This document shows positions 1 through 64,000 of a stretch of 64,000 nt of DNA, piece after piece. Position 1 is the stretch's first letter; each line of letters begins with the position of its first letter. Source of the DNA: Podarcis gaigeae (lineage: Eukaryota); NCBI GenBank assembly GCA_964106915.2, contig OZ066918.1; one strand, 5' to 3'. Under the pieces are notes generated by a model. The model saw only the letters and a list, made by a program, of their open reading frames with translations. It did no database searches and was not told the DNA's origin. Both the position numbers and the translations under genes were made by a program.

Positions 1-500
1 TTGTGTTGCGCTTGTGTCCTGTTCACTGGTTTCCCGTAGGCATCTGGTTAATAAGTTTTGCCAGAGGAGCACAACTTCCTTTACTTGCAAATGTTAATTT
101 GCTTACTTTTTGCATATGTAGGTTGTCAGCCAGTGTGCCGTGACACCCTGGGGCAACTTGTTTTTAAGGTTTGAATACATAGTCATTGTAAGATGTGGTA
201 TATTTTTGGGGCGTGGGGGGACGATAAATCATGCAGTGCTCTCCTGTGTATACTTACTTGTAAGGAGGTACTGCTGCATTCAGTGGAGCTTACTCTTACG
301 TTAGTTGGCATATTCTGCAGCTTCACTGGGACTGGGTCAAGTTTTGGATCAGTGGTGGGTAGGGTTATGGTAAAGGATGGGCTCTGGGTTTCTGTGGTAA
401 CAGGGTAGCCCCTACTTCCTTATGTAGTCCTTCCACACTATTGGATTACAAGATATGAAGCCATTGCAATGTTAACTTTCCTGTTGTTTTCTCCCTGTAG

Positions 501-566
501 TTGGGATGCAGCATATGAACGTGAACTGAAAAATTTTAAGGAAAATGGTGCTCCTGGTGAGATCTG
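501..566 (+). CDS. EEF1AKMT2: EEF1A lysine methyltransferase 2, coding exon 2 (WDAAYERELKNFKENGAPGEI-W)
   Basis: Acceptor ctccctgtag at 491-500. Translation matches recalled human WDAVYERELQTFREYGDTGEIW. The 66-nt exon ends TG|gcaagt (GC donor). Confidence 0.93.
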
Positions 567-1129
567 GCAAGTGTCAGTAACAACATAACATGCTGCATTA
601 AATATTTTTGCATTATTTTCTTTCTAAAAGTGCATGCAATAAAATAAAATGGTACATCTGCTGTTTTGCTTAGAGTACTGGTAATGTGATGCAGAGGTTT
701 TCATTAAAAACACCAGCTCTTGTCTAGGCTAAACCTGTTGCAAATTAAAATAGCTAATTATCATGTGGCATCTGTTTTTTATGTGGGAAATGAATTGCTG
801 GCTACAGTCTGCTTGGTAGAGGCCAATTGTTCATATCCCTGATGTTTGTCAAAAATTGAATAAGTGCATAGACAAAGTTGCACTGCTGCTTTGTGTTTCT
901 GTAGATTAAAAAACAACACCAAACCCATCTCATCTTCTGTAATGTTAACCCAGTAGGTTTCAGAGCCATCCGTTCGCTTACAAAATTAAGCCAAACTAAC
1001 TTGCAATGTGATCTCTTGAGATTGATGCCATCATGAAGTGGATGCATTGCATTAGATTGACAATGTTCATTTGCCTTTGTTTTGTGTAGTCTAACAGTGT
1101 TAGTTACCCGAACCTCTGCTTCTGATTAG

Positions 1130-1244
1130 GTTTGGTGAAGAAAGCATGACTCGTTTAATTAGATGGATAGAAAAGCAAAAGATACCCCTGGACAGCTCTG
1201 TGCTTGACATTGGAACAGGAAACGGTGTTCTGCTGGTTGAATTG
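1130..1244 (+). CDS. EEF1AKMT2: EEF1AKMT2 coding exon 3 (FGEESMTRLIRWIEKQKIPLDSSVLDIGTGNGVLLVEL), SAM-binding motif I
   Basis: Acceptor ttctgattag, donor TTG|gttggt. Contains the class I methyltransferase motif VLDIGTGNG. Phase is continuous with the flanking exons. Confidence 0.96.
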
Positions 1245-1829
1245 GTTGGTATTTGTAAATCTGGTGTTTTCTGATGCAAATCTAAATCTAGTGACAGAGC
1301 AAGCAAGAGTTAAAACATTAGTTAAAATGCACAACGTCCATGTAATTTAACACTTCAGTGGCCTATCTCCATCTCCATTATTGTACCATAGGAATTCATT
1401 CTGAATATGAATTGTTACAGTTCAATTGCATAAAAATTCTTGTGTATGTGTTTGTCGCTTTAAACATCCAAAAGTTTTTAAACTGCTTTGAGGGTTTTCT
1501 TTTACAATTAAGCGGCATATAAATGCTATGAAATAAATAAATAAAATCTGATCAAAAGAAGAAGCATCACAAAATCAGCCCAGAGTATCTAAAATGGTTT
1601 CATGTGTTACACTGAATTCTTAGTTTATTTCCTATACCCTTACTCTTCCTCTGATGAGAACTTAAGGCAGCTAACAATAAAAAATACAGCATTAAAAATA
1701 AAAGTAGAACTGCGGTGCACAATACAACATGCAGTAATAATCAGTGTTACATTTTATACAAACAGTCTCACTCCAGTTATGTTCCAAAGGCCTGAACAAG
1801 TAGGTCGTAAATTGCTGCCTGAATTAACA

Positions 1830-1831
<2 letters not shown>

Positions 1832-1902
<71 letters not shown>
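1832..1902. repeat. Compound (TG)n(GA)n microsatellite
   Basis: Directly visible. Confidence 0.98.
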
Positions 1903-1906
<4 letters not shown>

Positions 1907-3151
1907 ACATCTCCTTTGTAGTGAGATGTGTGACCTGACTTCAACTAGTATCTGTCTTCTGGTAAGGCTGATTTAAGACTATGGATGTCACGTAGGACTA
2001 GAAAGGCGAAAAATTGATTTTGCACACATAACCACTTCTTTTGTGTCAGTGTTGCCGTTGAAAGCACCCTGTTCTGAGCCAGTTTATGAAATCCACAAAT
2101 ACATTGCTGTAATAGTGTTCTGATGCAACGCTCAGTAGTCTTTCCAGATTACAGCTTGAACTCACCCATGGAAAGTGTTCAAACTTTGTTATGTAGAAAC
2201 AGTCCTTGTGGTCTTTCATGCTTGCTTCCTTAAGCAGCCAAAGCAATTTTAGCTTTCCTGAATTTCAGCTCAAATTATCTTTTACATTTGCCCAATATCC
2301 TCCAGCTGCTATACTACTTAAAATTCCAATAACTAGATTACAGCAATAGCTTTATTGGGCCAACCAAATGTTACTAAATAGTGAGAAAGTTTTTGAGTTC
2401 TCCAGAACTTGTATCAGGCAAAATGGTAAACAATACAAAGGGAAGGGGAGAGAAGAAAAATGTTGACACCAATAAATGGTCTTAAGATGGAATGTTGCTG
2501 GCAGTATTGGACATACAAATGAAGCTCTGTTAGTTGCATTGCTGAATTTAAGTTGTATCTGCTGCTGCAAAGGAGAAACATAAGACTGCTGATCCTTCAT
2601 TTTTTAGAAATACAAAATCCAGTTGTCTTCACCCTTAGGTAAAAGACACCTTAGTAAATGGAAAAAGGAACACTGAAAACTAGACAGCACTTACATTAAC
2701 AATTCTGGAGCCTAATTTTAAGTGGTGGGCCAATATAACTACCTTTATTTGTTGTGTGTATTGTTTCAGTGCTGTAGCCTGGCATGATTTGGCTTTTGGT
2801 GGGGAAAGATACAGGGAATAGCCTCATCCAATCCCCCCCCCCCCAATATTTGCAGGGTGAACTGAGTGTGCTTTTGGGATCCCACATGAGATTTTCCCCT
2901 TTTTCTTCTCACATGCAGTGTTATCAGTAATACTTAATGTTCAGCCTTGCCTTTCATGCAGTGAATTACTCCTTAACAATTTTGTCAGCCTAAAAATTGA
3001 AATGGAATCTGATTCTTTCATGGGTCCTCTGGAATAAAAGCAGGAATAAATATCAGGAACTATCTTAAGGTATAGTGTAGGCCTGAAGCTTGGTTGACTT
3101 TTCACAGTGATCTAAGCTAGCTGTGACTATGCGGGACTGAAACATAAGGAT

Positions 3152-3609
3152 CATAGGCGCCGACTCCATGGGGCCTGAGGGGGCCCGAGCCCCCTCAAAA
3201 ATTCGTTTGGGGGGGCTCTGCCCCCCCAATAATTTAAGAAAATTATTAGTTATATTATCCTTTGTAAAATCACAAAATTATGTTGGTATTTTTTATTTTC
3301 CTTGTTTGACGATAGTTACCTTTTAAAATACATTCAGTAGAATGTATTTTAAAGAAGCGGGGATTCCCCCTAGCTCATTAATATTCACCGCCCACGGCGG
3401 CAGCCAATCGGCTGCCGCAAAGGGCGGGCCCTCACAGGTTCACTTAAGGTCGGGGCAGCCCGGGGCTCGCCCCTTTCGTTCCCCCAGCAGCAGCGGTTTG
3501 GAGGTCTTGGGCCCCCCAATATTTTTCATAAGTCGGTATGGGCCCCCCAATATTTTTTATAAGTCGGTATGGGCCCCCCCCCAATATTTTTTATAAGTCG
3601 GCGCCCCTG
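3152..3609. mobile_element. Non-autonomous hAT-type DNA transposon (MITE)
   Basis: TIRs CATAGGCGCCGACT / AGTCGGCGCCCCTG (12/14 match). Perfect 8-bp TSD ATAAGGAT at 3144-3151 and 3610-3617. Confidence 0.9.
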
Positions 3610-3808
3610 ATAAGGATCCCACAAAGTATATGAAGTTTAGAAGAAAAACAGAGCGAAGATATTGCATGCATGCATCCGAGATTTAATGCGATAATATCTC
3701 TCGTAAAATATGTCCTGCAGTTTAGCATCTTTGATGCACAAGTGCATGATCTTTGTTGCATTTTCTTCTATAATGTAGCATTGTTTGCTGCCATGTTTCA
3801 ATCTTGTA

Positions 3809-3947
3809 CAGTCATACCTCGGGTTGAAGTAGCTGCGGGTTGAGCGTTTTTGGGTTGCGCTCCATGGCAACCTGGAAGTAATGGAACGCGTTACTTCCGG
3901 GTTTCGCCGCTCCAGAACGGACCCGTTTGCATCCAGAGGTACCACTG
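3809..3947. mobile_element. Tc1/mariner (Tigger/pogo-like) MITE
   Basis: Ends CAGTCATACCTC...GAGGTACCACTG with TA on both sides. Related copies at 32047, 46740 and 54712. Confidence 0.85.
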
Positions 3948-4035
3948 TATAGATTTTCTTCAAAGTAAATGCCATGAAAATCAACTAGTAAGCCAACAAA
4001 ACATTTAGGGCTTAATGGACTTTTCCTCTCTTTAG

Positions 4036-4143
4036 GCCAAATCTGGTTATACCAAGCTTACAGGAGTTGACTATTCTTTGCCTGCAGTGCAGCTTTCAAA
4101 AAGCATAATGGAAAAAGAAGGGTTGCCTCACATTAAGCTGCAG
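4036..4143 (+). CDS. EEF1AKMT2: EEF1AKMT2 coding exon 4 (AKSGYTKLTGVDYSLPAVQLSKSIMEKEGLPHIKLQ)
   Basis: Acceptor ttttcctctctttag, donor CAG|gtaagt. Post-I motif GVDYS. 108 nt, phase 0/0. Confidence 0.96.
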
Positions 4144-4204
4144 GTAAGTCTTCATGGGTGCAAAACGATAAGAGGACGGGAATAGGAGGGCTTTTCCTAT
4201 AAAA

Positions 4205-4620
4205 AGGCTAAAAATTTGGAATAACTTAGCTTAGGAAAAAATAACTGAGGGATGGACATTTATAAAATTAGGCATGTTGCAGAGAGAGCATAGATAGAAT
4301 TTTTCTTCCTCTGTCATAAAGCAAAAGCCTGAGCCCCACCCCCCCTTTTGAAAGTTTCAAAAGTTTCCTTGTGTACTTCTTTACATAGAATTTTTTGCCA
4401 CAAGATGTTGTGATGGGGACTAATTTAAATGGCCTTAATATGGGCTTAGACACATTTACTGAGGGAAGGTCTATCGTTGGGTGTTGGTCATGAAAACTAA
4501 ATGGAATTTCCAAAGCCAGTCTTCAACTGAATACCAAATGTTGAAATTGGGGCAAATGTCAGGCGAGGCTTTTTGTTTTCACACTTACCTAGAAGTTTCA
4601 TTGAACATAGCGGGACTTTC
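4205..4620 (+). mobile_element. Decayed CR1 LINE 3' fragment
   Basis: ttgccacaagatgttgtgatgg...tgggcttagacacattt resembles the CR1 ORF2 end and 3' UTR. Boundaries approximate. Confidence 0.6.
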
Positions 4621-5163
4621 TTCTGAATAGGTTTGTACTGTGTATGACCCTGGACCAATTACTCCCATATGTGGAGATTGCCTCATCTCTTCTAGACTAA
4701 AAAGTGGTATAAAATGTTTTTTGGCAGTACACGGAATACATTGCCTACCAGGTTTTGTTTACACAACCAAGATTCAGAGCTTATTCTTTCAGAATTGTTG
4801 TCCTGTGACCTCAGTCTCCCATGTATGGGATTAAGATCTAGATGTCTCCATCACATTATATTGCTGATTTTATGCTGCCTTACGTTGATTTTGTTTTCTT
4901 TTTTTAATTAGTCTGTATTTTACTGTTCTTACGAGAAGTGTTTTGTAAACTGCCCTGTAGATTTTGTTGATGAATGATGCAGCAATATCTAAACAAGCAA
5001 ATAAATAATATATCCCTGGATGCCTGGTTTAGGAGTGTTCTGCACTTCTTTTCTTTCTATGATCCTAGGCATCCTAGGAAGGCATAGGCATAGTAGACCT
5101 GATTGGAAAATATTAAGTAATGACTGCAGTAAGAGGTTTGACAGCTATAACTACCTTCTACAG

Positions 5164-5380
5164 GTAGAAGATATTTTAAATCCATCAGATGCATTATCAG
5201 ACTTTCAGGTTTGCATTGATAAAGGGACTTTTGACGCAATCAGTCTGAACCCAGACAATGCAGCACAGAAGAGGAAGCAATATGTGAATTCCCTGCACAG
5301 AGTGTTGAAGCCTGGAGGCTTTTTCATCATAACGTCTTGTAACTGGACCAAAGAGGAGCTGCTCAAAGAGTTCAAAGAAG
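5164..5380 (+). CDS. EEF1AKMT2: EEF1AKMT2 coding exon 5 (VEDILNPSDALSDFQVCIDKGTFDAISLNPD...ITSCNWTKEELLKEFKE)
   Basis: Acceptor ccttctacag, donor AAG|gtgagt. DKGTFDA and ITSCNWT motifs. Lies inside track ORF 5020..5466. Confidence 0.97.
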
Positions 5381-5964
5381 GTGAGTACATGCCTCTCTTT
5401 AAGGTATTTTGGATATTAAGATACAGTACTAGTGAGAGAGCTTTGTGTCCCGACTTAACCTGCTGAATAGATATAGATAGAGCAACCACTGCAAAGTTGT
5501 TCTAGGGCCGATGCTTAATATGCTCAATTGTGTGTGAATTTCTGTGAATATGGTTTCTGCCTGAATACTTGGAATTCAGATGTACTTTTTGCTAACCTGA
5601 GCCATCACAGGCAGGTTGATAGAGGAGAAAGCATTCTTGCAGATAAATTAACCAAGTTTGTATTTACAGAAGGTAAATAGACTTTGGATTTTCTGGTCCC
5701 CAAGCTGTTTTCTGATTCCAGAAGTAATTATTGACATTGGTGGTTGGGGGAAATTGGAATTACTGGCATGATAGCAGCCTGTTGTCTGTTTATAATACGA
5801 GGACTAAATCTTACCTTGGCAATATCGGTCAGCCATATAAAACATACAAGTCTATAGAAAGTGGTAGAGTCTTCTAATTTGTCTGTGCTCCATTTCGAAT
5901 TAATATAAGTAGCTATCGAATGAGGATATATTCCTAACAAAAGCATTTTTCTTATGGTTAGCAG

Positions 5965-6062
5965 GCTTTCATCTTCTGGAGGAACTGCCAACACCCACAT
6001 TCTGCTTTGGAGGAAGAACTGGAAACAGTGTAACTGCCTTGGTTTTCCAACAGAAAATATGA
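5965..6062 (+). CDS. EEF1AKMT2: EEF1AKMT2 terminal coding exon 6 (GFHLLEELPTPTFCFGGRTGNSVTALVFQQKI*)
   Basis: Acceptor ttagcag. Matches recalled human GFELLEELPTPKFSFGGRSGNSVAALVFQKM. TGA at 6060-6062. Confidence 0.95.
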
Positions 6063-6269
6063 AGTTTTCTTTTTAGGTGAACTTTGGATAAGGACTTCAT
6101 TCTAAATTTCACTGACATTTTGTATAAAAAAATACAGGTTTCAGAAACAGCTTTCTCTTAACTACTCCTTATTGCAGCATGTCATTGTATCAGCATTTTA
6201 TACTACCTCAAATAGTGCTGGCGCAAATTAGGAACAGCTACCAATATTACTGATGCATAAAGGCGATTT

Positions 6270-6275
6270 AATAAA
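6270..6275 (+). terminator. Candidate poly(A) signal of EEF1AKMT2
   Basis: First AATAAA after the stop codon; a TATAAA variant lies at 6123-6128. No transcript evidence. Confidence 0.3.
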
Positions 6276-8116
6276 CTGTCCGGCAAAGTCAATTGCAATA
6301 TGTGCAAAAAGTGAGGTGGGGGAGGGAGGACACTTTGCTGAAGTTTGTAAGTCTCCTGTCCAGGTGCTTATAAATAAGAACGAGGAACATGACACTTCCT
6401 GGGAGGAATTTTTGAGTGACAGGACTCCATCATGCTTCCCCATATTGTCGGGGGAATATGGCCACAAATTGCAGCTGTGAATGGATTCATCCTACCCATA
6501 CGCTATTTAATTAAAGCATTTTAATTCTGCTTTTCAGCTGGAAAAGTTATGACAGCAGTTTACAATCTGAAAGACACAGCATAAAAGGGAGAGGAAAGAA
6601 AGAAGGGGGAGGGAGCAGTATAAGTCTGCTTCCAGATGGGTGGTTCCTAGTGCAACTCAATCACTTCTCTTCCTTCGAAAGCTATAAGCAGATTGTAGCT
6701 GGCTTTCCATACTGTTAGAAGTACTGTCCTTTCCCTATCCTTCTGTGTTCTGTCCACCCTGGTGATTGTGCCAGGGTTGCTGTGAGTGGGGCCATTTGAA
6801 GCTCAACACACATTCACAATGCATGTTGCGGTGGATGCCATTTTGTGATTCCATTTATAATTATTCATCAATCTTCAAATTAGCATTGAAACACTTTTCT
6901 AGAATTATTTATGAATAGAAGACTTATACCACCATAATGTTACTGCTTGTAATAATGGTGTTACAGTGCTGTAATGCCACAAATACAACAATGGTAATTT
7001 TAAATGAGTTTTTAAAATCCTTATGACGCACCAGCCAATTTTGCAACTGAAATGTTTTTGTAACACAGTTTTATGGTGGGACAGTGCAATATATTTCAAA
7101 AATTATAGCTGGAAATTATTTTAGTGCTAATTATAGATGAAAATCAATGGGATTGTAAAGCAGCACACATTGTAAAGACTTTGCTGAATGTGAGCTGAGG
7201 TGCCATATGGTTCACTTGAACAATTAATCACTGCTGTCGAAACATAATCTTTTGAAAAGATAGAAGGGTATTGTTAAAGTCACCTATACCTGTGGCCACT
7301 GCACTTTTCTATTTTTCTGAAAAATGTTGGACTTTCTGTGGTCTGAGAAAAGATTGAAGAAAATACAGCAAAAACATGGATCAGACACAACATTTCCCAC
7401 ATTTAGCATCTTCAGGCACCAGTTATTAAAGTTAAAATAGTTAGACCATTAGACCATTGTTCCCCCCCACCCCGGCTTCACAAAGTCTTCTTTTTAATCC
7501 CAAGTCCTCGCCTGCAAACATCAAATACCCATCCAGTTAGATATAAGGGTGCTCCTATTGCCATAAATGGCCATTTCATGTGCGTTTCACTGCTATCCTG
7601 GAATGCAAAGGATGCATTACTGAGGGAAGAGTGCACACTGCACAGAGGAGCTTCAGTACTGAGATGGAATCACGACAGAACTCCAGTTTGTGTTGGACCC
7701 AAATAGTGTGGACCCTGTTTATGTTAGAAGAATCTATAACCGAGAATTCATACGCTTCTTTCATTGCTTAATTCTCAGAGGTTTTTTGCTGATAACTCCT
7801 GGTACTCTTCCAGATCATTTACCCTCTTGTCTGATTTCAAGCCAAAAGGGTGTTAAAGAAGATGAGGATGAATGGCTGGTAATTCCCCTAAGTCACCCAA
7901 GGTGAGATTACACCTCCAGACTGGAAAGGAAACTTGATTGCTGGCCCAAGTGCTTACTAGTCCTAAACCTGATATAACCAAAGGACTGTCATGAAAGAAT
8001 AAAATACCTGAACATTTGCAACAGGACAGACAACTGTCCTTTTCAATAAGTGGGTATTGAGAACTGATGAGTAGTGCCAGCCTCTCTGCATTTGATTAAA
8101 GTGGCCCATGATGAAA

Positions 8117-8477
8117 GGAACGTGGGTGGCGCTGTGGTCTAAACCACTGAGCCTAGGGCTTGCCAATCAGAAGGTCAGCTGTTTGAATCCCCGCAACGGG
8201 GTGAGCTCCCGTTGCTCGCTCTGAGCTTCTGCCAACCTAGCAGTTTGAAAGCACGTCAAAGTGCAAGTAGATAAACAGGTACCGCTCCGGCGGGAAGGTA
8301 AACAGCGTTTCCGTGCGTTGCTCTGGTTTCGCCAGAAGCGGTTTAGTCATGCTGGCCACATGACCCAGAAAAACTGTGGACAAATGTTGGCTCCCTTGGC
8401 CAGTAAAGCAAGATGAGCGCTGCAACCCCAGAGTCGTTCGTGACTGGACTTAACTGTCAGGGGTCCTTTACCTTTTA
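8117..8477 (+). mobile_element. Sauria SINE, full length
   Basis: tRNA-like head (gtggcgctgtggtctaaacc...tttgaatcc), body gtgcaagtagataaa, tail ccttta cctttt. 11-bp TSD GCCCATGATGA at 8104-8114 and 8478-8488. Confidence 0.93.
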
Positions 8478-8965
8478 GCCCATGATGATCGCCTAGGTAG
8501 GTGTTTGATTAAAAGAATGGCGAGACAAAAGCTTTGGATGCCCAGGAATGGACAAAACCACTGAGGAACTAATCAAGATTTATGTGATTTATGCCTTATG
8601 TGGAAATATCTCAGAATTCCTTCATCATTCTGTTATGTCCAACAGAGGGCATGCAAGGCCAGGATCAGTGAGGCTCAACCAGGCTCATTACCATGGTGTG
8701 ATATCATCAGCTCCCACCCCTACCTTCTACTACGGCTTTTGTGAGCAGCAGGGCTGCAGATGTGGTGACCCATTGCTCCACTAAGCCCCACCAGAGAAGA
8801 ACAGAGTTTGGGTTGGACGCTAACTAAGCAACAGGTTAACAAATGGCAAGATAGTATTCCCGCTGACTACTTTAACAATAAAATTAAGGGCAATACTCCC
8901 ATTTACTAAATACTGTACTTTTGCTTGATGTTTCGGCTCCATTTAAAAACTTAAACTGATGATGC

Positions 8966-9135
8966 AAACAGCCATACTTAGAAGTAAGTCTCATTGAGTT
9001 CAATGGAGATTATTCCCAGTGGGTATAGGATTACAGCATGAGGCTGCAATCCAATTATAGTTATTTAGGACTAAGCCTACTTGAATTTAGTAGCACTTCC
9101 GAGTTAACATGCACAGCAAGGATAGGGTTACAGGA
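8966..9135. mobile_element. Two adjacent decayed copies of a short palindromic squamate MITE (gctgcaatcc...agtaagtcccattga..tcaatgg...taggattgcagc family)
   Basis: Imperfect self-complementarity. Similar copies near 10420, 11521, 15083, 31840, 34774 and 53483. Confidence 0.6.
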
Positions 9136-10189
9136 CTAATTGATCAGGAAAATGGCACAGAAAACGCGTGATTGCTCTACCTAATCACAACTTTCAGATA
9201 AACAACCCTGAGCAGAAGAATGGAAGATGGCATGAGAGCAGCAATGGAAGGAAGGAACACAAGTGGCTTCTGGGGCTTTTCTGTTGTACCAGAAGTTTGT
9301 TAGGGGATCAGCATATGCCAGTAGGAGTCACTCTTGGCTTCTTAATAGAATTTAAAATAAATTAATGCAAGGCATCCTCACAACCAACTATACCGATTAT
9401 TTATTGTAGATAACAATGTCAATAAAAATACAGGTGGCATGCTTACCCTTACATTATTTCTGTTTAACTTATATTTTCTTGTAACAATATAATTAATTCA
9501 AATACCATGAGTCTCCTCAAGTTTGAAAGAACACAAATCTGAAGTTAGCTATAGCCAAATCAATTTGTTGGGCTAAAATTGAATTATATTGTAAGCATGA
9601 GAACTACAGCTAATTTTTATATTTTAGTGGTACACAGTTGATGTATTTAGATATAATTGTCACAAGCATAGCACATGCCAATTCATAAGCCAGGTGTCAC
9701 TCAATATACTATGTTAATTGTTCACTCTTATTTTTATTTGTTTATAATATTTTGAACCATCCTATCATAACTGATCTCAGGGTAGGGTACAATACAATTA
9801 AAATCCATCCAAATTAAACCATCACAATTAAAAAATGCACCCAACAACAATAGCATACAAGACAAATATGGTTATAAACCAATCTTCTATCAATTCCTTC
9901 ATTACAGTCTTCACATGTGCTACATTTGTGTACATATAAACTGATGGAACTCAGTAACTCAGAAGGAGAAGTGGAAATGTGGGATTTTGCACTCACAGAT
10001 TACACAAAAGTACCTCAAGCCGCAAGTTGTTGAGCTCTGCTTCGTAACAAGTGATACCAGAATTTAAATTTGCCTATTATAAAATGATCCCAAAGCAACT
10101 ACTAGTCTGTGGATTGCATATTCATGATAACTACCAAGCTACTGTTATTATATATAAGCCTGGAATATATCACACTTTAATTTAACAAA

Positions 10190-10346
10190 GCAATTTAATC
10201 TCATTTGTCCTCACAATAACCTTAACAGTCCCATTGTTATTACCATTTTAGAAGCTGAAGAAAAATCTGTCTATCCCAAGCCCATGATGGATCAAAGATC
10301 TGAACACAGATTTGCTGTGTCTAATTTCTGTATTTCAGCCCTACAC
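10190..10346 (-). mobile_element. Ancient MIR/CORE-like SINE fragment
   Basis: tcatttgtcctcacaataacc...ccattttagaagctgaagaaa resembles the MIR core on the reverse strand. Confidence 0.45.
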
Positions 10347-10418
10347 GTTTAGTTCTAGATTTATTTTATTCTATTTTACATGGAATAAAAGTAGCTCTGA
10401 GGTCAAAGCAGTGTTTTA

Positions 10419-10596
10419 AGCTATAATCATATGCACGCTTACAGTACAGGCCCATACATGCCTACTGAGAAGTAAGTCCTATTGAATTCAATGGAACTTG
10501 TACACATGTGTATAGGATTGCAGCCTCGCCCTGGGAGTAAACTTCATTGGATATGGTGGACCTTATTGCCCAGTAAATATGCATAGAATGGAGCTG
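10419..10596. mobile_element. Short palindromic MITE, apparently one copy nested in another
   Basis: Outer halves at about 10419-10442 and 10530-10596 enclose an inner copy at about 10443-10526. Confidence 0.55.
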
Positions 10597-11999
10597 AACA
10601 AATTAGCCACCACACCTTTAGCAAAAAGCAAATAGAATTGTAGAGAATTCAGTAAAATTCTATTTAGGGTCATATTTATTCCATCTGATTGCCTGACCAC
10701 CTAAGGCAGGGCTGGACTTATCAACAGGCAGATTGGGGTGGCCACCTCAAGCTGCAGATCCTGGGGTGTGGGGATACTGTTGGAGGACAACAGTGTGTCA
10801 TGAGACCTGTTCTGAACCAAACCTTGCCTGGTACTCTCAGGAGTGGTGGACGATGTGTGTCCAGGAGGGGGCACCATCTTATATGGCTCAGGCAACAACA
10901 ACAACAAAAAAAATGGGGGCTGGCCTTGGCCTTTCTTCTAGGCAGCTCCTTGTTATGGAGCTCCCTCCAAAGGAGGATTTGGCTGGCCTCTAGCCTCCTT
11001 GGCAAAAATGTATGCTTTTCTGGAGAGTTTGCTCTGTGCTGCTTTCTGCTTTTTATTTTCAAAAATTTTATGGCGGTCTATGTGTTTTTATTATGTCTAT
11101 GGTAGGATTATTAAAAACATCAACAACAAAACCAACAAGCCAAGGCACTCTGTGTCTCTTTCCTTTTTGCCCCTCCAATGTTATAAATTAGACACGTTTT
11201 GAGAACTGCCTTTAACTGGCAAAAATAATAGCATTTTCCATTGAAAGAGCGGGGAGCTGGGTACAATCAGGACTGATTCAGCTGCCCAAAAATAACACAG
11301 TCAGTTACATGCAATGCTATGGGTGGGGGGCTTTTTGGGGGGTGGTAGTGGGGGATTTTGCCCCAGCATCCCTGTAAGGGACTGTAGACATCACGCCTCT
11401 TAGTTACTCTGAAGCAGCAATAAGTTATTGGGGGCAACAAGAAAATAGACACGTGCCCTTTCTTCCAAATCCAGACTGACCACTAACCACTACTCTAGGT
11501 ATTAGTGCTTAGGTCCTAAGGGTGCGACCCTAACCTCACTTACCTGGGAATAAGCCTCATTGCACTCTGCAGGGCTGACTTCTCAGCAGACGCATTTAGG
11601 ATTGCGCCGGTCAGATGTGAAAACCCCAGCCTTTCCAAACCTGTCCAGGAGCCCCTTAACCTTTGACCTGGAAGGCCTTCCCTTCATCCCGGATGTGCTC
11701 AGGAGGGATGCATATGTACATGTTTGCATTCAGCGGTGCAAGAAAGGAGAAGCAGCCCCTGGCCATTCCCAAATGCGCTCTCCCTGCTGTTACTCGTCCC
11801 CTGGTTGTTGCAGTAAATAAGTGCCCGGGGGCCGAGGAGGAATCGTTTGAATAATAGGAACTCTCATCGTCACTTAAACAAACCAATCGCGAGATGCGAT
11901 GCCGGTTTGATGGCAGAGGCCCTGCGCTTTGACCCGAACCGGGAGAGCACGATAATGTGAAGCAGATTGGCAGCCGGCGAGAGACTCTTGCAGAGGCCC

Positions 12000-12182
12000 C
12001 GGTCACAAACCCGCCCGTCCACCCCCGAGCTGCTGCTCCGGCTTTAACGCAACAAGAGCCCCGTAAGAGATGGGCTGAAGGCCGCTTCCAAGCCTTCGCT
12101 TTGCAAAGGCTGGTGCTGCTGCCTCTGCCTCCCCTTCCTTTCATTCCCCCAGAGGCTACGCAGTCCGCCCTGCTAACAGCAA
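12000..12182 (+). other. FAM53B: Candidate non-coding first exon 1a of FAM53B (start approximate)
   Basis: Strong donor CAA|GTGAGT at 12183, downstream of the CCAAT boxes. Confidence 0.5.
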
Positions 12183-12389
12183 GTGAGTGGTGGCTGCTGC
12201 TGCAGCAGCTGCTGCTATTGCTGCTTGCAAGGGACTTGCAATTAGCAGGAGCCCGGAACGAGCTCAGCCCAGCGCCTTTCACTTATCATTTTATTATTTT
12301 ATTCAAATTCCAACCCCCTCCTATACTTTTTTTTTTTTTAAGCAAGCCGCACTCGCTGAGAAAACAACCCAGGAAGTGACAAGCCCATT

Positions 12390-12539
12390 TCCTTTCTCCG
12401 GGAGGATCAGTCCAATACAGCACCGCCGTTTCGGCAGGGGAGTCCTGGCGCAGCCTTGGCAAGATTGCGAAGCTTCCCGCAGGGACACACGCGCAGCGGG
12501 GCGGCTTGGTGACGCGGGGTCCCAAATCCTCTAGCCGTG
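12390..12539 (+). other. FAM53B: Candidate alternative non-coding first exon 1b of FAM53B (start approximate)
   Basis: Donor GTG|GTAAGA at 12540, downstream of the ETS motif, in CpG-rich sequence. Confidence 0.45.
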
Positions 12540-13998
12540 GTAAGAGAAGGTGGCCTTTGAGCGCTTGCACGCGGACCTTCCCTTCTGCAAATCCTCTCTC
12601 CACCCCCCCCCCGTCTTTCTCCCTCGTTGGTCTCGTCCTGGGCAGATATTGTTACAATGTGTAGAATAGTAGAGCGGAGACACTTTCATTCCCCTCTCGG
12701 ACAGAGAGAGAGAAAGAGAGGCTTTCTTGATGGCTTGAGGTGGAAGCTATTTATTATCTGTTATTTCCTTCTCTCTCCCCCCCTCCCTTCTCCACTTTTC
12801 AATTTTTATTTTGTTGGTGTTTGGGAAATTCTGCTCCCGCTTCCTTGCCGGTGCCTGGGATGAGGAGATGACAGGAGCGATCAGAGACAGGGGACCAAGT
12901 TCCTATTGCTGCTACTGCAAAGGCTGCTATTGGCATTCCGGAAAGGAGCAAGCGGGGAATGCACGATGGTGATCGATCTGGGGTGTGTGCGTGCGGGTGT
13001 GCTCCTTTAACCCGGTTTCTAACTGCTGTCATTATCAGCAAACAAGAGAGGCGAGCTTAGAGAAGGGACAAGAGGTTGGGGGGGGGGAGCTGGGGTGAGT
13101 TTAGGAATTATCATTTTGTTTATTGAACTTTACGTGTGGACAAGGAAAAGGCTGCCTGCCCTGATTGATTGAACTGAGACCGTGCACTGGGGCTGCTGCT
13201 AACCAACTGGAAGTGTGCTAACATTTCCCCCCCTCCCCCTCCTAGCAACCCCCCATGGTTAGATGTATTCCTCTTCTGTTTCTTCTTTACGTAGCCATAA
13301 CTATAAATATGGTGATGATAATTTGATGGGAGTGAGACTTTACTGTATGGATTGCATTTGCACATGGCGAAAGAATCTGCCCTTGAAAGGCTCTTTTAAA
13401 GTTAAGAGTTTTGCAGTACGTCATTGATTTGTCAGCTATATGAGAGTTTAGTCCTCAGGCTTCATTTCTCTTTCCCCTTTCATGAAAATGTAGAAGTCGG
13501 CCTGGACACAAGCAGGCTGACAAACGCTTCGTTATTCATGAGTGTTTTATATCTCTCTTCATAACAGCAGTTGCCAGCATGTTTATGTCTGTACGTCCCA
13601 TTTGCCCTTGCACCCCATATTTTTCACATTTTATTTTTAGCTCTTTTTCTCGTTTCTCGGGATAATGTTTCTGCATACTGTGAGCCTCAGTGAGTGTATT
13701 GTGCATGATGATTTTGTTATGCTTGATCAATGGAAGGCTGTCATAGTCTTTGCTCCAAACCACCATTATATCACTGGCAGTCTACTCAGATGTGACTTAT
13801 ACGTTTGCATGTATTCAGGTAGCTTATGCTTCCATTAAAACAAGCTCAGCATGAAGTTGAATTTAGTATTCACTTTTTTGGGGGGGGGTGTAGTATGACT
13901 AACTAGCATAACCAGTTATCTTTTTTTTAAAGATAATCATAGATTAAATGTGTTACTTTCCTGAATTCTCAATTACATCTTGCTTTTACAGAGCCTAG

Positions 13999-14102
13999 GG
14001 GTGGCATTCAACTAAGGTTTACTCCAAGTCTGTGAACGTGACTAAGTTAAATTCATTAATTTCAATGTGTCTACTCTGAAAAAAAGCGGTTGACCACCAC
14101 CC
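13999..14102. mobile_element. ~110-bp hairpin MITE (GGGTG...CACCC family), decayed
   Basis: Homologous to 24667-24784 and 47329-47446. Confidence 0.6.
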
Positions 14103-15028
14103 TAGGTTTCTTATAAAGTTTGCTTTGAGTAGGTAAATGGATGTCATAGTATTGATCAACCAGCATGTTAATAGCATTGTATGCATAAGCCATGTTACAA
14201 GTACTGATGAAAGTAACAGCGCTCCTTGTTCTTCAGTGTGTCTTGGACTGTAGTTTTTGTGTGTGTGTGCGTGCGTATGCTTACACTCTTCAACAGGTGG
14301 TGCAGGACACACTAGTGGGTCACAGCCTGAGCCAAGGTGGGCCACAACAGGGGCTCTATCACTATGCAAATATATGGCAAAAGATCAATAAATGGGTTCC
14401 CAAATGCATGTTTCAGTTAAAGGGGAATACTGGGTCTGAAAAGTTTCTAGACTCCTGCTCTAGATGAACTTTGTGCAGATCAGATATTTGGTATTAAATT
14501 GGTTAACAGTTTGCAGATTGTTAGCACTGTAAAAGAAATCTTGAGGGAGACTGTAAAATCCGGAGTAGACTCCTTGGTTTCACAGCCCCTTTTTGGATCA
14601 AGGGAAATGGTGCCTTTTGCTGAGATGATTTAGGAGTGTGCTCTCATATGTAGTCTTGGCAGCACAGCGGACGTAGGCTGCTTGATTACAAGCTCTGCCC
14701 TGTGTTCGGGAGACCACAGTGCAGTTTGACTATAGGGAAAAGATACAAAGCCAACTAAGCAAGCGATACTGTGAGAGAACAGGCATGCAACCAGAGAATG
14801 GTACTAATTATGAAATTGGATGCATATTTGTTACAGGATTTTGCCCCACCCCCAGTGTGAAAAACACCTTACATTTGGCTTCACTGATTAATGTTAACCC
14901 ACATATTCGTACTGGGTTAACAAAATAATTTATTTCCCTTTTTCTATCATTTTTTTTTAAAATCTGAACTGAGGAATGGTTCTGTTAAACTTAAATGCTT
15001 GCATAGTAACAGAAAAATAAGAGTACTG

Positions 15029-15029
15029 G

Positions 15030-15067
<38 letters not shown>
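15029..15067. repeat. (GTT)n microsatellite
   Basis: Directly visible. Confidence 0.97.
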
Positions 15068-15068
<1 letters not shown>

Positions 15069-17329
15069 TACTGCCCTATGAGACAATCCTATATATGTTT
15101 ATTCATAATTAAGCCCCACTGCATTTAGTGGGGCTTATTCCATAGTTTTTAAGATTTCACCCTCTGTTTGTTTGGCTTTTTCTTGCAAAAGCCTTCATCA
15201 ATACCTGCTAGATTATTTTCCTAGAATCTGAAATGCACAAGAAGACCTTTATCAGGGACAATCCAGTAAGGACAGATTAAACAACCTGTGTTTATTTGAT
15301 AAGCAATTAGGTATTCAGCCAGAGAATGGAGTTGAGCTTTGCATTTTGAACTGAACAAGTTAAATTTTCTCTCCACATCAGTTGTGTGTAGCTAACGCAT
15401 TTGGAGATTTGAGTAAATATTTCCTTTTTCAATGAAGCTGACACACTGGCCACGGACAAGTTCCTATTGCTATGTCTTTGCAGGGTTCTTTTTTGATCAA
15501 TCCATGAAAGTGTAGGTGAGACTTGAAAGCTGATGGATGTTTCTCACAGCCAGATTACCATAAGATGGTCCAAGGAGTACTGGGGAGGTGCCCAGGAAAT
15601 CCTAAAATTATGCAACTCTACTCTTACATGATTACCCATCCACCTATCAATTAAATAGTTTCTCTCTAGTAGTTGGCATACTTCCATATTTCCTATTCAT
15701 TTTGAAGCTACATTTTAGAAGATGTCTTCCGAATCTTAGGTTAGAAATATTCCAAAATTTGGTCAGTTCAGAACTGTAGAACGTAAGGAAAAATAATGTT
15801 GTTAGATCCAACTGACAGTTGGAGAACAATTACTTGACAAGGCTGCAAAACTATGGGCAACATACTTCCATTGCCTACTTGCTCAATGGAAATCCGCTTG
15901 CAGAGTAGGAGTTTCGGTTTCTCTTCTCCATCCTTTTCACGTGCCCTCAAATCTGCTTGGACAGAATCCAAATGCTCCAGAGTAGATGTTGGGGTTCAAA
16001 GGGGTGTGTGTGTGCTCTGACCCTGTCTATTTTGCCCTATGCTGTACTTTACCAGAGTCCAGTTTTCAGCTGGGTAATTCAATTGGCTGATCTGTTTTTT
16101 TAAAATATTAAGTGGTTTAGAAATGCTTTTAAATAATATTACACTAAGATAACAATTTCTCTCCAAGTAATACAATATGAAATAATTAAGGTTAATGGGG
16201 CACAGTTTTTCATGTAGCTAACACATGTGTCCTTGGAAACCTTTGGCCACTTTCACTCAGATTGGAAGTAGGCTTATCTCTATAGATATCTCTGTAGAGA
16301 AATTATGTTTAAAGCAAGCCACAATTTATTATGTAATATGTTGATAAAAGGAGGCTTCAGCTTTAGATTCGACCCAGATGTTAAAGGTTTTATTTCTAAA
16401 TGCTTTTAAAAAAATTACTGGTGAGCATAAATATCACACCAGGTTTAAAGTGACTTCCAAGCTGCAGAAAGTAATGTTGGCTTGCAGTAATCAGGATTTA
16501 AAACATTATCTACTCCAGGAGCATTTGGTCTCTCCTCCCGAAATCCTATTTAATTCCATTCACTTCTCAAACACTCAATTTTCATAACTCTGCCTTGAAA
16601 GAATGGTTTGCTCTACAGTCGTGATATACATGGTGTCAGTGTGGCCTGACCTACCTCACTTGGTCATATGCTTTAAACATCACGGCTTTCGATATTTGCA
16701 AGGAAAGAAAATGCTTCTATATCCACTTTCAACAAATAAAACGCACACGGTGATTTCGTAGGTGATTGGAGAAGTGGTCATATAAATGGGCTAGCAGTAG
16801 AGCCAGTGGAGTGATCAATAAAATGTAATAAGTGAAATGCAGCTCATGTTTGTATGGCTGTCGCTTAAAAATCTGGCATAGAGATTGTTCTCCTTTCTTC
16901 TTCAGAGGTAATGCCGTACCACAATATTTCCACTGGTTCATGAATGGTTGCTTTGCATTGAGGTAGTACTACATACATGGATATGTCTATTGAAGCTGGG
17001 CTTTGTACATATTCTGCTTTAGATTCAGTTCTTTCCGTATAATGCTGCATTGTATTTAATTCTGTCCCTTTTTTCTATTTTTGTTGTCTTAGTATTTATT
17101 GCACCAGCAAACAGTGTTTTACAGAATAGCAAAAGTATATAAAAAAGCCCTCATTCTGTTTAAATACCAAAGAGCCTTGCTGATCTTTAAGGTGGCCTGA
17201 GGCCCTTTTATGGTCTAGACTCCACTTCATCAAGTAGTTGATGAATGTTTCTGCTGTGAAACATTTGTCAGGTTTGCAAGGGACTCTGTTATTTTTGCTA
17301 CAGAGTTGTACCCTTGGAAGTTTTGTTGG

Positions 17330-17476
17330 TAAGGGTGGCAGTGGTTAATCTGTGCCCCCCCCCCCCGGTGTTGCTGGCCTACAACTCCCATCTCTTAAGA
17401 ACTGGCCTTGCTACCTGGGGCTGATGGGAACTGGAGTCCTAAAGATCTGAAGAGTCAGACGTTAACTGGCCCCAGC
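17330..17476. mobile_element. Palindromic hAT-like MITE (ctacaactcccat...gatgggagttgtagtcc family)
   Basis: Inverted internal motifs. Related copies at about 56380-56490 and 59440-59520. Confidence 0.6.
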
Positions 17477-17741
17477 TTGGAGGAAGTGCTCAAATCAAAT
17501 CAAATAGTGTATAAAGGAGCAAATGCATTCAGAAACCATTACATTTTATCACCCTGAACATCTCACATGAGAAATATTTAGGACTAGCTGTGTAGATCTT
17601 CAGTTCTTTCGGATCAGTTCATTTAAGGAGCTACTTAATTCAGCCTGTTTGTGGATGCATGGAAGCCTCATTATACAAGAGCAGGATGGAGGCAGAATTG
17701 CTACGGTCAAAGTGCAAAACTTGGGGTGTTTGATTTGCTTT

Positions 17742-17948
17742 TCCTTCCAGTAGCACCTTAAAGACCAACTAAGTCAGTTCTTGGTATGAGCTTTCGTGTG
17801 CATGCACACTTCTTCAGATACCTGAAGAAGTGTGCATGCACACGAAAGCTCATACCAAGAACTGACTTAGTTGGTCTTTAAGGTGCTACTGGAAGGATTT
17901 TTTTTTGGTTTTGACTATGGTAGACCAACACGGCTACCTATCTGTAAC
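17742..17948 (+). mobile_element. Penelope-like element (PLE) terminal-repeat fragment with inverted duplication
   Basis: Perfect 76-bp inverted repeat (17742-17817 / 17822-17897), then the tail ...agaccaacacggctacc typical of reptile PLEs. TSD TGATTTGCTTT(T) at 17731 and 17949. Confidence 0.85.
17783..17822 (-). ncRNA. Minimal type I hammerhead ribozyme motif (PLE-associated)
   Basis: Minus strand reads GGUAU-CUGAAGA-A-GUGUGCAUGCACAC-GAAA-GCUC-AUACC: stem I GGUAU/AUACC, CUGANGA and GAAA boxes, stem II, and palindromic AGCU stem III. Confidence 0.75.
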
Positions 17949-18490
17949 TGATTTGCTTTTGTTAGAGAAGCCCTTACCACATTGCTTTTTAAAATTTGGT
18001 GCGTGTTTGGCCTGCTTTACTAGTGGTAGGAGTGTTGCTGTGACAAAAAAGATAACTGTACAAGCACAGCAAGTTTGGCTGTATTGTGGCCATGATATTT
18101 ACTAGAAAATATGGGTGTTTGCTGTTATACTGTTAGCCCTGGGGCCTAGTTTGGGTCTGACATGGAGGGATGGGCATGAACTAGCTGGATGTCAGACACC
18201 CAATTAAGCAGACAGGAACCAAGGATAAGAGGCATGTGATGCAGTCACGAAGAGTCTGTGTTATGTACTAGGACGAGTTCCTGACACTAGCAGACCAGCT
18301 TAGAAAGAAGGGATTTATAGGGCCTGGTGACTTTCCACTATGGACCAACACCTGGACCGCTGCTTCAGCCTAGAAGGAGCCCTTGCCCTATGAATAGCTG
18401 GATCCATCTGTTTGGCTGAAGGACTAGAGTGCTGGTGGCTGCTGGAGGCCATTTTTAAAGATATTTGCCTTGTTTAAGCTTATGTTTAAC

Positions 18491-18742
18491 GTCAGTGTGG
18501 TGTAGTGGTTAAGAGCGGAAGTCTTGTAATCTGGTGAACTGGGTTCGTGTCTCCGCTCCTCCTCATGCAGCTGCTGGGTGACCTTGGGCTAGTCACACTT
18601 CTCTGAAGTCTCTCAGCCCCACTCACCCCACAGAGTATTTGTTGTGGGGGAGGAAGGGAGAGGAAGGGAAAGGAGAATGTTAGCCGCTTTTAGACTCCTT
18701 TGGGTAGTGATACAGTGGGATATCAAATCCAAACTACTACTC
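18491..18742 (+). mobile_element. tRNA-derived squamate SINE (Squam3-like)
   Basis: A box (tggtgtagtgg), B box (gggttcgtgtctcc), body gctgggtgaccttgggctagtcac, tail gatatcaaatccaaactactac. Confidence 0.85.
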
Positions 18743-21384
18743 AAATCCAAATGAACCTGCCCACATAGGTAGGAAATATGAATAAGCAACAGCATATTTC
18801 TAACCTCGGACTAGCTTCTCAAGAAATAAGACAAGGGCTATTGATTCTGCCTATTTTTTTTTTGCTATGACAGCTTTCTACATGAATGATGGAGCCATTG
18901 CTATGACTACTCCAACTTAAGCATTTACAAACATTTTTGTTAAAATTCAGGTAATACCGGGGAGATCAAAATCTGATTTGAGGGCAACTGAAGTGCTTGA
19001 CTTTTCTTCTCACCGTCCCCAGCCCCCAAAGTGAAGCAAATAGCAGAATATATGCTGTAATAAAATTTTGTTACTGGAGCAAGGAGCAGGGAGGAGTAAG
19101 TAGGACAGGCATTATTCTGTTTAAATGAAGTCACTGTTGGCAAAACAGAAAGTTATTTGACTGGGAAATATTCGGTGTCTCTCTCTCACACACACACCCT
19201 GGCAGTCCTAGTTGCCTAGTTGTTGTTGTTTTTTTGTAAGTTAAATTTGTCAATACATCTGAAAAGGTTTGGATTGGTTTTGCATATTGTGTGTGTGAGA
19301 GAGAAACAGGGCCTTCTCTGCTATTTAGATGGCTGAGATGGGCAACCACAGAAAGCAGGTTTTAAGGGTATTGTTAAAGGGCACATTGTCAATTACTTCA
19401 TTCATTTTAATATTTATTTACTGCAATGGAGGAACCAAATACCAAAATATATTTTGAGGGGGGAAAAGTTGTTTATTTCTAAACACACTTTTACAGTAGC
19501 CATCTCAAATATCATGTTGTTTGCATACATTTAAAAGCCATGTCTCCATAATACCACATAGATAGATAAACTTAAGATCCAGTTCACTCACAGAGCTGTG
19601 TAATTCATAGCCCACCGGAGATTGTTTGAGCTAGACCCATTTTAGATATTCATGTAATTAAGAACAAGTCCAGGTCTCATGTTGCCAATTCACATATGAA
19701 TTCCACATACATATCCATGTATGTAGGCAGTTGCTTATTTACATATATAACTCTTGAATCTGGCCTAATGTTTCAAACCATGCCTGCATTAACACTTCCT
19801 TTTCTTGATTAGTTATATTCTTTCTGGTATGACAGACATTGAGCTCTGAAGAAGTAAGAGAAAAAAGGCTGACCAGCTCATATATCTGCCGTTGAAACTA
19901 AAAATATTGTGCTATTTTATTCTTGTCTAAAAATTATTTTTTAAGGCTGAAACATCTAATAAATTAATATATCAATGTTAATTATATTGATTAAACAATG
20001 TACTTCAAAGGTTATTCTTCCTCTTTCACGATGTTCATACCTTTTATCCCATTTTCTCCACCAGGTAGGAGGGGGACCATGGCAGAAGCCGTCTCTGGTG
20101 ACTAAGGAAACAAAGAACATCGCTGAAGGATTTTGGATACCTGTGCATTTCAAAGGTATATGAAATACATAGCCATACATATTTCTAGAGTTGTTTTCAC
20201 CATCTCTTACTAGAAGGGAGGGTGTCAGGCAGTATGTACATGATGGCAAACGGCTGGGCTCTTTGTAATGATCTGTAAGGAACAGTATAGGAATAAATTG
20301 TTTTCAGAACCTTCCCTTTGGAAGCCTCAATGAACATTAACCAATACAAGTTACAGCTTTGCTATTAATGAATTTGGGTTTCATGGATTAATTTGACTCT
20401 TTCTTTGAAACAATGTTCTATTGATCTAGTGTTGTCCTTTGGGCAAAACGTTCAACATGGCCTTGAGAACCGACTTCAAGTTGGAGCACGGTCACTGCCT
20501 TGCTGGGTGTCCTCTCTGAAGCGCCTCGTGAGGCATGCTCTTATCTGTAAAATGCTAACAAAGACATAGCTTTCATTCTCACAACTCATTCTGCAAGTTA
20601 TCATGATTATTAGATTAGCTAATACAGTTTCTGCAAAAGCTCATTTTCTGCAAAAGCATATTGCGTACAAAGTATCACCAGTGTTTCGCCCCCCCCCCCA
20701 GCAATCTAGTATGCATGAACTATATTGCCAAGAAGTATAAAACCCTTAATCAAATGATCAAAGGTCTTTGTAAACTTTGCCCATAGAGCTTCTACCTTGA
20801 AAAAGAAGATTTGAGTTGGTATTTGGGATGCTTGGGTAGCTGCCAGGGACGCAGCACTGTGGCAAGGCTCACCCCTCTTGCTTTTTGCACTGGACTGACG
20901 CTTCAAGCAGCTAGCATAACTCTGGGGCACTGTGGAACATTAAAAGACCCAGTTGCCCAGTGCTCTTGGAAGTGCTGCCACCAACAGTCGGGTACCAGAC
21001 AGTCACAGTGCACAAAGTGGGGTGCTGCCACTGCGCAGGTTACCTGGTTGCAGTGGTCCTGCTGCTCACCAGGACCTGGACGGGATGAGACAAGGCAGTG
21101 CCAAGGGCAGAAGAGACTGAGCAGCTGCACCGCCTCAAGTTGCCAGTCTAGTGCTTCCTTTGCCCTTGCCACTCCCTTGCCCCACCTCGCCCCACCCCAG
21201 TGTTCACAAGCAGCAGCGTGGCCACAGCTAAAAAGGCAGTGCAGTGGCAGCACCACAACTACTACTTGGTCCCCCCTCAAACCTGGAATTAGCCCTAAGA
21301 GATAGATTTTTCCACAAGTAGGGTTCTCAGATGCTCCCTAACCTACCTTATTTTATTTTATCCTTGAGCTTGACACCAAAGGTA

Positions 21385-21776
21385 CTGTATATACTCGAGT
21401 ATAAGCCAACCCGAATATAAGCTGAGGCACCTAATTTTAGCACAAAAAACTGGGGAAACGTATTGACTCAAGTATAAGCCAGTTCACCACACCACAAACC
21501 TGGTGGTGGCGGCAGTGGCGGAGGAAGAACAACCAGCCTGAAAGAGCTGCTTTCGGGCTGCTCGTCCCTCTGCCGCTCACAAAAGCAGGCATACGAGTGC
21601 CACGCCTCTCCCAACTGCAGCTCCTGCCCTTGCGAGAGACGGGCGGCGGCGGGCCCAGCGGTGAGAAAGGGCTCCTTTCGCACTGTTCATCCCTCCACTA
21701 CCACCGCCCAACTCACTCGAGTATATGCACATAAAAAATGTGCTGAAAAAGTCAGCTTATACTCGAGTATATACAG
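21385..21776. mobile_element. Tc1/mariner-superfamily (Tc2/pogo-like) MITE
   Basis: Perfect 22-bp TIR CTGTATATACTCGAGTATAAGC with TA TSD. TIR motif repeated internally. Confidence 0.9.
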
Positions 21777-21969
21777 TAAGCGCTTTAATTCGAAATCATC
21801 AAAAGGTGCTGAGCTCTTGTTCCTTTGATTACTCTCTTAAATATAAAGCTTGTCACCTTAGTGTGCCTGCGGTCCTGTATTTCTGTATAAAGGTGTGCCC
21901 AAACACATCAAAAAGTGAGAAAGGAGCAGATTGTTGACACCAGTAATACTGATATCAAAACCTGTTCCC

Positions 21970-22410
21970 AAATTGACACTGTGGTTGCCAGAATGCTTAC
22001 TGGGAGAGTGAGATGGAATCTCATTGCACTGATTCAGAAAGAGTTAGATTGGTTGTCAGTTTACTTCTGGGCCAAATTCAAGATGCTGGTTCTTATCTAT
22101 TAAGCCCTAAAGGGCTTGGGACCCCAGTACATGACAGATGACCATGTTTTAAAACTCCTGGCTCCAATATTGTTATCTTTTCGGTGCTATCTTAAGGCAT
22201 ATTTGTTTGCCCAGGCATTTTAATTGGTTTAGTTTAGCCTGCTGTCTTGTTTCAATCTGCTCATCTTATTTATTGAGGTATTTTATGGTTTTATTATGGT
22301 ATATTACATTTGATATTGGGTTTGTTTACATACATGTTGTACCATGTCCTGGTAATTACATAGATGAAAGTTGGGCCAGAAGTACTTTTACAAAAAATGA
22401 ATGAATGAAT
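21970..22410 (+). mobile_element. Decayed L2 LINE 3' fragment
   Basis: Translates to L2-like LDWLSVYFWAKFKMLVLIY, followed by atttgtttgcccaggcattttaa and an (atga)n-like tail. Confidence 0.65.
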
Positions 22411-24242
22411 AAAAATGTTAGAACAGGGATATTTGAAGAAAATACATAGTTGAGCCTTTCTGAAAATGCTGTCTCAATGTGAGTCAGATCATTGGTTCAT
22501 GTAGGACATTATTGCCTACCATAACTGGTGACAAGACTCCAAGGTATTGCGACCAGAGATCTTTTTAACTGGAGGTTCTGTGGACTGAACCTGGGACATT
22601 TCCACATGCAAATGCCATGCTAACTTATGGAACCTCCTCTAAGCAGGTCTAAGGTACAGGCCCATGCCTCTCCTTCAGCCATGGAGTCTGTGGTATTTGA
22701 ACACACAACTTCACGGATGCAAGCTGGTAACAATGCAGACCTAAAGTGCTGAATCTCAAATACAGGACCTTCAGTGCATAGAGGCCAGTGCTGTTTTTTC
22801 TGTAGTCACATAGGTAGGACTCTGAACATCTTGGCTAGTATCCAGTAATGGGGTCTAGCAATATGAACATGAATTGCCCAAGCCAGCCAAAAAGTGACTT
22901 GCTTCAAACAGAAGTTGGCATCTAAGTGCACAGACCTATCTAAAGTTAGGCTACTATGGGGTACATTTTGGTGGCATCCTCTGCCCTTCCCATCAATAGC
23001 TTATGTAGCAGATGGGAAGCATGGAGATGTCTGAGATCTGTTTGAAGCATCCTTTGAGGGATTATGCACTCCTGAATGAAAATGTGTTCCCTAAAAGAAC
23101 ACAAATTCTAAGCTGTCTCTGTCAAAAAACAGCAACAATTTTCTCTTAAACTTAAGAGAACATTTATTTAATAATTTTCTTACCCAGCCTTCACCATAAG
23201 GTCTCAGGATACTGTACAAAAATGTAATCATGCAGTTTTAAAACCAAATAAAACAGTTGCAGAGCAAAATCTGAACAACAGAGACAACAGAGTGATGCTG
23301 TGATTGGAAATATTACTGGGTGTAAATTTTTAGAAAGACTTAAGCTGGGATTCAGACTTTTGGGAGCAGAGGTGTTTGTCTTTTTTCATACTTCTTTTTT
23401 GGAAAGAAAAACTGCAAGCAGTCTTAATAATATTAAAGTCTTCCATAAACTCTGTGTCTAAATTCCTTAGAGGAAGGGAATTTTATAATTTAATGGGGTA
23501 GCCAAAGCAACTGTCATGCAGTATCAGAATAATCCTGCTAAGTTAACAGACCAAAGGCAGAAAACATAGCCATGGTTCTCTTGGGCTCACTGTTCCCCTT
23601 TGGGGCAGGTTATATACTCAGCATACTTTTGCATTTGCTTTTCTAGTCATTAACTTTTGGCTTAAATAAAATAAAGTTAGAAGTTATGGTTGGATATGGC
23701 CCAATGAGATCCATGAATCTTGGATATATCTAGTACTATAAAGTTTTGGAGCTTCTCACATGTTCTTTTCTTTTGGTGTTTGTACTCCGTGTCCAGCAGA
23801 AAACATTTTTTTCCGCAGAACCCTCCTGCGAATACTTGAGATTATGCAGATTTTTATGACACCGACAAGATCATATGGAACTAGTTGCTAAGTTTGACAG
23901 ATCTTCTAGGTGACCTGGTCTAAATGCATTTGACTAGAGGTAGTTGCCAGGAACATAAAAAACGTAATGCCAAATTGCTGAAAATTGCAACAGCTCAACT
24001 AAATTCCAAACTTACATGTTCTTTTGTCATTCTCCTAGGAATGAGTCCACTTCTAAAAGTCTGGGGAAATTGCAATTAGCAGTTTGTTGCCTTTGAGAAC
24101 TAGGCAGCCATGGTGCCTAGCAGTCTTGGGTGAACTACTAAGAGTGTTTAATTTTTCACTAGGAAAAGTTCTCATCCTGTGTGCTGTGCAGATGTACTAC
24201 TAATAAGCAACACTAGAATGCTAAAGTTCTTGCATGGATCTA

Positions 24243-24410
24243 AAGGCCACATTTGCACCTAATACTAAACTAAGCTGTGGTTTGAGCTAACCTTAATGTC
24301 CGCGAGTTGTGTGCTGCTGCACACAGCTCAGGGACTCCTGCTTTGTTCCCCCCTTAGCTGAACAGGGTAACAAAGCATGGAGTGGCTGGTTTAGTGTTAT
24401 CTTTGCACAA
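24243..24410. mobile_element. Decayed interspersed repeat, with an inverted relative at about 39500-39668
   Basis: cacacagctcag and gtggctggtttag here mirror ttgagctgtgtg and ctaaaccagccac at about 39.5 kb. Confidence 0.45.
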
Positions 24411-24666
24411 TGCTATAATTAGAAAGGGAAGAAATAGTTGCAGTTTTTAATCTTGCATTTCATACCAAAATTACAAGTAGTCAAATTGAGTAAGGAGGCA
24501 CACGCTAAAAATTATTTTTAAGTCTCCCTGTTTTTAGTAGGAAGGTGAAGCTGCTGAGCATTTGCTTAATGTTTTTCAATGAAATCATAGGTATTTATTT
24601 TTTTTTGTATTTAAACAGTATACATATTTTTAAACAACATGCAGTCTTAAAAAACAAACAAACCCA

Positions 24667-24784
24667 GGGTGTATTCAACTAAGTTTTACTCAGAGTAAAT
24701 CTGTTGAAATTAATGGACCTAACTTGTTCAAGTTCATTAATTTCAACGTGTCTATTCTGAGTAAAACTTAGTTGAACGTCACCC
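24667..24784. mobile_element. ~118-bp hairpin MITE, best-preserved copy
   Basis: ttcaactaagttttactcagagta pairs with tattctgagtaaaacttagttgaa; gttgaaattaatg pairs with cattaatttcaac. Confidence 0.8.
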
Positions 24785-25423
24785 TCTGAATGCAGTGAAG
24801 CACATATGTAAAATAAAAGAGATGGGGGTGAGGAAACATCGCAGCATTTTCTTACTGTTTCTTGTGCCCAGCATCCCAGAAAAAGACCCTCATTTTACAT
24901 CTTTTGGTATGTGTCTGTTCAACAGCTAATTAGACATTTGGATATATACAAAATGCTCCCAGTGCAAGCAGGATGGTGCATGCTGCTTTGCGTAGTTGCC
25001 ACATCCCTGTTCATTTCTTGGGGCCTCTCCTTCCCTCCCTTCCCATAAATAAGGGGTCTCAATTTCCCAGCCTTGAAAAAGGAAGATGAGGAGCTGCAGC
25101 TGTCTGCTGTATCTGTGTAAAGGTTTTAGTTTGGGGGAAGGAGCGCTGTCTGGTTCTATATGTGTGAAAGGTGTGTGTGCCCACATTTGTATGTGGTGGT
25201 GATGTGTATGTTTTGTTTCCATATTTATATATGCAGTGGACATGCTTGTTTTAATCCAGTGACCCTGAATCACGCCCACCCTTTTTGTATGGGTAACATC
25301 CTGCCGTACCAATTATCATAGTTTAACCATTATAGGAATATTAAAAAGACCATTGTACATAAGATCATGGAGCATAAGGACAGCACTGCTGGACCAGAAT
25401 AATATCCTATGTAGTCCAGCAGA

Positions 25424-25504
25424 CATGGTGCTGCGGGTTGCAGACGCTGCGGGTTGCGAGCGTGCTTCCCGCACGGATAACATTCGCAACCCGAGCATCC
25501 ACTG
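25424..25504. mobile_element. Right-end remnant of a Tigger-like MITE
   Basis: Ends ...aacccgagcatccactg|ta; contains gcgggttg repeats like the 3809 copy. Confidence 0.55.
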
Positions 25505-26489
25505 TACAGTGTGCGAATAAGTATTTTATTTTGTCTGCCCTGAATCTTCCAATGGATAAGTGAAGAACACCATCTGAGCTTTTATCACTGTTGCCATACC
25601 TTGACATGAGCCTGAAAACCCCTACATTTTAACCACTCACATACTGAGTTTGGCAGGGTGCTTAAAAGGGATTAGGTGCAATTTGAAGTGATCTTGAAAG
25701 TAATCTACCCTTTAAGTGACCTCTTATCTCTTTAAGCGCCTACTGTGTTCACAGTCATAGCTGCTAAAAGGGGATTTGTTGAGGATCACTTAAGCATGAT
25801 CAAGGTGATTGTGGTCTTGACAGTTTCAACCTGAGCTAGACGAAATCTTGATGTGGGCAGGTGAGGTGGGTGGGTCTTTGAAACTATTGTTGGTGCATGG
25901 ACTAATGGCTGCAATGCTGCCGTGGTGAAAAGCAGGAATTGGTTTTTAGTTAATTTTATTTCAAGTAAACTCGTTTAGAGTCAGGTGATAAACCTGCTAA
26001 AACAGTGGAGACCTGACATACTATAGTTTAACAAACAGGAACACTAAAATTCTCCTTAACAAACTGGAGCACTAATTTAAGGAGCATTAGGTCTTTCTCT
26101 GAAGATTTATCCTTTATGACATTTGAAAAGGAAATGCTCTGTCATCTATTGTACAGTACAATGAAACCGCTCTCATCGGCCAATGAGGAAATACTGGAAG
26201 TACTGTCAAGCCCATAGGCTCATCAAATGGATTTGTTTTGCTCGTTATCTAAATGCTCACTTGTCAATTACCAGCATGTATTCACTTTGGCCTGATTGTG
26301 CTTTCTTGTACACGTGCATCCTATTACTTATGCAGTGTGTACAGGTGCCTGTGTTTCCATTTTCCCCTTCAAACATATTGGTGGTATTTCTCTTTCCAAA
26401 GAGAAGCCAAAAGGAAACTTGGTTAGGTTTAGATGGTCCGTTTTACCTGCCAGCTCAATCAGCACAACCTCATTGTTAAACTATGGAAT

Positions 26490-26772
26490 TCGCTATATTA
26501 CAAGATGCTGCGATGGCCACCAACACCGATGACTTTAAAAGGGGATTAAAATTAGTCAAGCACCATAACTACTACTCACGATGGCTGTTCTATTTGATGG
26601 CTAGTCCATCTTTCAGGGTATCTGTCAAGATCAGAGGTAGCTTGCTTCTGAATACCAGTCGCTGGTGTTCAGTGATGGAGAGCTGCTGTCACATCCAATT
26701 GGTTACTGTGGGGAAACAGGGTGCTAGACTGGCCTGGCCTTTGATGCAGCAGAGATGCTCTTATATCCTTAA
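26490..26772 (+). mobile_element. CR1 LINE 3' end
   Basis: gatggccaccaac...tttaaaaggggatta...ctgaataccag...gctcttatatcctta matches the squamate CR1 3' UTR pattern. Confidence 0.7.
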
Positions 26773-26801
26773 GAACATGTATGTATGGAAACTTCCGACT
26801 C

Positions 26802-26841
26802 TCTTCTTCTTCTTCTTCTTCTTCCTCCTCCTCCTCTTCTT
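26802..26841. repeat. (CTT)n(CCT)n microsatellite
   Basis: Directly visible. Confidence 0.95.
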
Positions 26842-27703
26842 GTTTTTGCAGTTCTGCACCTAATGCAATACAGTATATTAAAATTCCTGACATTTATACA
26901 TTCTGCCTTTCTCATCCAATAAAATCTGACAAGACCAAAAGTATAAACTGCAGCCAAGTTACAAATGGGAGTGCCTTGAGCAGTGCACTCCTCTGCCCAT
27001 GTGGTGCAGTGGCGCTTTGAGTTTTGCATGCTCTTCCCCTTTGATGCCAATACTACACCCTGAGATTCCATGCCAGTAAAGAATACTGCTAATTCATCAT
27101 AGGGATTTTGAGATTTAAGAAGGCTAAGATTGCACTCATATGAGTCTACGCACAGCTCTTGTATTGCTAGTTGGGCAGCATACTGACTACTTTGTGTGGC
27201 GTGCCATCCTATTAATGTAGATTACTGTTCCTGTCTACAAACAATTGTTCCATATTCCAACTTGGATGTAGGGCAGGCAAATTTATCCACAGCTTTGTGA
27301 GAGCAAAAATATCCCTGGGGCTGGTGGCTGGTAAAGAAATAGAAGAGTTTTACATTCATGCTATGATAAGTTGTATTCTGGATGCTCATTTGCCCAACAT
27401 GGTTTGAGGTTTTCCCCTTTCCCTCCTATCATGTAAGCCCAGACATTTTATTCAGCCGTCAGTGTTTCCCTGCTGGTTCACACACTGATAGGGGTTTGCA
27501 TAGGATGTGAAATCAGCCCATGAGGACATCCCAGCTGGTGGGGAGATAGATGCTTGTCTTCTTAACATGACAGGCTTCCAGGTCATCCTCTGTAATTACC
27601 AGTTTGAAACATATAACTGGAAGCATTTTAAAGCAATGGCTGAGTGTGTACACACTTGCATGCAGTAGGTTTCAGGAAGTAGTGCTGGGTTTATTCAGAT
27701 ATA

Positions 27704-28036
27704 CCGTGTATAACACAACCCCATGTATAAGACGACCCCTATTTTTGGGAGCCCTCAACAGTTGTTGAGCTTCTTTTGTAAGTTTGCTGAGCTGTTAAGC
27801 AGCTTTTCAACGATCCCCTCCTCTGGCTGACGGTACTGGTGCTGTAATACACCGCATACTGGCGCTCACCAAATATTCTTCCTAAGCCAGGAAGAGTGGG
27901 TAAGCAGCCTCCTCTCCGACATGTCTCTGCAGCACCAGCCCTTGCTTACTTAGCATATTAACCCATGTATAAGACGACCCTCAATTTATCCCAAAAGATT
28001 CAGAGAAAAGGTCATCTTATACATGCAAAAATACAG
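27704..28036. mobile_element. Tc2/pogo-like MITE with a damaged left end
   Basis: TA|CCGT ... tcttatacatgcaaaaatacag|TA. Internal direct repeat ccatgtataagacgaccc at 27721 and 27963. Confidence 0.7.
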
Positions 28037-31000
28037 TACTTGCCTCATTTGGAGCATGGTATATGTTTGGATATGCGTGTACATCCTTCTCACACAATTT
28101 GTGCACACCTGTACTTAAAAAAAGAGAGAAAAGGACAGATTGCATGCCAAGATATACATGTCAGGTCTTACATCTGCACATGGGTATGGTGTGTGAACTT
28201 GTTGTACAGCATTAGAAATCCAGCTATATGTGAAATGGTATCGGAGAAAAAAATGGAACCTTTCACATCCCTGCTGCTTTCTTGAGACACCTGCGCATCC
28301 AAAGAGCTAGTATGCTAAAGAAGCTGGCCATCTAATGCTTATGTTAGCCAGAACTATCTTTAAAAGCTTTGCTAGGCTGCTTGCAAAAGAGAACATTCCT
28401 TTAGCAATTCTCTACCCATTCATATGACATATAACTGGTTTAACTGCCTTTTGGGTGAAGACTCCACAAGATTCAAGATTTAGAGGATTAAAATTAGCAT
28501 CCCTACAATTAGGGGGATGTGTTGTATTAAAAAATATATGATTTTTTATAGGTTTATGTTGGAGATTTGACAAGGGTGGGGGAACCTTTTTTCTGGGGGT
28601 TTACATATCAGTGGTGAACGAGGTAAGAGGTAAAAGTGGGAAGAGCAATAGGTGTGACTCTTAACTTTTGCACACCTGTAATGAAGCCCACTGTGTAAAG
28701 TCATAGAGGTTTCTACCCCATCAAGCACACATCCCTCCATCAGGGCAAGCAAAATGTATCATTACAGTTCAAGGATGCGTATTCCAGACACCTCCCCTTG
28801 CAATTTATTTGTTGTGAATTTACACAAAGGCTTTCCGACATCATAGAAGAACCGAGGCTGAGAGGACAAAATGGCCAGAGCTGCCCATGTAGTTCCAAGG
28901 TAGATAAATGATGTCTTCACTACCCTGCGCACTGACTGTAAACCTTGTTGGCTAATGTGTACGTGACAGAAGACCAGACGATAAGAAAATTAGAGAAGGT
29001 GAACAGAGGGAAGCAGCCAACAGGGGAATGACAAGACAGTAGCTGAGAGAAAAGGCTTCTGGAGGCAAAAGTCGCTCGCAGTAAGATAAGCAGATGTCAG
29101 GGAGACGGGAAATAAGAGAAGTTAAATAGTCATAGAAGCCGTGAGATATGCAGTGAGGCAGAGAAGGGAGGATGATGAACAATAATAGTTACAAGCCTTT
29201 TGATAATGCTTCATAAAATGAGTGGGAGAGGTAATATCCCATAGCATAAAGCCATTTAGAAACTCTCCAGGGTAGCGAAGCTCCACAAGGCAACTGGTTT
29301 TAAAAATACAGCTGTATGTATCATAGGCCACAGGGGGATATTTATGTGAAGGCCTGTTGTTAAAACCTTGGCAGCACTTTGCTAGGTGGGGCAGCTCCAT
29401 TTTGTATGATAAATATGGCTCTTTGTTTTGAGAAGCAGGAAGTCATTGGAAAGAGAAATGTACTGCCATATCACATCACATTCTGCATACGAAAGAATGG
29501 CGGGGAGGAATATTTTAACTCCTCCTTTTGGCTTCTTCCAAGATCAAGATGGCCACAACAAAATGGGATTTGTCATTGCGATAAGAAGAGCAAATCAATT
29601 ATCAAATTAATTTCCAGAAATCACGTTTTTATAAGGACTGTCCACACTGTAATGTTCTTGAAGCAGCTTGTTTGTTTGAACCCTTTGTCTTTACTTTACA
29701 GACTTTACATAATCAATGGGAACTTTTTCCTGCGCTGGGCATTTGGTCTCTCTTGAATTCTGCTTGTACCATGTTATTTGATATTTTGTTATTTTCATCA
29801 ATGTAAGCAAGAAGGACTATCTCAGTTCAAGGACACATTCTCATGAGGCAAAGGCACTCAGGGAGGGTGTGTGGCATGGAGAGAGTCCTGAGGGCCAGGT
29901 AGATAGGCTACTAGGCCTGAGAGGCCCCCCTTACTTCAAAGGTTACCATGTATCACTATCTCCAATATCCTTCCTTTGTCTGTTTAGATGTGCAAGTTAC
30001 AATTCCAAGAAAGTGTGCAAAGATGCATACTTTTATTTTGATTACAGAATTCATGATCCTGAAAACATTTGTGTTATTTTTATTTATTTAAAGAAAACGT
30101 TTCTAACCCTTATGACTATTAAAGAAAATTTTGACATTTCTTTGCTCCTTATTGCCATTAGCGGTAATAAATTAGGAGTCTGAGTTGATCTAGTGTATAA
30201 TTCCGAGTTTTGTTTTGTTTTTAGTGAAAGGTACACATAGCTCTGTTAGCAATGGCTAAAAAGAAGCCTCACAAGAACTCTGCTGCAAGGTTTCCTTAAC
30301 TGAAGAGAGTGGATACAGATGGTTCCCTCTTTGCTCCAAGAAAAAGTATGTAGGATGGGAAGGGAGCATTCCCTCCCTCCTCCATATTCATACCTCACCT
30401 AGAAATGTCGGCACTGATTCCTTTGCAGCCAGCGCACGTAGGGGCCATCTTCAGGGAACAGACTGTAATGTATTTAATGAATCTGAGGAAAGTAAGAAAT
30501 TGTAAATGCTGCAGGGCAACACACACTTGCTATTCAATCTGCCAGATTTGTGCCAATTAAGACAACTTGCAGCTGTTTGGCTCCTCCTTATTAGGAGACA
30601 TTTGTATCAGGTACCAGGTTAAGCATTTATTTTCTCTGACATGTTGAAAACGCTTTGGTGATACCTAGTCACTTTGTAAGCAAAGACTGAAACAGTGATA
30701 TTTACTGGATGCATGCAGTAAGGAGCAAGTTTGTTCTTTTGTAATAATAATAATAATAATAATACACTGCCTTTGACAGTTTTTTGAGAGGTGTCTGTGT
30801 TCAGGGAGATTGTTTGTATTTAAAAGGTTTGCAGTAGAGGTCCTACAGAGACACATTTGCATACAATGTGCAAATGTTAATTTATATGTACAGGGACAAA
30901 TAAAGACTAATTTCCTATTCAAATCACCCTGGATAAACCCTTTTGCACCCAACTTGCACCCCAATTCAGTTTCCACCCTGATTTATTTACCTCAATTAAT

Positions 31001-31045
31001 TTCCCAACAGTTCCTGCTCCGAAATAGTTCAGTTCCCATTCCTTA

Positions 31046-31392
31046 AAAAGGTAAACGTACCTCTGCCCGTACAGGCCAGTCGTGTCCAACTCTAGGGTTG
31101 TGCGCCCATCTCACTTAAGAGGCCGGGGGCACTTCCGGGTCACGTGACCAGCGTGACGAAGCTGCTCTGGCGAGTCAGCACCAGCGCAGCACACAGAAAC
31201 GCCGTTTACCTTCCCGCTATAAAGTGGTACCTATTTATCTACTTGCACTTAAGGGTGCTTTCGAACTGCTAGGTGGGCAGGAGCTGGGACCGAAAGACGG
31301 GAGCTCACCCTGCCGCGGGGATTCGAACCGCCGACCATACGATCGGCAAGTCCTAGGCACTGAGGTTTTACCCACAGCACCACCTGCGTCCC
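31046..31392 (-). mobile_element. Sauria SINE (different subfamily, small internal deletion)
   Basis: Reverse complement begins gggacgcaggtggtgctgtgg; B box gttcgaatcc. TSD TTCCCATTCCTTA at 31033-31045 and 31395-31407. Confidence 0.93.
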
Positions 31393-32046
31393 ACTTCCCA
31401 TTCCTTACTCACAGTCAAATCCAGATAAAGTAATCTTTTCCCTCAAATTAATATCCTGCCTATTACTAAGGCCCACCCTCCAAATCAGTTTTCCCCAGAT
31501 GAACTACGTAGCCAAAAACACTAAAATACCACTCCCAGCAAAACCCCAGTCTGTGTGCAGAGGAAATACTGTACAGGGTTGTATCCAACCAAGTTATGCT
31601 ATTACTGTAACTCAAGGTCTTCTGCCTATGCACCCTCCATCTGATCTGGATATTTGGGGACAATCCCCAGAACAGATTTGGAAAAGGAGTGGGGTGGGGG
31701 GAAAGGGAGAGGAAGTCCCATTATATGCAGGCAGAAGCCATTGATCTAATGGGATGACTTCACTGGGTACAACCCACAGTAATTTGGCTTCCATTGATTA
31801 ATTATGGGTTGAAATTCAAATGAACTGAAGCATGACTAAGGCTGCAGTCCTAAATACACTTACAAGGAAGTAAGTCCCATTGAAACTGTCCCAAGTTAAA
31901 CAAGCATAATTTTGCCCTGTAAGTGTTATTATATATGGTGTGTTTCTTCTCATCTTGAATGTGATACTGTTTGGCATAGAGGCTGTCATAACTTGAGACA
32001 TGCCTGCAGCTGCTTGTTTCCACATGTCAGAGCCAAAATGGGTGTA

Positions 32047-32263
32047 CAGTCATACCTTGTGTCACGTTTGCTTCACGTTGCGGCTTCTCAGGTTATGAAC
32101 ATGGCAAACCCAGAAGTGTTTACTTCCGGGTTTGCTGTGCGTGTACGTGCAGAAGCGATCTGTGCGCTTCACGCACGTGCAGTAGCAATGCTCTACTTAT
32201 GGACGTTTCAGGGTGCAAACGTCACCCTGCAACGGATCGCGTTCGTAAGTAGAGGTACCACTG
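32047..32263. mobile_element. Tigger/pogo-like MITE
   Basis: TA|CAGTCATACCT...AGGTACCACTG|TA. Shares ttacttccgggttt with the 3809 copy. Confidence 0.85.
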
Positions 32264-34948
32264 TACACTGAAACACATGTGGGCTGTACAGTTTTCACCA
32301 TTCACACAGTCTCTGGTAACAAAAGAAATGTGAGGCAACTTTAAGTGCCGCATTGCAGTATTCAGATTTTTAGTGTTGGGATACAGTTACCCTTTTCAAC
32401 TTTGTACTGGATTGTAATGAATACATGGTTCACTGTGGCCATAAGTGGGAACAAGTAAAGTGTAAATTCAGGCTAATCCTAGGATGTCTGTTTGTGCCAC
32501 TTCCATCATGTTTTGACAAAACGACTTTATTGTCATGTGCTCACTGTAGAAGGTACATATGAGAATAAATAATCACATAGGGCTGGTAATAACTTTAATT
32601 TATTTAGTCATCGGTATTAATAAAGTTGTCCTTATTTACAACGATAATTTTGAAATGCCTGGATTGGTCTGACTGAGAACCAGTTTTAACAGCAGTCCTT
32701 AATACCTCTGCTCTTGCCAAAATCTCTTTCCATAGCCAGCTAATCAGAACTCCAGAGATATTTTGTGCCTTCTGTAAATGTGTGGGTGCAATTACTCAGA
32801 GAAGGCAGAATGCTGCTTGCTATTTATAACTTTCATTTTACCTTTTATCTCTCCTTGCACACACACTCCCTAGCGCTATTCAGATTCCCTCCATAATGAT
32901 GGCTGATTCCTGACTCCCCCCCCCTTTTTTTTAAATCTACCGGGTGAGTGGGAGGTCATAATTTAACTGTGTTGTTGTATGTGGCAATGCTTTTCTCTTG
33001 TCACACATACTTGAAACAACATAGCAAGAGGCACAATTAGTGCTTTTTAGCACATGGGCCAAACTTCAGTGAGCTGCTCCTGTTCAAAAAGGAACGTAAA
33101 GAGATAGATAGGCAAGGAAAGCCAACCCTGGCAATATCCAAGAATTCCATGTAAGGCAGTGACTGAGCCTGCTGCTGGATATTCTGGGATAAAGGACCAA
33201 TTCTGCACTCTCTCCATCACTCAGTAATAGCTTCCCAGTGCACTCAAGCAGGCTCCAATCTATAGTGATGGCGCTTATTGTTGTAGAAGAGAAAATACGA
33301 TGGCAAAATCTGGGTGGACTCTTGAATACCATGGCTGGAAGGGAATGGAAGGAGCCTCCTTGGGTTTCAATATATATTGGTCCGTAGCATAGCAGGAGCA
33401 TCTGCCAAAGTTTCAGGCCAAGAAGGCCCATGAAATAACTTCCTTGCTTGCATAGAATGTCACAGTCTCTCTTTATAGTTGCTGGTGTTGATCTAGCAGA
33501 AGTAGTTCAAATGTCACTAAGATTGGAGCCTAAGTTGGGAGGGAGAGGGAAATAAATGGTACTTCAGGAGAATGTCCTTGCTGCAGTATGGGTAGTCTTG
33601 TAAGGTCCAGACATTTATTCTCTGCCTGCACCCCCCCCCCCCGCGCCCCTAGTATTGTCTCTGTTTTGAAAAATAATGGAGGGCTTGTTTTTGATCCCTT
33701 TTTTAGCTCTCACATTTCTGCAGGAAGGCCCCACTTGACTGAAAAAGATGAAATGTTATCACTAGAAAAGATGGCACATGGTTGCATACAATCTGCATCT
33801 GCTATTTTATACATTTAGATGCCAATTTAGAAATTGCTATAATTGAAATAGAAATACAGGGTATCTCACCAGAGTCCATGAAGATTGAACTGGTGATTTC
33901 TGTGCCTTTCCAATCCAGGTTCTAACTGATGGTTGGCAGTATCCTGGCCCCTGCTCTCTTTTCTTAGGGTTCTTTTTATTTAACAAACCAAACATGGTCC
34001 AGACAGTTCTCCAGATAGAAGACACATCAAATAGAGAACCATCTTCTGTAGAACAGGACCCATGCACTCCCTTCATTTCTGCCTGTTTGATTGATTATAT
34101 TTAAACTCCACTCTCTACTCCTATCCATTCTACATAGTTAGAAGCACTCTGTCCTTCTAACCATCCTTGTTAGGCAGGGTAAGCTCTGAGGTAATAACTG
34201 GACTAATGAGTGTCACGGCTGAGAATGGATATAAATCTGCACCCCCCTGTTACCAGTCTGATGCTACACTGCACTGACTCTCACAGGCTTTGTATTTATA
34301 GGCATATGTGACAGTATAATATTCATGCATATGAGTTACAGTATACAAGTATGCACTGACAAATGAATACTCTTTGGATACTGTTCCTGCCCTTGGTTTC
34401 CAGTGGCAATTATTCTATACACTCTGAAGACTGGATATTTAATAGATTTGCTCACATGTTCTGGAGCCTGTGCATCTTACATTAGCACCAACCTGCTCCC
34501 TTCAGCAGCCAGACCTTTTCAGCTTTCCTGCCTTCCTGGGATTTGTAGTCGAGGACACGGTTCTGTCTTTCAGAAGACAAGCCCTAGAGTTCTACATGTG
34601 TTTCAGTCTTTTCAATGGAGGCCTCTTCTAGCTCACTGTTCAGAATGTTGCTTGCTCTGTTTTAACGCTATCTCTGATTGGCTGTGGCAAATTTCACAAC
34701 AGGAGATCTATAGATATGTAAATAAAAAGGAAGTAATTTTGCATAAAAACCCTTAGGCATGATGTACAATTTAGGTTGTAATCCTAGACATATCTACTGA
34801 GAAGCTATTCTTGTAGACTTAAATGATATACCCCAGGAAAGTGTACAGTATTCAGGATTGCAACTTTAGCCTCAGTATCCCCCTGAAACTAATGGACTTT
34901 TGTAGCCCAGGTTAGGGCCTTGGTAAAGTGTATTTATTGTGTGTACAC

Positions 34949-34950
<2 letters not shown>

Positions 34951-34978
<28 letters not shown>
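34951..34978. repeat. (AC)n microsatellite
   Basis: Directly visible. Confidence 0.95.
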
Positions 34979-34979
<1 letters not shown>

Positions 34980-35607
34980 ACACAGAGGTCCTTGTTAATG
35001 TGTGTCCTCCCGCTTTTTTGTAAAGTAATTAGACATGCATCCCACAATGGGGCAAAGGGTCTCCAAAGAAGAGAGAGAAGAAACAAAATGAAAGGTGTAT
35101 GGAGAAGATTGGGATAATTAGGAAGAGCTCTGCAAGTTTTTGCTACTTTTAAAGAACGGATTGTACATGTGCTCAAGCACTGGAGTACACAGCCAGTGAT
35201 ATATTAAAAAATGCAGGCATAGATAAGGAGTGTTGCATCACTAAGGGTGGTGAAATATACACAACAGCTGGGTAACGAAAGTACTCTATTGTGCTGAAAA
35301 CTGATCATGAGCAAAAGCCCATGAGCAATGTGTCACTCTCATCCACATAATAAAATCCAGAGGAAGTTGGGAGTCTTCTCTGCTACTCTGCAAGTCTGAG
35401 GAACAGCAGAAAAAGCAGCTGCTCTGTGCTAGTGCGTATAAATATCTCATGACTGGCCAGTTAGGACTTGTTTTACTACAAAGCTGTTAGAACGGATCAT
35501 TATTGCAATCTAGAGTCTTGAGGAAGTCTCCCTAAACCTTTGCTACCTTAGTGACTTGGAGGGTCCTGTGTTCTTAAAACTAGTTCTCCTCAGACTGAAT
35601 GCATTAC

Positions 35608-35669
35608 AAGAAGAAGAAGAAGAAGAAGAAGAAGAAGAAGAAGAAGAAGAAGAAGAAGAAGAAGAAGAA
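35608..35669. repeat. (AAG)n microsatellite
   Basis: Directly visible, about 20 units. Confidence 0.98.
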
Positions 35670-36662
35670 ATCAGTTGTCAACCATATTCATTGATCTGAA
35701 ACCTATCCATTCCAGAAGGCAGTGTGTAGAATTCCCTAACCGCCCCACCCCCTCACCCAATGGTATAGTTGATGTTATTGCTTTTTTCCCTTGGTTACTA
35801 GATTTGTTATTTTCCCCCTTCTTCTGTTTCCTCATATCTTTATTTGTAGCGTTGGAGGACTGAAATTGATGACCTCTGTGCCCGAGTGGAGGGGAAATAT
35901 TGCTTCTTTAGCAGCCTACTTAGTGCTAGCTGCCAAAAGATTAATTTAGCCTGGAGAAGTGTCCTTGAAAAAGCAGCCATTTGAGTTAGAAGGCAGGCAA
36001 CTTGCTCATCTCTCAGGGTCCTGCCAGATACCTGTTGTGCATTGGAGTGCTGCTCTTAATTTCAGTATCTGCCTGCACACACACAGGTAGAGAGACCATT
36101 TGGAGCTTATTAGTTTATGCTACCCTAACAGTCTGCAGTAGATGCAATAAGAGAACCAGCAGCTTGCAGTGCAGTAGCTATTGTGGTACCCTCCCCTTTC
36201 CAGGACTCCATTCCCTCCACCCTTATTTTCACAAGTAGTATTGTGCAGTACAAGACCGTGAGAATGGATGAGTTATTTGAAAGCGCTTGGACAATTCAAG
36301 GATGCTATGTAGACCACCCTGAGGCTGATCGTATAAGATGGCATCCCTTGACCAACAATCAAAGAGTGAGGTCTGCTTTAGGAAATTGTTGCGTCATTTG
36401 ACTATTTAATTAATGAAACTAATGTAGTTCAAGGAAAAAATGTATTTGCTTTTTAAAGATGCATTCAGACACTCCAGTTTGCATTGAATCACAATTCATA
36501 TTGGGTTCATTTAATTGTTCTGCTTTATTTCTGATAAAATACGCAGCTGAATTGATGTGGGATCACTTCCATGTTACTGAATAGTTGTATGTGCCTATAG
36601 AAAGGGACTCGCCTCTTACGTGATAGCATAGGAGATAAAAGTGGCTGCTGCTATCCATGGAA

Positions 36663-36667
<5 letters not shown>

Positions 36668-36703
<36 letters not shown>
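36668..36703. repeat. (TG)n microsatellite
   Basis: Directly visible. Confidence 0.97.
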
Positions 36704-36708
<5 letters not shown>

Positions 36709-39700
36709 TAGAGTGTGATTTTAGAGACACTTAGTGAAAAGAAATTGTCACTTCTCTGCCTTATGAACCATGGAAGTTCATAGCAACATTCTGTTGTAAG
36801 AGATATTGTTCCAGGGAGCAGGTCTGTTATAACCCTGGTACTCTCTATTACAACTTCGTAAAGACCCAGTGTGGGATTTTTCATGAATATGGAAAAACAA
36901 TTATTTGCTAACAAAGTTTTCCATTTCCATGTATCGAGCACAGTTTATGACTATTCCTTCCAGTGCTTGTGATAGCCATCTCTATAGTACTCTTGCTGAT
37001 GGGAAGAATTAAATCGGCATACATGAGAGTTTGCATTAGGGTGAGATTTAGGACATGTTACAGCTCCCTTCTGTCTCAGGCCTTGGATCACAAATCATAC
37101 CCTGGAAACAAAGCTTTGATAAATCAGTCTGTGAATGCAGCAAACTGCATTTATTTTATTTTATTTCTTTAATGTTAAAGCATTACTTCTATGATATGCT
37201 GGTGTTACACCCGTGTTTTTCATAGCAAATGTGTGAAGTACGAATGATGGATGCCGTTATTAAGCACCTGTCTGCAAATGGTGAGGAGTCATGGCTCAAA
37301 CAGCCCATGAGTTCTCGAGGGTTAGTAGGTAGGTTTTGAAAACATACTTTGTGGCTTTAAACTGAAGCCTATACATTCAATTAACAAAGCAGCTACTGTT
37401 CTCTAAATCCATATTTGCATGTACACATTCATGCAGCCAAAGAATGTATGAATAGGTTCTTCAAAACAGAGCAGTGCCCTTTTACCATCTTGAATAAAAT
37501 TATCTGTTTCTAGAGAAATTGCTTTGTTGCATTTAGGGAACAACTTGGCATCATGTTGGGCTCTGGTCATATCAAGCCTCAGGAATGTTGCATGCATTGG
37601 AAAATATTAACTTCTGAAAGGAGATCTCAAATCACTTAGGGAAGCAAAGCCTTTGAATCCTCTTTATTTTATTTTATTTATTTAAGTTTCGTTAATTTCT
37701 TAATTATAAAAATACACATAAGCATTACAAAACTAATACAGCATTTCAGAGACAATTAAATGCATTGTTAGTTTAAAATGCTTCCCATTAATAATCCACA
37801 GATTTTAGTTCTTAATTCTTTTTAGGTATTTCTGACTTGTCCAAATGTATTGGTTCTGTTTCAGTGTGAGTGAACAGTTAAGAGGTCTAGGCTGACACAG
37901 TGTTAGAAACTGAGGTATGAAAGCTAGGAGCTACATGGCACCCTAAACCTAGGTTATGGGTGCAGCAATAATACAAAGCTGAAAATGAATGAACTGCAGC
38001 TAAAATATTATGTTTATTTTCCACATGGTCTTCTTCCCCTGCCCACATCCTTCATATTCTTAAGAGGGACTCTTCTCCTGTCTTCAGAGACTAGCTGGAA
38101 GTGGGGAGGCAGAAAAAGGTCCTCCTTTCCTTCCACTCTGCAGTTTTAATCTGAAATCTTAGGCTCAGTACTTCACCCAGAGCTCAGAAACTGCTCACAC
38201 TAATGAAATTCCCTGTTGCAAACTGCGCCTAGAACAATGGGAGTTTTGAACACTGCTGACATGGTAATGCTCTGCCATTTTCCTTTTTATTAACCCATGT
38301 AATGAAATAAAACCATTCTGAAATAAAATTGTCCATCTTTTTAATCCTCTTGGCCATTCTCAGTTTATGTGTCAACATCTCTTGCTCAGTGCAATACTAC
38401 AGATTTTTCTATGCCCATAGTCCCTTGTGACCCCCTTCATCTATCTCCAAAATTGTGCTACTGTTGACCTGGCTGACGCTTGTAAGTTGCTGATCAGGGC
38501 CTCAGCATTTTGATTTATATTATTTTCAGAGAAAATGAGTTTGAATCCTCTTAATCACATAGTTACAGCCAGATATGCAATATCCTTTTCTTGAGAAGGT
38601 AAAATGAAGACACATTGAATAGAATTCCAGCTTAAGCTTTTAAAAACAAATCATATCGTTCCTTTTATTATACTCTTTCTACTTGGTTACATGGATTTGT
38701 CTTTGAGGGCATGTTCATCACAACAGGATGTCCTTTTCAAGAAGTAGTATTTTGCCTGTACTTGCAAAATCATTGTTGTAAAGTCTCTTGAGTTACTTGC
38801 AAAAGCATTAATCATTACCTTAGGGAAAATATAATTATCTGTGGAGAAATCATGTCTTGAGTCTAGGTAACTCTGACTTAACAGCTTGACTGCTGCTCAG
38901 TATTCCATAGGAGAATAGTCTTGGCACCATGCTACTTATTTCCATGCTAGTTCAGTGCAGTTTAATGAACTGCTGTAGGTAGATCAAATGGTTCCTTTTT
39001 TTAAAAGGTGGAAAATGATTCATTCAACTCTGAACACGTTTATCTCCCCTTTAAGCTTTAATTTCTCCCACTGGAAAAAAAAGGTATTCAAAAGTACTCT
39101 GGAAGAGGTCACAGCTCTGTGCTAGAACACATGTTTTACATACAGAAGACAATCTTAAAATTTACATGGAGGCAAAGAATTCAACCCCTTTTTCAACACA
39201 GAGAGAGGTTCCCTTCCTGAGATCTTGATGTGGTGCTTTCATAAAGAGCATACAGTATTGGACTCAAGGGACCAGTTGTGACCCAGTATGTGGCCGCTTT
39301 GCTTAACTTCCATTGCGTCATACCCAGTGAATCTGTAGTTGGCAACCTGCAGCAAATGCGCATTTGGAATTGATAGGATTCAAGGACTGTGCATGGTCAC
39401 AATGCTAAGACAAAACAAGGTTCAGCAAATTATAGCCCGAACAAACCCAAGATCCATGAACCTTGGCTTCTTTGGAGACAAAACAACAACAACTGTGAAC
39501 ACTGTTGTGAACCTAAACCTAAACCAGCCACTTCATTATTTGTTTCACCTGCTGGAGGAAGCGGGGAGCAAAGTGGGGGGGGGCTTGAGCTGTGTGCCCA
39601 TAATTCATGCACAGACTAATTTGCTTAACCATGGTTTTTGGTTGAGCATTGCATGACCAATGAATGCCATGGGACATGAGTTATAGTTGAAAGGAGAGGA

Positions 39701-41163
39701 AGTATGAAGAAGGCAGCATTTGCCCATTTTTCTTTTGTTAGGAAACACAGAAAAGCCAAAGAGTTGAAGCCATCTATAGCAAACTCCTCCCTGTGCCCCA
39801 CTAAGTATGATTTGAGTCTTGAACTACTCATGATTTTTAATCTCAATACCTATAGTAAAGTTTATTCCTCATACGTTGATTTCATTATTGGTTAACAATG
39901 TAAGGATAACTCCGCAAAGTACTTACAGTCCTACCGTTGTAAGAAAATAGGTCTCCACCCTTTTCAGAATGCAATTGCTTCTCAAAGTCCTGGTGCAAGC
40001 CAGCCACTGGGCACACCCAAGTGCTGCTGAAGACATCTCAATGTGCAGAAAATGGCTGACCTAGGTGGTAGCCTTAGTTAATTGTTAGTGCTATTTAATT
40101 TAATTTTTTTAAAAAAAACAGTTTTCAATTCAGGTGCTGCTGTTTTTCATCAACTGGTAGAATAACTTGGACAGTCAATAAAGTTGCTCCCTTTTATCTG
40201 GGCTATTATGTGACCACCCGAGGGGCAAATCAGAAGATGGTGTCATGGCATGAGAAGGGCTGTACTGTGGCGGTCAGTATTTTTAAGTCAGAAAGAAGAG
40301 AAGAACCTCCCCTTCCTTATGCACTGGAAAGAGTGCTGCATTTCCTCTAATTTCTCCCTCTATCCCATCATAACCCAGGATTGGCAGTATCTGTCCATCA
40401 GGTCAACTTGCTCAGTCATTTGCCAGGTCTCCCTTTAGGTTGTGTTACTTGCAGTTGATACATGATTCTCTTACTGTTCTGCTGGAGCGCTAACAAGTGA
40501 TAGGTGATATGGAGTAGTGATATTTTCACGGACCCTATTTCCGCATTGCTAGCTGACAGTTTTGATGTCAAGGGACAAGCTTGCATGGCACGACCGGGAT
40601 CCTCTGGCTGGCAAGTTGAATGCTACAGACATGCTCAGAAGTGAATGACTCAGAAATTTTCACTTGGTGATAAGGTGTCATGGGAGAGGTCACTGGTCTG
40701 CTTACTCCAGTTTGTGCATGCTTCTGCTTTTGTAAGTTCACAAATGAAAAATCTAAGCATATTGGTCTGATGTCAAAGTTCAGGACTCTTTGGGGTCACT
40801 AACTTAGTAGCTTTAGCCTGCAGATATGAGAGCTAGAGATAGGCTTCAGGGACGTGACTTTCTCATTGCCTCTCACTAGCTGCAGAAGATCCTGGCCACC
40901 AAGTGTTTAGAACTGACATATCCAAATGTCAAATATTTGAATATGTATGTGAAAGACCCATGACCTAGCATTGAAGCTGTATCTGATACTCAAAATAAAA
41001 TTGTTAGTAGAGGAAAAAGTCAATCCAGTATAAAACTGACGCAGGTGAACAGCCAGGTCTTGTCTGTGTTTATATTTTGCTCCACACTTTCCAAGCATAG
41101 GTCCATGTCTGAGTAGGGTTGTTGTTTTTTTGTCCAGAGCTTTCCTTGAAAAAACCTGCTCTT

Positions 41164-41412
41164 GGGTCATTCCACACCAAATCACCTCATTTTAATACTC
41201 GACTGTGCTCTCACAACTCAGATTTTCTTCATTTTTTAAAAAAATGTGTAGATACCTATGAGATAACCTCAAGATTTAAGATTTTTTTTTGGTTCAAAAT
41301 GGGGCACAGGAGAATTTTTTGAAAATTTTGATTTTCACACATAATTTTTTTTATGAAGAAAATCTGAGTTGTGAGAGCACATGGCACCAGGTGATTTGAT
41401 GTGGAATGACCC
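41164..41412. mobile_element. MITE with long bipartite TIRs and a 4-bp TSD (Sola2-like)
   Basis: GGGTCATTCCACACCAAATCACCT / AGGTGATTTGATGTGGAATGACCC (23/24), plus an inner 28-bp perfect inverted repeat. TCTT on both flanks. Confidence 0.8.
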
Positions 41413-42899
41413 TCTTTTAATCTGAATTGGAGCGCAGTTAATGGCTTCTTCTAATATTCGAAGTGACTCACATTCATCTGGGCCATCCCATAATTTATGC
41501 TTGAAAAACAGTTTCCAACTAAGCCTTGTGTTGCACATTGAGCTATTCCTGAAGACTGCTTGGAAGTTGCTGCAGTAGCAGAATCCGATGGCCGGGCTTC
41601 CTTCATGAATAGGTTGCATACCTGCCAACGTGGCATAAGCCCAAGGTGCTGGTGATCTCTCTTTTTAAAATAGCTTTATATAAACTGGTTGCATCAAACA
41701 TTCAGCATCACCTTCTCTCATATGAACTTCCCTGTTGATCAGCTGGACTTAACTTTTCTTAGAAGACATGTATCAGATTGCCATGCTGGAAATTTAGTGT
41801 AGTTTTTTTTGGCAGGCTTTCTAGACTTTTACTGGAAATTTGGGCATCCTTTCTCTGATGTGTTAGGACTGGTCTTTCCATTTTTTCTTAGCTAAGTCCA
41901 CTATATACTAGAAAATGATTATCTTGAGTGCATTGGGCTTATGGCAGTGAACCCTCTAGTTCTGATTCAGTAAGCTGGTGCGATAGCTCACAACGTTCAA
42001 ACTCAGTAATTTGCCGGACAGTTCCTGTTAAGGAAAACCGTCATTTTGGCGGGGGTTAAAACCTCACACAGATGGTTGAGGAATGGGAAGAACCTGAACC
42101 ATGGGGGTTTTATGCTGTAAAACCTGGCATCTTTAAAGGGCTACCAAGGACTAAGAAGCAGTTCAGGGGTGGCAAGGCTGATTTTCACAGACTGAATTCA
42201 GTGAGGCCATTATTTTGCTGCAGGCTTCCAGTAAATAAAATAAAAGTGCACTCCAGGGCATACAGGTTTTGCAGGAAGGCACTAATCCCCTCATGGGTCT
42301 CAGTGCCTGCTTCAGCTGCTCTTGACAGTTTCAAACTACTCGACCAACTTGGTAGTACAGCTGTATGCAAATTTTGAAGTGACACAGGACTTTCATCCTT
42401 TGGGGTTTTGTGTGTGACTCAATAGTCCTAAATCAACAAAAGTTTATCTGTGTAGGAGTCACAAGAAGGTCTTAGTGAAGCAGAATGAAAAATATCTGCC
42501 ATACTGAGACCTTTCTCCACTCTAAATCTTGCAGAATGCTATAAGTACCACTCCATTAAAATGTTACTTAATTGATAATGTTTTCTGCCTGATATAGAGC
42601 CCTGTATAATTCAAATGCTTACAAATTCCTGTACCTATATCTTCATGTACTAAAGATGAGTAAAAATGAAATTGCATTAAATTATATGTATGATAGTTTT
42701 CAAAAGACCAATTTTAGATGGGACAAGAGGGCACTAGTTTTCCAGTTGTATGCAAGCCCTCAGTCGCTGCGCAGGGAGTGTTGGGCAGGAACGTACAATA
42801 TATGAAATGTATCATTTTTTGCTGTAACTTTCTTTTATGTGGGACTGTGTAGGTTTGTTTCCAACTTCGCCATTTATTATTTGTCCCACAGAATAAAAA

Positions 42900-43249
42900 G
42901 CACTGTTGTCTAAACCACTGAGCCTCTTGAGCTTGCTGATCAGAAGGTCGGTGGTTCGAGTCTGCCCAACGGGTTGAGCTCCCATTGCTCTGTCCAAGCT
43001 TCTGCCAACCAAGCAGTTTGAAAGCACACCAATGCAAGTAGATAAATGGGGAAAATAACTGGCATTTCCATGCACTCTGGCTTTGTCACAGTGTTCTGTT
43101 GCACCAGAAGCAGTTTAGTCCTGCTGGCCACATGACCCGGAAAGCTGTCTGTGGACAAATGCCAGCTCTCTTGGCCTGAAGCGAGATGAGCGCCGCACCC
43201 CATAGTTGCCTTTGACTGGGCTTAACCGTCCAGGGGTCCTTTACCTTTA
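42900..43249 (+). mobile_element. Sauria SINE, slightly 5'-truncated
   Basis: Homologous to the 8117 copy, tail cctttacctttac. 15-bp TSD CCCACAGAATAAAAA at 42885-42899 and 43250-43264. Confidence 0.93.
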
Positions 43250-45603
43250 CCCACAGAATAAAAAACTTGCTCATAGTGCAATTCTTAGAAGCTTCCATAT
43301 GTCAAACAAGATTCAACCCAACATTCAGCTCAATCTCACAGTCAGGATTACGAAAGACCACAGCCCCCTTTTCTCCACACACACAGCTCCCTTGGCTGGA
43401 ATCTGTTGTTAAACAGATTTAAAACTGGTTTAAACAGTCTGCACTACTGCAGCAGCAGTATCTGAGAAGCAAAATGAGAAATTGAGTAAGAACTTGGTCA
43501 GGTAGCTTATGTTTTATAATAAAGAGCTCTCTGTTGCCGTAAAGATAGCCACCTTGGCATAAACTTTTTTATGTTTGGTGGCTGCAAGGCAGGTAGATGC
43601 TCGGACCAACAAACAAGCCCACCTTGCTCATGTCACATAATCCTGGGCAGCTAAAGCAAAAACACTGCCCTTTGTGCCCTTGGCTAAGCATATTTTTAGG
43701 ATTCAAGTGTTCGTCTTGTTTTGTCGCATCTTCTCTGCTTGTAGTTTTCATAATTCTCAGGAGGTCGTTAGGTTCTTGAGAGATTAATGAGAAAGCTCCT
43801 AACAAAGTGTACTTGAAGACAACCAGTATGACACACATAATATCAGACTCCATTACACTTCCTTTTTCCAACAGTAAATCTTCAGAAAAATGTATCGATT
43901 TTATTCCTTCCAAGGTTCTGCACTCTGGGTGAACTTAGTTCTGACAAAACAATAGTAGATAATTTTTCTTCACTAGCCAGCTGGCCTTTAAGTGTGCATT
44001 TTCAATGGCATCCACTTGCAAACTCAAATCCAAATAAACAAGAAATATGATTTGCAAGCTGATTTAGGGAATCAATATTGGCTCTTAGTCAGTTCTTATG
44101 CTTATCAGCATATTCTAAATCATTGACCTTATATCAAACTACTTGGTTTTAATTGCACATTAGGGGATAAATGTTTAGTGTCGTATGGCTCATTATTTCT
44201 CTCTCTCTCCTCTTTAGCATTGACAAAAAATGCAGCAAAATATTTGAACAGGATTATAGGGATTACTTTGGGAAATTATTGTAAAATTAGATTCTTACTG
44301 CAGTTTGTTCATTTTTGCATGGTATGCATCTAGCTGTAGGCCTGCCAGAAGCAAAAAAACCAGAAACTTGTCTTGGCTATCTGACTCCCATGTGGTTCCC
44401 ACCATGTAGCTCATGTTAATATATCCTCATTGTTTGTTTGAACTTTTATCTGAAATGTTTTGAAGGCTGCCCAGGGGTTCGAGTAAATAACGTTGGCCTA
44501 TAGGCAAGCAACTCTATGAATTATATAACATTTATTCAGCCTTTTTATTGAAACTTCATTCCACACAAATCTTCAACAGCATCAGGTCTAGATTAACTAT
44601 TTTTCTAAATATGCTACAGCAGCACAAGGCTTTCACTGAGTCAACAGACCAGAAATCTCTCTGATACTAAGCTGTGTGTTGCTCATCCTGTTCCCAAGAG
44701 TCAGCTAGTTTTTAAAAATTCCATAGGCAGCTGTACCTTTTGTTACATAAAGTAGGAGCAATGAACATATTCCCAGATGTGCGCATTTAGTCAACCAACA
44801 TTGGCTCAGCAAGATGAGCATATTTAAGCCGTTCTTGCTTTCCCACCATCCTCAGTGAAAACCAAACCAACTTTGTGGGCAAATACACCACATCAAGTTC
44901 AGAGTAGGACATAATAGTTCTAAATACAATCCTCACTTCTTTTTGCCTTGGGATAGATTTGCTTCTGATTCCTGATGAGTTGGAAACTAGCTTTCAGGCT
45001 ATGCTTGGAGACATGGACAAGAAGTGTAAGCCTCTTTCCGTTTCATAGCCTGCAACAAATTCCTATTATTTGAGCTACTTGTGGCCCCTGTGGTGAGGGT
45101 GGCCATCCATTGTCTTAGAGCCAGAATTCTATAGCAAAAAATTACTTATGCTACAGAATATCTTTCTATCGTAACCAGCTTGTTGCTTGAGAATCTGTAG
45201 CAAATGTGAGAATCTGAAATACAACATCAAATTAGCAGCTTGGTGGTAGTTTGGAGTCACAGAATTAGAATTTCCTCATCCTTGTTCCTTTGCCACTGAC
45301 ATTCTACTTCCTGGTTTTGCTAGCAGCTGATTGTCACCAGCCTACTGTAGGCCTTATCTGCTCACTATACACTCCCCCCTGCACCTATGCAGTTCACATA
45401 GGAAGGAAAGAGCTTGCCTGTTCTTCTTGCAGGGATAGCTTCAGTATCTGGCCATCCTGTTGTGCTCTTGGGTATGTGGAAAGAGGCTAGATTTCCCCAG
45501 ATTTGTTTTTTGGGAACAAGGAGAGCTTCACTTAAATTTGATGCCATGATTTGCAAAAGCAACGTAACAAACTATCTTTCTGGTTTTTTTTTTCTTTTTC
45601 CAG

Positions 45604-45779
45604 AGGTTGAAGACTTTCAAGCATTTTGTGTCAAACCATCCAGTTTGCAAAACAGATGGGATTTGGTTCTACCAAACCTTTCTTCTGGGAAAATGCACTG
45701 AATCAGAGGCTGTTCCTAATATGGCTGGTTTTGACCTTTACCTCTACTGGAATGGACCCCAATGCATGACTTCGTTACC
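45604..45779 (+). other. FAM53B: FAM53B exon 2, 5' UTR portion
   Basis: Long polypyrimidine tract and CAG acceptor at 45584-45603, upstream of the start codon in the same exon. Confidence 0.8.
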
Positions 45780-45848
45780 ATGGTGATGATCTTAACTACA
45801 ACTCTGGAAAACAAAGGTGCTGATTCTCTATCATGCAGGGCTGAGTTG
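45780..45848 (+). CDS. FAM53B: FAM53B first coding segment (MVMILTTTLENKGADSLSCRAEL)
   Basis: Strong Kozak ACCATGG. Resembles recalled human MVMVLSESLSTRGADSIACGTFSREL. Donor TTG|gtaaga, phase 0. Confidence 0.9.
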
Positions 45849-46302
45849 GTAAGAGAGTTCATTTCACACCAACAGCTTAGTTTACTCTATCAGCCGTTTA
45901 TATTCTTCAGAGTGCAGGGCTATCTCCTTTGGGGTAAAACAAATGGGACTCTTTCCTTAAAGCTCAATGTAATTATGCCAATGGGTGCACAAGAAGAACA
46001 TACCTGTTTGGTGCTGCATATGTAGAGTCTTGTGTTTTAAAGGACAATGTTGGCTTACCTGCGCATTAACTGTGCATAAGGGATCTTTGGTCTGGGAGTT
46101 CTGCAAGAGTAGGTACTGAGGACTTACTTTAATTGAGTCACTTGGTTTATGAAATGTCACATGGGTAAGCTCTTCTGGCCTGCTTAGCATCACATTTAAA
46201 TTTGACAGTATTCCCAGAGATGTTCATGATATGACTGCATTCAGACTTAACAGTTACCTGTTGAAACAACAGTTGTTGTTAATTTCATTTCTATACTATA
46301 AG

Positions 46303-46591
46303 AATAAGAATTTATTATTTATACCCAGCCCATCTGGCTGGGTTTCCCCAGCCACTCTGGGCGGTTTCCAACAGAACACTAAAATACAGTAACCTATTAA
46401 ACATTAAAAGCTTCCCTAAACAGGGCTGCCTTCAGATGTCTTCTAAAAGTTTGGTAGTTATTTTTCTCTTTGACATCTGGTGGTTGACATCCACAGGGCG
46501 GGTGCCACTACCGAGAAGGCCCTCTGCCTTGTTCCCTGTAACTTGGCTTCTTGTAGCGAGGGAACCGCCAGAAGGCCCTCGGCACTGGACC
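46303..46591 (-). mobile_element. L2 LINE 3' end
   Basis: tttattatttatacccagcccatctggctgggtttccccagccactctgggcgg terminus, then gggtgccactaccgagaaggccct. Confidence 0.8.
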
Positions 46592-46739
46592 ATCATGGTG
46601 TCTTCCAAAATGCTGACAGTGTTTATAATAATGCAAACAGAATTATGATGTGTCTTTCCCAAACTGTTCTGACTATAGAATTGTGGCTTTAGTGCCATTT
46701 TTGACTTTTCTTGGCATTTTGTAAACCATTTGCTTAATA

Positions 46740-46980
46740 CAGTGGTACTTCGGGCTACATACACCTCAGGTTACAGACGCTTCAGGTTACACACTCCGCT
46801 AACCCAGAAATGGTACCTCGGGTTAAGAACTTTGCTTCAGGATGAGAACAGAAATCGTGCTCCGGCGGCGCGGTGGCAGCAGGAGGCCCCATTAGCTAAA
46901 GTAGTGCTTCAGTTAAGAACAGTTTCAGGTTAAGAACGGACCTCCGGAATGAATTAAGTACTTAACCCGAGGTATCACTG
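46740..46980. mobile_element. Tigger/pogo-like MITE
   Basis: TA|CAGTGGTACTTCGGG...CCCGAGGTATCACTG|TA. Closely similar to 54712-54937. Confidence 0.9.
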
Positions 46981-47328
46981 TATTCTGGTTACTCATTGTC
47001 CCAGAATTGGTTACTAGTGCAGATAATCTCATAAGAATTGGAGCAAAGCACACTTGGATCAAAAGAACTCCATCTTTCCATTCACAAAGGAAGGTTTTAG
47101 GAAGAGCGGAAATAGAGAAATTAAACTTTTTGCTTATCCTAAGAAAAACAATTGTGGTTACAGATAATTTACTCCTTCCTTCCTAGTTTACTATAAGACC
47201 CAACCCTTGTGAAATGGCAATTACAGTTAAAATAGAGAGAAATGTAGTTTCAAAATATTCTTCCTACTAACTCTCCCCCCCCCCCCCGGATCTAAAACCA
47301 GTCTTCTAAATAATCATTTTATATTTGG

Positions 47329-47446
47329 ATGGTGGTAGTAAACTAAATCCTACTCAAAGTAGACCTGTTGAAACTAAGGAACCTAACTTAGTCATGTCCA
47401 TTAAATTCAAAGGGACTATTCTTGATAGGACTAGCAAATACCACCC
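47329..47446. mobile_element. Hairpin MITE, same family as 24667
   Basis: ggtggta...aactaaatcctactcaaagtagacctgttgaaa...taccaccc. Confidence 0.6.
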
Positions 47447-48232
47447 ATACTGCCAAAATACTCTTTCCTCACACATCTAAATGTTATAAATACAATTCTA
47501 CAAAGACAAAATGCACACATTGTAAACATAAGGAATAATATATTTAAGTGAATAGATATGAGGGATTCATACATTTATGTGTATAAAAAGGCTTTCTTAT
47601 TTACATGTAATCAGTAATAGCTGAATTTAACTGCTACCTATTGACCTATATTTTTTTTTAAAAAAGTGATCAAAGGTTCAAGACAACACCATCCCCGTGA
47701 CATTCTCCCTTCTTTTGTATGCCATTATAGTTTCATACTTAACTTTATAGATGTAGTTGAACTTGATAAATATAAATGTCTAAGTGTCATTTGTAGCAGG
47801 TTGTCTCAGAAAGTTGGGAGAATGGGGAAAGTTTTAATTGGAAATATTTTACCAGTACATAGCTTAATAGGCATGAGCAGGAGAGGCATTGAATTAAGTC
47901 CAAGAGGGAAAGGAAGGTAATAGGCTTTGTTTTGACATTTGGTAAATGGCACCATTTCCCCCGCTTTAAGGTGACATTATTTGTTATCTTTGTGATATCA
48001 ACCACCGTTAGCAATCCCTAACCCCATCTCAGGCCTATTTGCATGCCTAGCAATCAATGTACTGCTTGATAATGGATGAAGTAAGGGCTGCTATGCTTAA
48101 CAGGCCTGGAAACAAAGTGCCAAGAATTAATGTGACGGTACAGAGGAGAGGAACAATGATCACAACTGAGTAGCAGTGCAGGTCAGAGACAAATGTGAGC
48201 ATCCCAAAAGATGGAAAGAAAAAGAAGCAGGA

Positions 48233-48235
<3 letters not shown>

Positions 48236-48285
<50 letters not shown>

Positions 48286-48287
48286 AA
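48236..48287. repeat. (GAAA)n microsatellite
   Basis: Directly visible. Confidence 0.97.
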
Positions 48288-49594
48288 AGTTGGGCAGGGG
48301 AGATGAAGGCAAAACCAGCTGAGGAGAGAGTTGGGATGGCATTGCTCATTCGCTAAGCTACAACTCCTTCACATTTCAACACATGCTCCAGCATGTGTTG
48401 AAAATCCTGCACTCCAGAACTCTGGTAGTTGATAGTAGAAATTATTCCTGAGTAGGATTGGACTCAGTTCAGCCTTTTGTGTAAGTGTGCACAGGGTTGC
48501 AGCCTAAGTATTAGAATGTGTAAGATTCCATACAAAGAAAAAAGGCAAAAGTTATTGCTGAAATTTAGAAACTGTGGAAATACTTGCTTGATTGCAGGGC
48601 AGGTAATCTGCTTTGTTACTTCTAATGGGTTGTGGGTTGCATTCAACATAGTGCCACAGCTAAGGTTCTGCCAGTGCAAGGATTTCTCCTTGAGTAATGG
48701 AGCACTGCTTCACACTCCTCTCCCCATGTGCTACCTAAATCTACTCTGGAATTTTCTCCAACTCTCCAGAGTGGGGTTGGGGGATAGTGGAGGGGGTGTG
48801 CTGGGGGTGTCCCATTGCACTAGTGGTAATCCTTGTGGGCATGCAGATATTTTGTTGAATATCACCTTAAATAATTCTCTTTTTGCAAAGCAAGATTGGT
48901 CTACTAGGGGGGGGGGGGAAATAGAAAAGCAGAACAGAGATCAAGTACTTTGAATTTCATGGACATTACTAACATGTTGTGTTATTGGATACCAAACTGC
49001 AATTTGTTTCTGCTCTTCTTCTTTGAGTCATGAGGTGATGATATTGACAAAGGAGAACACTTTTAAAAGGAAGACTTTAAACAATATCTGAGAAATTGCT
49101 GAAATTGTTTGTCTTCTAATAATATTATTAACTTTTGCCCCATTAAGAACAAGAGAAATTCTGTGAAAGCAAACTGGAGATGTTTCAGTAGTGGAGATCA
49201 CTGCTTAGTTTGCATGTTCCACCCTTCTTACTTTTCTAATCCTGAAGAGAAATTTGAAAGAACAATTCAAAACTTCAGCTGAGTCTTTGATCTTGGATTA
49301 GAACATTCACAAAATAGTAACCTGACCCCATTCTTTGGTTTAGCCTTCCATTCTGTTTTGAAAAACTGTTAGAAGGAAGACTTACGAAGAAAAGCTGCAA
49401 AAGAGCAATACCGGCACACCATCCTTTTTAAGCTTGCTGCCCTTTTGCTTAATTTGTACGTTTGACTCAGTCTACACCTTTTCACTGATCTGTGCTCTTG
49501 GCATTACTCATTCCTTGAATGGCATTTGGACATGACCCTGTATTTCAGCATAATTCTTAAAACCTCAGTGAATAGCTTTTCTGGTTGTTTTCAG

Positions 49595-49649
49595 CACACT
49601 CCAAAGAAGATGAGTCAAGGACCCACTCTCTTTTCTTGTGGAATTATGG
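49595..49649 (+). CDS. FAM53B: FAM53B exon 3 (HTPKKMSQGPTLFSCGIM + 1 nt)
   Basis: Acceptor ttgttttcag, donor TGG|gtgagt. Peptide identical to the recalled human FAM53B segment. In frame with exon 2. Confidence 0.95.
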
Positions 49650-49724
49650 GTGAGTAAGGAGAAAGCCTCTAATTTCTTATTGCACGTTTTAATGCTGGTG
49701 GGAAATGCAACAGGGCTCTCGGAG

Positions 49725-49957
49725 CTAGGGATGGGGGAATCTGTCATTTTCAGTAATATATGCATTTTTATGCATATTTTACCATAGGATGTGCATTTTT
49801 GTACACATTATTTGGCTGGAGAAATTTAATTCAGTTTGCTTTTCAAGGGAAATCTAATTAATCTGCACTTTCAAAAGCAATACACGAACCGAAACACATT
49901 AATCTTTCAGAATTTTCACTTCTCCAAATTTTGCTAGGTGGTTCTCCCTCATTCCTA
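49725..49957. mobile_element. hAT-like MITE (TAGGGATG termini), decayed or rearranged
   Basis: TAGGGATGGGG...CTCATTCCTA ends, with internal atgcattttt repeats. Confidence 0.55.
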
Positions 49958-51648
49958 CTTGGAGCTGATTCAGTGTTTTGTTACGAGCAAAAACTGTGGG
50001 GGTTTTTTTCAAGCTGAGAATTCCATTTCCTAATTTCTCATGCGCTTTTCTTTAAATTCCATATGGCTGGCAGTTGATCTGCTTTATGTTACACAATATA
50101 GCGCTCAGCTGATGAGCTCTGTGTGTGCCCTGCATGTCAAAACTCCAGGTGACCTCAGTCTCATCTCAAATATTGTAGAAGTTAGTAAATCACCCATCGT
50201 CACTCCGGTCTAAACCAGATGTACTTAATTGAGACAACTGACTAGGATTCCAGATCCAAGCAAAGCATTCTAGTGTCTTGAAAAATCAGCTCAATGACAC
50301 ATCTGGTATATTCAAACTTTACGTTTAGTGATGCTTGATAATCAAGTTCCATTTATTCACAGGTATGAACTAAAATTTGCCTGCTCGCTCCAAACCTGGG
50401 TTTTGCATTGTTGAGTATTTCAAGGCTATCTTATTTTGAATCTCACTTATTTTAACAGTAATACATAAAAGTGAAGTGATACATTCATTCCTAGTCTGTG
50501 TAGTGTTTAAGAGCAAGTGTAGTGTAATGTTTAAAACTTCACAGTATAGTATTTTAAAAAGAAGCAATAATAATTGGGCAATCACTATTTAATTGGTATT
50601 GTGCTGCAGTCAACAAAAGTTCATACTGTACTGGCACACAAGCTGCCATCCGTGTGTGTGTATGTGTGTTATACAGCCTTATGATGTTTGAGGTTTGGCT
50701 GGATGTTCTTGGAGACCTGGCAGTTCTGAAAGATGTAGTACTACATTGTGTTCATTAGTTTCTTATATGACTGGGCAATGACCTCCAGACCCAATTAAAA
50801 CTTTAGGCCCAACTATTCTATAACAAAAGCTGGTACTTTACAAACAAAGAATCTGTTCCCACCATTCACAGGCATTACCCTCATTAGTATTAATGGGAGC
50901 TGAGCAACTGTATTGGGAGAGACATTTCTCAAGCTTCCAGACAGGAAAGTCATCTGAGATGAGAGTGAGGGGGAAATACAAAGTGTTTTTGAATTATTAT
51001 GATTCTTTTGCCTCAGATGGAAGGTGCAGGCTTCAAAGTAAAAAAATAAAGTGACAGAAACAGTCTATTCTATTTATGTTTTATGTGAAGAATCAAACAA
51101 GAAACAAATAATACCAAATCAATTAGCCAAACAATATATAGAAGTCTAATAAGCTTGTTTATAACTACTTTTCTATAAAACTTTTCCCGTTCAAGCTACA
51201 CTGATATGGTCTTTATTTGCTAAAGTGTCCTGTTTCCAAGGGAACCTAATCTTACCTTGCTGACCATAGCATCCCCTGTGCAATTTTCTTTGCCAGTTCC
51301 AGTGAAAAAGAGCAAATCCCATTGGCATTATTTTTGTTTTGCTTTGTAATGTTCGTCATCTCTTCCAATGCCTTCTTCCTTGGCCCAGATTAACCAACCA
51401 TTGTTGAAACTTGCCCAGATAGTTCAGTGCTGACAACCACAATGAATTTCCAACTGCCAAGCTGTTTCTGATTAGATAGTTTTGTTCCTACTTGTTCAAA
51501 GGGTCAAGACAAATGCATCGTTACATATTTGGATTTGGATTAGAGCAAGTGGGAAGTCAAGAAATATACTGCCACATGGGACATCTGGGGACTGGAGAGA
51601 GAGACCACGCTTGGCTGGCTTTCTAGTGTCCTCAGTCTGAACAGGCAG

Positions 51649-52256
51649 TGTCAGCAGCGAGCCAGCAGTAAATCACACTATACAAGTTAGAGTTAACTCC
51701 TTATTAGCAAAAACATGTTCTGCACAGGAGTGTCAGGCCTAATGAGCACAGCAAGTCATCTTAGGTAGGTCTTGCTCCCAAGAAGCAGTTGCCGAGACTG
51801 AAGGTTTCCACCTCCCCACAGCTGCCAACGTTCCCTCCTATCCAGGGTATTTTCCAAGCGATCAGAGACTGTGTCTGTGCATTGCCAATCTTTCCTCCGC
51901 CCTTTTCATGTCTCTTCTGGTTCTGGGAGACAATGGAGGAGGCGAGCTTGTTGCAGCAGGAGGGGAAGGCACCATGACTCTTTACCAACCTGACTCATCT
52001 CTGCCTCTTGGCCTCTCTCCTCCCACCCTCCTGCTTCAGCTCCTGGGTGTCTTTCTGCCACTGTCCTTCCCAGCTCACTAAGCCTTGTGACCACCTCAGC
52101 TTCCAACACCTCCTCTTTCGAGTCTTCTCCCTCTCACTCATCACTCATCACTCATCATTGTCCCACTACCACTCCCCAGGTTTTGAGCCTTCTTCCCTTG
52201 GGGGTTCCCCAGCTGGTTCCTCCCACCATTCATCTGTGCCTAACCAGTCTAATAGA
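51649..52256 (-). mobile_element. Possible decayed solo LTR
   Basis: Starts TGTCAG, has a strong pyrimidine skew, and is flanked by GGCAG at 51644-51648 and 52257-52261. The right terminus is not a clean CA. Confidence 0.35.
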
Positions 52257-53236
52257 GGCAGGATGTTGCGAGAACTAATTGTCTATTTGGATTTCAGCAG
52301 AGATGGGGTGGGGGGAGAGATACAGATAAAACTGGCATTTCCATAGAAGATACAACAATGACCTTGAGAAGCTGTTGTGCAAGTCTAGCATTGGAATGAT
52401 AACAGGATAAGTTCTGTGACAGGCCATCTTTGCCCAGAGCATGGACTGAGGCAAATGGGAAAGGGTGGCTTATATCTACTGCTTTATAAGTCATGGGAAA
52501 ACTTTACTTTTGGCCCTGCCAGTTATGTCAACTTGCTTTAAAGAGAAGGCTAGTGAAACCAGACACTTTTGTAAAACCTCTTTAGCACTATTCAGCACAA
52601 AGCTTGAGGAGGGATTTTGAGTGTGGTCGACCAAACATGCTTAGAATTCTTCTTTCGACATACAAGATGAATACACGAAAATCTGAAGTGGAACTGTATG
52701 GATGCTGGGTATATCCATTTTAAGCCCACATGCATTCACCCCACATATAAATAGGACTTTGGTCTCAAGTGTGCTGATGCCATATCTTCCAGTATTCCTA
52801 TTATGTTCTCACGTTCCCTATTAAAAAAAACATTGATAAATCTATGAAAACTTCACACATTTGAGTTTGATTGAAATATTTGAGATTTTTTTTGCCATTT
52901 TTTTGAATAAAAAAAATAATATGCTTTGGGCTTTCCTCTTTCTGCAGCTATTTTAGTTGCTTTTAGGCTTTATAACCCTAACCAAGTTATTGGCGTTCAT
53001 TTAATATTGTATTTCTATTAGAGTACTATCATTAGCTTTCTTAGGCTTCCAGTTTGTCTGAAAAGGGGCTGTTTCCCTTTTCAGGCTTTGTTTTATTTCA
53101 ATCATTCTGTCACTTTCACACTAGCATTGCTTGATGACAATTACTGAAGCGTGTCCCTTAAAAAAGTGGTGGAAACAACTTTTATCAGCTTTATTTGGAG
53201 AAAATGTGTGTGTATATTTCCTAGTAGAATTCACTG

Positions 53237-53240
<4 letters not shown>

Positions 53241-53320
<80 letters not shown>
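53241..53320. repeat. Compound (TC)n(AC)n microsatellite
   Basis: Directly visible. Confidence 0.97.
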
Positions 53321-54711
53321 TCTTATTTATCATAACACAGTTATATTTGGAGAAAAAGTATCTGTATACATATTGCTCATTTGCATTAATTTGCTGTCTC
53401 TCCATCATCACAACACTGTGCCACGGAAAGGTTTTGCTAAGGAGAAAACCAGTTTTGTAGGGGAAAACAATAAAAAAAATTCCTGCTTAATCATATGCAT
53501 TTTTACTCCGTTGTATGTGCTGCTAAGCTCAATGGAGCTTGCTCTCAGGTAAATAGGCAGAGGGTTTCAGCCTTTCCTGGTGAATAGTTAATGCAGATAT
53601 CTGAAAAGGCCTCAGATACCACTTGATACACTATTAAAAAACATCAGTCTTCATCAAATATTTGTCAAGTCACAGTGCCCTAGATCATTTCCCCCCTTTT
53701 CTTAAAGGGCAAGAATCCTCTGAGTTTAAAAAAATGTTGAAATTGGTATAATTACTGCCAAGAGACGAGTGTAAAAGAATACTGTTCCTGATTTTTGTTT
53801 TGCAGGAAAAAGCATAGTAGATGAAAAATGTATAGCTATAAATTCAGCCTTGAGCAAGAACAATTTTGTATGCCTTGCTTGAGTAGCCCTTGAATCATGT
53901 GCAAATAAATCGTTGCTGTTATGGAACAGAATATTTCTTTTATCCTCCCAGACAGCCAATATTATATTTCTCCAGTCAAAAGGGATACAAATGTAGTGGG
54001 TGGGAGGGTCACAAAGAGAAGCTGGTTCAACATAATGTTTAGGCAGTAAAACTATGGGTTTTTTGCTTTTAAAAAATATGTTCTGTAGCCAAAGGAGGAA
54101 TTGAAGCAAATATTTAATGCAATGCTGCACCCTAATTCCTCTCTTAGAGATTAAAAGGAAAATATTGGCTGCTGTTCTCAAGCTGCCTTTCCCAGAGTTG
54201 GTCCATTCATGTCAGTAGTGGAATTTGGCTAGCTTTAGGATTTTGTATTGCGAATGTTCAGTATTAATAGTGGTAAAAAAAGGCCTTCTTTCACGAATTT
54301 ATTCTGTTGTTTTACTAAAGGAGCATTGGTAACTTGGGGGCAACCTGATGCTCAGAGTTCTTAAGGAAGAGTCCCTATAAAGGCAGCATCTATTTCTGAG
54401 GTTTGACAGCTAGGTGGGAGAGTTTGCTGAACTCCTGTAGGGTTTAATGTTTTGGAGCTTTTGGCTCCCATCTTATCCGTACACTAGGGGTTGAAGCACT
54501 GAACATATTCCGCTGTATATATCCAGACACTGGCGTGTGCCCTGAATATACCTGAATATACCTAAAGCAAATGCAGAGCTTTTACAAACAGCATTGAGGG
54601 TGTCAACTAGTTTCTTAAAGTAGCTGGCATGTTCCTTAAAGTTCCTGGCATGGCAGGAACTCATGATGTTGAAAAGAGATGCAAAAGCCACGTGCCCAAG
54701 AGAAAGATATA

Positions 54712-54937
54712 CAGTGGTACCTTGGGTTACAGATGCTTCAGGTTACAGACTCCGCTAACCCAGAAATGGTACCTTGGGTTAAGAACTTTGCTTCAGGATG
54801 AGAACACAAATCGTGCTCCGGCGGCGAGGTGGCAGTGGGAGGCCCCTTTAGCTAAACTGGTACCTCAGGTTAAGAACAGTTTCAGGTTAAGAATGGACCT
54901 CCAGAACGAATTAAGTTCTTAACCCGAGGTACCACTG
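54712..54937. mobile_element. Tigger/pogo-like MITE
   Basis: TA|CAGTGGTACCTTGGGTTA...TAACCCGAGGTACCACTG|TA. Confidence 0.92.
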
Positions 54938-55499
54938 TAATAATCTTTAACTTCAATTAGAAGTGGGCCAAAACAGAAACCCGTCTTCTGTGGTATCTGC
55001 TACTTTTCTCATAGACAATGTAACTGGTAATGTTCATTGATCTCCTCTCAGTTCTGCCTCAAATACACTAGATCTACAGTCGACATGGCCAAAGGGATTT
55101 TGATGTCTGCCTGAGATGCTAAATCCAAGCAATGCCTCCAGCTGTGATGGTAAAAATAAAACACAAAGCCAAATATTTGACAATTTTCTGCTGTAATGGC
55201 AGAATTTGGATGCATCTCCCACTTCGTATAGGTCAGACACGTGCTTTATTAGGAAACCAGTAGAATTGGCAGGCACTGTTTCAACAAACATGCAACAGTT
55301 TATGGATCAAAATATAAAATTGTTATAGAGCCAGTTCGAGGGAAGTTTCATTCACTCCTCATTTTCAGCGTGTGTGTCTAGTGACAGCTGATGGGGAGCA
55401 CAGACACAGCTTTTAGCTCTTCATGTTACAATTTATTTTTCTGGGTTATACCTTGAACCCTTTATAATATGGAAATATAAGCATTTGATCTTTCTTGGC

Positions 55500-55672
55500 T
55501 CCTTCTTTATTAAACGAAGCAGTAAGAGCAGTTCAGCAATGGAACCAATTTCCTAGAGTTGGTGTTCTGTCCCTTGCTGTGCTCTTCAAGCAGAAGGCAG
55601 ACAACCATATCTTGGGATTCTCTATATTTCCTGCATCGAGCAGTGGGACTGCAAAGCCACTTCCAACTCTTA
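55500..55672 (+). mobile_element. Decayed CR1 3' end
   Basis: agtaagagcagttcagcaatggaacc...tcttcaagcagaagg...cttccaactct. Confidence 0.6.
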
Positions 55673-56489
55673 TTTTTTTAATGCAGCCAGCAACCACAGT
55701 GGTTTAGCATTTGCTTAAGCAAGAGCTAAAGGTAAAAAGGGTTGCTCCCAACCTTTTTGTTAATTGAAAACCCTATTTAATTTGGAATTAGTCATTGAGA
55801 ATTTCACTTCAACAGCTTTGCCTCAGGTTTGGTGGGCATGATTCAATAAACATCAGTAACTGGGCAAAATATTTGCTTACTACTTAAAGCTATTTGAACT
55901 ACCTTTAATGAGACTGTTTTAAGGCACACACATAATTTTGCTGGCATTATTTCCTCCCACTTTTTTGCCTTTGTGAAAAGGAACTTTCTGTGTTGTACTG
56001 ATTTTTAAAAGCTTTATAAAAGAGAGAGAGGAGAGGGAGATGAAAAATAATGCTGGATGCAAAATTCAGAAATATAATAATTTGATTTTGGCATCATTGT
56101 TTTAGAATATAAATAGCATCATTTGTTACGAGAGCTACGTGACTTGTGCTGGAGCTATCTTAATAGATAGGAATAAGGACATTTTGCTGCACTCTTCCTT
56201 CCAAAATGGATCATCTAATTTTCCGCTTGGGAGGTGCTGAGTACAAAAGTAGCAATGGGAGGTGGATAGTGTGCTGGAATGCTGGAGAGGAATCCGTGTC
56301 CTTTGTTGTACTGCTGGTTTTGCTCCAACCAGGGGTGGCGGGCTCTACTATATCATTTGCACCACCTGCCACACCAGCCTCTGGGGGACCTGCGGCCTTT
56401 CAGATGTGCCTCTCCAGTATAAGATGGTGCTCCAACTCCCATCAGTCACAGACAGCATGGCCATTAGTTGGGATGATGGGAGTTGTAGT

Positions 56490-56992
56490 CTGGGCCAAAC
56501 TCAGGGTGTTACTGTTGCTGTATAAAGCCCTGAACCACTTTGGGACAGTTTACTTGAAGGATTGCCTCAGCCCATATGCACCCATTTGACCATTTGGATC
56601 TGTGGAACTGGCACTTCTTCAAGTTCCACAAAATGTGTGTTCTGCACTTGCAAGACATCGGTCCTTTAGTGTGGCAGCACCTATATTTCAGAAGTTCCTG
56701 CCCACTGATATTAGGCAGGTGCCTACACTCTCTTGTTTTACTCTCCTGCTAATCCACTTTTTTTCTTTCAGCAAGCCTACCCAGACACGGAACCTTAGCA
56801 TGCAATTTTGACAAGTGTTTTAGAATTACTGATTCTATTTTCTGTTAGATATATATCTATGCAGCTAGTTTTGAACGCTTGTTTCTTAGTGGCATTTTAA
56901 ATGAATATTTTATGCTGTCCATTGTAAACAGCTTGGAGGTCTTTTGTCAAACTTTCATGTATTGTAATTGGACATTGGTTAAATAAAATATA
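56490..56992 (+). mobile_element. Decayed L2 LINE 3' fragment
   Basis: Translates to WAKLRVLLLLYKALNHFGTVYLKDCLSPY and RSFSVAAP, typical of the L2 ORF2 C-terminus. Confidence 0.75.
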
Positions 56993-59520
56993 ACTAAATA
57001 GGGCAGCAACGTACCAAGGGCCACAGGTGTGCCTCCTGTGATCTATAACACCAGCAACAGATGGTGAGGGAAGGGGCTTCCTTCCTGTTATGCCTAAGTG
57101 GGTTGTGGGCTGCTTCTCTCTTCTGGCATTTCTGTGGGGAAGTGGGGCATAAATGTTGGCTGGTTTGCTTGCAAGAGAACAGTGGGGCTTGGTGATAAAT
57201 GTTCCACGTCCTCACACCAGCTTAGGTGTAGGGGAATTCCTGTTAAATGTGACCACTGTGGTCGTCTCTGAGGCAACCTTTCTGAGGTGAAGTGGGCTGT
57301 GGTGCTCTTAGGAAACGAAGTGTGAGATGGAGGCTACAGTTAGGAGTCCACACCTTACATAAATCCCTATAAGAGTTCTGAAGAAACAAAAGGGAACTCT
57401 GAGGCTCCCGAATCAGGATTTCAAGCTCTTCAATCTGTCAACGTTGTTTCCAGACTTGTATGCCTCACCTCTTCCTGTTGCCAAGTGTCCGCATAAAACA
57501 GATTGTCTAAATGACTAATTGCTATGTATGTATAACAGGAAATAATTTGAGTGAAGCTCTTATTCCATTCCTGTTGACTACACTTTGCTCTTTCGGCTAA
57601 TTAATCTATAGAAAGAAGTTAACCCCCTACCCCATTTTGCATCAACAGTACCACTCTCCCTGAATATTCTGTGTGATAGGGGACCCTTGCATTTTGCATC
57701 GGCTGGTAAGCTAGCTCTGATATGAAATCTTAATGTGTCATCTGCAGGACTGAATGGGGGATGCTTGCCTGTTTTTTTGACAGAAGCAGACGTGTATGTG
57801 TGTGGGAGTAGCCACACCCTGACTCTGCTGTCTCCAGTCTCTCCTCAGCCCTTTCTTAATCTTGATGTTTGTTCAAGTGGTGCCAAGTACAGGTTATCCA
57901 GTCTCCTCAGGGAATAGCTGCGGAGGTCTGATGAGCAAAGCAGATTTTCAGATGAGTGATTCCTTATCGGGCAGAGGTGCCAGTTTCTGGCCTTGATCTT
58001 TCTTAGGCCTGTTGTCTTTTTTCACACACAAACACACACGAAAAGCACTTGAAGGCACTTTCTTTGTCCCAGGTATACATAGTGAAGTTGCACACTAATT
58101 TTGGATATAGAAAAGGGCATTTTCCTATCATTCCAAAATCAGCTAAATAATGCCACGAAGCGTCAGTGCAAAGCAAATGTTTTCCAGGACGTGATCTGGC
58201 CATGCTGGGGCATGTTTGGAAAACATCGCCGCAAAGAATTACAGGAAATGTCACCTCTGTCCAGAATGATTTTGGACTCTCAGTTTCTTAGGGAACAGGG
58301 AAAAATAACTTCGGTACCTTTTGTGTTACCAAGGACAACTTGGCAACCAAGCGTATTCCACATTTACCAAGTGGCATGACTGGTAGGTCCAGGCCAATTT
58401 AACCATATACTTTTTTCAGTTTTACATCAGTGAAGGAAGGTTTAGCACCTGTATTTCTAAAGACCATGTGTGTGTTGGAGCAGGAGATAGAGTGGGGAGA
58501 AGACTCAAACCATCTTGCTTTTATGGGAACTTTGTGCAAAAGGATTTTAGGCACACAGTAATGTTGCTGCTTCCTCCCTCTTGTTTTGGCTCCATTTCTT
58601 CAGCACAGTGGCACTGAGTTCATTTTTAGATGAAGCAATGCCATACCATCTACAACAAATAAGTGTATTGTTGGGAGGAGAGGAATGCATGGACTTATTT
58701 CCTTAAGAAAAAAAATATTTTACTTTTGGGGAAAGGCTTTTTTAGCTTTTAAGATTAAGAAACAAAGAAGGCTTTGGGGAAAATATTAACCTGTTCATCT
58801 TGGAGCAAAATGTTGGGTCCAGTATGCATGTGTGTAAGCCACAGACCTTGCTGTGATGTTTTATTCTGATGAGACACACTTTGTGCTGTCATTTCATTCC
58901 CCCCCCCCCAACCTAGATGCTTTATCTTTGAAAATCTTTGTGTGTATGTGTTGGGTGCAGCAGGAAAGCACGAGTGGTTTCTGTGTCATCACTGCCAGCT
59001 AATTACTGCCATTAAACTCATTCTACAATGAGAAGCCACATATTTCATAAATGGAGTGTGCAATGGAAAGTACAAACTGCTGGTTTCCTAACACTCTTGG
59101 CGTACCAGGCAAATAGTACACAAGGAAGTAAATTAAATGCAGGTGCAAGAGATCATGATAAAATATTGGCAAAGAAAACTCTGCCCTGTGTGATCCAAAC
59201 CATTTGTATGCCCAAACCCCACCCAGACTTCAAAATATCACAAAGCCTATAAAGATGCTGAGTTGCTGCAGTATGTTGTTTTATATATTTTATGTCACAG
59301 AAAAAGATCATAGACCTATTTGCCCTATTTATTTGACAACTTATGTTTTTCTTATGCTCTAACAGTATTTGTTATAATTTAAATGTAATTATTTTCAAGT
59401 ATAACTGGCATTGATAATGTTTGTTTTTATGTCTGTGCCCCACCAGTGAGTGCAGGACTATAGCACCCATCATGTCTGACCACTGGCCATACTGGTTGAA
59501 GCTGATGAGAGTCAGAGTCC

Positions 59521-59607
<87 letters not shown>

Positions 59608-59845
59608 TTTTTATTTATATCCCGCCCTCCCCAGCCGAAGCCAGGCTCAGGGTGGCTAACAACAATAAAATAAGACAACATTTTAAAATCATTTCATTAA
59701 AAAATTACTTCAAATCAAATTGATGGCAACCATTGGGTAGAGTTCTGTGAAGATTGCCAAAGGAGGGAGTCAGGCTGTGCCCTGACCAAAGGCTTGGCGG
59801 AACAGCTCTGTCTTGCAGGCCCTGCGGAAAGCTGTCTAGTCCCGC
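59521..59845 (-). mobile_element. L2 LINE 3' end with expanded (ATT)n tail (59521-59607)
   Basis: (AAT)n followed by ttttatttatatcccgccctccccagccgaagccaggctcagggtggc...tcttgcaggccctgcggaa. Confidence 0.8.
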
Positions 59846-62800
59846 AATATGTGAAAGGTTACAGGTTCCCTACCTGTTATAGAACAATATCAACATAATA
59901 CCTATTGAGCAAGCAGCATAGTGCATCTCCTTCATAACCAGCTTCTGAAATAGTTCTTTAGTCACAACAGAAAATTAAAATTCACAACCACAAGTGGAAA
60001 ACAACTTCTACCTGCAGTTGTTACTAATGGAATATCTGCCAATACCTATGTTTGGCTGGCTCCAACTCCCAAACTTTTCTGCAGGGGAAAGCTGCATTTA
60101 CTTCAGTAGGCCTTGTGCCAGCTAAGGAATAGTTTGCAAGAATATTAAGGCCTGTCCCCTAAGCCATTGCCCTAGCTTTATATATGAAGTCTGATCCTAT
60201 GCACGACACTTTCCTTTTTTCAAAACACCCTTCCATACTGTTCCATACCTTCCAACATCCTGAGTCGCAAAACCGGGATGCACATCTTCCCGCTCATGCT
60301 CCCAAGTGAGCCATGTAACCCACACGAGATCATGGAGCCCAAAAGGCGTGCTGTACTCGCATACGATAAAATAGGATTTCCTCCCCCCTCCCCAGCATCT
60401 TTTGGGGAAGAGTCTATCAACCCCTGGAGCAGATTTGGGAAGTGAGGTCTGCTGAGAGAGAGAGCCCGAAACTTGAGTCCTTTATTTCCAAGTGGTGGAG
60501 TAGCTTTGGAAACTGGGAAGGAGAAAATGTGTCTCTCCCCCTCCCATCCCCTGGCTCCCTTCCTGAAACATCCTTGTGTAGTGCAAGGCTGTGAGATTTT
60601 AAATCTCATGGTACTTATCCCCACAATCCTCACCCTTACTAGAACCTGTTAGAGGAGTTTGTACAAGCCAGATGCATCTTTCCCTTTCCTCTGAAGACTT
60701 GACTGATAGACTCGCACAACCAGCACAACTTCTGGCTTCCTTAGGTCCCTGTTACCTCTTTATTTTCGGTGGCTCCATTTTGCTTGCCAACTGCAAACAC
60801 CCAGGTGAAAGCTCTGGTAACTGAAAACTCAAAATCTCCAGAGAGTTCAGTCTATGAAACTGAGGCCTGGAAAAAATAAAGATGAGAAGTAATTGCAGAA
60901 TTGTAATCAGCAGTAGTTCTGTACAAATAAAGTATGGATAATCCTTCCAGTTATCTCTGTATTAGAAAGTCTGCTGGTGCGAAACATCACCAGTTTATCA
61001 AGTGAACATCTTTTTTAAAAAAAAATTAGTTTAGTTCAATGAAATAAACATTTATGTGTATATAGGACATTATTTATATATCTTCAAATATAATTTTAAT
61101 TCCACTTTTCTAATTTCATATTGTATTAGTGAGTGCTGTCACTTCCTGATTTAAGGCACATTGCAGTACAGTAATAAAAAAAGAAAGCACACTTGGGTTA
61201 GCAGCACAAGTGCTCAAAAAAGCAAGAACATTTTGTTTGCAATGGTGACACCAGTATTATCTATCAGCATCAGAGTTTATAAAGTTCACACTAGCCAGTG
61301 TCTGCTTTAGCTGAATCATTGTTAGAAGTGTTCCAGTTTTCTTGCAGTAGTGGTCTAATTCATAAAACTAGGTCATCAGCTAGTGATCAGCTCTGTATTC
61401 TGCTCTATTTAGCCATTAATTCCAACCAAGACCTGCCAGTTCTTGGTTCTCTATCTGTATATTTTCCTTCCAGATGTCTTCAAGGGCACATGAACTTTGT
61501 TTCTCATAGAAAGACCATGGATGGGTGAATAGTCTATTGCATCGTGTCACCTGATTTTGTTTTGTAAGAAAAGCATCCTTAGCCTGTGAGCCACTGGCTT
61601 TCCCTGAATAGACTATAGAACCACAACACTGATGACCTCTAAGGTGAACTGCTTGGGTTATTGTTGTTTTCTTGCCAATGCAGACTGAAAATGTATAGGC
61701 CGAAAAGCTAAACTGATACCAGTGGCAACAGTTGCCCACTAGACTTGCCAGGGCGGCTAGCAGGTGATGGAGGTGTGGTCAGTGGGGTCAATGGTGTGTG
61801 ATCAAGCTGTCTAGAGTAGCCACTTTCATATTGTTCCCAAAGAGAATATACATCAACAAAAATTAAGATGAAAGACAACATTGATTTGCATAGAATTGCA
61901 TATGCTAATTTGTATGTCTAGATAAAAGCTTATATATGAATACTATAATGGTTAAACCAACCACTGCATTTAAGAGAACACAGGCAAAGGGATAATTTAT
62001 TTACTGAAGAATGGATGTACTGGTGCAACAAGGCTCAAGATGATATGCAACCATATGTATTGTTGGAAACAAGTTTTAACAGTAAATATTGGTCTTTACA
62101 TATAATACTTTATTTGCTTATTTATTTTTTGCCTGCTTGAGAGTTTGTATGCTTGTTTATTAGTTTATGCTGCATCTTTACTTTTTTGTTTCGTTTTGCA
62201 AAGAAAATTGATAAAATGAAAATGAAAAATAAGAGTAGAACGCATCCCCCCATAGTGGGGAAGACTATGACCAGGTGATCTGTCTGTGTCCAGCTGCAAA
62301 GAGTCAATGGGCAACTTCAAGGCCTTGGCCTTCCCTTCTTATGGTTCTAAAGCTTTTGACTGTGCATGGAACAGACAGCATTTTAAAGAGAGGACAGTCT
62401 TCTGTAAAGCAGGACACTTGGCCATCCTAATAGAGTTCCTCTGTGTAAGCTTCTGGCTGCATCACCGCTGCAGTAATTATGTCAGCATGGCTGTGTAATA
62501 AGGCAGATAATCCCTTTAAAGCAAGAAAACAAGTCAATTTTGGACATTATAAGGAAGCATTTAAATAGCAACAGCAAGTGCCAGCCAACACTGTACACAG
62601 GAAAATTGTGTCTGATGTAAAGGATAGTGGCAGTCAAGAACATTGGCAAAGACAGCTGGGAGGAGCATATGGAGATTGAGTGAGGAGGGGTTGTATTCAG
62701 ATTTTGAGTGAAAAATCTCTAAATAGTAAAATGGAGACCTTGGGGGACAGTGGTATGATTTAGAAGATGCTTCCCTCATAGGGTTGTTCCCTGCCCTCAT

Positions 62801-64000
62801 CCTTGATTACAGACGGAGGACAGCAAGAATGATGAGGACTTTCACATCATTTGCTGATAAGAGTAATCTCTTTTTCTTGGCACTTATATTGTCACCATTT
62901 ATTGCTTCACAGACTACTCTCCTAATAAATATCCACAGTGTATGTGTGCTGGCTTGCACACACAAACACACTTATAGTTAGAATCACCTTATTAAAATAT
63001 CCATCACCCCAGGCTCTGAATCCACCATGTACATATTCCCCCACTGAAATAGCCCTTTCATTTATCCAAATTGTTAGGATGTTGAGTTTGAGCTGCCTTC
63101 AGTGGACAATTAAATTGACTTGGGTTTGACCGTAAGAACCAGCAACACTGGTTTCTAAAAACAGAAATGTTCTCAAAGTGAAATGATTTCAGTTTTTATT
63201 TATGGCTTGTGCTGAATAGGATGTCAAGTGGGCTTTCAAATATGGTTAAACCATATTTCATGCATAAGCAGTTTCAGTTCCAATCTTTTGATTTCCTTTG
63301 TCTCTTGAGAGAGAGAAAGAAGAAGCATCACTCTCAGATAATAGCACAGAACCCGTTGTTCTCCACCGCTTTTTCGTGGCTTGTTATTTAACAAAGCTAG
63401 TGTCAGGCGCATTTAAGTCGGCAAGCCTTGATAGTTGTCAACCACAGCAGATGCAGATGAGATTCTGAAATGAATAAGCTGCCTATGGTGAATTATTATG
63501 TAGTTACTGTTTCAGTGTCATTTTGCCACTCACCTGAAACACTTATCGGGGGTGGGGAGGAAACCATATATTCATACGTTGTTCAGAGCAACCCCCCCCC
63601 CACCCTATTCTAATAATTGTTCTGTTTTCTCTGCCATAACTGGATCAATGGATAAAACAGAAGTCAGAAGTTACAGAGCAAGGATCACTGTATGAGTATG
63701 TAGTCTTGTATTCACAAGTTGCTTTGAATCCAGTGCATAATAGTAAAGGCAATATGTTTATGTCAAATATCTTTTCGTTTAACGGGAGAAGAGGATTTCT
63801 ACGACCCAAAAGGGAGAGGTTGCTGAGGCTTACAAACCAAAGCATGTACCTGGTTCAAAAGACACTTAGGTTTCTTCTGCTAAGCCCATTGAGCCATTCT
63901 TGTTTTTTTTTATTTTATGGAAAGAGGATCTAGTGATGGAGCTGACAGCACAATCCTATACCCATGGACTGTTTACCCTAATCAGCTCTGTCTTAGTCAA

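Follow-up and report, generated by a model that had tools for sequence, protein, structure and literature searches.

A head-to-head insertion of a hammerhead-bearing, probably Penelope-like repeat in Podarcis gaigeae

The 206 bases inserted between positions 17731 and 17960 of the window, by which we mean the whole 64-kb stretch of DNA that was analysed, are very probably a dead-on-arrival, 5'-truncated insertion of a high-copy Penelope-like element (PLE), in which two hammerhead-bearing ends were joined head to head during insertion. The parts of the insertion, in order along the window, are the following.

17731..17742, plus strand: left copy of the target-site duplication, 12 nt, its last base also belonging to the left arm; the sequence is single in X4 and X8, where the site is empty
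17742..17822, minus strand: inverted, 5'-truncated terminal segment of the repeat, tailless, with stem I of the hammerhead as its start
17818..17821, no strand assigned: loop of 4 nt, the head-to-head junction; it is a copy of stem I's 5' strand that only the minus arm has
17822..17897, plus strand: forward, 5'-truncated copy with C3 of the core as its first base; hammerhead core at 17822-17856 without the 5' strand of stem I
17898..17948, plus strand: unpaired 51-nt tail consisting of a T9 tract and 42 nt, confined to the forward arm and closing the insertion on its 3' side
17949..17960, plus strand: right copy of the target-site duplication

The two arms (17742-17817 and 17822-17897) are exact reverse complements at 76 of 76 positions with the 4-nt loop ATAC between them, just as the earlier note on this DNA had described. 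A search of the 64-kb window found no other perfect inverted repeat with arms longer than 14 nt and a spacer of at most 20 nt, and no second copy of the insertion sequence was found within the window. The direct repeat of 12 nt (17731-17742 and 17949-17960) corresponds to a duplication of 11–12 nt, base 17742 being common to the duplication and the left arm. Nine of its 12 bases are A or T, and the surrounding 72 nt are 60% AT compared with 59% window-wide. Inverted repeats at both termini, as would be expected of a MITE or a DNA transposon, are not present, since the right end of the insertion is the unpaired 51-nt tail.

Short-read contigs of four of 23 runs were aligned to positions 17400-18300, namely X1 and X2 from organism A (X2 being a different sample from a different study), X4 from organism B and X8 from organism E. 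The site is empty in X4 and X8, with one contig each joining 17730 to 17949; the joint skips 218 bases and has 12 letters compatible with either side and 255 letters of side. Because those 12 letters fit both sides, the 12-nt repeat is a target-site duplication, and the empty-site contigs prove what had been proposed earlier from the direct repeat of 11–12 bp. In X1, flank-to-element contigs were found at both ends (17400-17767 and 17927-18300) at single-copy or flank depth (46-49), and X2 holds the right tail-to-flank junction (contig 17927-18300), its left side being uncovered at 17648-17709. Repeat depth is high as far as 17957. No organism A contig among those listed runs across the exact centre of the palindrome without differences.

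The window differs from the organism A runs at 3 of ~740 flank bases, from the organism B flank by 6 other letters and 14 gap letters over ~640 bases, and from the organism E flank by 11 other letters and 3 gap letters. As the site is empty in B and E, the insertion is younger than the split from these organisms, and the empty site in two relatives together with the filled site in two organism A samples identifies a species-level insertion and not an assembly artefact. The three flank-base differences from both organism A runs place the insertion on at least two haplotypes. These differences are at 17513, 17992 and 17994, and at the last two the window carries the letters of B and E. The description of the insertion as very recent therefore stands in part: it is absent from B and E, but it is filled in both organism A samples, with no empty joint among the joints listed for X1 or X2.

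The insertion is located 28 kb upstream of the first coding exon of a FAM53-family gene, and we infer that it lies in a 5' non-coding intron of this gene. The following exons are recognised in the window.

~5140-5385, plus strand: methyltransferase exon, upstream of the host gene (match to Pfam Methyltransf_31 at E 1.7e-07)
45780..45848, plus strand: host gene of the FAM53 family, first coding exon (match to positions 1-21 of Pfam FAM53 at E 0.005, which does not reach the curated cut-off)
49595-49649, plus strand: next exon of the FAM53-family gene

Pfam searches with exon pieces gave a match in one case out of four, two of the slices having missed the exon start or been very short. The earlier note had put the insertion in intron 1 of FAM53B; this placement is retained as regards the family, with an exon match at E 0.005 that is below the cut-off, and the name itself comes from synteny with the upstream methyltransferase exon, on which basis the host gene would be FAM53B. 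Elsewhere in the window, a CpG-rich stretch is found near 12 kb, an interspersed repeat family at 46737-46982 and 54709-54939 has short inverted ends and the look of a non-autonomous DNA transposon, and another interspersed family occurs at 8117-8401, 31223-31392 (inverted) and 42900-43176. A second, unrelated high-copy repeat fragment lies by a C15 run at ~17340-17450 and is evident from depth and from loose ends at 17401, 17403, 17439 and 17449.

The minus strand of the insertion carries a hammerhead motif with the following features.

17783..17822, minus strand: complete minimal type I hammerhead motif, a putative ribozyme matching the consensus in the PMC4209133 supplement
17822-17818 with 17787-17783, minus strand: stem I, 5 pairs
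17817-17811, minus strand: core CUGAAGA
17810, minus strand: extra A between A9 and G10.1
17809-17796, minus strand: stem II, 5 pairs and a 4-nt loop
17795-17792, minus strand: GAAA
between 17788 and 17787, minus strand: predicted cut, after C17, which follows the palindromic AGCU

This motif was the sole match of a minimal-hammerhead descriptor, composed with knowledge of the motif, on both strands of the window, and none of 100 shuffled windows was matched, so that descriptor and consensus together bear out the complete minimal type I hammerhead claimed for this strand. It has the CUGANGA core with an extra base, the G10.1-C11.1 pair and the GAAA of the minimal hammerheads of PLEs, a palindromic remnant of helix III with an NUH cleavage triplet (AGCU, then C17), and a helix I of 5 pairs, within the range of 3-5 for this class. 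In the earlier description of the core, CUGAAGA, GAAA, AGCU and stem I were correct and the extra A between A9 and G10.1 had been omitted; stem II is also present, but folds as 5 pairs with a 4-nt loop and not as 6 pairs around 2 nt. The 14 nt of stem II form a perfect palindrome (17796-17809 and 17830-17843), and base 17822 serves twice, in the fifth pair of stem I and as C3 of the other arm. The copy on the plus (pre-mRNA) strand, at 17822-17856, has no helix I, with a mismatch at 1.1-2.1 and pair probabilities of at most 0.0003, which agrees with the missing 5' half of stem I read earlier from the letters. No hammerhead family is among the 22 and 3 Rfam covariance-model matches obtained at E up to 10.

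The RNA of the element has a predicted fold of -173.6 kcal/mol (z -20.8). Stems I and II form with a probability of 0.86-1.0 in the isolated minus-strand 40-mer; the addition of 8 bases of the other arm lowers the probability of stem I to 0.002, and in the full element the probabilities of both stems are 0.0 on either strand. The hairpin is predicted at -148.6 kcal/mol versus -90.5 for the best fold retaining the hammerhead helices, a gap of 58 kcal/mol, and with the left arm removed the pre-mRNA strand still fails to build stem I. Two 40-mers when cofolded (-37.2 kcal/mol) pair through stem II and stem I and not through AGCU; stem II being palindromic, two monomers are predicted to pair via this stem, which provides a second route to a dimer besides the AGCU palindrome. 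Because the cores occupy opposite strands, a transcript from here contains one same-strand copy and never the pair that dimerisation requires.

Since the hairpin is favoured over the hammerhead fold, there is no same-strand partner and the pre-mRNA forms no stem I, the ribozyme is predicted to be silent at this locus on both strands, and the hairpin is then likely an ordinary by-product of insertion. It had been suggested that the antisense arm locks the ribozyme and so protects the host transcript. This is not supported, because the pre-mRNA copy has neither stem I nor a dimer partner; the predicted folds do contain the lock, which shuts the intact minus-strand motif to the same degree (stem probabilities of 0.0), but it would be redundant.

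The T9 tract of the tail, which is not part of the hairpin and is read in the sense direction of the host pre-mRNA, is followed by TAG (17898-17923, plus strand), and together they resemble a 3' splice site; a donor-like AAG/GTG is found at 17880-17885. The T9...TAG segment could be left over from a PLE intron or act as a cryptic acceptor in the host 5' intron. A frame on the plus strand extends from an ATG in loop II to the end of the tail (17836-17948), interrupted by one stop (17863-17865), which is missing from some family copies, and a second ATG at 17917 opens its last 11 codons, which may be compared with PLE tails that hold the first codons of a frame. As evidence of a coding start this frame was rejected, being too short.

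Between 8,496 and 9,959 contigs were aligned per run, a small part of them on the other repeat at 17400-17450, and the summed depth in the tail bin was 7,300-46,000 times that of the flank, a figure that is not a copy number and means very high copy only. The centre of the palindrome is bridged, with at least 31 letters on each side, by 7 of the 24 listed element-only records. These seven have 5-11 other letters and 0-7 gap letters at about half to full single-copy depth, and six of them come from X4 and X8, so that, the site here being empty in those runs, they represent hairpin centres at other loci. Thirteen listed joints within the element (e.g. 17821 to 17912-17928) are weak, with all sides shorter than 30 letters.

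A protein search using the forward frame, read through its stop, as the query returned two candidates (P0002 and P0003), both of which are spurious translations of other copies of the repeat. P0002, from an unrelated public contig, comprises an antisense arm identical at 12 of 12 residues to the window frame at 17786-17821, a 29-codon (~87-nt) spacer and a sense arm, which is a head-to-head layout, and P0003 appears from its translation to be a forward copy starting at about stem I. The codons of P0002 past the antisense arm agree with the X8 consensus of loose ends behind 17821, which indicates that the family extends upstream of the ribozyme. A fixed start of the family at these loose ends was considered and dropped, as the family sequence in P0002 runs further upstream. 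Variants above 5% among family copies are confined within the motif to the CpG at C11.1-G12, C17 to U and one base of stem I, and the 22 bases after the motif contain five variable places. Because the junctions vary between copies, the hairpin is likely a by-product of insertion and not a fixed mobile unit. Hammerhead pattern scans of metagenome, viral and prokaryote contigs gave 0 matches each. No publication on this repeat family or locus was found in the literature searched; Repbase, Dfam, subscription journals and supplements may list the family.

The repeat is likely a Penelope-type element. Protein searches returned no RT or GIY-YIG frame linked to it, the frames found being spurious and without RT domains, and PLE membership is for this reason assigned from the ribozyme and the architecture. 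P0004, the single representative match, was rejected as a linked PLE frame, as it is a tandem-repeat protein with 35% identity and was taken as a chance match. The target-site duplication revealed by the empty site in X4 and X8 is as expected of an endonuclease-bearing PLE, an inverted 5'-truncated copy stands head to head with a forward copy at a variable junction, and a tail is present at one end only (17898-17948), its 51 nt being longer than the 30-40 nt described. An AT-rich target, another mark of such insertions, is seen in the duplication itself (9 of 12 bases) but not in the 72 nt around it (60% against 59% window-wide). The ordinary AT content of the surroundings, the length of the tail, the missing RT or GIY-YIG frame and the lack of an Rfam hammerhead match speak against a PLE origin. 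This architecture, with a true target-site duplication, supports the earlier view of a Penelope-type minimal hammerhead in an inverted pair of terminal repeats.

From in vitro data on a different PLE clade we infer a route of two-strand priming for this insertion. The endonuclease of the element would nick both strands, 12 nt apart, and each nick would prime reverse transcription of the same RNA segment, with one cDNA begun at a distal start site (the tailed arm, 17948) and the other at a proximal site (the tailless arm, 17742). Both cDNAs would stop at the 5' edge of the hammerhead, one at stem I and the other at C3, and their ends would be joined via an overlap of 1-2 nt at 17821-17822, the resulting hairpin then persisting as a neutral or near-neutral passenger in the FAM53-family intron. 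The ends of the arms are 119 nt (tailed) and 68 nt (tailless) after the start of stem II. Neither arm begins at the predicted cut site (17852 and 17787, respectively), which is consistent with uncut RNA as the template. LINE-1 twin priming is unlike the present case, where both arms copy the same segment and two templates or two passes are therefore needed. Fold-back self-priming, a proposal made in PMC3846280, may also have made the hairpin, since it is able to produce the palindrome centre, but a further switch would be needed for the tail.

Doubtful, though not to be dismissed lightly, is the alternative of a short non-autonomous family of ~135-145 nt, reaching from just 5' of the hammerhead to the end of the tail, which would have its own transcript start, use PLE protein in trans and include the hairpin as one form of insertion. 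Such PLE derivatives are described in PMC8557442 and bioRxiv 10.64898/2026.07.22.740005, and both arms here, the forward arm of P0002 and the copy in P0003 start within ~10 nt of stem I (the latter two as judged from translations). Loose ends accumulate behind 17821 in all four runs (70-89 contigs) with identical first 8 consensus letters, and agree at 0.37-0.44 over 30 letters versus 0.63-0.68 at the edge of the continuing repeat at 17401/17403. However, any non-hairpin copy breaks at 17821 because the query turns there, and the contigs with long loose ends were selected for meeting unique DNA; the antisense arm of P0002 extends ~87 nt further upstream, with first codons matching the X8 loose-end consensus, a Pol III A/B box pair was not found in the unit, and a stop of the reverse transcriptase at the folded ribozyme would cluster 5' ends equally. 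Also unlikely, and more speculative, is a scheme in which, in this reptile-type lineage, a short PLE-dependent RNA starting just 5' of the hammerhead, and not at the cut site, is copied from both nicks at once and seeds thousands of perfect 40-80 bp ribozyme-centred hairpins. These would record in vivo how a PLE dimer primes on two strands from two start sites, cleavage would not define the end of the template, and the hairpins would form a large intronic pool of dsRNA for editing and endogenous siRNA.

We consider it improbable that the entire 206-nt hairpin moves as one unit and is copied whole, or is a MITE-like element. Near-identical centres do exist elsewhere, and one (17770-17862, with 11 other letters and 2 gap letters) occurs in both X1 and X4, but the gap letters of the bridging records vary (0-7), a long spacer separates the arms of P0002, the 51-nt unpaired tail on one side keeps the inverted repeat from being terminal, and a perfect 76-bp hairpin would be a poor template for reverse transcription. 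The suggestion that the ~210-bp hairpin forms a mobile family of its own is not supported on similar grounds, as other junctions differ by 0-7 gap letters or by the ~87-nt spacer and the family continues upstream. Retention of the hairpin for regulation of the host gene, be it as a locked ribozyme, an editing substrate, a small-RNA precursor or a cryptic splice site, is very improbable. Although the hairpin is in the sense pre-mRNA of a FAM53-family gene, with its fold of -173.6 kcal/mol, and the site is filled in both organism A samples, two close relatives lack it, no lock is needed for the ribozyme, the perfect identity of the arms is expected from youth (flanks differ at 3 of ~740 bases), and Rfam miRNA matches are all below gathering (best 64.5 bits versus 90), as any long hairpin gives. 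Hardly credible is an assembly artefact, which the earlier note had named as a way in which its reading might fail and which the short-read contigs did not bear out. Palindromes can be misassembled, and the exact centre is unspanned by organism A contigs among those listed, but X1 contigs at single-copy depth (46-49) cover the two outer junctions, which have opposite orientations, X2 covers the right junction as well, and the duplication is identical to the empty site.

Read as a dead-on-arrival PLE insertion, the single locus is of little weight, being a clean species-diagnostic insertion marker with a textbook head-to-head PLE layout. Its value is that of a natural test case for how PLEs form inverted ends and for the purpose of their hammerhead. 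Arms that stop at the 5' edge of the ribozyme and not at the cut site, together with a tail on one arm, are as two-strand, two-start-site priming would predict, and a genome-wide census of such copies could separate this route from fold-back self-priming.

Both the motif class and the insertion architecture are already known, and the locus is a fresh example of them. The motif matches the >80% consensus given for PLE minimal hammerheads by Cervera and de la Pena (2014, PMC4209133), including CUGANGA with an extra base and G10.1-C11.1, and is the same in its helix II of 5 pairs, GAAA, palindromic 15.2-16.2, NUH and short helix I. The painted-turtle row of the supplement, which is not marked as PLE-linked, shares the core, the ends of stem II and GAAAGCU, and the examined part of the supplement showed no lizard row. 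The opposite-strand motif pairs described there are separated by ~100-700 bp, and the motifs reported are for the most part single ones of truncated PLEs; in contrast, the motifs here abut around a 4-nt loop, one is without helix I, and helix II is a perfect 14-nt palindrome. The same source describes single minimal motifs as uncleaved and dimers as weakly cleaved.

Non-LTR retrozymes, as described in PMC7229834 and bioRxiv 10.64898/2026.07.22.740005, are likewise short, non-coding repeats with type I hammerheads related to PLE terminal repeats, and their monomers are common in introns (~42-44% in Xenopus). They form head-to-tail tandems whose same-strand ribozymes release circles, whereas the present insertion is head to head with one ribozyme per strand; a head-to-tail tandem with at least two same-strand hammerheads is absent, and the window holds no other copy. 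The bioRxiv report gives cleavage for one of nine Xenopus dimers, and PLEs are there reported absent from birds and mammals.

PLE insertions commonly feature an inverted 5'-truncated copy, junction palindromes, a tail at one end and a duplication of 8-10 bp, according to PMC3846280, PMC8557442, PMC8969392 and PMC2377424; in PMC8557442 the tail is described as 30-40 nt, and non-autonomous PLE derivatives exist. The head-to-head inverted pLTR insertions of Arkhipova et al. (2013, PMC3846280), Craig et al. (2021, PMC8557442) and Schostak et al. (2008, PMC2377424) consist, as here, of an inverted 5'-truncated copy and a forward copy, and share with this locus the junction palindrome, the tail at one end and a short duplication shown by the empty site. 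The present insertion differs from them in that there is no frame inside, the arms are 76 nt versus ~180-220 nt, the tail is 51 nt versus 30-40 nt and the duplication is 12 bp versus 8-10 bp. Poseidon of the green anole, PAc (Frangieh et al. 2024, PMC11167929), also has a hammerhead near the end of the element. In that system the motif was cleaved only with the PLE protein, and cleavage was dispensable for insertion. The 3' end of PAc is ~110-120 nt after the start of stem II compared with 119 nt here (17830 to 17948), a likeness of layout. The anole protein cuts and extends both strands, and its reverse transcription starts at two sites that bound the tail, the start sites being 111-118 nt into a frame beginning at stem II of the hammerhead.
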